A stretch of 60,025 bases of DNA, counting the filler, from Asterionella formosa (lineage: Eukaryota): assembly GCA_002256025.1 (NCBI GenBank). It is 10 parts of 10 records of this genome, joined end to end, with 100 filler letters (N's around TTAATTAATTAA, not from the genome) between each part and the next. Parts side by side here need not be neighbours in the genome. Positions count along the whole stretch, not along the records: positions 6,038 to 11,973 come from NKIB01012881.1; 9 more parts are not named here. One strand, 5' to 3'. The notes under the pieces are model-generated. The model ran no database searches, was not told the DNA's origin, and saw only the letters and a program-made list of their open reading frames with translations. This document shows, one piece after another, positions 1 through 60,025 of the stretch; the stretch's first letter is position 1, and each line of letters begins with the position of its first letter. Made by a program: the position numbers and the translations under genes.

Positions 1-799
1 GTTTCATGCTAATTTTATTCTTCGAAACAGTGAAACGTCAAGAAAACACAACAATGAACAGGGCAATAGAGGGGTGGCCTGAAGCAAAAGTAAGCCCAAG
101 TAAGCAAAGTGAACAAACTAAGCAATAGTAAGCAAGTCTTGCTTACTTTGCTTTATTCTCTCCAAACTCAAAATCGATCTCCTTTTCTAGCCGAAGTGAT
201 GAAAACAACCTATCTTAATCAACGGTTTTCAAAGTTGTTGGGGTTCAAAATTTGTAACTGCCAGCAACATGATAGCAACAAGCAAGAACCCGATATAACT
301 AGTATTATTGACTACCAGTATGTATGCATGTATACTACTGGTATACACTGTATCAACTGTCAACAGATGAAGATAATAGTATACCAGTGCTGATGTTATG
401 TATACTGTATCAACTGTCAACGAGAAGGAAATGTATAATGAACACAATAGTATTCCAGTACTTACTGGTACTAGTAAGCAAACAATTTTGAAATCTCATC
501 ACCATCATGGCATGCTTCCATCATTCCCATCTCACAATGACTCCATTTTGTGGCATTGGCAGATACAAGCAATCAAATTTAAGCTAATAAACAACTTGTT
601 TCACATCTTTTGCTTTGTGAATCTATAAATTTCGGCAAAAAATACGCTATCGCCTATTTCAATTTTCGTTGTCAATATGAGAGTTATTACAACTATTATT
701 CCTTTACGATTGTTTTTTCAATATTGTACTTAATATATGTACCTAATAGCAAAGCTTTGCTCTCATTTTTCATGGAGATATTTTTTGAATTCGAAATGG

Positions 800-1085
800 T
801 CAAGGCTGAGATGACATGATGCACCATGCATTCTCCTGGTGAAAGAAGTTTGAACACAATAAGAAAAAGCTGCGCTAGTTCAAATGCCTTCTGAGCTGGA
901 CATTTTCCTGGTGCCACAACACCAAAGTATAGGAAGCAACAGTTACTGTCGCAAACAGCTTGAACATTCAATGCATATGACAATTAATGACCAGACCAAT
1001 TTAATGCCTGAGGGCATCTGTCACGATCCTTTTTCTTGGTTTTGGCAATAGGCTGTAAATACTCATCTATACACCAACGCATAAA
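800..1085 (-). mobile_element. Degenerate PIF/Harbinger (DDE_Tnp_4-like) transposase fragment
   Basis: Minus strand reads ..IDEYLQPIAKTKKKD..WSGH*LSYALNVQAVCDSNCCFLYFGVVAPGK, matching the Harbinger motifs IDG...YSGHY...LNVQAVCD...F...PG. Contains a stop and is broken. Confidence 0.75.
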
Positions 1086-1576
1086 CGAAACAGTTGCTGC
1101 TCAAAGGCAAGAAAGGCATCCAATCTCAATCGTTTTCGGACAGACTATGACAAGCTCTTGAAAAAGGATTGTTTCGGTGAAAATCCGATTTACTGGACAT
1201 CAATGTTCAGGACGCGCTTCCAGATGAGCCGGTCATTGTTTGATAAGATTCTTGATGATTTGGTTGCTTCGGATTCTTAATTTTGTCAGAAGAAGCATCA
1301 TGCCTTGTTGGGTTTGCTGGGATTTTTGCCACACCCAAAACTTACCTTGGAACATATGAAATATGCAAGATTTTAATGATGGGCAATATCGGACCTTTGG
1401 CAACTTTCGAGGTGAAGATAGGAAATATAAAATATATATTTTATATGATGGGCAATAGTAGGCTAAAATTGACATTTATGCTAAATTTGTGGGCAGTAGG
1501 TAAGCGAATGACGCGACGATAGCTAGAGCGGGAATTGCCTCAACAATACCCTTCTCGGCAGCTGCTGGCATTCTCG

Positions 1577-1689
1577 TATACATGTGTACTCAGCTGGGAT
1601 GGCACTCGTAGGGTGACCTTCTCGCAGCGCTGGGGGCGCCACTCGTACAGTCAACCTACTCGCGCCACCCAGCCTCGAACACATGTATA
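1577..1689. mobile_element. Short fold-back/MITE-like element
   Basis: Left TATACATGTGTACTCAGCTGGG versus reverse complement of right TATACATGTGTTCGAGGCTGGG; imperfect palindrome continues inward; TA on both flanks. Confidence 0.55.
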
Positions 1690-3959
1690 ATCGCAAACAA
1701 GAGACCACCTCGGGCGTGTGTTGCCTTCAGCAAAACATACCTACTCAAAACTCTAAGTCTACGAGACCCTTTTTGCACATTCAAATTCCGATTCCAGTAT
1801 TTTGGCGACTGCTGAAAAAGTCGATCAGGTCGACTTTTTAGAGGAGGATTGCTCTACATCTGCGGGGTTTCATGAAGATTAAAATAGATAGCCGTGTACC
1901 CTACATATAACGTGAGGAGCAAACTTCTGGGGAGAAACTGCAGTTATGTATCATAGATATTTTCAAAGCTTCGTAGCCCCTTCCTTTGACTATTTTTGTG
2001 AAAGTTACGAATCTACGATAAATGACTGTAGTTTCTTTCCAGAAATGAGTTCCCTAACATATCCGAAGATAGAACATATCCCTAAGTCGACCAATAACTG
2101 TACCGGTATCTAAGCATATGCAAAAAGGTCATATCGGTGAAAGCTAATTTTACCTTTTACTATTTTATTTTGTTGTACGTAGCTAATGTGTGGATTAAGG
2201 TACATCAAGAAATTATTTTGGGAAAAAAGAACCTCGTAATGTGTAACTGCGGGGCCGCAACCTTAAAGCCGCAGTGATGTTAAGGTTCCTGCATTTGAAT
2301 TCCCTAGCTCGAGGTAGGAGGGCTCTTAAAACAATATTAAGTCAGATTAGCCAATCATACACTTCTTACAAGCAAGTAAAACATAAATGTATATCGCTAA
2401 ACAAAGCTTTCACCAATATACACCCTTTAAGTATGCTTAGAAACAGTCATTGATCAAAGTAGGTACAGGTCAATGCTATCTATTGTCGGAATAAGGTTCT
2501 GGCGAGGAAATGCAGAAAGGAAATAGTGGATTTGACGGGGCCAAATTTTTTATTTAGTCTAAAAAAACCGAAGTTCCTTTCTGCACTTTCTCGCCGAAAG
2601 TTAACTTTTGGGCTATACGAAGAATACCTATGTAATTAACTCTTCTTCAAACCCTGTCAACGTTGAGCTTTCATCGTCCAAAAATTTGACAATTTCAGTC
2701 TTTTCAACGATCTCAAGAACGTCAGAATCAGAATCACTAATCGCCGAAACATCATCAGAAAAAGTGTCTTGTGTTTCAATTTTTCGTCCTACCATCGCCT
2801 GTTCAAAAAATTCCATTGTAAGTGCCCGCTTCACTATAAATATATTTATTGGCCAAGTTCAATAACTTACTGATATATGTTTTGTACTGCCGTAGTATGG
2901 GGTTGATAATTCATCATCTGTCTTGACGATGATGAACTGATCGGACTCAATATCTCCACGAAAATTGACAATCAACCATTCCTATTTTGCACATAAATCA
3001 AGCTTAACATAGACGAGGTAATCGTTCAATAATAGAAGTTTTTGATCCAATTTTGACCGCGAAAATTTGAAAATTGCTGCTAGAATTTGTTTTCGTCGTC
3101 GTTTGCTCTATTTTGAAGCTACAACCATAGTAGAGACAACGTTTAGTCCTTGATGAATACTAGCTTAATAACTTTTACTAGATGATTATTTCTATCTACT
3201 GTAAAGATTAATGAGAAACATAGAGAAAATCAAAATCTCGGAAAGGGCGCAATAGCTCAAAATGCAAGAAAACCTCAACCACTTTTCTGTACTGACTTTT
3301 CATGTATGTACCAGGTGATACCCCTTCATGTCGAATAGCCTATTCCAATGGAATCTTGATAAGGTCATTTCAAAGTTACATCTAAACATACATATAGACA
3401 TAGAACAATATGCTGCTTGTTCTTGAAGCGACAAAATATTTGTATGCTAGTAGTATAATTCAGACACTTTTGTTCCAAATTGTATTATTTCGAAGTGAAT
3501 GCTGTTGAGGTGTGATTCTTCCCATCTGGGATGAGCCAAACATAGATCTCGAACACTCTGCTCCAAAGCTTGCTTGCTTTTGCCCAGTCCCAGTGATTGT
3601 ATCTTTACTTGCTGCTACCAGTTATAAATAGCTTTTAGCCACATTATTATATCGTTTTCCGACTAATTCTAGAATTATGCTAAAATCGATCCCCTCTTTC
3701 GCCCTTTGGCACGCACGATATTAGTTAGTTCATTAAGCTACATGAGAATAATATCATTTTTTTACTTGAACATATATTTACTGAGATCTATCCTTTTTTA
3801 AAGTGACAAAACCGGTCGACGTGGCTCAAAGCCATTGATTAAAATGTTACCATACATGGTTATATTTATAGGTAACGGTTAGAAAATATTATATCGTTCG
3901 CAAGTTTTTCTGCTGTAGTTGCATTTTTTTGACTGGTAGTATTGTTCCCATTTTATCTT

Positions 3960-4860
3960 GTCAGTTCCATCAAAGACTCCTCCCATTTTTTTGCAGTAGT
4001 CTTTGCATCGCTCGTTTTTAGATCTTGTCATGTAATAGGATCGACCAAAGGGTGAGAAGGTGGCGTCATTGCAGTTGCAACTGGTACTGCAGTGTCGCCA
4101 CGAATCATGGTGTCATGGTATCAGGTAAGTAGAAGTTGCTTCGACATGAAGACTGGCTGTGTATTTGTTATTGCTTGTTGTTTGCAATTGCCCTTAGTGC
4201 TGTTTCTTTTCGATGGCGGGCAAGGCAAGTTTGTCCAGATTTATTCCATTTCCAGCATCCTCATGATTGCGATACTGTACAACCTGATCATTTAGGGTTC
4301 CAGTGAGGATGCCATGGCTCAAGAAGAAGTTTAGTCTGGATGGGGGAATAAAAGAGACTGATTGATTATTGTTCGCTTCTGTTTGCAGATTCAATACTTT
4401 TCAGTTGAATTTCCAGATGGAGCTACAATTTATAGTTTAATGGACCCAACCTTGTTCAGCAACAGCATTTTGGTTTGTATTGATTTGGGCGAAGGATTCA
4501 TCCCAAGCTTTCGACACCAGATCAACAATGTCATACTTTTCAACAGCAAATGCAGCATGGTGCCTTTCCTTTTGTGTGCATTAATATCTCTCGTATTTTG
4601 TGAGTTCGATATTAAATCTTGAATTTGTCATCAGGGTAGAGATTGATGAGGTATGATGTCCTGCCAACAAGGCTCAACTTTGAATCATTTAGTTTCAAAG
4701 TAGCAAGGAATTGCACTATCGAATTGCTTAGTTGCCTTTCCCGCCTGATTTAGCTTTTGCAAATGGTACTGGACCATAGGATTTGTCAGCCGAGCCAGTG
4801 TAGCTGCCTTCGATGCAACAATATTCGATATTGCAACATAAGGTAGTTTGCCATTGTTAT
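3960..4860 (-). mobile_element. Internally deleted, degenerate pogo/DDE_1-like transposase relic
   Basis: Minus-strand translation gives DIVDLVSKAWDESFAQINTNQNAVAEQGW(G)PLNYKL*LHLEI (~4405-4535), recalled as the post-DDE region of diatom pogo-like transposases, and an N-terminal piece NNNGKLPYVAISNIV..RLTNPMVQYHLQKLN (~4748-4862). Confidence 0.55.
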
Positions 4861-5937
4861 TTACATTTCAAAGTTTCTAACTCCATAACTATATTTTCAT
4901 AAATAAGTTACACTACAGTCTTAGCTAAAGAATTAGGTATCACCTTGTACTTTTTGGATGGTTGAGGCTGTATTCTTGCTGTAGGTTTCATTTTTGTTAA
5001 TGAGATGACTGCAATTTGCTTCATTTTGTGGTGTGTCGGAAGCAATTTCTGCTTTGAATTATGGTCTCTAACATATAAATATGGCTCCATTTTTCGGCCT
5101 TGAAGAAATATTGGATCAATTTACTAAGAGTGACTAGTAGATTCATTTACTGCTATAAGATATGGTTAATGTCGTTTAAACAATGCAACTAAATATATAT
5201 TAGTTATTTAATTTTCTACACAAATGTATATGCCGGCTCAATGTTATAATTTTTTGCCGCTTTTGGGCCAATCACTTCTTTCCGACACATTTATCTCATT
5301 AAAACACAAGTCCTAATAGACAACTACCCGGTACTGTAAAACCTGGTCTCTCGTATCCCTCAATGTTAACAGCCACGACTGATTTTACTTAGAGGGGAGC
5401 ACAAGACATTGGACCTTTTTCGATAATCCAACACTGCGAGCAAACCAACTTCGCCACCCTTTTCGCTGTAGTCTAAAACGTAAATAGCAACATTAAAAGA
5501 TAGATTGTTGCAGGTTCAAACAGTTTCTATGATCAATAGAATTTCTATTTTTGGTGAACTGGCGCGCCCGAGTTTTGTGATGGCATCAATAGTAATTCCT
5601 AGAGTGTGTACAAATCTGTAACTAATCCTACAACCGTATTAACTTGTGTAGACTCTACAACTTGGATCGTGATGGATATTATAATTAGCCAACCACATCA
5701 CTTATATGAATGAGTATTCGACCAGAATCATGACATGCACGAAATATTTTTGCATAACAATGACGCAGCAGACAAAATGATTCTGTGAACACTTCTGGCA
5801 AGCTGACAACATCAAGGCCAGAACTGCCTGAGCCTTAAGCATTCAGCTTGATAATCGCTCCACAACAAGCATCCAAGTTCCAGCTTCGACTTTTGAAATA
5901 GATCTCAGGACAAGGATATCGCCATCGCAAATGTCAT

Positions 5938-6037
5938 NNNNNNNNNNNNNNNNNNNNNNNNNNNNNNNNNNNNNNNNNNNNTTAATTAATTAANNNNNNN
6001 NNNNNNNNNNNNNNNNNNNNNNNNNNNNNNNNNNNNN
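5938..6037. other. Artificial contig linker (N44-TTAATTAATTAA-N44); also at 11974, 17997, 24010, 30010, 36019, 42026, 48027, 54027
   Basis: Identical 100-nt spacer with stops in all six frames every ~6 kb. Confidence 0.97.
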
Positions 6038-7170
6038 GGAAATCCCGCATGGGTTCGAGCTACCGGAGGGGGGTCGAAATGGTCATTGTCTCAAGATTCT
6101 GAAGAACATTTATGGTCAGAGACAGGCAGGTCATACTTGGTCCTTGCATTTGACTAAGGGGCTACTGGGTATTGGTTTCGTACAGAGTCAGGCTGACGAG
6201 TGTATCTACTATAGAGGAAGGACTATATTTATGGTCTATGTAGATGATGGAATTTTTATAAGCCCAGAGTCAAAGTTGATTGATGAATGCATCAAGCTCA
6301 TGCGGTCGATTTTTAATTTGACCGACGAAGGAGATATCTCGGATTATCTGGGTATTGTGACTTCCTCTCCTGTTGACTCCACCATATCGTTGACACAGCC
6401 ACACCTGATTGCCTCCATTGCCGACGACATTGGTTTTACCAACAAGACCAAGTCCAAGGGCGTTCCAGCGTCGGCCACTGTGATATTGCAGAGGGATCTT
6501 GATGGAGATGATTTTTCGGAACATTGGTCCTATCGCTCGGTCATTGGAAAACTGAACTTCCTTGAGAAATCGACTCGCGGTGGCAGTCCGAAATATTGTG
6601 CGTTACCTCATTGGCACATCCCACCAAGGTATTCTCCTGCATCCCGATGATCACTCTTTTGTGGTGTTGGCAGACGCGGATTTCTGTGGAAATTGGAACA
6701 AAGAGACAAGCGTTAGTGACACAATGACGGCCAAATCCCGCTCGGGGTATGCAATTACGTACGCTTCCTGCCCGGTGCTGTGGGCCTCCAAATTGCAGAC
6801 AGAGGTGGCTCTATCCACCACTGAGGCAGAGTATGTGTGTCTCAGTCAGTCATTGCGAGATACCATTCCGTTAATGCGATTGCTAGAAGAAGTAAAGCGA
6901 AAACTTGATCACAATGTGATTGCGGTGCCTGCCGTTCGTTGCACACTATTTGAGGATAATTCCGGTGCGTTGGAATTAGCTCGCACTCCCAAGATGCGTC
7001 CCCGCACCAAGCACATCAACATTAAGTACCATCATTTCCGTGAGTATGTTCAAAGGAAGCTCATATTTATAGAGCATGTCGATACGCAGCATCAAGTGGC
7101 TGACATGTTCACCAAGCCGCTCCCGTTGGCGGCTTTCCTATGTCATCGCAAAGCTTTGCAAGGCTGGTAG
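6038..7170 (+). mobile_element. pol: Ty1/Copia pol 3' part (RT + RNase H), frameshifted by an internal deletion
   Basis: KNIYGQRQAG, YVDD, YLGI, YRSVIGKLNFL, then ADADF, SRSGY, WASKLQTEVALSTTEAEY, EDNSGA, RTKHINIKYHHFRE, ADMFTKPL. The usual PDIxxAVHQCARF segment is missing at ~6578, where the frame changes. Confidence 0.95.
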
Positions 7171-7210
7171 TACCGGTATTCTTGATTTGGCGCAAGTTGC
7201 CTGCTCGAAT

Positions 7211-7605
7211 AAGGGAGTGTGAGAATTATGCATTTCTCATGTGCCCTTGCTCCCTGGTGCCAGGGGTGCAGTGCCATTGGGTATTCAAATGTTTGACGTA
7301 TGTGTGATGGTGAGGCTGTGGTATTAAAGTATCTGATGGGTTTCCGGGTCTCCCCCCTTCATTTTTGTATTGACGATTCGATTTGTAACTTGCTGCCGGA
7401 TTGGGTCCAAGCGGATGTGGTTGGGTCTCTTTTGGCAGTTGGTTGATGGCGAGTCATGCTGCGGTGTAGCGATTCTTCTATTGGCATAATAAGGGTTTTT
7501 GGGCGATGTGTTCAGTCCACAGTCAGGTATATCTGAATGATGAGGGTCTTCTCGTCTTGCTGCTGTTTGGTGCATGTTAGACAGGCTAGCGCGCTTTTGC
7601 AGACA
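7211..7605 (+). mobile_element. Polypurine tract and putative 3' LTR of the Copia element
   Basis: AAGGGAG (7211-7217) directly followed by TG (7218), ~40 nt after the pol stop. Right end (..GCAGACA, 7605) is a guess because the 5' LTR is not in the contig. Confidence 0.6.
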
Positions 7606-7746
7606 ATGCCCAATGATTATGAGACATATAATTGAAACTAGACTAATCTGTTATTGATTTGCGTCTTACTTTGGTTATTGTCAAACTGCATTTATTCGTT
7701 TGAATATTTGCTGGTTTCCCTCATTATAGCCTTATGCCAGTGTTTG

Positions 7747-8427
7747 TCAAGGCTGATTTACTTGCCGGCCGCTTCGACCATGGCGAGCACATCTTACTAC
7801 ACCAGCTTGACAATGACGAGAAAACTCAAAATGTTGGGTTGAAGCGATGAAAAACTTGGTTAATTTTTTTCTGGAGATGCCCAACGCTTTCCTGTCAGAT
7901 TTTTGTAGCTGCTGCCCAACGCTGGAAATATCAGTCCACCCATTTTCGCTCTTCAAGTTCTTCACGATACTTTGCAATTTTGCATAAGCAGTGGAATCAG
8001 GACTTGAATCACAGGCAGCGCTATCAAGGTAAACGAAGTGGTCACATGCGTTTCTATATTTCAGCAGTGTTTTTTTCATGCCAAACCCGATTACGTGCTT
8101 TCCGGACTTTTGAAGGTTCAATGCAAGTGGCATAAAGTCAGAGTCGGAGCTAACGATTGCAAAGCCGTCAACTTGATGAACAATTTCCAAGCCCTTCTTT
8201 ATAAGTGTAGCATCTACACTTGACTTCCCTGTGATTATCAATGGCGTTTTGACTTTGTCAAAGGACCATTCTTTAGCTTTCTTGTCCCACGGCTTGAGGC
8301 TGCCCGAATTGAAGTCTCCGAAAAGTAGACGAATCACAGCATGCCCCCCACAAGATTTTATTTCATTGAACACTAGATCAATCTTTTTACTCGAGATGTT
8401 GTCACAGTCAACTAGAACAGCATACAT
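7747..8427 (-). CDS. NYN-domain (LabA/DUF88 PIN-fold) ribonuclease with one C-terminal OST-HTH/LOTUS domain
   Basis: VDCDN, RLLFGDF, GKSSVD, IVSSDSDF, VIGFG, ACDHFVYLD with catalytic Asp residues intact; then LQSIVKNLKSENGWTDISSVGQQL..LGIS..KLTKFF (LOTUS-like). Confidence 0.88.
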   Translation of the reverse strand: MYAVLVDCDNISSKKIDLVFNEIKSCGGHAVIRLLFGDFNSGSLKPWDKKAKEWSFDKVKTPLIITGKSSVDATLIKKGLEIVHQVDGFAIVSSDSDFMPLALNLQKSGKHVIGFGMKKTLLKYRNACDHFVYLDSAACDSSPDSTAYAKLQSIVKNLKSENGWTDISSVGQQLQKSDRKALGISRKKLTKFFIASTQHFEFSRHCQAGVVRCARHGRSGRQVNQP

Positions 8428-9781
8428 TCCGCGGAGGTCTCGCTTAACGACGCTCCCGGCCTATCGTTGCTGAATAATTACTCGACCAGCACTACTAGGA
8501 TTCAAATACTGAATTATGCAAGGGGAAAACATGGTTGCCTTCTGTTGTTTGCGTTTTATGACCGGTTCCTTGTTCTGCATCCGTACCATGAGTGGAATTC
8601 AAACATCAAATTCATCATCAGTCAAAATCAAATAAATGTTCAGTCAGTGACTTCGTCAGAAATTGGTTGATCTCAAAAATCTTTCATAAGTCTGTCATTT
8701 CTACTCACTCATTTGTAGGCTTGTTGTTGGGATCAGTGTGTTACTACTACTAGCTAGACAAGCATGTTAACGTGTTCAATACTGCTTCATAAGTTGCGAG
8801 CTGTGAGCTGTCTACACAGTTGACATCATTTTCGCCAGTTAAATTTTTGAGTAATCATCCATCCAAATAGCTAATAGCAGTCGACCGCATAATACAATTA
8901 AGTGATACTGGAGTGCCCGATAGGTACCAGGTACCTAGGTGGTGCCACCTATGAGCTAGACTGAAAATCTTACGAAGTGCATATTGAAATTGAAATATTC
9001 AATTTATGTACCGATACATACAGGTAACACCGAAAGAAAGTACCGGTATCTGTTACCGGGAAAACTTAGGGGTACAGGAAGGTCCCATATGTAACGAGTA
9101 GAATTGCATTCGACCAGTTGATGTTTCAATATCATCGCTCACAGGATATACCGGTACCGGTATCCATATTAATCACTGTCGGAGAGTAGTGGTTTCCCAA
9201 GTGATAATTTTCTTGGATAGTCAGAATCGGATCTACCACTTGCAAAGCAAAACAGACAATGAATAATTTTTCAATGCAACATAATCCCTCGATGCGTGAT
9301 GTCGCCTCCTCCGATCCGATGCAATGTGTCCATTAAATCTTTTGGCATTATAACGATCGAATATTCTCTGAGGGGGGGAGGGGGTCGTGGATTCAAAAAT
9401 ATCACCTCTTACCTAGCCAAGTCTTTGACCCTTCTCATATCTTCTTTGTAGACTGCTGAAAATGTGGATTTCTCCTTGTGTTCTCCAGTAAGGCAGCGAA
9501 AGATCCGAGATTGCTTCAAAGAAAGAGGCAAGCTTCTTGTAAAGAATTTAACAATTAAATGTTTCAGCATTCAGTTTCCTTAGTTAGAGGTACACAAAGG
9601 AAGAAAAAGTAGCCGCAACTGTGTGATTTAGCAATTGCTTTTATTGACCTTCATTGCTTGAGTGATGATGTTTAAAGGTTCTTTATGATACGATCGAGTA
9701 TACCCACTACTCATAGTTATGGACGCCTCGTCGTCGATTGTCAGATGCACATAGCTATACAGTGTCTGTTGAAGACTATTT

Positions 9782-11746
9782 CTATTCGATTCTTTCCTTT
9801 TTTAGGCGATTCCTGACCTTTTCACTAATATTGGACCAGCATGCCAGCCCTGGAAATCGCAGTTTCACTTGATCACGTTCTAACACTTTCAGCCGGACTT
9901 GATGTTTATTTTTCTCAAAAGTGACACCAAAACGATCCGAGCACGAATTAAAAAAGGATGTAAGCCTTTTCGTTGTTAGCGACTGGAAGCCAATGCCCAA
10001 TGCAACTTTATCGAAATTCTGCAAACGTGATTTTACCACAAAATATGGAGTCCATCTGGATTTTTTAAATGCGCCCTCTTCAATAATATTAATTAGCCTC
10101 CCCAATGACGCTAAAGCTTCGTCTTCCAAGAAAGGAGGGGACGGATTCGCTTCCTTGTCATATTCGACCAGTCCTGGTGATTTGATACGCACACGATAAT
10201 TGTTAGGGAAGCTCTTGTTCTGTGACGACAAATCGAAGCTATCTGCAGATTCTTTTTTTAAATGAATCAGATTTTTGTTGGCACTTTTCAACTCATCAAA
10301 AAGCAAGGATCCTCCTTCTTGACTCACTTGATCACTCTGAAACGGTTTCAGCAAAATTGGATCGTTACTTCTGACCTCCAAAACGACACCAAAAATGTTC
10401 GATAACGTATCAAAGTGAGATGCAAGCTGCTTGCATGTTGGGTCCCTTTCGCGCCTGTAAATGCTCAACCTTTGTTTATCGATTCTCTCCAAATGTTTTT
10501 TGACCACGGAAAAATGAGTCCATCCATTAATATCTGTGCCACTTTCAATAATAGCTTTGAGCCTCTCAAAAGCTTCAAATCTTTCAACTAGCGGCACTGC
10601 ATTGGGTAACAGGGCATTTCTATCCAAAAAAGGACTACATGGACTTGTTTTCTCGTCATCTCCTGATGGTTTCATGCGAACATAGATGTGATTGATGTAG
10701 GAGCTATCTCCCTTCGTCGACAAATCGTAAGTTTCAGGGAAGTCATTGAGAAACTGAAGCAGAGTCTTATTGGCACTTATCAACTCATCCCTATCAGATT
10801 TCATCATGAGCGCTCCGACCTTCAACAGTCGAATCCATCCATAGGAATTCGAATGATTGTTTTCGATGATAAATTTGAGATTTACATGAAGTGGAGCAAT
10901 GTAATGTAATGGATGTGGGTGCTGCAATTGTACGTCTATTGGATCTATATTTGGAAGTTTCTGTTTTTCAGATTCTATAGCTGAAAGAGGTTTCAGGCGG
11001 ATCGAACCACGAGACACCTGGAAGACATCCCCGAAATTTTGGAAAAATTCAGTTCCGTTGCTTCTAGAAATGCCCAACTCCTTTCGTGCTGAATTTGAAA
11101 GCCTCGTAACAACCTTGGCAGGAGTAGTCCATCCCTCATTTTCGCTTGAAAGGACTTCAACAATCTTTTTAAGTTCGTCAAAGCCAGCGACGAACATATC
11201 CTTCCGCTCATCCTCGGTTACAATAGTCGCAACGTTGTCAAGGTAATTAAAATCGTTGCAAGCCTTGACAAAAGGCAATGGAGTCTGGTTCATTCCGAAC
11301 CCGATCACGTACTTTCCAGACTTTCGAAGATGCGATACAAGTGGTGTAAAGTCCGAGTCGGAGCTCACGATCGCGAAGCAGTCTACTTCCGGATGAATTT
11401 TCATTGCAGTGATCATAAGTGTGGCATCAACACTCGATTTTCCCTTGATGTCTGATGGCGTTTCCACCTTGTCAAAGGACCATTCCGAAGCTGTGAATAC
11501 CCAAGGCTTGAGCTTTGCCAATCTAAAGTTTCCAAAAAGTAGACGAATTTTAGTCTCTGCCCTACGCAATCTGAGCTCTTCGAAAACCAAATTGATCTTT
11601 GTACTCGCAATGTTGTCACAATCAACCAGCACAGCATACTTTCCTCCGATTCCCCTTTTTTGGACGCTCCCTATCCATCTTTGTTGAAATATCACTCTAC
11701 TACGAGGATACAAGTGATACTGAATGCCTCTATACGCGAAGGACAT
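9782..11746 (-). CDS. NYN ribonuclease with 4-5 tandem OST-HTH/LOTUS-like repeats and a basic N-terminal leader (654 aa)
   Basis: Uninterrupted ORF. NYN motifs VDCDN, GKSSVD, VSSDSDF, GFG..TP.PFVKACNDF. Repeated L+xII/VE...(G)W...V..+L units: ENEGWTTPAKV, SYGWIRLLKVG, INGWTHFSVVKKHL, SRWTPYFVVKSRL, plus one partial unit. Confidence 0.9.
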   Translation of the reverse strand: MSFAYRGIQYHLYPRSRVIFQQRWIGSVQKRGIGGKYAVLVDCDNIASTKINLVFEELRLRRAETKIRLLFGNFRLAKLKPWVFTASEWSFDKVETPSDIKGKSSVDATLMITAMKIHPEVDCFAIVSSDSDFTPLVSHLRKSGKYVIGFGMNQTPLPFVKACNDFNYLDNVATIVTEDERKDMFVAGFDELKKIVEVLSSENEGWTTPAKVVTRLSNSARKELGISRSNGTEFFQNFGDVFQVSRGSIRLKPLSAIESEKQKLPNIDPIDVQLQHPHPLHYIAPLHVNLKFIIENNHSNSYGWIRLLKVGALMMKSDRDELISANKTLLQFLNDFPETYDLSTKGDSSYINHIYVRMKPSGDDEKTSPCSPFLDRNALLPNAVPLVERFEAFERLKAIIESGTDINGWTHFSVVKKHLERIDKQRLSIYRRERDPTCKQLASHFDTLSNIFGVVLEVRSNDPILLKPFQSDQVSQEGGSLLFDELKSANKNLIHLKKESADSFDLSSQNKSFPNNYRVRIKSPGLVEYDKEANPSPPFLEDEALASLGRLINIIEEGAFKKSRWTPYFVVKSRLQNFDKVALGIGFQSLTTKRLTSFFNSCSDRFGVTFEKNKHQVRLKVLERDQVKLRFPGLACWSNISEKVRNRLKKERIE

Positions 11747-12073
11747 TGCTGTCTCTACCTTTTGTTGGTGTTTTGTGACGAATGGTGGTTGTTGTTGGAG
11801 AAATTATTTTGTCTGTTTTATGTACCGGATTATGGTCTTTTACAGTGTATTTTTTTACACCGGTACATGATAAATTTAGGAAAAAGATATTTGTTCCCCC
11901 TTCATTTCGATAAATCGTCCGTCCCACTAACCCTTATAATCAGATGCTACCTGGTACCATGGAAGAGTCTAGGNNNNNNNNNNNNNNNNNNNNNNNNNNN
12001 NNNNNNNNNNNNNNNNNTTAATTAATTAANNNNNNNNNNNNNNNNNNNNNNNNNNNNNNNNNNNNNNNNNNNN

Positions 12074-12439
12074 CAGTGGTGTCTTGGTGGAGTATGTGCT
12101 GTTCCTTTTGGAACCTATGGTGAAAATTCACCCTATTCTCCATTTGGATATGGAACTGGTTTCACTTATACAAGTGGGCGTACTGGAAAGTTCATCATGA
12201 CAGAAGAACTGAATGCATCTGAGTCTTTTACCTATACTTGCAAGGCGTTTTACAACGATGTACAGTGTACTTCGTGCAAATATTACTCCTGTGGTGGAAA
12301 TTACTGGCCATATGTGGACTGCAGCAATATTCAGCAAGGTGCTACTGCCAATTTTTGCTACCTAAACAATGGCGTCCCCAACAACCCAAACCATTTGCTG
12401 TTTGGGTTGGCTGTTGAGTATTATTCACCATGCGTTTAG
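12074..12439 (+). CDS. 3' fragment of a cysteine-rich, possibly secreted protein (contig-truncated)
   Basis: Frame open from the contig edge to TAG at 12439; Cys-rich (TCKAFYNDVQCTSCKYYSCGG..VDCSNIQQGATANFC). Confidence 0.45.
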   Translation, partial: QWCLGGVCAVPFGTYGENSPYSPFGYGTGFTYTSGRTGKFIMTEELNASESFTYTCKAFYNDVQCTSCKYYSCGGNYWPYVDCSNIQQGATANFCYLNNGVPNNPNHLLFGLAVEYYSPCV

Positions 12440-12489
12440 GTGATGTGATGGAGAATGCAGTGTGTGTTTGTTCCTGTTTCATGTGCGAT

Positions 12490-13100
12490 TGCTTCCTATA
12501 TCGGGCTGTAGTTCTCAAGAAGCTTATTTTTGTACGACCTGACAAACAAACCAATCATATATTTATATAGGAATATTAATGACAACTAATTCCCGTTTTC
12601 CACCAGGCCATGCAGCTGCAACAAGGGGTATAATAATATTGGTTCCAATATTCATTTTCATATTCGTTATGCCGTTTTTGTATCACGTGTACCGGTGTAT
12701 AGTTTTGCATCTTAGGGATGCCTATTAGTTCTGCCAATTCCGTAGTGCACAGTCTATCGGTATATGAAATATGATAAATGGTAGGTAAAATCTAAATGTT
12801 GAACTAATATCATCAGATATAATGGCATGATATCACTTACATGTTACTTTCTAATTACGACTAGGAATATTGTTACTGATGCATTCGCTTCTATAAATCT
12901 GAAAACGTACCGTGAATGTTTACCATTCGTGGTCCTAGGTATCGGTAGTCAGATCTACCAGTAATTCATCTGGTATGTTAAAGCCTTTACTGATCAGGCC
13001 GGTCTATAGCAAGGTAATGGCCATGATGCCATTGCTCAAGGGAGAGCAATGACAGGGCAATTTCATTCTTGAAAATCTCATGACTATACCGGTATACCGG
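12490..13100 (+). repeat. Direct repeat, copy 1 (copy 2 at ~16141-16546; partial copy 3 at ~16875-16930)
   Basis: Shared blocks include GACAAACAAACCAATCATATATTTA, AAATGTTGAACTAATATCATCAGATAT, TAGTCAGATCTACCAGT and TATAGCAAGGTAATGGCCATG. Copy 1 carries an extra ~200 nt. Confidence 0.85.
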
Positions 13101-14680
13101 TACATGGTAGCAGGTGAGCAATCTTGCGTATCAATACAGATGTATTTAGAGTTAATGTTGTATCATATATATCAAAACTCAATAAGGAGAGAACTCGACT
13201 AACCCTTATTGTATGCTTTGGTGTTGACTTAGAGAACAAGTTGCACACAAGGATTAACCAACAAGCTCATATATTCAACAAATACTACTACTTCTAGTTA
13301 GATACTACACTTTGATTTCAAAAAGAGTCCAATTAGAATTAATATTGTTGATGTCCTCTCAAGTTCCAGTGGTCCCATTGATGAAGGATAACAACAAACT
13401 CAACATCAAGACTCAGACCTCTTTGTGTATCCTTACAAGCCAGGTCGATATTTGGAGTCTTTCAACAAACATATGATCAATTGACGCTCAGGGGATGCTT
13501 GTTGATTGATTTCAGTAAATCCTGTGATATGGATAACACATATATCTTCAGTCCAGCAGATTCCTTGCTTTTTTTCTCCTACTGCTACAGAATATGCCTT
13601 ATAGATATCGCCTTGTCTCAGTCCTATGACAGTCTCCACAAAAGCATGGTGAGGTGGCCGGAGTATTATTGTACTCATGATATGTTGCTTTGAGAGTCAG
13701 CATCATCTGGATGTGGATTTTCTGATAATATTCGATAAACCGTTCAACATGCTGTTGATGAATGTCGCTACCTGCCTGTCTCAAGACCTTAAAGAAGTTC
13801 CTCAAACTCATAATACCTCATCCAGACGATCAAGAGGTCTCCGCCAAGGAAGATTTGAGGCTGATTGTCATTTTGCTTTATTGACAATGCGCGGCAAAAA
13901 GTGTTTGAATGGAACAATGCAAAAAACACAAAATAATTGATTCGTTTGGTTTTGACTTACTTCGAGACTCAACAATCATTCAAAGATCAACTCAAGCACA
14001 TCCTCAAGCATGAGTTCTACCATAAGCCGAAATCGTCTTCGCATCGCTGAAGGCAATCGTGTTGTGTCGAGAGAACGCGCGTGCCTGGTGTCAATTTTCT
14101 AACACAAAATCGTATGTAAATAGTTGAAGTTGAAGACAATCCCGTGATGCATCAAGAAAACAAGCGTGACTAGTGTCAATTTTAACAAGAGATCGTCGTC
14201 GCATTGCTATGCATCGAGAAAACAACAATTTCAAGCTTCAATTTGTACATGATAAATTTATTTTAAGTGGCGATGGCAGGGCACATGCATTTTAATGCAG
14301 CCGGCCATGCATGGGATGTGAAACAACGGTAAAACATAAGGCCCATCGAGTTAACATTACTAACACTACTACTATGCGGAGCGAATTATCATATTGAAAC
14401 AGCTAAGAACGCTATTCATGTTTTTCTTATGTGCATGTTTTGTACAAGCAAATCCATGGGTTAGCTAACCCCATCATGATGATGTCTGGTTTGCGTACTC
14501 TGCCGAGGGCCATACCTGCCGACTTTTATGAATCTGCCCAGGAAATTTTAGTGGTCATGAACCCTCCTGTTGGTCAGCTAGTGGCCTATGTGCCTAATAA
14601 AAATCAGCAGAATGCTGAACAGATCGCCTTAACAGAAGTATGTGCGACAATAGCAACAATGCTATGATTTTAATAATAAC

Positions 14681-14704
14681 ATATATATATATATATATAT
14701 ATAT
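14681..14704. repeat. (AT)n microsatellite
   Basis: About 12 AT units. Confidence 0.9.
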
Positions 14705-16140
14705 TTATGAGCGACAACACATTGAATATGTCTTTCATCAATCATTACCTGGATAACATTTGTTATTTACAGGATAATTACAGGTTGGATATCCCCGCTA
14801 TTGAAATGCGAGATATTTTAAAATGCAATGCCAGATTCAATTTATCATTCCATATGCACATCTCAAGGCCTGATTCCGATCTCATTCTTTCTTTGCCTAA
14901 GAATGCATAAGCTTCATTGCATATTATTACCATTTCATTAGCAACCCAAGGATTGGTGGCTGCTTTGCATATAAATGACATAAGATGAATGTTATTTGAT
15001 TGCGGTGGGTCCTGATCTTTAACTTATGAATGGATTGTACTTCAGGACATTTCGTTGTAAATCGAACATTTATAATTAATATATACCATGCATAGCAGGT
15101 ATGATCCCACCTTTTCTTCCTTTGCCAGTACTCTTTCATAAAACATACATGATGCTCCAAAAATTTAATCCTTCGGCTTGTATTCTGCAACAGAAGTACC
15201 TGGTCTTAGTAAATTCTGCAAGTTTGCTCATTTGTCCAGCTGGTTAATTTATGATGGATTTTGTACAAAAATACCATGTCCTGTCTGTATGGTAGATATA
15301 TCAGTGTTTTTCTGCATGTCATGCATTCCTATAATGATACGTACAGAACATTTACATAATGGGTTGTTGTATTTTGATACACCTATCAAGGATTTTGTTT
15401 ACACATGGAACATTGAAGCTGCAAACTATACAGATACGGAAAGTCGCGCGCTGTTATGGCTGAAATAAATTTATTTAACCACAAGTCATCAAGCACAATT
15501 CCAAATGAAATGGTCTGTTGAAGAAACTGACTCATTACGATATCGATAAACTCCAACCGACCTCAAATTGTAGTCTTCAAAACTAAAAAAGGATTTAAAT
15601 GGAACTGGTCCGTTTGTCTGGTTGCCTATGCATACATCAACAAGCTTTTGAATCAATGAAAGCATTGTAAGTTGCAGATACACTCATGCGTTATCCTGAT
15701 CGTAATTTTCCTTTCCATACTTTTACTGATGTTTCTGATTTTCAATTAAGAAACTTCTAAAGAATTTCGCTCCATGTCATTGAATGCAGTTCTACATGTT
15801 CACACTGAGCATCGTACTTTCATTTATAATACCCTACAGAGACACTCAAAGTCTTCTCCGGTGGACGCTTTATATTGAAGAATATCTTCTTTTTTACTTT
15901 TCACAGAGTGAAGGGTACTGATAATGCTAACTATGTCAAATTCTATCTCTCGCCTCCCGAGGCTTGAGTCTTTGGTGGGGGATGATATTTGGCAGAAATC
16001 TGCAACATCAACATCCACTTCTACGTTCTCAATTAATCTGTTGTGACATTTGATTGTTGCACAAAACATTTGTGTTGGCCTGCTTTTTCTTCAGTTATAT
16101 ATTATTGCAACAATATAAGAATGTAAAGTATTTATGCCAA

Positions 16141-16546
16141 TGCTTCCTTTATCGGGGTATAGTTTTCAAAAAGGCTATGTATGATATGACAAACAAACCA
16201 ATCATATATTTAGATGGGAACATGAAATACAATAAATGGTATGTAAACTGCAAATGTTGAACTAATATCATCAGATATATTAGCATGATATAATGTACAT
16301 GTTACTTTCTAATTACGACTAAGTAGGAATATTACTGATGCATTCACTTCTATACATCTGAAAACGTACCTTGGATGTTTACCATTCCTGATAGTCAGAT
16401 CTACCAGTTATTCATCTGGTATATGTTAAGGATCAACTAAACAGGCCAATCTATATAGCAAGGTAATGGCCATGTTGCCATCGCTCAAGGCAGAGCGATG
16501 ACAGGGCAATTTCATTCTTGTAAATCTCATGACTACCATACCGGTA
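16141..16546 (+). repeat. Direct repeat, copy 2 of 12490-13100
   Basis: Same blocks in the same order as copy 1. Confidence 0.85.
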
Positions 16547-17581
16547 CTGGTACCTGAAAAAAATTGTTGACACTATGACCAATCCTCGAAAATGACCAAG
16601 ATTATTAGGATGTAAGATTCATGGGGATGGGTGTGAGAGTCTAAGTGCATTCGTGGTACCCTGGTACCGGGTACCGGTAGCTGGTAAATGGTAAATGGTA
16701 TACCAAGCACTGTGTGAACGTTACATTGCAGTTGAACCATTACCTACGTATGTGCTCGTAGTAAGGCTCTAAGTGTTAGTACATTCGTTCAATGATACAA
16801 CCTGGTACCGTAGTCAATGGTATGTTTTTGATTCTGTCATCTCTAGGCTGCTCATATTGTTCAATGTGCGTTTCGGCCATGATGCCATCGCTCAAGGTCG
16901 AGCGATAAAAGGCAATTTCATACTTGACAATGGATTGACCATCCGAAGACTATTCTTGGTGGTAATGACCAATCATCGAAGATGACCAAGATTTCTAAGT
17001 AACCTCTGATCCTGGATTATCGATGTGCGACTCTTACGGTACCAGGTAGGAAGTGTACTACGGTAGTTGTAGGTTGATGCATTCGTACACATGCCGTGTG
17101 TAGATTGTACCGTTACATCCCTCGACCATTCACCTGCGTATTTACTCCTTGATGTAAAGATCTCAGGCGGGCATCCAGCAATGATTCTTGTTCGGTAAAT
17201 GGTACCTGGTATCAGGTACAAGGTTCTGTACAAGATACACACAATCTTGTTTCTATCCGAATGTGCGTCAATCTGAATGACAAAATGGATGCACCAAAAC
17301 CGAAGATCATAAATCTCGAAATTCCTCAAAGTGACAACACTTAAAAAAAGACATTTATCAGCATGAAGACTGTAAGTACCAAGCCATGGGCAACAACCAA
17401 GCATGAACAAGACGACATGCTGCAATATTGGCGAATAAAATCATCACCAGGAAAAAATTAGGAAGCGGAGAAAGATTCGATATTCAACTCATCGTCAGTT
17501 TCAATAATTGGTTTGGTTTCATTTCGAAAATTTACGATTGATCAGGTCCAACTAACTCTCATTGTTCCTCCTCATCAGTTT

Positions 17582-17996
17582 ATGCCCCTCTTGTTGACCT
17601 TTCTATGGTTGAGAAGCGCCTCTTGCGCACCCAGCCCTCGAGAACTAGACACGCGCATTGTTGGAGGCTATCCAGCCGCCAAAGGCAGGTACCCATACTT
17701 CACCTCAGTTCGATTTTATTTAGCCAGCAGCACTGGATCCTATGCATCGTGTGGTGGTACATTGATCGCTAAAGATATTATCCTCTGTGCTGCCCATTGC
17801 TACGATTCGGCCGACTTTAGTCTTGCAAGCAGCTTTGTCAGGGTGGGCATCGAAGATACAACAGTCAATACCGGCTACTATCAGGCCTACATGGAAAAGG
17901 TCATTCCTCATCCGAGTTACAATAGTGCTACTAACAAGAACGATGTTCTTGTCATCAAACTCAAGACAGCCATTACTCAAGTCGCCCCTGTTGCTT
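17582..17996 (+). CDS. Trypsin-like (S1) serine protease, 5' part, contig-truncated
   Basis: Signal-like MPLLLTFLWL, activation site R-IVGG, CGGTLI, CAAHC (catalytic His), HPSYN..ND (catalytic Asp). Confidence 0.92.
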
Positions 17997-18107
17997 NNNN
18001 NNNNNNNNNNNNNNNNNNNNNNNNNNNNNNNNNNNNNNNNTTAATTAATTAANNNNNNNNNNNNNNNNNNNNNNNNNNNNNNNNNNNNNNNNNNNNTTTT
18101 TTTCACC

Positions 18108-18776
18108 ATGGCGGACAACATGTACGGCTACAGCGACTACCACGGTCCTCTGTCGGAAACTACAAATGAATCACAGGATGAGGAGACAGATGATCCACTG
18201 CGAGCGGGTCTGTGGATGGAGGGCGATTCATTAGCACCTCCCTGTGGAACGTCGGTCCCGACCATTCATCGCCTACTAGTCTTTGGTGAGGTAGGTGCTC
18301 ATGACGTGGTATATGATTTGGGATGCGGGGATGGGCGGGTGTGCCTCGAAGCCTTGGTTAAATTTAACGCCAAGGCAACTGTCGGAGTCGACATTGAACA
18401 TGACCTCATTCAGCGGTTCAACGATTTGATCCGTTCTTTGCCAGGAACCCTGACGAACAACAATAGAATACAAGGAGTACAAGCAGACCTGCGACAAGTT
18501 ATTTCGTCGTTCGTCACGCGCGCAAAAGGAGAAGTTACATCTAATTATCCTACTTTGCCATTGCCGACCGTTATTGTGCTTTATCTACTCCCAGAATCAA
18601 TCCAAGAGTTGGAGGAGGATTTAGTGCTATTGTTGACCAAATTAGAACCCATGAAGATTATCTGCAACACTTGGGGGTTTTCATCCATTCAACCTTGCAA
18701 ACGACTAGAGATTGAAGAAGCTATTGGTGGTGCCACGACAAACTTGTTCCTTTATACCCAAGAATGTCTACAGTGA
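18108..18776 (+). CDS. Class I SAM-dependent methyltransferase, FAM173/DOT1-like protein lysine MTase
   Basis: VVYDLGCGDGR motif I, VGVDIE, QADL, VIVLYLLP; complete 222-aa ORF. Confidence 0.85.
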   Translation: MADNMYGYSDYHGPLSETTNESQDEETDDPLRAGLWMEGDSLAPPCGTSVPTIHRLLVFGEVGAHDVVYDLGCGDGRVCLEALVKFNAKATVGVDIEHDLIQRFNDLIRSLPGTLTNNNRIQGVQADLRQVISSFVTRAKGEVTSNYPTLPLPTVIVLYLLPESIQELEEDLVLLLTKLEPMKIICNTWGFSSIQPCKRLEIEEAIGGATTNLFLYTQECLQ

Positions 18777-20819
18777 CATTTCAATAAATCACTTTGTAAA
18801 GCTCTGCTCCCTCCAGTTCAAAAAGCGAGTAGGAACATCCCTCAAGTATCAATCCATGTTAAGATTTCGGAAATTCAACCATGAAAATTGAGCCCTTCAT
18901 GTAAGAATCCTTTGGAATGCACGTGGAGTATGCTGAATGGCTTCAAGAGATGCTGAACAATAGAAGTTTCAAGGTGAACAATGTGCAATCATGCCAGACT
19001 CTATTTGAATACCCAGAATAAATTTGGTGACAGGCAAGGAATTCTCAAAGAATTACACTGATTTAAGTTTAGGGATATTCATTGGCATCCTGAATGTCGA
19101 AATGGGCTGCCAATAACACTCCGATCCCGCAGTGGCTAGATTGGGAAATAGTCTAGTGTCAATTATTGTTGTTCATTCAATTTTGAAAATTCATAACGCT
19201 CAGCTATCTTGTCAACTTCGAATAACAGATAAGCATACATGTGTACTCAGAGAAATTCAATAGCTAATAGTATACCTTACATTGATAATGTCATTGGCTT
19301 GAATTCGCCTTTCTCAACTGCACTACACTATGGTAATTTATACCGCCATGACAGCAGCTTAGGTCCGGTAGTCTTAGCTAGACTACATACCTTGTACCAA
19401 ATTTCATGAAGTCCATACATGAAAGTCAGTACAAAAAATACTTTAAGGTAGTATTTTCTTGCATCTTGAGCTGTTACACACTCTCCAAGATTACTACGGT
19501 ATGACATCCTAATGTAGCAATTCCCGCTCCAGGTATTGTCTTGCCATTCGGGTACTTCTAAGTATTTTAGGCTCTAAGAAATTTGTTAGGTAATTTTTAT
19601 TTAGGGGCAATATGGGGCACATCGAATTTTTCGGCTTTAAAATTGCCAATTTTAGCATGACAGCCAGAATAATGGTAAATACATAAAAATGGTCAACAAG
19701 CGTAAAACACACGAGAATTATTGTAACATGCAACATCAATGAAAATTGAACATGATGTTTGGATCACCCAAAATATGAAATGCGATGCAATAAGTAGTGT
19801 CTAATGAGAAATAGAAAACATTGTTTTGGGTTAGAAATGAAGTAAAAAAATAGGATGTTTAATGGAAATGTATGCATTGAGAGTAATTGTAGTAATTACA
19901 CAGGCAATATTGACTTTCCATCACCACACAATCGAAGACTGAAAGAAGAAGGAAAAAGCTCAACCCAATTGAAATCTGCATCATCATGTAGTGTAGATGA
20001 TCTGGTTGCTTCAACTATGCTCATTGCTGTACACAAGTTGCAGTCCTTCCGCCCACAGTTGTTCCTCCCACCAAACAACAACCCTGATCATCATTCCATT
20101 CCAATACATTGTGATTGACTAAAATCGCCAGACTGCCCCAGCACTATCGAGTCCCTCTAGCTGGATATACATAGCTTGTGATACAAACTCGTATTAGAAA
20201 TGTAGCAAAGCGCGTTACTACAAGAAAAGCATTGTTGCTTGGCGGAAAAATTGACATCATGGTCAACAACTATACAAAGCAACAAATACAATCAACAATG
20301 GTACAAAACCAAATCTTCAAGGAGTATTCATTGAAAAATACAATGGTCTTTATGTGGATAGATACAATCGAATCAAAACGACAGTGCGGAACGACGACAA
20401 CAACAGAAGCGATCAAAACAGACCATGGAAGCAATCAAATCGGAAATTCGTTAAATAGGATCTACAATCCAAATTCATTGTTTCACTATTGTACTCACCA
20501 ATTCATTCCAACTAGCTAGCTCAACAAACAGCAGACGATGGTATCAAAATAAAGGCACCCAGCCTCGAACACCCATAAAGTAAAAGAGTCATTTCAAATT
20601 TATTTAGGAAATTTTCTATCATTGATAGAAACAATTATTGATTTTCTAGAATTTAGTCCAGAAAAAGTAAATCATGATTTTCCTTGACTAACTCATTGTG
20701 CATTTTTGGACACTGTTGTGCAATGAAGTTAATGGACCCATACTTTTATTTCTCAATGGTACAAATTTTAAATGGTATTCAAAATGGGAGAACACCATTG
20801 AATGATCAACTTTTAGATC

Positions 20820-21020
20820 TGAATTCGTAGCCTTGAAAATTGCTCTAGAGATGAATGATTCGATGCAATACAAATTACGCGTGTTAGGAATTCCAATGGT
20901 AGAACCAACCAAAATTTTTTTCGACAGCAGCAGTGTAGTCATCAATTTCACCAAAAATGAATCAACACTACAGAAGAAACACAATTCAATGGCATATCAC
21001 AAAGTCCGAGAATCCATTGC
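20820..21020 (+). mobile_element. Copia RNase H C-terminal relic
   Basis: SEFVALKIALE..MQYKLRVLGIPM..PTKIFFDSSSVVINFTKNESTLQKKHNSMAYHKVRESIA matches Copia RNase H; sequence breaks off into a tandem repeat. Confidence 0.8.
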
Positions 21021-21021
21021 T

Positions 21022-21995
21022 ATCATTTTAATTTTGTGTGTTTATGCTACAACATCACATGATGATCATTTATGTCTTTTGTCATTGTTCCAAGAATTAG
21101 ATGTGGATACAATCGCATTCTATATTATTGCCCCGTCAAATGAGATGTTCAACATCATGGAAAGGTCTCATGGTTATAAAGTTATGGAATATTCAGTAGT
21201 AGGAACCAATCATTTCAACATTTTTTATTTATGTGACAACATCACATGACCATTTTATGTCGTTTCTCATTGTTCCAAGAATGAGATAAGGGTATAATCT
21301 CATTCTATATTATTGCCTTTTCAAATGAGATTTTCAAAATCATGGAAAGGTCTCATGGTTGTAAAGGTATGGAATATCCAGTAGTAGGATCCAATCATAC
21401 CAATTTTGTGTATTTATGTGACAACATCACATGCTGACCATTGTTTGGCGATGGTGATTGTTCCAAATATGAGACATGGATACAATATCACTCTATTCTA
21501 CTTCTCCGTCAAATGAGATGTTCAACATCATGGAAAGCTCTCATGGTTGTAAAGTTATGGAATATCCAGTACTAGTAGGAACCAATCATTTCAATTTGTG
21601 TGTTTATGCGACAACAACACATGATTACCATTGTATGGCGTTGGTGATTGTTCCTATTTCGAGATATAGATACAATCTCATTCTATATTATTGCCCCGTC
21701 AAATGAGATTTTCAACATCATGGAAAGGTCTCATGGTTGTAAAGATATGGAATATCCAGTAGTAGGAACCAATCATTTCAATTTTGTGTGTTTATGCTAC
21801 AACATCACATGATGACCATTTTATGTCTTTTGTCATTGTTCCAAGAAAGAGATATGGATACACTTCCAAACTATATTAGTCCCCAGTCAATTGAAATGTT
21901 CAACATAACGGAACGGTCTCATGGTTGTAAAGTGATGGTATATCCAGCAGCCAGTAGTAGCCTACTAGTAGAAACATATCATTTCAATTTTGTGA
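21022..21995. repeat. Tandem satellite, ~187-bp unit, five copies plus a partial
   Basis: Unit starts at 21022, 21209, 21394, 21585, 21772, 21978; conserved core CAACATCATGGAAAGGTCTCATGGTTGTAAAG..ATGGAATATCCAGTAGTAGGAACCA. Confidence 0.92.
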
Positions 21996-22486
21996 GTAGA
22001 TTTTACAACATGAATGATTTACTGGCCCTTTCCATGGCGTTGGGATACTATCTTATTCTATTCTTTTCCAAATGAATGGTACTGTCCATTGAAACAAAAA
22101 GACTTAATCATCATACCGTCATTAAAGAATCAGTAGCTGGAAAGAAACTTCATCATTGTCATTATTTGCCTGTTTACATATTGTTAAATCCTGCTTTAAT
22201 TAGTATATTGTAATTCACCATATAATGCTTCAATTAGGTAGATTGTTTTTAAAAGTTATTTGGAAATGTTGCACTTGCAATTAAACATCATTTCACATTA
22301 TTTTTCTACCAGAGAAAAAGTAGACGGAGATCAATGAATAGGTGATAATTTATCAAATCTTGCTATCGTGACGTGAATAGTTTGCAAATGAAGGCCTTTT
22401 TCTAAATATCTTATGAATTGAACACCGGTCCATATATTTTTATATAAAGCAAAGAATAACATAGGTAAATTTTAATGGATTATTTT

Positions 22487-24009
22487 CTAGAATTCATCTG
22501 CAGGAGCAAGTGTCCTTCCCATCGCTTTTCCTTCAATAACATCATTCCAAAAATGACGGTTCATCTTTAGAAAAAGAATGGCTTCAAATACAAGTGGTGA
22601 TGTTAACTTTCTGAAGCATGATAAAATATGTTTAGCAATAGAGAAGAGTCTCTTGCAGCTGACACTTGTTCCCACAAGAAGGTCAAGACAAATGTAATCA
22701 TCATAGACAGACCCAAGAGCACTCTTGCGTCGCTTGATTCTCTACTGAATTGTGTCAGCATAATTGATCTGGGACACCATTTCCTCACCACTTTCAGCAC
22801 TATTGGGAGAATCATTATCATCTTCTAGCAGTGAATGGGGGAGACCAGCATTTGCTTTTTCCTGAGTCTTATCACAGCCTGACTCTCAATGTCATTCAAT
22901 GGTTCCCCTTTCATAATCTTTGTGGTGGCTATCTCAAATACCTTCTTGTCCTGCAAAATGTTTGCATCAACTCCCAGGTGCTTTTGGAATTCAGGGTAGT
23001 CTTCTAGTACATGATCAAAGATATCTCGGACATTCAAACATGTAATGAAAAATGAGAGCATGCTGGTTGCCAATGACTCAACCTGCTCTAAATGAGACTT
23101 AATCTGGAAAAAGCGAGCAATCATCATGTATTGGGAAGACCACCTGGTTGCATTTTCAGTCAATGCCTCAAGAAGGCAAGTATACTGCCTTAAAGCAGCT
23201 GTGTTTTTGAGGGTGCTTGCCTTCTTCATGAGGATGCTAAGCCTTGCAACAATTTTGATAAGAGTTGGTTTGTCTGCCATCCAACTTTTAACTGCCAAGT
23301 TGAATTTATGAGACCTGCAACCCAATAATGGCACACCAAGAAGTTTTGCCATTCTCTGGTTTACACTGCAGTTGTCACCTGCTAAGCATACAATATTTTC
23401 ATTTGTCTTCCCATATAATGACAAAGTTTTTGAAGTGTGATGCACATGATCTGCTGCAGTCATTCCCAATACTCCATCACAAAGAAGGGGTTGAATGGAA
23501 AGCAGTGTCTCCACAGCAACATTTGAAATGGGATCAATGTAAGAGGCATGAACAGCAATGTAGTGATCAGACCCCTCAGTCCATCCATCGAATACAATGA
23601 CAATTTGATCAGGCAGTTTCTCCTTGATTTGACAATTGACTTCAGCTTGAAGCAAAAAGAGCATTTTTCGTAGTAGTTTGGATGTGATGGGACCATAATG
23701 CATTCCAGTTCGAGTTATCTCATCATCAACCTCAGCAAGCGGCATGTTTCTCATGACAACCCATTCAATCCAGCCAAACATGTCCGCCTCCCTCTTACTG
23801 ACTGTAGGTTTGAATGCTGCAAAGACATTGTCCTTCACAGCAACCAGTACATATTCTTCTTGATATTTTGGTCCAATGCACACTTTCAGGTGATTGAGGA
23901 GATTTGTCCAACCACCACTCTTCTTCTTATACTGAAGGCATTTCTTGCATTTCCAAATTGGTGGCAGCCCATCTTCCATTGTGTCATGGAAGAAGAAGGA
24001 GATCATAGC
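22487..24009 (-). mobile_element. hAT transposase, degenerate
   Basis: BED-type finger WKCKKC..GGWTNLLNHL, FDGWT, GDNCSVN, CRSHKFNLAV, NATRWSS; dimerisation region TSVSCKRLFS..FEAILFLKMNRHFW in a separate ORF; catalytic E of CERLFS reads K. Confidence 0.9.
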
Positions 24010-24914
24010 NNNNNNNNNNNNNNNNNNNNNNNNNNNNNNNNNNNNNNNNNNNNTTAATTAATTAANNNNNNNNNNNNNNNNNNNNNNNNNNNNNNNNNNN
24101 NNNNNNNNNGATACACTGTGATCACAAATTAGTGATACAGTGACACTTTTGGAATGAATGAAATTCAGTTCAAATCGAGTTACCGTTGCTGATACATTTT
24201 CAAAAAAATTCAAATTCCGTGATACACGAAAAAAAATGATAAGAACGGCCCTTAGCCTTCTTAGCTTCTAGCTCCCTAATCACATTGTTAAGACAAAACT
24301 GAACACTGACCAACTCTTCAGGAGACAATTTCTTTCGAGGCAAGGCTTTGCATTGTCGAGGCGCTTTCGAGATCATGATGTTGGTATTGTGATGGGTGAT
24401 TGTTTGTGTTTGCATTTAATTTTTGTATTTGTGTTTGCATTTAATTTTTGTACTCATAATTCGGGCGCGCCAGGAATTCCTATTTGACGTTTTCCATTCC
24501 TGAATTTATCTCTTTATTATGGCGCACGAGCGAAAGCGCAATGACGTCGTAGCCATATTAAATAAATTTTAGAGGAAGCTAAATTAGTTTTCTAGCGGAG
24601 GAATATTCTCATAGCTGTATACGTATATAAAAGGTGATGCTTGCTCAATCGAGTAAACGTGAAAATATCCAATTTTCGCAATTTCACGTCGACAGCAACC
24701 TTTGGGCGATAATACCTAATTAACAATGTACACAGTGCAACAATACAAGTACGAACAACTCGTTCGTGACAATAAATAGCGTATCTTGTAAACTAAGTTC
24801 AAACCGTGCGTTTACTCCGTTTAGCGGTGGCTTACATTTCAAAAGTCGCCGTAGCGGTGGCTTACAGTTTTTAAGTGGTAGCCTTCATAGAAACCACCAA
24901 CATTTTTTGCTACA

Positions 24915-27900
24915 TGGAAATCAGTTGGCTCGATGACACTGCCGTGACGGCTGCTACTCATACTACTCATACATGCACAGCATCATTGTGTTCGAATCGA
25001 TTCCGATGCCTCAACCATAGTTGTTGCAGCCTATTGAGTGGACAATACAGAGGAGGGACTGGACGGCTCTATACAGGCGTTCTACGGCGCTGTCATTTGA
25101 TGATACAGAGCGCATTTGCGCTCTTTGAACAATCACTCATCAACGACATTCACTCGCTCAGCATACTACTACATGATCATGTCAAGGCAAGATTATTGTG
25201 GACCTCATCATCTTTGCTGGCTTCCATAAAAATCAGACCAACAGAGGGAAAGCGACGGTATTCAAGCCCGGTTGAAAGATTGTCCTGAAGCTGCAAAGGT
25301 GCAAGATCGCCATGGAAACACTCTGTTGCACCATGGCATGAAAGTCCGGGCACCAGTGGAAATTATAAATGCCCTTTTAAAAGCTTGCCCTGAAGTGGTG
25401 ACAAGAAAAGCCAACAATGGTGAGACTCCTCTTGACTGTGGTCTAGGAGGGGAAAAGCGAGTGTCACTAGAATCCATCCAAGCTTTTGTGGACAAATATC
25501 CCAATGCCATGAACTCCATGAAATTGCCCTTCATTCCACTTCACTTGGCAATTTTTCGAGGTGAAAAAGCTCCAGAGATTGAGCAGATCATAATAAAATA
25601 CCCAGATTATTCAGTTGCAAACTATGGCACTCCAAACCTGCAGTCACCTCTTCTTCTCGCTTTGCAACAAGGAGATTATCCTGATTTTGAGATCGTCTGT
25701 ATTTTGATTAAGAAACACCCAGATGCGACTAACACTCTTACTTTTGATGATGAAACGAGCTATAATCCATTTGAATATTGTGTTTCCAGGCTCCTTCAAT
25801 CGATAAAGAAATATGCAACCCTTGATGTTGGAGATGGGCATGTGTCTATGGAACAGTACGAGTTACAAATGAAACTGTCAAATCCTATTGAAATTTGGTA
25901 GAAGGTTTTGCGGCTTTTGTGTTCATCCCTCACTGACGTTGGCGACCTCAAGCAATTGTGCATGCTAGACACACCCCAAGCTGAGAAAGCTCCAGAGAGG
26001 CGGAGCTTTTTCTTTGTTACAGAGCGGCTGGGCTTTTTCTTTTGGGTGCTCGCCATCAATGAATTCAATCCATTCAATGCAGACTGGACTCCTCCACGCC
26101 TCGATTTGAATCATGAACCAATAACTAACTGGACCGTTTTGGAAATCTTGGTGGATCTTGGAACGGCTGATGCGGCCAATAAATTCTTTCAGATAGAGGA
26201 ACAGCTGAGAAGGTCTGAAGAACAGGATCAGCTGGAAATCTCAATCTGTAAACATAGCGCAACGAAAGTAGCGTCGTTTCAGTCCAATGCTCAAGTTAAA
26301 AAAGAGACATGGCAAACGGTTGCCAATATGGCAAAAAGGTCCAAGCTTGTCAAGCTCAAAGAGTGGGGTGATAAATACGGAAGGTTTCTTGGAAAATATC
26401 AATTTGAGGAGGAGAAGCATTTCTCAGGTACCTGTATGGTTATGTTTGGCTCTGAATTGATCGTTGTATCTGGGGCCACGCAATTGACCAGTGTAGCATT
26501 CAAGCTCTTTACAGAAAGGCCTGCATTCCTGCGCGAATTGGCAAAGCGGAACAAAATCATGAGCATTCATGGTGCAGAATTTTTTTAAATTGCCGTGAGG
26601 GCTGCATATACGGACTGCATGGAAGGGTTGGATGAATATGGTCCTCTGGGTATTGAAATTCAACTGAACCAGACAGTCAAATGAAAAAAAATTAATCCTG
26701 AATTCATCCATCTCCTATTAATGGATTGTTGTGGGAACAGGAATGACCTCTTTGATTTTATATCGCATCAAAACATTGCAGGCAATGACATTTTCATGGT
26801 GCGTTTCATTGCAATCCAAATTGCTAAGTGCCTTCAGTTTCTAAATGAAGAGTGTAAGGTTATGCACGGCGATGTTAAGGCTCGAAATTTTGTGTCTGGT
26901 AGCGAGGGTTTTGGATATGCTGCAATTGATCTTGATAATGCGGCATTAATTGACAAAGAAAATGCTGGTCAGAAGCGAATAAGCTCTGGATACATGCCTC
27001 CCGGACAGGCTACTGTTGAGTACCATATTCGAATAGAGCAGGTTGCTGCAAAGGGAGTTAAAAGCAGTCCCATGCTTCCCGAACAGGCTGCTGTTGAGTA
27101 CCAGATGCAAAAGAAGGAGCAGGGTGCTGTAGTCGTTAAAGCCAGTCCCTAATATGACATGTGGTACTTTGGAGCCCTTCTATATAATCTCTGCACTGGG
27201 GAACTTTTTGAAGTGGATCCGCGTGAAGAAGTATTGCTGGACGGCTTAAGAAAATAAAAGATTGGAGTGCCCAAGTTTGTGAAGAAAAGATCGAAACATT
27301 TTTGCCAAAAATCAAAGACTGGACTTTTTTGAAAACCCTGCTTAAAGGATTGCTGAAGAGGGATCCAAACGAGCGCTATCATTGGTGGGGGGATATTATT
27401 AGTAAGCTTGAGAGAGATCCAGGAAAAGGCTATCACTGTTGAATTGATAATTTTAGTAAAGGTGAAGGTAATATTAATAAAAAAAATTTCACCTCAATGC
27501 AAGTGATTGCAACTGAAGTGAAACAAATAAATCGTGGAGTGCAAGATCTGCCAACTGAAGTGAAACAAATAAATCATGGAGTGCAGGGTTTGCAAGGTTT
27601 GCCAACTGAAGTGAAACAAATAAATCTTGGAGTGCAAGATTTAAAAACTGAAGTGACACAACTAAATCAACAAGGCCAAGCCATGTTCTCTTATTTGAAA
27701 GCTTAAATACCACAAATAATGAAGACTCTTCGTACTACCGATGCTGAATTAAAGGAGAGCTGTCCCAGAATTGTTTATATTAAACAACTCAGTAAACAAG
27801 CAGGGGCCTCAAGCAACCTCACGACTTGTCTAAGCAACCTGGTAAAATTTGAAGTGGAGATATACTTTGTTTGTCAGCATTCATTTACAGTTGTTAAAGA

Positions 27901-27965
27901 AACCAGAATTACTATCAAGGTAACCAGGCAGTGGGTGAAATATATTGTACCTGTCATAGCTGTGG
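24915..27965 (+). pseudogene. Ankyrin + protein kinase + coiled-coil multidomain pseudogene
   Basis: Ankyrin motifs GNTLLH, GETPLD, IPLHLA, SPLLLA; kinase VAFK, HGDVKARN, IDLD, SSGYMPP, YDMWYFG; repeats TEVKQINxGVQDL; C-terminal SCPRIV..YFVCQHS..WVKYIVP. ORFs 25272, 25908 and 26721 share one frame and are split by stops. 5' start uncertain. Confidence 0.8.
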
Positions 27966-28291
27966 TAGGTCTATCACACGCTCTACTCTGTCACTTCTCT
28001 CGTCTCTTCCAATTAAAAAAGAATATTGCATGCATGCATGATAGCTGGTTGATCGTGAGACAGAAACATGGTACCGGTAAGCAAGTTTTCTCACTTTCAC
28101 TTTGTCTGGGAGGCTTTTGTACCAACATTTTGTCAGTAGAAGTGGAAAGGGAAAAATTCTCAATCATTTCCGGAATTTTGCTTAGCTGAATACCGGGTAA
28201 GCTAAAATGACCCTCAGGGTCATTAATCTATGTTCAAAACTAATAAATGTACCTGTTGTACTGATACCAGTGTACCAGTACACTGTTTATC

Positions 28292-29164
28292 TTGACAAGT
28301 CTCACTACTTCTTTTTCTGGTATACTTCCCACAGAGTACTTTAGACTCTTGACAAGTCTCACTTATCTAGATTTGCACTCCACTACTTCTCCCACACAAA
28401 CACTTCCAACAGAGATTGGACTCTTGACAAGTCTCAATTATCTATATTTGTCCTCCAATACCTTCACTGGCACACTTCCCACAGAGATTGGACTATTGTC
28501 TAGTCTCACTTATCTATCTTTGTTTAACAATTCTTTCATTGGCACACTTCCGACTGAGATTGGATACTTGAAAAGTCTCGCTTTTCTATCTTTGTTTAAC
28601 AATTCTTTCACTGGCACACTTCCTACAGAGATTGGACTCTTGACAAGTCTCACTGCTCTAGTTCTGTTTAACAATTCTTTCATTGGTACACTTCCGACTG
28701 AGATTGGGAACTTGGCAAGTCTAATTGCTCTAGGTTTGTTTAACAATTCTTTCACTGGCACACTTCCCACAGAGATTGGACTCTTGACAAGTCTCACTGT
28801 TCTAGGTTTGCTTAACAATTCTTTCATTGGTACACTTCCGACTGAGATTGGAAACTTGGCAAGTCTAATTGCTCTAGGTTTGTCCTCCAATTCTTTCAAT
28901 GGCACACTACCTACAGAGATTGGACTCTTGACAAGTCTCACTAAGCTATATTTGTTTAACAATTCTTTCACTGGCACACTTCCCAGAGAGATTGGACTCT
29001 TGACAAGTCTCACTGCCATTACTCTGCAGAACAATAAATTCACAGGTTCAGTGCCAGCTGAGATATGGCCTGGACTTAACACAAGTGTCATTATACTTGG
29101 ATTGAGTAACAATTCATTCAATGGTTCAGTTCCCCCAGATAAAGGGAACATTTACTACCAATAG
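28292..29164 (+). CDS. Leucine-rich repeat protein (24-aa plant-type LRR, ~11 repeats); no ATG, so probably a 3' exon or truncated
   Basis: LTSLxxLxLxxNSFTGTLPTEIGL consensus in 72-bp tandem units. Confidence 0.85.
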   Translation: MTSLTTSFSGILPTEYFRLLTSLTYLDLHSTTSPTQTLPTEIGLLTSLNYLYLSSNTFTGTLPTEIGLLSSLTYLSLFNNSFIGTLPTEIGYLKSLAFLSLFNNSFTGTLPTEIGLLTSLTALVLFNNSFIGTLPTEIGNLASLIALGLFNNSFTGTLPTEIGLLTSLTVLGLLNNSFIGTLPTEIGNLASLIALGLSSNSFNGTLPTEIGLLTSLTKLYLFNNSFTGTLPREIGLLTSLTAITLQNNKFTGSVPAEIWPGLNTSVIILGLSNNSFNGSVPPDKGNIYYQ

Positions 29165-29659
29165 TTTTTTCAGGTGTGATGAACAGAATTAAACAATTTA
29201 TGTATGACATTACCATATTAGGATTCATGTTTACTTGCGTGACTTTTTGACTATGAATATATACATAAAAACATTCATTATATGTATAATATGGTGAGTT
29301 AAAAGCATGAACATAAATAAACAACTCATAGTTAACAAACAAATGTACAGCTACGCCGGAGAACACTACAATACCAGTAGAGGCGTACATACATACCAGT
29401 CCATAGTATGCATTGGAATATTCGTCAACAACCACACACCAAAACTGTTAGGGTTAGGGAAAAAATAAACATGCACGATAGTTCGCACCATAGAAATCGA
29501 GTGATTTTGTACTGTCAATATATGTACCGATATGCATCCTGAAATGCTCTGGAGACAATCAAAAAATACCACATCTATTTTCATATTTTCGGATCTTTCT
29601 ACCGGTACTTACCGGTAGTACTATTACGAACCGAAGATGCACCAAACCTCGAGCAAAGT

Positions 29660-30009
29660 ACAGAGTTATGTAAGACTCTAGATAAGGAAATAGTAAAGCT
29701 TGTTCTAAACAGAGAACTAGAAGCTACAAAGGCTAACAATGCAGGAGTGTTGCTATATGGTGCTATCACTAGATTTATTAGCAAACAAAGGTGGCAAAAT
29801 TACGTGGCTAACAAAAGACATGGTGATGTACTATTTGAAGAAATTGAACAACAACAACAACAACACAGATCTAGTAGTAGGGGGTTTAAATTCTAAAGTT
29901 CTATTGGATTACTCCCCAGCAAATCAAATTGAAACCAGCAGCATACTTACCTTTGCAACCAGAAACTCCACTACTGCATCCACTTTGACAACAGTTACAT
30001 TTAACTCAG
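29660..30009 (+). mobile_element. N-terminal relic related to the pogo-like element at 3960-4860
   Basis: NNAGVLLYGAITRFI..(frameshift)..WLTKDMVMYYLKKLN aligns with NNNGKLPYVAISNIV..RLTNPMVQYHLQKLN in contig 1. Confidence 0.45.
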
Positions 30010-31199
30010 NNNNNNNNNNNNNNNNNNNNNNNNNNNNNNNNNNNNNNNNNNNNTTAATTAATTAANNNNNNNNNNNNNNNNNNNNNNNNNNNNNNNNNNN
30101 NNNNNNNNNTTGCTATATGAAGGAAGACAATCACCTTCAGCCAATTAAGAAAGCCAGTACATTTGAGTTCACAACCTGCCCCCATTCAGCAATATCGGTT
30201 TCCTACTAGAGTACTGGCTGAAGTAATGTTCAAAGTGAGGAGGGAGGACTCTACAACATTGAGAATGAAGAGGATCTATGTACCAATATTAAAGAACTTC
30301 TTAATAAAATGTTGAAGTGCGATCCAGCAATCTGTCTATTCCCATTGGAGGAAACAACCCATGACATTCCAATATACATACTGGATAAGCTTGAGGAAAC
30401 CAGTCTTTCAAAATACTTGCCACACCATACTGCATGACCAAAGAACCAGCAAATTGATTGTTTTTGTCATCTGCGTCCCCATATGCCCAGTAAGCTCCTT
30501 AAAAGTCACACTCTTCTGTATCTACAGTCCACGAACAAGCTATATATCGAAGAATATTTTCTTAAAAGTCTCGACGAGGTCATCTGGAGCACTTCTAGAA
30601 GGAAAAAATTGTTTAGTATCAAGAAAGAGCGTAAAATCATGGCTAAACAAACTTCTCGACCCAGCAGCATTAGCTTTAGATTTCCAACTAAGAATGCAAA
30701 GCATAAGGTTTCCAAAAGTTCGGAGTGAACTATGCCACCACACATCATGCCTGGGTGGTCAGCGCCAGTCAGTCCACAGCAATGCTAACATATGACGCCA
30801 TCACGAAAGTGCTCCCCATTTCCGAAACAACAACGGTATAAGGTCGAAAAGAGCGAAGTTGCTTAGTATTGAGGAGATACATTCTTGGACTGATTCTCCT
30901 TGTCTCTTGTTTGCTTCCAGCATTACTAGAATCTCCCTGGCTTGTGTTTGCTGGTCCAGAAGAAAAGCCTTCAAATCCTGAATAAATTGTTTTCTTGGAT
31001 TTTGTGAATTATTTCCCTGTTTCTACAAAATCATGATGTTCTGCCTCCTGGCTGATGATATACTGTGATATCGCCCTGAGTAGGCATCGATGTGTCGTCT
31101 GGGAGACTCTGTAAGCTGTTATTATCGTCTTTCCTGCCAGTACCCACCACCCACCTCAGTCCCTAGTACCCTCCAACATTTTATTCGCTTCAATAACTT

Positions 31200-34100
31200 C
31201 TCTCTACTACTCTGCGGCGGCTGTCAACTAACGGATCATATTGTCAAGGGAAGACTCCATCTTCGTTCCTGTCAGCCTATCCCAACACTACTAGATACAA
31301 TCTCAGCTGCTCACCCCCAATGGATCCTACTTCGAGATCTCTTTCATGGAGATGTACCAGTTGACTGCGGATGGCTCCTTTACTCCTCCAAGAAAATCAA
31401 CCGCTTAGCCTTGCAAACTCAGCTCATCTCCTTAGCGCAAGAAGAACTCAAGAGTGCTATTCCATTCATCTGCTTATGTCAAGAAGTCCCAGGACCAGGG
31501 CAGCACTACGCCACAATCACAGCACCAGCCATAGTTATCTGCACATCTCCCCCCTATCAATTGAGTGCTTGCCAACTTCTCCAGGAAGTACTGTCACCAG
31601 ATGAACAATTGAAATTCCCCTCCCGGTATCCTTTTCAACGCTCAATGATCTTTCTCTCCCCCCACTTCCTTGGCCTTTCTGATAGATCCTATGCTTCCAA
31701 ATTGCAGGAACAGCATGATTTTCAGTCAAGCGAAGAAGCTGTCTGAGTTACAGGTCTCCAACTTCTCACACACCCCATCCCTGAATCATATACCTTTTGG
31801 GCAGTACTACTCTTTTAAGCTACCCCGAACCCACCCCTGGTACACAATATCTTATCTGCATTATTGAAACTGATCCAACTGATCCATCCATTCTCTATTT
31901 CTGCAAAAACTTTTCTCATCTCAGCTATCTAGAATCCCTAATCGAGACCCTTTTTCCTACTCTGAGAACTCTTCACCCAACTCTGACACCCCAGGATGTA
32001 TGGATGGCTCCTGATCACCATCATACAATCCAAACCCTAGATAACCTACTCTCCACCTCTACCACTGATGCTCTCACTACTCTTCTTGACTATAATCCTT
32101 ATGGCCCTACTGCTACTATGACTCTCCCACCCCCCACCAAACACCATTGCTCTCGTCCACTCCCCCCTCATAACCGACTAGGTAGACGCACCCATAACAA
32201 CTGCCACCACCACCCCCTCCCCCCGGCTCTTTCTTTTGCTAGTAATATGACATCCCTACATATCTCCTCTTTTCCCTCTCCCAAGAACTATTGGCATTCA
32301 ATCCCGCCCCCATCCTCATCCATTTCCACACACTCTACCTCTACCGATATCACCACTTCCTCCACTCTCCAATCTCTCAATTCTAACCTTTCCACACTTC
32401 AAACAGAAGTTGATTCACTCACATCCCGCATGGAGACCCAAATTACCATAGCCCATCCTACTCCTCCTATCACTATTGCAACTATCACCACGCTTATTGG
32501 CTCTAACCTTGATCACTTTTTCCCCTCTCTCTCTCTTCCTGCGATCATGGAATCTGTCATGGCCACTTTCAAAGCATCTCTCCAGGATGACGTTCTCCCC
32601 CAGCTCTCTACTCTCATCTCCAGTGAGATTTCCTCCGCCTTCCAATCTCCTGCCTTCAATTCTGCAATATGTGAAAACATCCGCCAACAACTAGTTTTAC
32701 ATTTCACTCCCCCTGATCCAACACATGACGAGTCGTCCCACCCCATGCCAATGATAACTGGAGGGGGGGGGGGGGGGAAAAAAAAGATTAAAACGGTTGC
32801 CCAAAATAAAGCACCTCACAACCAAGACCCTCATACTCCTTTCATCTTGCAACTCTTCCCTCCTAGTAGCACCAAATTCTCTCATTTAAAAACCGAAGTC
32901 CAACCCCATATTTCCTGGGGCGACCCCCTTATTGATCCATTATCTCTACACATGCGAGTGGTTTTCCAGAACTGCAATTCCTTTAATAAGGACCACTTTG
33001 AACGGTTCACTTACCTCAAACAGCTTGCATCCCTTCAATCAACCATCATCAGATTATCTGAGACAAATATTAATTGGTCAAACTCCTCTATTCACCAGTC
33101 CATGATCTCTGATTCCTTAAAAGCCAGATGGCCCCATTGACGTCTTTCCACTGCCCACACTCCCAATTTTGTCCCTACCACCACAGTCTCTCAAGCCAGC
33201 GGGACCCTTCAGCTAGTTACAGGTCGCAGTGGGGGCAGAGTTCTCCATACAGGCAGCGATCCTGTGGGTCATTGGTGCTTCCAAACTCTCAGATTAAACA
33301 GTAACCGTTCCATCACATTTATCACAGCCTACCAAGTGTGTCAGAACCAAAGGACTGGTCCTCGTCAGACTGCTTATGAACATCAACACTCCCACTTAAT
33401 TCACCAAAATCATGAAATGTCACCTCACCCCTGTGCAGCAATGCTCCAGGCCCTCCAAGCATTTATACTCTCCCTCATCACTGATGGTCATGAAGTTCTC
33501 CTAATGTGGGACTCAAACTCCCTCTCCAGTGACTCTGATATTACCCAATTCCTCCAACAGTGCTCTCTTATAAATCTTCTTAGCAATCACACTATCCCGC
33601 CAGATGCCTCTACCTCCTCCCGGGGTCGCCTTATTGACTTCATTCATGGAACATCCCTCCTTCTCAGCGCAGTCCACAGGGGCGGCATGATCCTCAGCTT
33701 TCACCAAAGCCCTCACAACGATCACCAAAGCCCTCACAACGACCACCGTGCCATTTATGTCGACCTAGATGAAAAAGTTCTCTTTCAGGGAAGTACCACT
33801 GACCCCAACCGTCTTTTGCATCTATGCAATCCAGAACAATGTACATGTTACCTAGCAGCAGTCCATGAATATTTCTTAGTTTCGCACCAAGTTTTCTCTC
33901 GTCTTGCTGATGTTCGTAACCTGCTAACCACCACAACCGCTCCTTCTGCTATTCAACCAACTTATGACAGCAGAGACATCACAGCAGCACTACTTAATGC
34001 TGAGCGTCAATCTGCCCGCTCATCATATGGATATCCATGGTCACCCCAACTGATGAAATGCGGGCAGGAATTCTTATTCTGGAAAAAACGCCACTCCGAT

Positions 34101-35150
34101 CTCCTGAGATTTGGCGACTCCATAGCCAGCATCTCAGATCCAGCTAAACTTCAACACCAAGACTGCGCCACCATTCTATCCAATCGTTTTAATCAACAGT
34201 ATATTCTCAACTGTCTCCAGGCAGCTCGTCTGGCTCTCCGCACAGCGCATCTTGAAGCTTGAGCCCTCTATGCAGCCCAATCCTCCAACATCAATGCAGA
34301 GGCCGCTCTGAATAACATTCTCAAAGCTGAAGAAACTCGCAGTACCTTCCAGACACTTCGCAAACATGCCAAGGGAATAAGATTCTCACCTCTACAATGA
34401 GTGTAGATTCCTCTTCTCTCTCCAGATGGCACTCCCACAAGTGCAACTACTTCCATATCTGATCCAGCATCTCTATTTTCCGCTATCATTGCCAAGAACA
34501 AAGCCAAGTGGCCTTCTCAACACCTTTATTCCCCCATTCTCCCGGAATCACCAAACTGATGCGATTCTGAAAGGCACTTTCGACACCACCAATATTGATC
34601 CAATCGAGGAGGTTAGCCTTTTTCTCTGCACAATGGCAATCCCAACCTCTCTCCAAGGCATAGACTCTGCTATAGACATTACCACCACTGCTCCTGACTT
34701 TCAACAAAGTTTTAAGAAACTCCCGAGTATACAGCATCCAGCCCCTTGGGTCGCCATCTCACCCACTATAAAGTTCTCGCCAGGGACGAGAAATTATCGG
34801 ACCTTCTCGCCTTTATCACTACTCTTCCATTCAGTATTGGATTCTCCCCCAAACGATGGCTCACCGCAATCCAAATCATGGTGGAAAAGGTTCCCGGCAA
34901 CCCTCAAATTCATTGATTGCGAGTCATTTAACTTCTTGAGGCTGACACGAACCTTGCCTTGTTCAGAACACTTTGGGGCTGGAGACTACTCTATCACGCC
35001 CTTTCACACGATGCCTTAACCCCCTGGAATTATGGGAATCTCCCAGGAGCAGCTGTCTCAGCAGTGCCCTACTCTTGAAGGTCGTCTCTTACGATGTCAT
35101 TTGATTGCGATGAACCACTTCAGTAATATTCAACAACGATTCATAAACAT
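31200..35150 (+). mobile_element. Degenerate non-LTR retrotransposon (ORF1-like region, AP endonuclease, start of RT), 3'-truncated
   Basis: APE motifs RVVFQNCN, LSETNINW, ITAYQVC, LLMWDSN, RLIDFIHG, DHRAIYVD. RT N-terminal region SPLGRHLTHYK..RWLTAIQIMVEKVPGNPQIH*LRVI*LLEADTNL. Upstream CGWLLYS and a Ser/Thr/Pro-rich region. Many stops and frameshifts; no YxDD before the sequence ends. Confidence 0.88.
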
Positions 35151-35633
35151 GCGCTGTTCTACAATGCTCCATTGTTTTCAAGGGATCAGAGGGCCCAAAA
35201 CAAAATTTGATATATAATTCACTATTTATCTGTTTAGAATACCAGTTGGAAGTGAACGTCATCTTCCTATTGTTGTTTCCACCAAGTCACCATACTCAGA
35301 GTACATTTAATTGAGTCCACAATTGTTATAAAAACTAACTAATTCCCATTTAGGAATCATACTATTTTATTTGTAAAAATAGTACCGGTAGTCTAAAAAA
35401 AATATTTTGCATTTGTCATTATTTTTTGTCGTCCTATGTCACAGTCAATGGGCTGACAAGGAGAACATTAACCGATAGCTAGATCTTCCGGAAAATCTTT
35501 CACAGCAGAATCGCCGAGGATCAACTTGCTGCCTGCGGACGTCTTTTTGCTGACTTAATTTGCTACTGCTTTCATTTGCTGAATACTGACATGAAATCGC
35601 TAACTGCTAACTTCAGCTTGCTGACGTCAAGCA

Positions 35634-35832
35634 AAATACTTTGTACATAGGAAGAGACCAACTACCAGTTTTCGAATCGTGTTTACTTTTCACATTTGAA
35701 TAATGATGGAAAGGCATCTTTTCGTTGTTAGAATACTTGTACATAGGAAGAGACCAACTACCACTGTACGAATCGTGTTTACTTTTCAAATTTGAGAAAG
35801 GATGGAAAGGCATCTTTTCGATGTTGGAATAG
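35634..35832. repeat. Tandem duplication, 96-bp unit
   Basis: TTGTACATAGGAAGAGACCAACTACCA at 35641 and 35737. Confidence 0.9.
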
Positions 35833-37597
35833 TAAAAGCGATGCCTTCTACGTTTATACTATTGGGAGTAACACGGAGGTAAATGGTACTCCGAACATAA
35901 AAAACAGTAAAATAGACATTAATGCCTGAAAAATAACATTGCTATCTACTTCTTCATATTACTACCACAATGTACTATCGTAAAAATGATGACTTCAACT
36001 TGCCAACTAAGGACTATGNNNNNNNNNNNNNNNNNNNNNNNNNNNNNNNNNNNNNNNNNNNNTTAATTAATTAANNNNNNNNNNNNNNNNNNNNNNNNNN
36101 NNNNNNNNNNNNNNNNNNCATTTATCCATGGGATTCTAGAGCACTGGTAATAGTTAAGAGGAATAGTGTATGATTTTATGCAGTTACAATGTCCAAATGA
36201 ATTATTGCTGTTCCATTTTTAATCCAAACACAGTTCCAGTACATTACCTTTGTCAGAGTGTGTCTGTTAGGCTGTTGATGTCGACAGGTGTCCGAAGACT
36301 AGGTAGTCTGAGGAATGTCTAAACGGAAATAGACAGGATTTATATAGCAGAAGAATCTGCAGACGAGCGGCGTGAGAAAGATCTTGACCGGTCATTCCAG
36401 GGCAGTACTGGAGCGCGCTAGAGTTGCGCCATATATTTCAACATACCTTATACTCCCTCACCAAGTATACCTACTAGTACATACCGTAAGTTCACTGGTG
36501 AAACATGTATCATCGTGGTACCAGCTGCAATACCAGTATATCGCTCTCGGTGTGAGTGATATGCTGATGATGTGATGCTCGATTTCGACATCAAGCATTA
36601 CATCCAAGCTGATTCTGGATTCCGTTTCTCCATATACTCGCGTGTACAATTTGTCGTGTGTAGATGACTGGTACAAACGGAACACACCGACCTGAGTGTC
36701 CGGTAAAATGGTTGTGCAACTCATCATTAAAATATATTTTGAATATTTCATAATATTCGCATTTTAGCAAGACAACAGACGCCAATTGCCCCTCGGTTTT
36801 CCAGCCCTGGGATTGCCGAAATCGGCAAGGGGTCTACTTAAGGAAACCATTTACCGGTATATACTATACAGATTCTAATAATTTATATCTAGAATTCACC
36901 TCGTTTTTGTTCGTCTCCTGAAAAGTGGAATCCGGCAATTCACCTTTCACCATGCCAATCGTCGTCCATCATGACCGGTTTGAAGCGAAATCAGTTCCGC
37001 GATGACGCCAGTAGCGATTCTTTGCCTAACGGATGCTGTTGATTGTTGGATTGTTTGTCTTCTCGAGGCATTCATGTAGTCGCATCGTCCATATTTCGTC
37101 GGACGAACGATGATATCGATACATCTGATGTTGGTGGCAAGTTTTTGCTCCGGTCATGTATGTAATGATGGTTAACGGATATTCTACCGGTACTGGCAGT
37201 CATCTAGTGTGCATACGTACGTGGTACGAAAAACAAAGATGCATGGTTTAAGCTATACTTTAACGCTTACTTTGAACACGTTAAAAAATTATCTCTGTAG
37301 GCTCAGTATTGTTCACATATTCATTGATTTTACGTACCATATGCCCGATTTCGTCCTCACAAATATAGTTCTCACTCTATCTTGCCTGCCTTTGCTCTAT
37401 TCGGGCTTGCAATGGCAACGTTCGTCTCTCTTTGATTCCATCATCTGCTGCTTGTAATGCTAGTTGAAGCGGATCAGTGTGTACAACAGTGAAACACTGA
37501 ATGTGGATTGTACATAGTATATATCGACTTTCTGATTTGATTGCTTAAAGGATTTAGGTAATAACAAGAAGTAAGTACTAGAAATATAATTGTTAAC

Positions 37598-38880
37598 CTA
37601 ATTATGATTAGATGCATCCTCTTCAGCTGTTTCTATGAGAGCTGCAGAATTTTTGGTCAGTGCATCAATAGCTTCAAAAAGTTTGGCTTCAAAAAATTCG
37701 ACAAAACTGACATTCTCTTGATACTCTTTACCATCACATTTTTGTGACACTTCATTGCTTGCTACTTCAGTCCGAGCTTCCTTTAACTTTTCGCGGTACA
37801 TAGTACTTATAACATCCATTAGTTCCTTCTCTCGTTTTACAAGAAAAGTTGCTCAAGACAATTCTGCATTGGAACTTTGAGAGGCAAGTGTCATTTGTGT
37901 ACCACGCTCATTTGCTTACGAAAGTTCTATAAGCGTGTCAACCACTTGTTTGGATGTGTTTTCAAACTCATTGCTGCCATATTTTCTACCTTTTCTTCGT
38001 TGAACAGGCAGCTTGGCAACATCATCCTCTACAGGAATGTGAATTAGACTGTCCATGCATAGCAGCACCATCACTTAAATTTGGTACTGCATAGACACGG
38101 AAATGTGGCACCTGTTGAAGCCATAAATGATAGTAAAAAAATAAGTCTGGTTTTGAGTGAAATTGTCAAAGTTATCGTGTTGACCAGAAACTTGTTATTG
38201 GGCGCGCTCTGACAATAAAAAATTATTATATCATGTGTATTAAAACACAAATCGTTGTACCCATAACCCCAAAATTTGTGTTTGTGTTGACCAAATTTTT
38301 TACAGTTATAAATAACAGTGCATTATATAAAAAGATGTTTAGACATGAATGACTATATAGAATTTCTAGGAATATTTCAAGACTCGCTTGCTCATACTCA
38401 AAATGGCTTATTGAAAGCCTCTGAAAATTGTTTGCTATCCTACATACATATCAAAAGTGAGGGGATAGTTGTCATCAAATCCGTGGTATTCAATAAACTG
38501 GGTGTGTTTAAATGCCATGGATCCAACTGTCTTGTTGATGATTCAGGAGTAAAGGGAGCGCCGTTTCTTTTCAGATACTTCTTTGCTTCTTTTGATGATT
38601 TTTTGTTGTACCCCATAATGTTTTGAAGATCAAGAGTCTTTAACCAATTCTTAATGAGTGCAGTTGTTATCATCTTTTTTCTGTGTCCGGCGATTTTAAA
38701 GTGAACGCAAATACGACAAAGTCATTGTAGCAATATCTGTTGAAAGAGCATGTCTTTTATTGTCATCAAAGGCCCTTCGTTGTCAATAAAGAAATCAGCA
38801 GGAGTGATACATGCAACCCACTAGTCATCCTGTTTCCTTGCTGCAGAGTAAGTTTCATTGTCCAAAGATTCAAATGATGC
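37598..38880 (-). pseudogene. Interrupted relic resembling a stramenopile Harbinger-associated second ORF
   Basis: LCRICVHFKIAGHRKK (~38675-38725) and SGQHDNFDNFTQNQTY..YYHLWLQQVP..LSDGAAM (~38060-38190) recall an oomycete/diatom TE-associated family. The two parts are separated by the repeat at 38200-38410. Assignment is from memory. Confidence 0.4.
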
Positions 38881-39952
38881 CATTACGTAAGTCGTTTACA
38901 AGTGATGAAAAGCATTATTCCATGAGTAGCTAGAGATAATAATAATTGCTGCTAAGAATGCCTCCTCCCAAAATTCATTTCTGTTGTTGCCATTAGAGAT
39001 AAAAATGGTGTCTTTGTTATTGATTAAGTTAATTACATGACATACTCTCTAGCTGGCAAATTGAAAGCCATTCTTGTCACCTGACTGGACCATCAATGTT
39101 GCGCTCTTGTTTGGTATGTTTTCTTGCAGGCGGTAGGTAGTTTGAATATTATCATGAAAAGCATGCATCATATCTTGTTTTGGTTTTCCATCTGAAGGCT
39201 GCTCTTAATGCAGGTCATCCCTTCCTCTCTTCGGACTTTGTTCCAGCTTTCTTTAGTACTCCAGATTCTCCAGCTTCGATTGTGTGAGATGGTTTTGGCC
39301 ATCGCTTTGCACGATATGCTATGATCTCTTGCTCAAACTTTTTTGGAGAGGTGATATTGAAAAGTTAGACATTGAGCGCCTGCTTGTGTTCCGGCACTGA
39401 GTGCAACCAAGCTGCTGTTTCATGTCAGCATACTAGGTGAATCAATACCTTGACTGTGTGTTCATCACCAATCTTGCACATGTCTGGAGATGCAGACATT
39501 TTTCACGCATTGTACCATGAGGTCCATGCACCAACTTTGATTTGATATCAAGTCAATATTTTCTATTCCTTCTTTGCTTAGTGAGAGCAAGCCATTTTGG
39601 GTATGAGCACCAAGCAAGTCTTGAAATATTCCGGGAAATTCTATATAGTCATTCATGCCCAAAAAAAATAATGCACTGTTATTTATAACTTTAAAAAATT
39701 ACCAGGTTTACCAAATTTGGTCAACACAAACACAAATTTTGGGGTTATGGTTACAACAATTTGTGTTATAATAAACATGATATAATGGTTGCGCCTCGAA
39801 ATACAAAAAAATTTGTGCCAAAATAATTACATCACAAATATTCAAAACAGGGTTATGAGTACAGTAATTTATGTTATAAAACACACATGACGAAATATTT
39901 TTAATTTCGAAGCGCGTTCGTTCCATATAATTTTTATTATCAGAGCGGGCCC
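38200..39952. repeat. Pair of long inverted repeats (38200-38410 and 39590-39952)
   Basis: GGGCGCGCTCTGACAATAAAAAATTAT..CCATAACCCCAAAATTTGTGTTTGTGTTGACCAAATTT..CATGAATGACTATATAGAATTTC..CAAAATGGCTT recurs as its reverse complement; the right copy has an extra ~140 nt. Confidence 0.88.
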
Positions 39953-40418
39953 AGTTGGTTCGAATTGGTCGTCTCGCAATCAATTCTTAGCTACAAAACC
40001 GGTAAATGATTTGGAGGTTGTTGACTGTACTATGTAGAAAATCAACGACAGGTCGTTGAGAAACTGAGCGATGTGTACCGGTATCACACCGGAGTAATAC
40101 TCCCTACCGATATGGATGTATTACCCGATATTCTGATCAGGCAGCAGAATTGAATTATCACCACCGGGTTTACTTTTCATTTGGTTCTTGTTTGAGGGAA
40201 AAGTGAACTTTGCGATGCGATTTGTTGCTTCTTGCGAGCGTGATCAAAATTCACTTTTCTCGCAAACAAGAACCAAATCAACAAAAGTCAAAAAGTCGCT
40301 CGTCAACGCAATAAACAACTTCACTTGACTTACATTCAAGCTGCCATTGCTAATGTCTTCACTAGAAAAGTGTGTCAAACTGATGAAAGAAAATGATAAA
40401 TCAACGAACAAATCAAAC

Positions 40419-42025
40419 ATGGCGACTTCCGCCCGTACGTACATACTCCACTACCCAGATTCAGAATGATGCTCCAGTTACGAATGCGTAAGCCGAACAA
40501 GCAGAGCTCGTTAAGAATGGATTCTGTCCTAATCATGCAGACATTCGGCTTCGCAAAAAGAATGCGTTTGGTGGATGGTGCCCTAAATGTGATCATGAAC
40601 GTAGGCCTCAGCAGCCTCCTTTGCCAGCAAATCTTTCAGAGATGCAAACGAATGAGCGGAATGCTGACATTCAAGAAGAAGGTCTCATGAAGCTTCAGAA
40701 CTTGGTTGAAAAAAAATGACAACATCCAGGTGGCGATTGCTGAAGCAGAAGGGATCACTAAGATTCTGTCTGAAGTGAAGAATCATCCATCCAATGCTAC
40801 AGTGCAAGAATATGGTTGTACAGCGCTTTGGAGCTTGTCTTCGAATGACATCAACCATATTGCGATTGCTGAAGCAGATTGTATCATTACCATTCTTTCC
40901 GCTATGAATAATCATTCATGCAATGCTACTGTGCAAGAATATAGTTGTGCAGCACTTTGGAATTTGGCTTCGAATGACAACAACCAGGTGGCGATTGCTG
41001 AAACAGGAGGTGTCAATAGGATTCTGTCTGCTGTGAAGAATCATTCATCCAATGCTAATGTACAGCAGTATGGTATTTTAGCACTTTGGAACCTGGCTGT
41101 GAATGATAACAACAAGGTGCTGATTGCTGCAGCAGGAGGCATCATTAAGATTCTGTTTTCTATGAAGAATCATTCATGCAATGCTACAGTGCAAGAATAT
41201 GGTTGTGCAGCACTTTGGAATTTGACTTCGAACAACAACAACCAGATGGCAATTGCTGAAGCAGGAGGTATCTCTACAATTCTGTCTGCTATGAATGTTC
41301 ATTCATCTCATCCTACCATGCAAGAATATGGTTGTGCAGCACTTTGGAACTTGGCTTCGAATGGCAACAACCAGGTGACAATTTCTGAAGCAGAATGTAT
41401 CACTACAATTCTGTCTGTTATGAAGAATCATTCATCCAATGCTATCGTTCAATAATATGGTTGTGGAGCACTTTGGAACTTGGCTATGAATGACAACAAG
41501 AAGGTGGCAATTGCTGCAGAGCAAGGTATCACTACGATTTTGTCTGCTATGAAAAAGCATTCATCCAATTCAACCATGCAAGAAAAAGGCCTCATGAAGC
41601 TTCAGAACTTGGCTGTGAATGAGAACAACCAGGTGAAAATTGTTGAAAGCAGAAGGTATTACTACAATTTTGTATGCTATGAAGAAGCATTCATCCAATG
41701 CTGACATTCAACGCTATGGTTGTGGAGCACTTAGGAACTTGGCTGTGAGTGGCAACCCCAACAGGGTGATGATTGCTGCGGCAGAAGGTATCACTACAAT
41801 TCTGTCAGCTATGAAGAAGCATTCATCCATTGCTTATGCTCAACACTTTGGTTGCGCGGCACTTTTGAACTTGGCTGTGAATGAAAAAAACCAGGTGATG
41901 ATTGCTGAAGCAGAAGGTATCACTTTGATTTTGTCTGCTATGAAGAATCATTCATCCAATGCAGATGTTCAACACACTTTGGTTGTGGAGCACTTAGGAA
42001 CTTGGCTGTGAATGAGAACAACAAG
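40419..42025 (+). pseudogene. Armadillo-repeat protein (44-aa/132-bp repeats) with an N-terminal C-H-CxxC motif; disrupted and contig-truncated
   Basis: About 10 repeats of GIxTILSAMKNHSSNATVQEYGCAALWNLAxNDNNQVAIAEA. Lesions: TAA near 40488, A8 frameshift at 40709-40716, TAA at 41453, +1 near 41647, +2 near 41975. Confidence 0.85.
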
Positions 42026-42568
42026 NNNNNNNNNNNNNNNNNNNNNNNNNNNNNNNNNNNNNNNNNNNNTTAATTAATTAANNNNNNNNNNNNNNNNNNN
42101 NNNNNNNNNNNNNNNNNNNNNNNNNGGTCAATGAAGAAGCAAGTCATTTCAAGGACAAGAAGGAAGCCAGTGTGTGATGCATTCATGTTGCAACTTCGTG
42201 CAATAATGCCTCTTCAAGAATGAATGATTTTTTCATTCAGAATGCATGGCTTCTGCTTGTCTTGCAATGTCCTTACAGATGTCTCATAATGCCTGCCTTC
42301 TCAAGACTGAAGATGCCATTCTGAAAGAACTGCTTCGTTTGATTGCATATCGAGATTTGTTTCCCATGTAATGTGAAATACCGGTTGTTGAATTAGTAAT
42401 CAACATTATTTGATAGTACTTTTAAAATACGTAAAAAAATTTAATAAATTTTGTGAACCATATTATAGAATTACGTGAACAAAAATTTAAGGCAATGTTA
42501 ACTGAATTACAGAATTAATTGAAGTATTTCAAATAATTATGTGAAGTATTTCAAATAATTATGTGAAG

Positions 42569-42763
42569 GTGATCACGTAATATAGTGATGATCAGGAATG
42601 CATGCATGATACTCTGATCAAATAATTAACGTGATGTATTCAGATAATATATAGATATATTCAAGTAAGCATTTTGATGTATTCAACTAATTCATGTGAT
42701 CCATTCAAAATCAACTAGGCATATTTACGTGATGGTCACTTCACGTAATACGCGGCTTAGATG
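42569..42763 (-). repeat. Dispersed repeat / DNA-transposon terminus shared with 59831-60025
   Basis: 195 nt match in reverse complement; identity stops sharply at CATCTAAGCCGCGTATTACG; multiple A(C/T)GTGA sub-repeats. Confidence 0.85.
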
Positions 42764-44459
42764 TAGGTAAGTTCTTGCAGGGAGATGCTCCAAAAGCATG
42801 ATGTTTTGATTTGGTGAATATATTTTTATCAAATATGTTTCAATTTAAAAATGCTAACATAATTCATGACACACCAGCTGGTCTAACAGAACATAGCTAA
42901 CTTCCAGACTATGGATAGCTAGTGATGACTTTATTAGGTGTGAATTCACGCTTTATCGTTTTGCGCAGTCAAAAGACATTGACAGGGGAAGCCATGGATA
43001 CCAAGCAAGTCTGGCGTGGCTGATGTGCTTGCTTCGGTGTAGCTATTCTATAGGCAGGACAAGCCGTGGAGAACCATGTTTAACAGAAAACAAATCTGGT
43101 GTGACCAAATTTCAACTCAGTCTTCGGGCACAGTTTGAATTGCAAACACGTTTTGTTGGTTCGCTGATCAATGCCAGTACAGAGGCATTTTGCTTCATGG
43201 TGCTGAAAGGAAAATTCCGATTGCAACAAAAATATTTGGGTTTCAATCCAGATATTCTACCGATTTTGTCGACATTGGTGGGAAACCACTTATTAAAAAA
43301 AGTGTGAGGGAAGAAAGATCAGTTTCAAATGGTCTTACTGATCAATGGACTGATGAAATTGATTTACTCGGATAATAAAAGGAAATCTACACTGGACTTT
43401 CACAAAAGAATCGATCTGAATATGAAAGGCAGGAATCCTAGTGGAATTGCTACTCCCACCACTAATATCATCTACCCATTCTCATTCTTTATATTTCACA
43501 ACGTAAGTAAAGAGGATATGCATCAATATGTTAAATCACTTCAAACAAATGTTCCTGAAAAGAATATTGATTATAATGACCGCATTAATCAATGGGACAT
43601 TGATGACGATGTTGATTTTGATTGGATCTAATAGAATCCAATGCATACTTAGTAGTTACATATTAATTATAGTTAGTGTGAGACTTCTACAATGCAAGCC
43701 ATATCATAGATGATAGGAAAACATTGAATCTGCTCTATACTACTATTATTATTAGTGCCACCTGTACTACATGTAGCGGTATACCTCCATTTTTACTACT
43801 TTTACTACTATGGTGGAGTGATAATTTCACGACTCTGTATTTTCCAGCACAGCATGTTCGAAGGGGCGCTCAATTTATTATTATATTTTAATTCATTTTC
43901 ATTCTATCCTTTTCATATCCTGACTTGATCATCATTTGCAATTTGCAATGTATTTGCGGACATTGCAATGGTGTTATCTGCTGTGTAACTACAAATTTCG
44001 GAAGAACAAATTCCCATCTGAGTCTCACAACTGAAATTGTAGCAACCGTTTTTTTTATGCATGTGGTCACTGTCGACATTGCATGAAAGAACATCAAGAT
44101 CCTAGAATACATAGTGAAACTATGTATTGCGGTAGTGCATCGAATCATTCAAGGAAAGAAGTTAATGATGGCAGTGTAACTGCTGCCGCATCTAGGGAGA
44201 TTAGACAAGAAGAGATTATGTGTCCTATCCTTGAATCAAGTGACCACAATCATCCACTTCATGACGACAGCAACGATTCAGTTTATAACAATATTCAGTA
44301 ACAACAAGACGAACAATTGAGACTAAAAACTCTCCAAGGATCGAATTCAGAAACCATGCAATATTTAGATTTTCAAGATCACACCAGCTTTCTCGCATAA
44401 AATGCAATGGAAATGCCCCTTCTTCCTCAATTTTAACTTCCAAGTAAACATTCCCTAAA

Positions 44460-46355
44460 CATGCATCCAATAGAATTAGAACTCATGCTATTCCTCAACG
44501 ATAGTTATCTTCCACCAGTTTATTTTGATCATCTAATGAAATGGCTGTTCAAGGCAAAAGCAATGAAATATTTCGATGGAAGGCAGGTATCAAGCTCCTT
44601 CCTACCAGACTTTGAAAAAACGCATGCATATTTTATTTCCACCAACATTAGCTAGTTGTCAACTGTTGACCAAACAAATAATGGTCAAATTATAAGTTGA
44701 CCAAACAAATAAAGATTGATAACAATTCAAATATGATCATCCCATGCACACTCTATTATTTTGAACCAGTACAGCTCATGACAGGATTGTGACGTGATTC
44801 CGATATCATGCAACATTTTGTATGTCACCCACAAGTGAAACTTACAACTTGTGGAGAACACATGCATATATGACGAAGTAACTTCCGCGACATGGTTTGA
44901 AAATGCATTCAACAATTCTCCTGCATCAGAAAATGGAGTGTTGAAGACAGGGTGTTTATTTGTTGCCATAGCAGTTTTCAGTGATGATGGTTCACCTATT
45001 GATAAACAAATGAAACATTCCAAGCATCCGTTTTTGCTGACAATGTTACACTTAACGTTAGAAGGAAGAAAAAAGGTTGATGGATGGCAATTAGTATCTC
45101 TTTTGCCAGACATTGAAGTCAGTGATCTGGAGAAACAAATGAATTATAAGTTATCTGGTGACGACTTCTCCTTATGTAGACTCAAATAATATCATTCTGT
45201 TACAGGATTTCTATTGTCGCCTTTCGAAGAGCGATCCAAACAAGTCATACGATATTTCGTGATTGCCTGGTTTCAACTGAGGATGCTGATAATCCTGATA
45301 TTGGATGTGAACGTCGTAAAGTGTCAGATGTTAAAATGTTTTTAAACAAGTTTCTTGACAAAAATGCACATCCCGATGGAAAATTGCCATGTATCCCACC
45401 TGAGTATTGTGTCTCCCAATCTAATGGCGAATACGCAACAGCAAACGAGTGGTGCCGTGTTATATCGCATAATCCTATTATGCCTGCACTAATAAATCAT
45501 TTTTTTGGTGGTGACTTAAAAGGATTATTTGGTGCAACTCCATTTGAGGTTCTTCATCAATTACTACTTGGAATATTTAAGTACATTTTGGAATCTTTGT
45601 TCAAATATCGGACTATCCCTGAAGAATGGACATGTTTTTTTAAAGAAAGAAAATCTCCAGATATTCCAGAAAACATCTCCGATCATAAACGTAACACTGA
45701 AACAACAGACTCTGCTTTTCTTGATCAAGAGCAACCGAAGAAACGGGCAAAGACAAAAAAGGAGCGACACACGCACCAGTTATCAAAAATATCTACACTG
45801 GCAAAAATCAAGACCCAACACTTGTAGCAGCACCAGAATTGCATGTATTTTCGAAACTATACTTCGAAAAAAAATGGGTGCTAGATATATCAATAGTCAT
45901 TTGGAAAGCAAGGCAAAGCGATCGTGATAATTCAAAATTGTCATACAGATCTGGGATGACAGCTTTGTCGAAAATGTCAGGGCGACAAATTCCCGGATTA
46001 TGTCTGTTTCCTATTTTTTCAATGGGTGGAATGATGGGTTCAGAGAACATGCACCTATAAAATGATTTCACATTGCTGTTATGGTTATGTATATCTATCA
46101 ATGACACTTTATTCATACCACAATTTACATTAACATGTATTGATATTTTGGAGGAAAGGGTGAAGAGATATCTTTCAGTTACTAAGATTATGATTGGTCC
46201 CCAACAGGAAATGATATCTCAAATTGGCTTACGAATGGCAAAATTTCATGAAATGAAACATTACCCTCATCTGATTAGGAAGTTCGCTCTGATCTCCTCT
46301 TAATTTCTTTGGTGGATATTTGGAGTCTTTTTTGAAAGACAAATTGAAACGACCC
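44460..46355 (+). mobile_element. Degenerate Plavaka-like transposase
   Basis: YDEVTSATWF, AIAVFSDDG, HPFLLTM..RKKVDGWQLVSLLPD, RDCLVS..ADNP..C, GLFGATPFEVLHQLLLG, RQSDRD..YRSG, KFHEMKHYP..NFFGGYLES, all in the expected order, with stops and frameshifts. Confidence 0.8.
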
Positions 46356-46921
46356 AGTCTGATCTTTTGCAATACACAATTAGCACATAGTTACTTTTGT
46401 GATGAAGTGGATGACAATCACCTTGGTATATATATGGATTGTTATTCCCCTTTTCTGAAATCTCATCCAGATCAAATATAACCTTTACATCACTTGGATG
46501 AGTTCATGAATTATATAATGGATCATAAAGGTAATTGTTTCAAGGTCCCAATATGCAAGATCTTTAAAATCTGAAGATGATTATTTGATACCTTTGACTC
46601 CATAAAATACAAAGGCGTAATTGCATATATCTTGCGGGTTACGAGTGTACAACTCTTTCCACAATTTTAGTTGTCCATGCGATCTCGGCAAACTCAAAGG
46701 AAAATGCTGTTTGCTTTGGCATAATACCTCTACACATTTCACATGCTGACTCTTCACAAAAAAAGGCTAGCTGCCTTCTGGATTGTTTTCAATGATTTTA
46801 CATAGAAATTCTTTTTCTTCCATGTATGATTTGGAAAAAGATTCAATTTTGTGTTTCTGACTTCGCTCCCTAATCAGAGCATCAACTGCCTTAGCCAGCC
46901 AGCATTACATCTCTGTCTGTA

Positions 46922-47792
46922 TTGATCTTCTTGACTTCGAGGTCTTGATCTAGCTCAGAATTTTTCTTGAATATCTGTTCTTTTAGGCATGCAATAGTTT
47001 CTCTGCTCTGCTTTCATGATGTTCATCTTGATGTTCTGGACGGATAGTGAGATATGTTTCTTGGTTTTGCAACTTTTCATTGATCTTCTTGAATTCGAGG
47101 TCTTGATCTAGCTCAGACTTCTTCTTGAATATCTTTTCTTTTAGAAATGCAATATTTTCTCTGCTTTTATGATGTCCATCTTGATGTTCTGGACGGATAG
47201 TGAGATATGTTTCTTGGTTTTGCAACTTTTCAACCATTTCTACTTCTGAAGTGTTGTCTGCCACATTTCCACCGATATTTTCATTCATCGCATGATTTTG
47301 TTCATCAAATGAATGAGAATCACTGAGTTCTTGATTTCGGGAGAATGAGGAGCAAAATACGACACTGGATGGTGGAACTGCAAATAGAGTCTTCATACAA
47401 GAAGACCAACTGTTTGGGTTTCCTCTGCTCTTCGAAAGCAATCTTTCCTTCTTTTCAATCTCAGCCACTATTGTATCGGCATACTTCATTATTTTTTCTG
47501 GAGTATTATGAATCTGTTCAAATTCATTTGATTTTTGAGTGTATTCAAAGGAATCTTCGATTGATTTCATAACTTTCTTCATCTTCTTTTCCGAAAACAT
47601 AAAGTCGTGTAGTGTAAACAATGGAAGTAAGTCTCGTTTCTTGTTTGACTGATCCTTTCCATGAAATCCATGAAATGCCATTTGGAAAGTTGTCAAAGGG
47701 CCAAGAGACAATGATGTAAAACAGTGGAAGGGAAACGCGGAGCTTTTTGCGGCGCTTGTGGATGTGGAACAGGTGTGATGGTAACAGAGCAA
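46922..47792 (-). CDS. Hypothetical charged protein with 153-bp (51-aa) tandem repeats, probably decayed
   Basis: EKLQNQETYLTIRPEHQD occurs twice, 153 nt apart; a further partial copy lies past the stop at 46983. Confidence 0.4.
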
Positions 47793-48281
47793 AGTGTAAT
47801 ATGCATGTTCCGCCAGCGTAGTGTTTACACAATAAACATGCCGGCATATATATAGCTAAAACAAGGAAAGACGACACGACAATGAACGTGATGGCTGGCT
47901 GTTGAGGATACCGGTATGTGATATGCATCAATCCATATCACAAATCATATTATAGTTATATACATATCAACGCATCCATATACTTAGATCCCATCCACTG
48001 TATAATACTATCATAATAACTGTTGANNNNNNNNNNNNNNNNNNNNNNNNNNNNNNNNNNNNNNNNNNNNTTAATTAATTAANNNNNNNNNNNNNNNNNN
48101 NNNNNNNNNNNNNNNNNNNNNNNNNNTGTACATAGATAACATCACCAATGGCTATGTATGATAGAAAATCAATTTGAAAAGAATCCTGATTAATCATGTG
48201 TTGTAATAGCTAAATTAATATTGCTTCATCATGCCAATCTGGCAATGCAAAATGAGGGGTCAATTGTTGCTGTCATTTTGC

Positions 48282-48435
48282 TTTTCAACTTCTTCACTCT
48301 CTTGGCAAATCTTGGCAGCATTCCAGATGTAGAAAGATCTCTTGGCAAATCTTGGCAGCATTCCAGACAGATGAAGAAAGCTTTCTACATCTGGAATACT
48401 GCCAAGATTCACCAAGAGATTGAAGAAGTTGAAAA
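48282..48435. repeat. 55-bp inverted repeat (hairpin) with an internal direct duplication
   Basis: Arms 48282-48336 and 48381-48435, 51/55 complementary; loop holds a 30-nt copy of the left arm. Confidence 0.92.
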
Positions 48436-50384
48436 TCACAGATTGCAGAGTTTTCATAATTTTGGAGATTCATCACTCGTATATTCTTACATGGAAACCT
48501 TCATAGCTAGACTTCTTAGTTATCCCTTGTCATAGAACAACATAGTAAAGTTAGTAGTACATATGCACAGGGAACAAGCAATGCAAGATTCATGTATGTG
48601 TGCATATTCCTGTATACTCCGAGGACAGGGGAAACAGCCAGTTATTTCGTCCAAAAGGATTGATCAACAATTTCGTGTGCATATATATATATTGATCATA
48701 CAACTGAATTTTCAGTGTAGCTCCTCCTTCACTTCAGCCATGCTTAGCTTGGATCGCTTCAGATTTGTAAACAACCAGAAATTCGTGGCAAAACGTGTTA
48801 TTCTACGTATAGATGCATAAAGCTGTGAATTAATTAATTTTGACAGTGGTTCAAATCAGTTTTTAACTGGGCCTCTTGGTACCATAATAGCAGGTCAGTA
48901 ATTCCATGTCCAATCGATGTACTAGTGTACATGTGCAGTACTACCAGTATGTAGTTTTTACATAGTCATGTTCAATCTAGTGTACACAAGTGTGCACTAA
49001 GATTTGCGTGCTACCTGGTAGGAGTATTGGGAAGTCAATGGGAATACACATTTCACAGGTACCATATAAAATACCCCTGTAAATATAGTACTAAGTAGTA
49101 TCTACATTTAGCGTAGTAAGAGTCAGTATGAAAAATCGGTACTAGAGTAGTTTTTGTAGAAGGGCATATGATATTGTATTGTTATGAAAGGAAATGGCTT
49201 CTTAGTTGTTGTTTGAGCATGTTGCCTGCCTTTGATCTGAAGTTGTTTGGTTTGATACCTGCAATTGTTTTGAGAAGCAATTGTTGGGTTCGACTCCCAT
49301 ACTCCTTGTTACTGTGCATCCTGCACAGTCTTATTGCCTGGTGGTATGCAAGAAATAGTGGGTTTGACCCGCCCCTACAAGTAGCATGTGCTGCCTTCTT
49401 AGGCAGTCGGAGTTTCCCTGAATGTTGCAGCTAAGATGATCACCTTTTGCAGAAGGTTGTTGGGGATTCACCTATGCTAACAAAACTAGAGAAGCACAGC
49501 TCTTGTTGGAAGGTAGCACAATGAATTCTTGCCTATAAATAGCTAGGTATAAATAGGAGAGTACGAATGGGCTACTAGAAAGAAGAAAGTCATTATATTG
49601 TTATGAATAGGACTAATACCAATTATTTACAAACGTCTAGCTAGCTACTGTACCAGGGTACCATAGATCAGGAAACAACAAGGCTTGTCCTCCGAGCTCC
49701 CCAGAAGTTTTCAACGTTTCCAACCTTTCGTAGCGTTTTAGCTCCTCACGAGCGTGTGTGGGGATATGGAGAGTACAGTGGATAGCTACCGGTATGCCGG
49801 TACCTGGTACCTGTTAGCTGGTACTGGTACTGGTACTGGTACCTGGTATCGAGAAATCTCCTCAATCCTCCACATGAAGCGAGTGCAACTTATGCATACG
49901 CACTATGTACCACACTACTATCAGAGCTATTTATTACAGTCTACTTAGAATCTTGACGATCCTTCGAGAACTTTAGCTCGTGAGTATTTCCGCTCGCTCC
50001 ATGATACATGTGCGTATCAGCTAAAATACAATAACTAGCAAGAGGCAGGACCCAATTCTACCTATGTACTTCGTACCTACTTCTGTACACAGAGAATGAC
50101 TACCGGTAAATACGAGGGGTTAAATATGTACCTTGTACCTGCAAGAAAAAATCATCCGTATGTATGTATGATATAATCGTTCATGATTCGGGGACCCCGC
50201 CCTGTGTATGTTAAAAATATACCATATCCACTTTTCATTCATTGATTGTTGAACATCGGTGGTCTTCGTTGTTGTCGTCCCATACATAGAATCGGTAATC
50301 ATACTCCACTCCTTCCTGCTTTTGTAGTCAACGAGCGCACTGTCCATATCTCTATATCTACTCCAAGCCGGCAAAAACAAAAGG

Positions 50385-51797
50385 ATGGGTGATTGTTGCA
50401 GCAAAGAAAAGCCAACTCCCGTCGTTGCAGCTCCGAGGGCTACTGTACGTTTCGTGTCTCGTTTTGATTCTTGTTTTGATGTACAGTACTTGGTACAACT
50501 AACTAACTAACAACTTTACTTGCGGTGACTTACCATCTAACTCTCAAACGACTATTCTCTACAGAATGTTGCAGCTGAACCACGACGATCTATTCCTATT
50601 GAAGACTCCTCCAGCAACAAGTCATTTGCTGAATTATACAAAATGGGCAAACAGGTGCGTTTGGCAAACTCCTTGCATCATCATTCATCTATTCCTACCC
50701 AAAAAACATACTCAATTCACTCTCTCACACGTTATTATCACTCGTTGGATTGTTGAATCATACTCAGCTAGGTGAAGGAGCCTTTTCGGTAGTTAAGGAT
50801 GGCGTTCACAAGCAATCGCATGAATCCTTTGCTATTAAGATTGTTACCAAGTCCAAGTTAACCAGAGAAGATGAAGATGCACTCAAGGATGAGATCGCAG
50901 TGTTGAGGGAACTCCAACATCAACACATCATTCGTCTTTATGATGTCTTTGATGAACCTCAATACTATTACTTAGTCACGGAGAAAATGAGTGGTGGTGA
51001 ACTCTTTGACCGTATCGTGCAAAAGTCTTATTACAACGAGAAGGAAGCACGAGATGTTTGCAAAATTTTGTTTGAAGCAATACGATACTGTCATACTCAT
51101 AATGTGGCTCATCGAGACTTGAAACCAGAGAATTTGTTGTTGTGTGTAAGTTGACAAAGAAACATTCATCTTTTAGCAGTTTGCTCTACTATGCATACAA
51201 CTTGGCCCTTACCATTGTTCTCTCTCTCTCTCTCTCTCGCATTCTCTCTCTTTGTAGTCGGAACACAACGACTCGGACATTAAGATTGCCGACTTTGGTT
51301 TTGCCAAAAAGGTAAAGGCTCCCAACTCCCTCACGACACAATGTGGTACCCCCGGATATGTGGCTCCAGAAATCCTCGAAGGTGTCCCGTACGATACCAA
51401 GGCCGACATGTGGTCTCTTGGTGTTATTGTCTATATTCTATTGGGAGGATACCCACCCTTTATTGAACAAAATCAACGTGATTTGTTTAGAAAGATCCGC
51501 AAGGGACAGTATGAATTCCATGAAGAGTACTGGGGACAAGTCTCGAGTGATGCCAAGGATCTCATTTCGTCGCTCTTGACAGTGAGTCCATCCAGACGTT
51601 TGAATGCCAATGAGTCACTGAAAAATAAGTGGATCAGTAGTGATGCACAGAAATTGGCGGCTAAGGACCTTGGCAAGAACTTGAACGAGTTCAAGCGATT
51701 CAATGCCAAGCGTAAGTTCAAGGGTGCTGTCAAGGCTGTCATTGCATCAAATAAGATTACTAGTTTGGGAGAGAATTTCAAGATGAACTTGGACTAA
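50385..51797 (+). CDS. Ca2+/calmodulin-dependent protein kinase-like Ser/Thr kinase, 4 exons (50385-50444, 50565-50654, 50768-51145, 51258-51797), 355 aa
   Basis: Three GT-AG introns (donors GTACGT, GTGCGT, GTAAGT) join in frame. LGEGAFS, AIK, HRDLKPEN, DFG, CGTPGYVAPE, DMWSLG; CaMKII-like regulatory tail FKRFNAKRKFKGAV; N-terminus MGDCCS. Confidence 0.93.
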
Positions 51798-54700
51798 AGC
51801 ATTATGTAATGTGACGTTACATAAGTGGAGATCAAGCATCAAAAGAAGGCCACTGGGTCAAATGGGATGCGAAAAAAATTGATGAACGTGATGGTGTGAA
51901 GGAATGTGTTTTCTCTGTATGAAGTCNNNNNNNNNNNNNNNNNNNNNNNNNNNNNNNNNNNNNNNNNNNNNNNNNNNNNNNNNNNNNNNNNNNNNNNNNN
52001 NNNNNNNNNNNNNNNNNNNNNNNNNNNNNNNNNNNNNNNNNNNNNNNNNNNNNNNNNNNNNNNNNNNNNNNNNNNNNNNNNNNNNNNNNNNNNNNNNNNN
52101 NNNNNNNNNNNNNNNNNNNNNNNNNNNNNNNNNNNNNNNNNNNNNNNNNNNNNNNNNNNNNNNNNNNNNNNNNNNNNNNNNNNNNNNNNNNNNNNNNNNN
52201 NNNNNNNNNNNNNNNNNNNNNNNNNNNNNNNNNNNNNNNNNNNNNNNNNNNNNNNNNNNNNNNNNNNNNNNNNNNNNNNNNNNNNNNNNNNNNNNNNNNN
52301 NNNNNNNNNNNNNNNNNNNNNNNNNNNNNNNNNNNNNNNNNNNNNNNNNNNNNNNNNNNNNNNNNNNNNNNNNNNNNNNNNNNNNNNNNNNNNNNNNNNN
52401 NNNNNNNNNNNNNNNNNNNNNNNNNNNNNNNNNNNNNNNNNNNNNNNNNNNNNNNNNNNNNNNNNNNNNNNNNNNNNNNNNNNNNNNNNNNNNNNNNNNN
52501 NNNNNNNNNNNNNNNNNNNNNNNNNNNNNNNNNNNNNNNNNNNNCCTTACCAAAAATGGAAGCAGGACCAGCTGGTGCCGTTGTAAAGCTAACTATTTAC
52601 TATACTACCACTTGGTATGTTTACACTCCTTGCAAAACTTTACTGTTAATCATTGCCGATTTGTTGCTAATTCAGTTCCCAATTGGTATGTAATACTAGT
52701 CATAATGCCAAGCCGTTGTTGTAAATCATCAACCAAGAACTGGAGCTGAACTTGTGTTAAAAGGTGTTGAAAGGAAGGGTCATTGGTCATGCTGATACAC
52801 GCCACTAACAGATTGGTGTCACTCTTGCTTTGGGCAAGAGTGACTGGCGGTCTGTTCCACCACAACCAATCATACAAGCAAGATGAGATACTTGGTGTAA
52901 AAAGAATGAGCCAGGATCAAATCGTTTCTTCATTTTTTGAAATGAAAAGTATGCAGAGGTAGAATCCTTGAAGAAAGATATACGTGCTTTTTATCATTCC
53001 AGCTGAGGAATAGGATGATTGAAATTGCGATGAGCTCAGGAATGAAGTGTCATGGCGAAAAAATTAATTGTTTCCCTCAAATTTTGAGGTCCTGGCTTGA
53101 AGGGTGTCGAACCCTTTGATAAGCAGGTGAACGAAATTTTTCAAATACCATATAGGTGGTTTGACATGCGCAGAATATGGAATCTTGATTTGGAATGCAA
53201 GTTCATGCAAGATCAAAACCACAATTTTGATGATGTTAATGCTGATGCTGACATTTCCGACAATCATGATTTAAAGATGAGATGTCATTCTCAGCAAATT
53301 GGAGAAGTCAAAAGTAACATTGTAAGACAAAATTCGAAAGGTGCTGCTGGGCTTCCAGTCTCATGGGATAATGGTGACTGTAACATATGTGTATTTCTCA
53401 AACCATTGCCCTGCAACATGGCTATCTAAGAATTAGCCAATATTATGTGTATATTGCAGATCAACATTACAAGGCAAAGCCCAGCCACTATTTCTCGAGC
53501 ACCAAGAAAGATCGTACAGGATGCACAGAGTGTGGGAGTCGAACCCCAACAATTGTACTTATTAGCATTGATGCAAGTGCTATGCATGTTGGGCATGTTT
53601 TCCACTGGATGGAAAACAGCCATGAAGGGCGGGTTTACCAACCCTTCATGTTTCATCGAAAATGTCAGATTTGGCATCATCTCATCTGCAAGGAGATCAC
53701 ATCTTACATTTGTTGCTCAAGAACAACATGTTCCTCAGCAACCACTACTCATATTGAAATTTACCATCCTGACTTCAAAAATGTGATATTTTTTTAACTT
53801 GCACTTAATCAAGTTGACAGCTGTTAAAATATCAGGGGATGAGTATTTTATGACTCTTATATTTCCAGGACAGTGCCTGGTAGGTTATGTTTCGAGCGCG
53901 TGCTTCTAGTTACGAAAAATTGTGATTCTATTGACACCGAATTTTTGCCAAACAAAGGATAACATACAGATTTGCTACAAGCCGGCCGTCCATTTCATCA
54001 TTTCCGAAAAATATTTAAATAGGATGNNNNNNNNNNNNNNNNNNNNNNNNNNNNNNNNNNNNNNNNNNNNTTAATTAATTAANNNNNNNNNNNNNNNNNN
54101 NNNNNNNNNNNNNNNNNNNNNNNNNNGTTACTTCCATAAGATTGACGACCATCAGGGACTGGCGATCGATGTTGATTGCGTGGGGGTCCCGCCGACTCCA
54201 TTTGAGTGACAGCGAGCTTCTCGTTCGTTCTATTGGAGTTCTTTCAGTACACGCGCTCTTCCTTTTTCGGTATTACAGACCTTGCATCTCCTCTGCGAAA
54301 AGGGCGTTGGGTAAGGAATTGGATTGGCAGCGGCTGAGTTTTATAAAGGTCGATTAACTCAATTGATCTGCTAGCCTGAAAAATGCCGAACGTTTTGTCA
54401 CAGAGGATGTTGAATACCTGGCTTCTTGGCATATAATGAGGAGGCTAGTGTACCTACATGGTACAGCGTGTGGCTGGGGTTGCTTGCTTTGATGCTAGTA
54501 TACCGGTAGTATCGTAAATGGCACTCTGGGGTAGCAAATGATACATTTACTACCGGTACACAGAATCTGCGCAGAGGGGGATTATCTCATATATGTCCGT
54601 CCGTAATTACCAGGTACCGGTACTGAAAACATGCTACCGGCACTGGTATATTTCTGTACATTGGAAATGCTGCGTATGTAATGCCAAACGATGATCAGCA

Positions 54701-55439
54701 GGCTGTCCACCATCAGGCGATGCATGGCGGGCTGGTGGGATGCATTAATTAATTAAACAAACGAATGAATGAAATTGCTTTGGGGTAATGCAGACTGGAA
54801 TATTCATATATGAATATGTAAATATATTTACTCTACGGTACCTGGTACTGTTTTACCGGTACATACAAAAGTCGTTTACGTCTCCTCTGTTCGGGTACCT
54901 GGTACCCACCCAGTGCCACGTAAGTGCAAGGATGCGAACACACCTAATTCTGATGTGTGTGTACGAGGGTAGCAAAAAGCTTGCACAAGACACCATTAAA
55001 ATAATCATCGTCAGACGTCTACCGGACACTTGTTGCGATGATTTTCGTAGAAATGTTCGGACAGTAGGCCAGATTTTCGACCAACAAAGTCTGACCTTCG
55101 GTTCATTCCCGGTTTATAGTTTAGTTTAACACTGTATATCTAGCACTTCTTGGTTGAGATGACGGCAGGAGTAACTTTTGATCATTTGAGGGGACGGACT
55201 ACTCAGGTACCAGACGAATGGCCTTTTTTCTGGTAGTTATTTTCTCGTGGCATTTTACATACTAGGCAGTGGTTGTCCTGAAGGAATCAACACATTTAGT
55301 ATATTTATGCACTTCGATGCAAACTACGAAAGTACCATATGTGTATGGTCAACTTCAGCAAGGAATGGCATCAATAAAAGAACATGTATTATTCATAAAT
55401 ACATGAGTATAATGTGTATATGGCCAATGTCATTGAGGA

Positions 55440-56710
55440 TAAGCTTGTGAGCCTCTGAATGATTGAATTGGGAAGTGATGATGGGATCTGGGGACATCTT
55501 TTCCTTCTTGTATTGACATGGAATTTGATTTGTCGAGTTAACAACGAAAGCAAAATATGCCTTTGTCATATGGAATGGGCTGACAATGCTCTACAAATTT
55601 ATTTTGCCAACTCAAAAACAGATCAGCAAGGCGCCCAGTCTAAATTTCCAATGCATGTTTATTCCAATCCAATAGACTTAGTAATCTGTCCATTCTTTGC
55701 ACTTGGAATGTATTTAGCTATGTAGATTCAATACAGCTATTGAAAGTAATAGCCAGTTGTTTCCAGTCCATCACCAATTCAAGAGATTTGCCAATTTATT
55801 AAAACAGGCTTTGAGAAGCCCTGAGGACGAACTTCTTGATCTCGGAATTTGCTGGGAGGGTATAGGAACACAGTTCATAAGAAAGGGGTTTGCTACATAT
55901 GCGAGTTCATATCCTGATGGACCTCTGTCAGGTGCAATTAGTGTTCTGGGGGGATGGTCAATGGGCAAAGCAAATGTTATTTATATCTGATATGAGCAGG
56001 GTGGGAACATGTTTGTTAGAGGGCTTGCCTTTAAGTGGACTTGACCAATTCTCTGCACCCCCTGCTGTTTTTATAAAATTTGAATCTACTGAGGTTGGGA
56101 TCACAACCCAGTGGATATCTGCAACAAAAGCCGCAACTTCCCTAATCATGATAGGCACACCAGTAATTGGCAAAATCGCAGAAATTTGATTGGCTGCAAT
56201 TGTACTTCATCGGGCGACAGCGGAAATGGCTGTGGGATCATTTGCATCAAATGAAGCAATCCAAATTATTTTCGAGTTGCCAAAGGTTGGGCTTGAGTTT
56301 GCTTGCAGCTGCACATGGGTTTTATATCCATTGGACCCAGAATCTTCTTTTCTGGTATTTACAGGAATACCTCCTCATGTTGCATTATTGAAAGAAGTGC
56401 AGTGACTGCAGCAATTGATTTTAGGTCTTTTATATCAGTTTGATAAGAGACTAGAAAACTTGACCAGAGACAAATAAATGGCGGAATTTTGGGTGAAACC
56501 AGAATTATTGACCTAATTCGGCAAGAGACCAGTGACCTTAAGGCAGCTGTTGCAACAGCTGCTGGGAAAAATTCATTACATTCAGGAGCAGAAATTCCAG
56601 TGATACATGGAGGACCTATGTCTGCAAATAAAAACTATCATGAATATAGGATCAAGGGTATCGTACGCCAAGTGCTGGCACAGGATTTTTGCATCTATGA
56701 TGGTTTTTGA
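55440..56710 (+). mobile_element. Degenerate Crypton (CryptonS-like) tyrosine recombinase
   Basis: LTWNLICR, FANSKTDQQG, HVYSNP..ICPFFALGMYL, LFP, IGTQFIRKGFATY (HxxR degenerate), GGWSMG..IY; multiple stops and frameshifts. Confidence 0.85.
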
Positions 56711-57632
56711 ATCAAAAATATGATCAATGTATCATATAATTATGATCATGCAGTAAACTTTACGGAGCTTGAAGGATAATGATACTATCAAAGATATAAT
56801 AACATTGCATCATATAATTAGTTAAACATTGGCCTATGATGCATATGTATTCTTTTGTCATACATCTATCTTAGCATGATTGTAGTTCTCATCGATATCA
56901 CTGTCTAAAATAGGATGAAATGGATCGAAATTTAGAACTATATTTAGCTAAGAATGGTTCTATGTTTCTATATCTTGAGTGGCTACAGAATTTTCAACAA
57001 TGCTCTCACGCAATGATTGGTGCTTCAGCTGCTTTCACTTGTTCCAACTTCCCCCCAATCCAATTCTGAAGGTTGTTGAAGTAGTGCTGGTTGTATTGCC
57101 CTTATTCTACTCCTTTCCTTTTACTCCTGATGGATCTGAGTTTGCATTCACGCATTTTCTCATTATTATTTAATCTGTTTTGTTGTCCCCATCAGCCATA
57201 CTCACAAAAAGGAGCAAGTCATTGTTACCTGTTATTGTATTGCTTGCACAGCAACATGCATTTCACTTCTATCTTCACTTACCACAAATTGAGGAAGTAA
57301 CTGATGCATATTTCTGAAAAAGAATGTGTCAGTTGAAGATTGAATGAGAAAGTATCGATCAATTAATGGGCTCCAACGCTGCTGTCTGTAACTTACAAAT
57401 ATTGTTTGTCCACCATTATCCTGAAAGAAGCAACACACATGTGTTAGTTTTTCTAACAGTTGTGGATTGATCCAAAGATGATAGCACTTCCCGATTTCTT
57501 TTGCCCGCATTTATGCTTGGCCACCAAATCGAAAAGGAGGTATTGAATCACTGAAAGGGTACAAGCCATTCCGTATATGTAATCCCAACAATTCATTATC
57601 CTGGCTCTTGACGTGGTACCAAGCACAGCTTG

Positions 57633-57950
57633 TTGATTCCGCCCTTCTCCATCATATTCACTCCTTCTTAGCCGCATGGTGTATCATCATGCTGTATTGT
57701 CACTTCAGTTTTTCGCATCATGTGTTGCTTGAGATCCTTCATTTCAGGAAGTGTATGCATGACAAGGAACATGAAAGGCATTTGCTCTTGACTTCATAAC
57801 ATCAATTGATTCCGCCCTTCTCCATAGTCACTCCTTCTAAGCCAAAAGTATAATTGTGTTGTATTATCACTTTCTTTTTAAAGCGTCATTCATCATGTGT
57901 GATGATCCTTCATTTCAGGAGCAAAGTGTATGCATGACAAGGAACATGAA
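57633..57950. repeat. Tandem duplication, ~173-bp unit
   Basis: TTGATTCCGCCCTTCTCCAT and GTGTATGCATGACAAGGAACATGAAA each occur twice. Confidence 0.85.
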
Positions 57951-58435
57951 AACATGATTTCAAATGTTTTAGCCATGAAGACACCATATAAATAAAGATT
58001 TGTAAGAAGTTTAAATATATGTATAGTTGAACATTTGCATAGTTTTAAACATGCTCATTATATGGCACATCCCCCTTTGTATACCAATATCAATTTTGAT
58101 TATTCATAATTCAAATACATACAATGCATGATGAGTTCATAATTTTTCACGACCTGTTGAATTTTTTCAATTTGTTTTGTGTCAATTCTTGCACCTACAA
58201 GTCAGTGGCTGATTTAATCAAGCATCTTAATAAACTGGAGTCATCATCAATTTTTCAAATGATCTAGATCATACACTTATGAATATAGACATATTGACCG
58301 TACACATTCGAAGTACTGTATACTTGCTGGGTATAACTTCTATTGTATCATTGAGTGCTATTTACATTATCATATTCAAAATCAGAAACGAGTTTGAGTA
58401 ATAGCATATCTTGCTTTTAATTTTATGATTATACA

Positions 58436-58642
58436 ATCCTGAAACTATGATGCTTTACTGTCCTGCTGCAGTAGCACCAGCAGTCATGAACATATGGTGT
58501 TCTGTTGCTCGCCTTCTACTCCGACTACTCTCTTTCAATTTTACGATCATACGATCCTGAAACTATGATAATTTATTGTCCCACTGCAGCAGCAAGAGTC
58601 ATGAACATATGGTGTTCTTTTGCTCGTTTACTACTCTGACTA
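58436..58642. repeat. Tandem duplication, ~118-bp unit
   Basis: ATCCTGAAACTATGAT and AGTCATGAACATATGGTGTTCT each occur twice. Confidence 0.85.
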
Positions 58643-59830
58643 CCCCCAGTATATCACTTCCTACCTGCTACTGGTACTCTGTAAGTATATGATAAAATGT
58701 TATTGTCATATGATGTACCAGTACACATGAAGAAATCCCGCCAAAAAAGGGGCTTAATCAATTTGCTACCAAAATCCTTGCGTATAAATAATGATGCAAA
58801 TGGGTGGCGACTTACACCATAGTTAGTTCCAACGGATGTAGAAAATATTGATGCTAACAAATTTCAGAAAAATTACAGGCACACGAAGTCGTGGAAAAAC
58901 TTGGACATATTGTGTATTGAATTTTTTCGATTTATCTAAATACGAATATGATCATCTCAACAATACCAGACGTGCCATATTAAGAGTGCTGCCTTTGAAT
59001 TTTATAAATGTACAACACTTGATATATTTCTATATTTTCAAATTTTATAACTATATACATGGCAAATATATTTGAAATCATTCTGTCATGTTAACAAACA
59101 ATGACTGCTTCATGAAAAGAATTATCGTAGTAAAGCACATGACAAGAAAGGAAAGTTTACGCAATAAAGAAAAACATTGTGGCTTCGACACATTGCGCCT
59201 TTGAAGGATGGAGTATGTTTAAGGTAATGAAGGAATCATTGTGGTACTTGGATGACAATTGTTGGGAGGCAGGACAGCAACAAATTGTAAACTATACACA
59301 CATTTCCTTTCTTCTCAGTTGATTCAATACCCCTTTTGCTTGTTGGGGAGCACCGATGTGAGACAAAACAAAATTGGTAAGTTCTCTTGTCATTGGTTCT
59401 ATTCACTTCTGTTGGAACATAACTGATGGACACGTTTACCTTCTCTCAAAGTTAAGCTAACGAAAATGAATTGGTAAGTTTTATTCGTCAACATTGAATA
59501 CCTGAAACTTACTTATTCAAGAATTTACTGACAATTTACTATTACAGACTTATGCATCACTTGCTTTGATTTGTGGAAAGTTAAGAAAGAGGAAACGATG
59601 GAATGGCGTGATGTTGTATCAGTGTAACATGACTACCAGGTACATAACAAGTCATTCCTTCTCATTTTTCTTACTGTAACTGCATAGGACAATAAAACCA
59701 ATCAAGCAACGGAATAGTCGGCGAGTTCAGAATGACACTAACAGCAGGGAGAGAGACGCAACATTAGTAAGGCACTGATTGGCACAAGATTTAGAAAAGA
59801 GGAAGAAAAGGGCGATACAGGAATATACAT

Positions 59831-60025
59831 CATCTAAGCCGCGTATTACGTGAAGTGACCATCACATAAATAAGCCTAGTTGATTTTGAATGCATCACAT
59901 GAATTAGTTGAATACATCAAAATACGTAGTTGAATATATCTATATATTATCTGAATACATCACGTTAAATATTTGATCAAAGTATCATGCATGCATTCCT
60001 GATCATCACTATATTATGTGATCAC
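59831..60025 (+). repeat. Dispersed repeat / transposon terminus shared with 42569-42763
   Basis: Reverse-complement match that runs off the window end. Confidence 0.85.

Follow-up and report, generated by a model that had tools for sequence, protein, structure and literature searches.

A tandem pair of paralogous genes in the freshwater microbe Asterionella formosa encodes proteins in which a NYN nuclease domain is followed by LOTUS-like domains, one in the short protein and, as predicted from sequence profiles, four full domains plus one half copy in the long protein. With moderate confidence, we read the pair as nuclear-encoded, organelle-targeted (probably mitochondrial) endoribonucleases, both localisation and activity being predictions. 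The pair is an annotation of a known domain combination and not a new system: the available parts of Anantharaman 2010 (PMC2848206, as 'LK-nuclease' plus OST-HTH) and Matelska 2017 (PMC5499597) describe LabA-like NYN domains (PF01936, NYN.COG1432) joined to OST-HTH domains, and place this fusion in eukaryotes too, mostly in fungi (260 eukaryotic members). The pair shares with those proteins the NYN subtype, the NYN-then-OST-HTH order and the conserved Asp residues, but adds a basic N-terminal extension and a protist or algal host, and its long protein has 4.5 LOTUS-like units where the bacterial ones are, in the passages available, 'single or duplicated'.

Gene layout and transcripts

The window (i.e., the whole stretch of 60,025 nucleotides analysed) is a chain of ~5.9-kb contigs with linkers (N/TTAATTAATTAA) between them, and both genes are situated on a single 5,936-nt contig (6038–11973). 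The host setting is eukaryotic, as a copia-type element shares this contig; Ank, LRR, ARM and trypsin ORFs were located on other contigs. The long gene (9782–11746, minus strand, stop codon TAG) is an ORF of 654 aa comprising an N-terminal extension, the NYN domain, the full repeats L1, L2 and L3, a half repeat and the full repeat L5. The short gene as assembled (7747–8427, minus strand) is an ORF of 226 aa with the NYN domain at residues 3–135 and one LOTUS domain at residues ~142–213. Across 210 aa the two proteins share 52% identity (E 1e-60), and the genes are thus co-oriented tandem paralogs, with exactly the outer coordinates that the earlier note had given them. What that note had observed was confirmed as a whole, and its interpretation survived in part: the NYN type, the internal duplication, the presence of RNA and the plausibility of an organellar role stood, whereas horizontal acquisition, the equation of the architecture with that of MARF1 and a link to transposon control were weakened or went unsupported.

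Both genes were found in RNA libraries, those for the long gene coming from two studies and those for the short gene from one. Contigs of 1,848 nt (9798–11645, polyA library) and 2,545 nt (8978–11542) cover the long gene, and contigs of 866 nt and 744 nt the short one (spanning 7723–8382 and 7723–8291). Since all of these are colinear with the DNA and reveal no joints in either gene, the genes have no introns, as had been proposed. The 2,545-nt contig (run X9, from 11542 to 8978) outlines a stretch at 8978–9781 (minus strand) that is probably this gene's 3′ untranslated region, bearing in mind that RNA-library contigs cannot prove RNA ends. At the other side, RNA contigs from two studies stop at 11765 without a loose end while the DNA goes on, a weak hint that this position is the 5′ end of the long-gene RNA. 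Sequence variation in run X15 was unevenly spread over the long gene, in that all eight nonsynonymous differences fell within residues 201–499, while the NYN domain and the extension showed synonymous differences only.

NYN domain and LOTUS-like repeats

Both proteins scored well above the Pfam NYN cut-off of 24.2 bits (73.9 bits for the long and 78.8 bits for the short protein) in the PF01936 search that the earlier note had called for. Together with an OST-HTH match and the colinear RNA contigs, the NYN match is the basis of the long-gene annotation. In the long protein the PIN-like domain spans residues 36–172 (11231–11641, minus strand; Pfam residues 37–169) and contains D42, D107, D130 and D132, which are invariant across a 73-sequence alignment. 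Moreover, the VDCDN, SVDAT and SSDSDF motifs occur in the long and the short protein alike, so that the acidic residues said to be intact are indeed so in both.

The AF2 model of this domain has a pLDDT above 90, and structure comparison placed it closest to 5yaa (VIA Z 18.5) and 2qip (VIA Z 17.6), with the next match at 9.3; Foldseek likewise retrieved 2qip (E 3.3e-08). When the family profile was compared with PDB sequences, 2qip (Vibrio VPA0982, E 1.1e-07) was the sole solved structure matched by sequence, while no MARF1 chain appeared at E ≤ 1 when phmmer and the family profile were run against all PDB sequences. The likeness to the MARF1 NYN (VIA Z 18.5, rmsd 2.5, 138 residues) is structural only, with 15% identity to the long-protein domain (13–16% across comparisons). 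The domain is therefore of the bacterial-style LabA/COG1432 type, as anticipated, and the MARF1 NYN is matched by fold alone; the available sections of PMC5499597 assign the latter to a eukaryote-specific cluster (NYN.1).

Downstream of the NYN domain, the whole long protein exceeded the Pfam OST-HTH cut-off (26.3 vs. 23.8 bits), but when the repeats were given singly only L1 scored (19.5 bits). Using 38 OST-HTH domains delimited by Pfam, we prepared a custom HMM and a profile; the five-repeat profile aligned to this 38-domain profile with an hhalign probability of 97.3% (E 1.9e-11). L1 (residues 189–255; 10982–11182, minus strand; hhalign 62.7%) has a pLDDT of ~90, and family profile A1 at its position retrieved 2kpm (E 5.7e-12) and 2kzv (E 4.6e-10). 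The remaining repeats are predicted to be LOTUS-like by sequence profiles. L2 (residues 286–362; 10661–10891, minus strand) scored 14.5 bits with the custom HMM, which gave at most 2.2 bits among 200 shuffles, and 95.5% with hhalign, while its AF2 model is poor. L3 (residues 390–470; 10337–10579, minus strand; 11.4 bits; hhalign 91.5%) has a pLDDT of 68–90 over most of its length and shows the order helix-strand-helix-helix-strand-strand. L5 (residues 545–623; 9878–10114, minus strand), a duplicate of L3 according to the duplication alignment, reached 3.5 bits against the shuffle maximum and 43.7% with hhalign, with a pLDDT of ~47–75.

Between L3 and L5, a half repeat (residues 481–525; 10172–10306, minus strand) copies the C-terminal half of L2 and marks the start of the internal duplication; neither the N-terminal helix nor the GW motif is present in it, and it yielded no family match when given singly. 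The duplication itself aligns residues 320–474 with 484–627 (35% identity, 159 columns, E 2e-19). The proposal that four to five LOTUS domains arose by internal duplication thus holds for the duplication but not for five full domains, one of the five units being a half copy. Structure prediction, which had been suggested as a check, gave a confident model for L1 but none that would confirm the fold of the later repeats; a model of the array alone had a mean pLDDT of 39.6 and no Foldseek match at E ≤ 0.001.

The array is also fast-evolving (38% identity to P0004, vs. 78% in the NYN domain). Within the 8-member family (support 99 in FastTree and 98 in IQ-TREE), no LOTUS-like domain was seen in P0020 and P0029, one in P0014, two in P0005 and three in P0004, against 4.5 in the long protein. 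These counts and the internal duplication show that the array grew from one LOTUS-like domain to 4.5 by duplication within the lineage, as the earlier note had supposed. Its equation of NYN plus many LOTUS domains with the architecture of MARF1 was too narrow, as the bacterial proteins P0008, P0009 and P0011 (Peptostreptococcaceae) combine a NYN domain with 4–5 Pfam OST-HTH stretches; several tandem LOTUS domains are common to MARF1, the long protein and some bacteria.

The short gene and its copia neighbor

The single LOTUS domain ascribed to the short protein was corroborated by the custom HMM (24.3 bits with the whole profile) and by hhalign (95.7%), although it remained under the Pfam OST-HTH cut-off (14.7 vs. 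23.8 bits), leaving the proposed PF12872 search positive for the long protein only. Upstream of the ORF, an N-terminal extension is interrupted (8428–8589, minus strand, with in-frame ATGs at 8589 and 8532) by an in-frame TAG at 8461–8463, and because of this codon the short ORF starts at an internal Met. The same position encodes Trp in P0014, a near-identical environmental protein, and a tblastn alignment of long-protein residues 8–246 onto 8514–7816 crosses the TAG; the P0014 sequence and this alignment indicate that the extensions of both paralogs are homologous. DNA run X1, possibly the source sample, has the same letters at the TAG. Since in this assembly its extension was lost to a nonsense codon, the short copy is either an allele undergoing pseudogenization or a form that has no targeting sequence. 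The earlier note had mentioned neither this codon nor the adjoining copia element.

On the other side of the short gene, 6038–7723 (plus strand) is taken up by a copia-type retrotransposon fragment, with RVT_2 at 6144–6650 (Pfam 42 bits), together with a terminal region of high copy number. Only 24 nt separate its end from the stop codon of the short gene, which lies upstream. DNA word depth is 25,000–195,000 over this region vs. ~800 over the genes, and RNA and DNA run contigs part from the window at 7721–7725. The element is an insertion beside the short gene that is missing, at 7723, from the transcripts of other populations, and the link to transposon control that had been drawn is one of analogy only.

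Clade, probable destination and proposed function

In the long protein, residues 1–35 (11642–11746, minus strand) form an N-terminal extension that has six Arg/Lys and neither Asp/Glu nor a hydrophobic core. It has a pLDDT below 50 over residues 1–31 in the AF2 model and resembles a presequence, making the organellar role that the earlier note had raised plausible. In a tree of 267 sequences, enriched through a search that took clade members as seeds, both genes belong to a 61-sequence clade (moderate support, 91 in FastTree and 81 in IQ-TREE). Of the 50 sequences whose N-terminal extension is at least 20 residues long, 38 are in this clade, next to 13 members without a visible extension; the clade includes none of the 13 named bacteria and one MMETSP transcript, which is its sole sequence of explicit eukaryotic provenance. 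The 38 extensions average 0.149 Arg+Lys and 0.053 Asp+Glu, whereas the mature parts have 0.119 Asp+Glu. Because 12 of the 38 look like signal peptides, the predicted destination may differ among members (i.e., plastid or secretory pathway).

The shortness of the extension in the long protein and the 13 members without one speak against organellar import. In the reading we favor, this 35-residue basic, acid-free extension would nevertheless target the protein to an organelle, in all likelihood the mitochondrion, where the winged-helix, RNA-binding LOTUS array would pick RNAs and the metal-dependent NYN (PIN-like) endoribonuclease would cleave them, serving either transcript-end processing or decay. 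Such a role would be functionally like that of the plant proteins MNU1/MNU2, on a different NYN subtype. MNU1 and MNU2 from Arabidopsis, mitochondrial NYN + LOTUS proteins according to the available text of PMC9181182, offer the best functional analogy: they are nuclear-encoded, as is this pair with its presumed organellar destination, and act in mRNA 5′-end maturation. The same text gives them two LOTUS domains with OHA and WW domains, the latter two being absent from this pair (no RRM, OHA or WW domain was found in either protein with Pfam at E ≤ 1), and a table in it confines MNU-type NYN-LOTUS proteins to seed plants, recording none for stramenopiles or alveolates. The available part of a preprint (bioRxiv 10.1101/2021.10.01.462782) did not find NYN + OST-HTH proteins in rhodophytes or chlorophytes.

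More tentatively, and with considerable doubt, the 61-sequence clade may represent a widespread, undescribed group of nuclear-encoded, organelle-imported LabA-type NYN-LOTUS endoribonucleases of protists and algae, convergent, with a different NYN subtype, on the role of MNU1/MNU2. In this lineage the array would have expanded perhaps to recognize organellar transcripts that are G-rich or structured; a preference of LOTUS domains for G-rich or G-quadruplex (G4) RNA is described in the portion of PMC7498356 available. For protist mitochondria and complex plastids, the catalogue of RNA-processing nucleases is poor. If the extension-bearing clade is organellar, it would point, for many algae, to a candidate endonuclease that forms transcript ends or degrades transcripts, and tandem LOTUS arrays on NYN domains would have arisen repeatedly (in animals, bacteria and protists).

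A less likely reading, though one to be taken seriously, is that of a cytosolic mRNA-decay or transposon-surveillance nuclease, with the array binding mRNAs or retrotransposon transcripts for the NYN domain to cleave. The layout does resemble that of MARF1 and of DNE1, an Arabidopsis DCP1-associated NYN endoribonuclease with NYN + OST-HTH and required catalytic Asp residues (available parts of PMC6294520 and of the above preprint, respectively), the genome harbors a very high-copy copia element, and the short copy as assembled has no extension. However, MARF1 is a cytoplasmic, P-body-associated protein with RRMs and 6–8 LOTUS domains (two RRMs and eight LOTUS in the seen part of PMC6294520), while this pair has no RRM and no sequence match to the MARF1 NYN at the above threshold; DNE1, found in streptophytes, is cytosolic, resides in P-bodies and has exactly two OST-HTH domains, vs. 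one and 4.5 here. Moreover, both paralogs derive from a form with a basic extension, which a cytosolic decay factor would not need, and the adjoining transposon, an insertion missing from the transcripts of other populations, makes no functional partner. It is improbable, too, that the proteins are non-nucleolytic RNA-binding regulators akin to cyanobacterial LabA in clock output, with a NYN domain that binds but does not cut. According to the available text of PMC5499597, none of the NYN groups within PF01936 had a member studied as a nuclease, that of PMC9181182 treats catalysis by the NYN domain of MNU proteins as undemonstrated, and between them nuclease activity is shown for no LabA-type NYN; nevertheless, the four acidic residues are invariant in 73 homologs and kept in both paralogs, the NYN domain varies only synonymously within run X15, and these Asp residues are required in the NYN relatives MARF1 and DNE1 (available parts of PMC6294520 and of the above preprint).

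A recent horizontal gain of a bacterial LabA-type NYN-LOTUS gene, followed by duplication and expansion in this genome, we consider highly improbable. The NYN domain is 35–47% identical to bacterial proteins, much as it is to the extension-bearing sequences that do not belong to its family; by sequence, its nearest relative of solved structure comes from a bacterium (2qip), and the genes have no introns. Against this, the family nests in the mostly extension-bearing clade with its one MMETSP transcript and no named bacteria, and its closest relatives have eukaryote-style features (proline-rich tails, presequences). The horizontal acquisition that had been proposed thus bears no sign of recency, while the clade as a whole may have come from bacteria or an endosymbiont in the distant past. 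Codon composition likewise does not point to recent transfer, since the GC3 of the genes (0.43) lies within the range of eight further ORFs from this assembly (0.36–0.48); two copia ORFs have a GC3 of 0.49 and 0.54.

NYN paralogs and their genomic setting

Two ORFs were found on the minus strand where the earlier note had placed them, i.e., a long gene at 9782–11746 (encoding the 654-aa protein P0001) and a short gene at 7747–8427 (encoding the 226-aa protein P0002), and both products scored well for Pfam NYN (73.9 and 78.8 bits, respectively, vs. a threshold of 24.2). Their proposed paralogy was upheld by 52% identity across 210 residues (E 1e-60). The acidic NYN residues are intact as well: D42, D107, D130 and D132 are invariant in a 73-sequence alignment, in which K103 and G149 (P0001 numbering) are the only other invariant columns, and the same motifs occur in P0002.

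The NYN domain was modelled by AlphaFold with a pLDDT >90, and the model's top structural match was the NYN domain of mouse MARF1 (5yaa; Z 18.5, rmsd 2.5, 138 residues, 15% identity), followed by Vibrio VPA0982 (2qip; Z 17.6, 22% identity), with the next entry at Z 9.3. According to Matelska et al. (PMC5499597), LabA-like NYN (2qip) and the NYN.1 of MARF1 constitute separate clusters, and the LabA-like type is recorded from bacteria and archaea and from 260 eukaryotic sequences, most of them fungal and usually fused to OST-HTH. An NCBIfam search returned nothing above threshold (sub-threshold TIGR00288 matches only), and the only clusters from the ESM Atlas were bacterial NYN/OST-HTH ones, at 0.87–0.88 and under its line of 0.9. 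We regard the molecular identity assigned here as highly likely. The gene pair is real and was correctly observed, and is a new representative of a known domain combination; what it adds to that combination is a lineage-specific LOTUS expansion and a likely targeting sequence, which is of modest interest.

The window consists of ten contigs ordered by falling length (5,937 down to 5,899 nt) and is not one chromosome stretch, its linkers reading 44 N + TTAATTAATTAA + 44 N (at 5938–6037, 11974–12073 and every ~6 kb onward). Since the contigs are artificially joined, adjacent 6-kb blocks of the window are not genomic neighbours, and since the gene pair is situated wholly within the second contig (6038–11973), that contig alone is its genomic context. 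Eukaryote-style ORFs on the other contigs include ankyrin, LRR, armadillo, trypsin and RVT_2 proteins. The ninth contig carries a 618-N run (51927–52544) that is entered by long ORFs on both strands.

A copia-type retrotransposon fragment (6038–7723, RVT_2 match), which went unmentioned in the earlier note, ends at 7723, 24 nt beyond the stop codon of the short gene. Its word depth in the DNA run X1 was 25,000–195,000 vs. ~800 for the genes (i.e., 30–240 times that of the adjacent genes), and contigs from other populations depart from the window exactly at 7723. One X1 contig links 7298 to 7562 via GTTAGGGTTAG, a telomere-like repeat.

The LOTUS-like array of the long paralog

The four units located C-terminally of the NYN domain in P0001 (L1, L2, L3 and L5) can be aligned among themselves and with the lone unit of P0002, sharing a first helix rich in Leu/Ile, a GW motif and a terminal V-R-L-K strand. 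An internal duplication was evident between residues 320–474 and 484–627 (35% identity, 159 columns, E 2e-19), as had been claimed. Since the duplicated block starts in the middle of unit 2, the copy comprises a half unit (residues 481–525) and then the full unit L5, and the four to five LOTUS domains counted before amount to four LOTUS-like domains, the fifth being a half copy only.

P0001 exceeded the Pfam OST-HTH threshold only as a whole protein (26.3 vs. 23.8 bits). Because Pfam on isolated units reported L1 alone (19.5 bits), with no match for L2, L3, the half unit or L5, a custom HMM was built from 38 OST-HTH domains in relatives (boundaries from Pfam), with a noise level of at most 2.2 bits among 200 shuffles of the C-terminal region. 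It scored the unit of P0002 at 24.3 bits (hhalign 95.7%), L2 at 14.5 bits (95.5%), L3 at 11.4 bits (91.5%) and L1 at 1.0 bits (62.7%), and the N- and C-terminal halves of L5 at –3.6 and 3.5 bits, respectively (43.7%). A five-unit profile matched the OST-HTH profile with a probability of 97.3% (E 1.9e-11, 67 columns) and gave no match to PDB sequences at E ≤10. The family profile at the position of L1 matched the NMR structures 2kpm (E 5.7e-12) and 2kzv (E 4.6e-10) of uncharacterised proteins, which we take to be bacterial OST-HTH domains.

In the full-length model, L1 (pLDDT ~90) and L3 (mostly 68–90) displayed the expected helix/strand order, while the fold of L2, the half unit and L5 was not confirmed, their models having insufficient confidence. 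An array-only AlphaFold model (residues 257–654, 4-row alignment) reached a mean pLDDT of 39.6 and yielded no Foldseek match at E ≤0.001, its weak rows being mostly winged-helix proteins (with TDRD7's 3rco at E 1.9); we consider this model and its Foldseek rows uninformative. In VIA searches with the full model the rows were taken up by NYN domain matches, and the winged-helix row 2jt1 (Z 7.8, model residues 183–360) was discarded as lying within the noise range.

In a Pfam scan of 45 relatives, whose selection favoured proteins with multiple matched stretches, NYN occurred in every one and OST-HTH above threshold in 43, with at least two OST-HTH stretches in 13 and at least three in 5. Multi-LOTUS arrays on LabA-like NYN arose in bacteria too, because three of these 5, P0008, P0009 ([Eubacterium] yurii) and P0011 (Peptostreptococcaceae), of 572–580 aa, combine NYN with five, four and five Pfam OST-HTH stretches, respectively. 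LOTUS arrays on NYN are no new principle. The earlier description of a MARF1-like multi-LOTUS array on a bacterial-style NYN holds for the LabA-like NYN type, but its MARF1 likeness is by analogy only: unlike MARF1, P0001 has no RRM (Pfam), and its NYN was not matched by sequence to MARF1 structures.

RNA-library cover and the interrupted short paralog

Metagenome runs of freshwater, lake or 'algae' type contain the gene stretch, as do RNA libraries. Four runs were compared with the contig, i.e., X1 and the RNA-library runs X9 (lake metatranscriptome), X11 (from the same study as X9) and X15 (polyA library). A 1,848-nt X15 contig was colinear with 9798–11645, a 2,545-nt X9 contig ran across 8978–11542, and the short gene was covered at 7723–8382 (X9) and 7723–8291 (X11). 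Because no contig joint fell inside either gene, neither has an intron, in line with the earlier reading. Compared with the long gene, X15 showed 15 differences (7 synonymous, 8 nonsynonymous), and all eight nonsynonymous ones were located in residues 201–499 (array) and none in the NYN domain.

RNA contigs from two studies stop at 11765 without loose ends where the DNA run goes on, a weak hint that 11765 may be a transcript start. RNA-library cover was absent at 8414–8809 and 11780–11973, where the depth of the DNA run was ~800–1500; as a further weak hint, these stretches fit transcription units. The data fit two separate transcription units, contigs alone being no proof of transcription, in which case the 3′ UTR of the long gene would be ~800 nt.

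Also unmentioned before is that an internal Met serves as the start of the short ORF. Two ATGs (8589, 8532) and a TAG (8461–8463, minus strand) lie upstream in the same frame; the letter of the TAG was confirmed in X1, which may be the source sample. The environmental short-gene copy P0014 (275 aa, near-identical to P0002) has a Trp at the position of this TAG, and its extension is homologous to residues 1–35 of P0001. That TAG might be a sense codon was ruled out by P0001 and its environmental copy P0003 (99% identical), both of which end at a TAG. Since the in-frame TAG is a true stop, the short paralog in this assembly has lost its N-terminal extension through a nonsense change. At the other end, a 4-nt deletion at 7764 in lake RNA-library contigs (other populations) puts the final ~10 codons out of frame and yields a longer tail rich in Arg, Cys and Pro, like that of a second short-gene copy, P0015.

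Origin, N-terminal extensions and putative role

Three observations led us to reject bacterial contamination of the contig: it also carries a copia element, a polyA library yielded a colinear contig, and N-terminal extensions are present. An exhaustive phmmer search retrieved 4,186 proteins at E ≤0.001 and just 6 at E ≤1e-30. Apart from the copies P0003, P0014 and P0015, the closest relatives are P0004 (NYN 78% identical, three LOTUS-like units, ending at the start of P0001's duplication), P0005 (NYN and two OST-HTH, 39.4 bits) and P0016 (a close relative of 188 aa, E 1.5e-39, 54% identity). A metagenome scan, confirmed against P0024 and for that reason limited to distant relatives, revealed no close ones, the best being 44% identical to P0001 in the NYN domain.

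NYN trees were built from 267 of 270 proteins, P0003, P0014 and P0015 being omitted because they nearly duplicate P0001 or P0002, and the set was enriched through a search seeded by clade members. P0001 grouped with P0004 (support 98) and then P0002 (95), within a family of 8 rows (99) nested in a 61-row clade (SH-like support 91). With a mixture model in IQ-TREE (114 rows: the 61, 13 named bacteria, 12 long-extension outsiders and 28 randomly chosen among the remaining 181), a single branch separated the 61 rows from all others (SH-aLRT 81), and the 8-row family was supported at 98. The only sequence explicitly of eukaryotic origin, an MMETSP transcript, belongs to the clade, and none of the 13 named bacteria does, names being available for very few matches. 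The GC3 of both genes (0.43) lies inside the 0.36–0.48 of eight other assembly ORFs, and that of two copia ORFs is higher (0.49 and 0.54). Neither the NYN tree nor GC3 gave a sign of recent transfer, and the suggestion of horizontal acquisition was not sustained in that sense; the 61-row clade as a whole may go back to an ancient bacterial source.

Of the 50 rows with an N-terminal extension of at least 20 residues, 38 belong to the clade. The 38 extensions analysed, those of P0001, P0014 and 36 clade members, are rich in basic and poor in acidic residues (Arg+Lys 0.149; Asp+Glu 0.053 vs. 0.119 in the mature parts). A signal-peptide-like hydrophobic core was found in 12 of them, and the remaining ones, including that of P0001, resemble mitochondrial presequences. 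An organellar role is tentatively put forward, at slightly under even chances: the extension would direct import into the organelle, the LOTUS array would select RNA and the NYN domain would cleave it endonucleolytically. Published work reports that NYN Asp residues of DNE1 and MARF1 are required for RNA cleavage or repression (bioRxiv 10.1101/2021.10.01.462782; PMC6294520), that binding to G-rich and G4 RNA is common to bacterial, plant and animal LOTUS domains (PMC7498356), and that the mitochondrial NYN-LOTUS proteins MNU1/2 affect mRNA 5′ ends (PMC9181182).

Other architectures were observed among the relatives. In P0020 and P0029, both of the 8-row family, NYN is followed by a proline-rich tail in place of LOTUS, and both tails end in a common FVADD..Y.EW motif. 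The clade member P0019 has a 122-residue N-terminal extension followed by NYN, a single OST-HTH and, at the C-terminus, a SAP domain (50.8 bits), an NYN-LOTUS-SAP combination of which we know no description.
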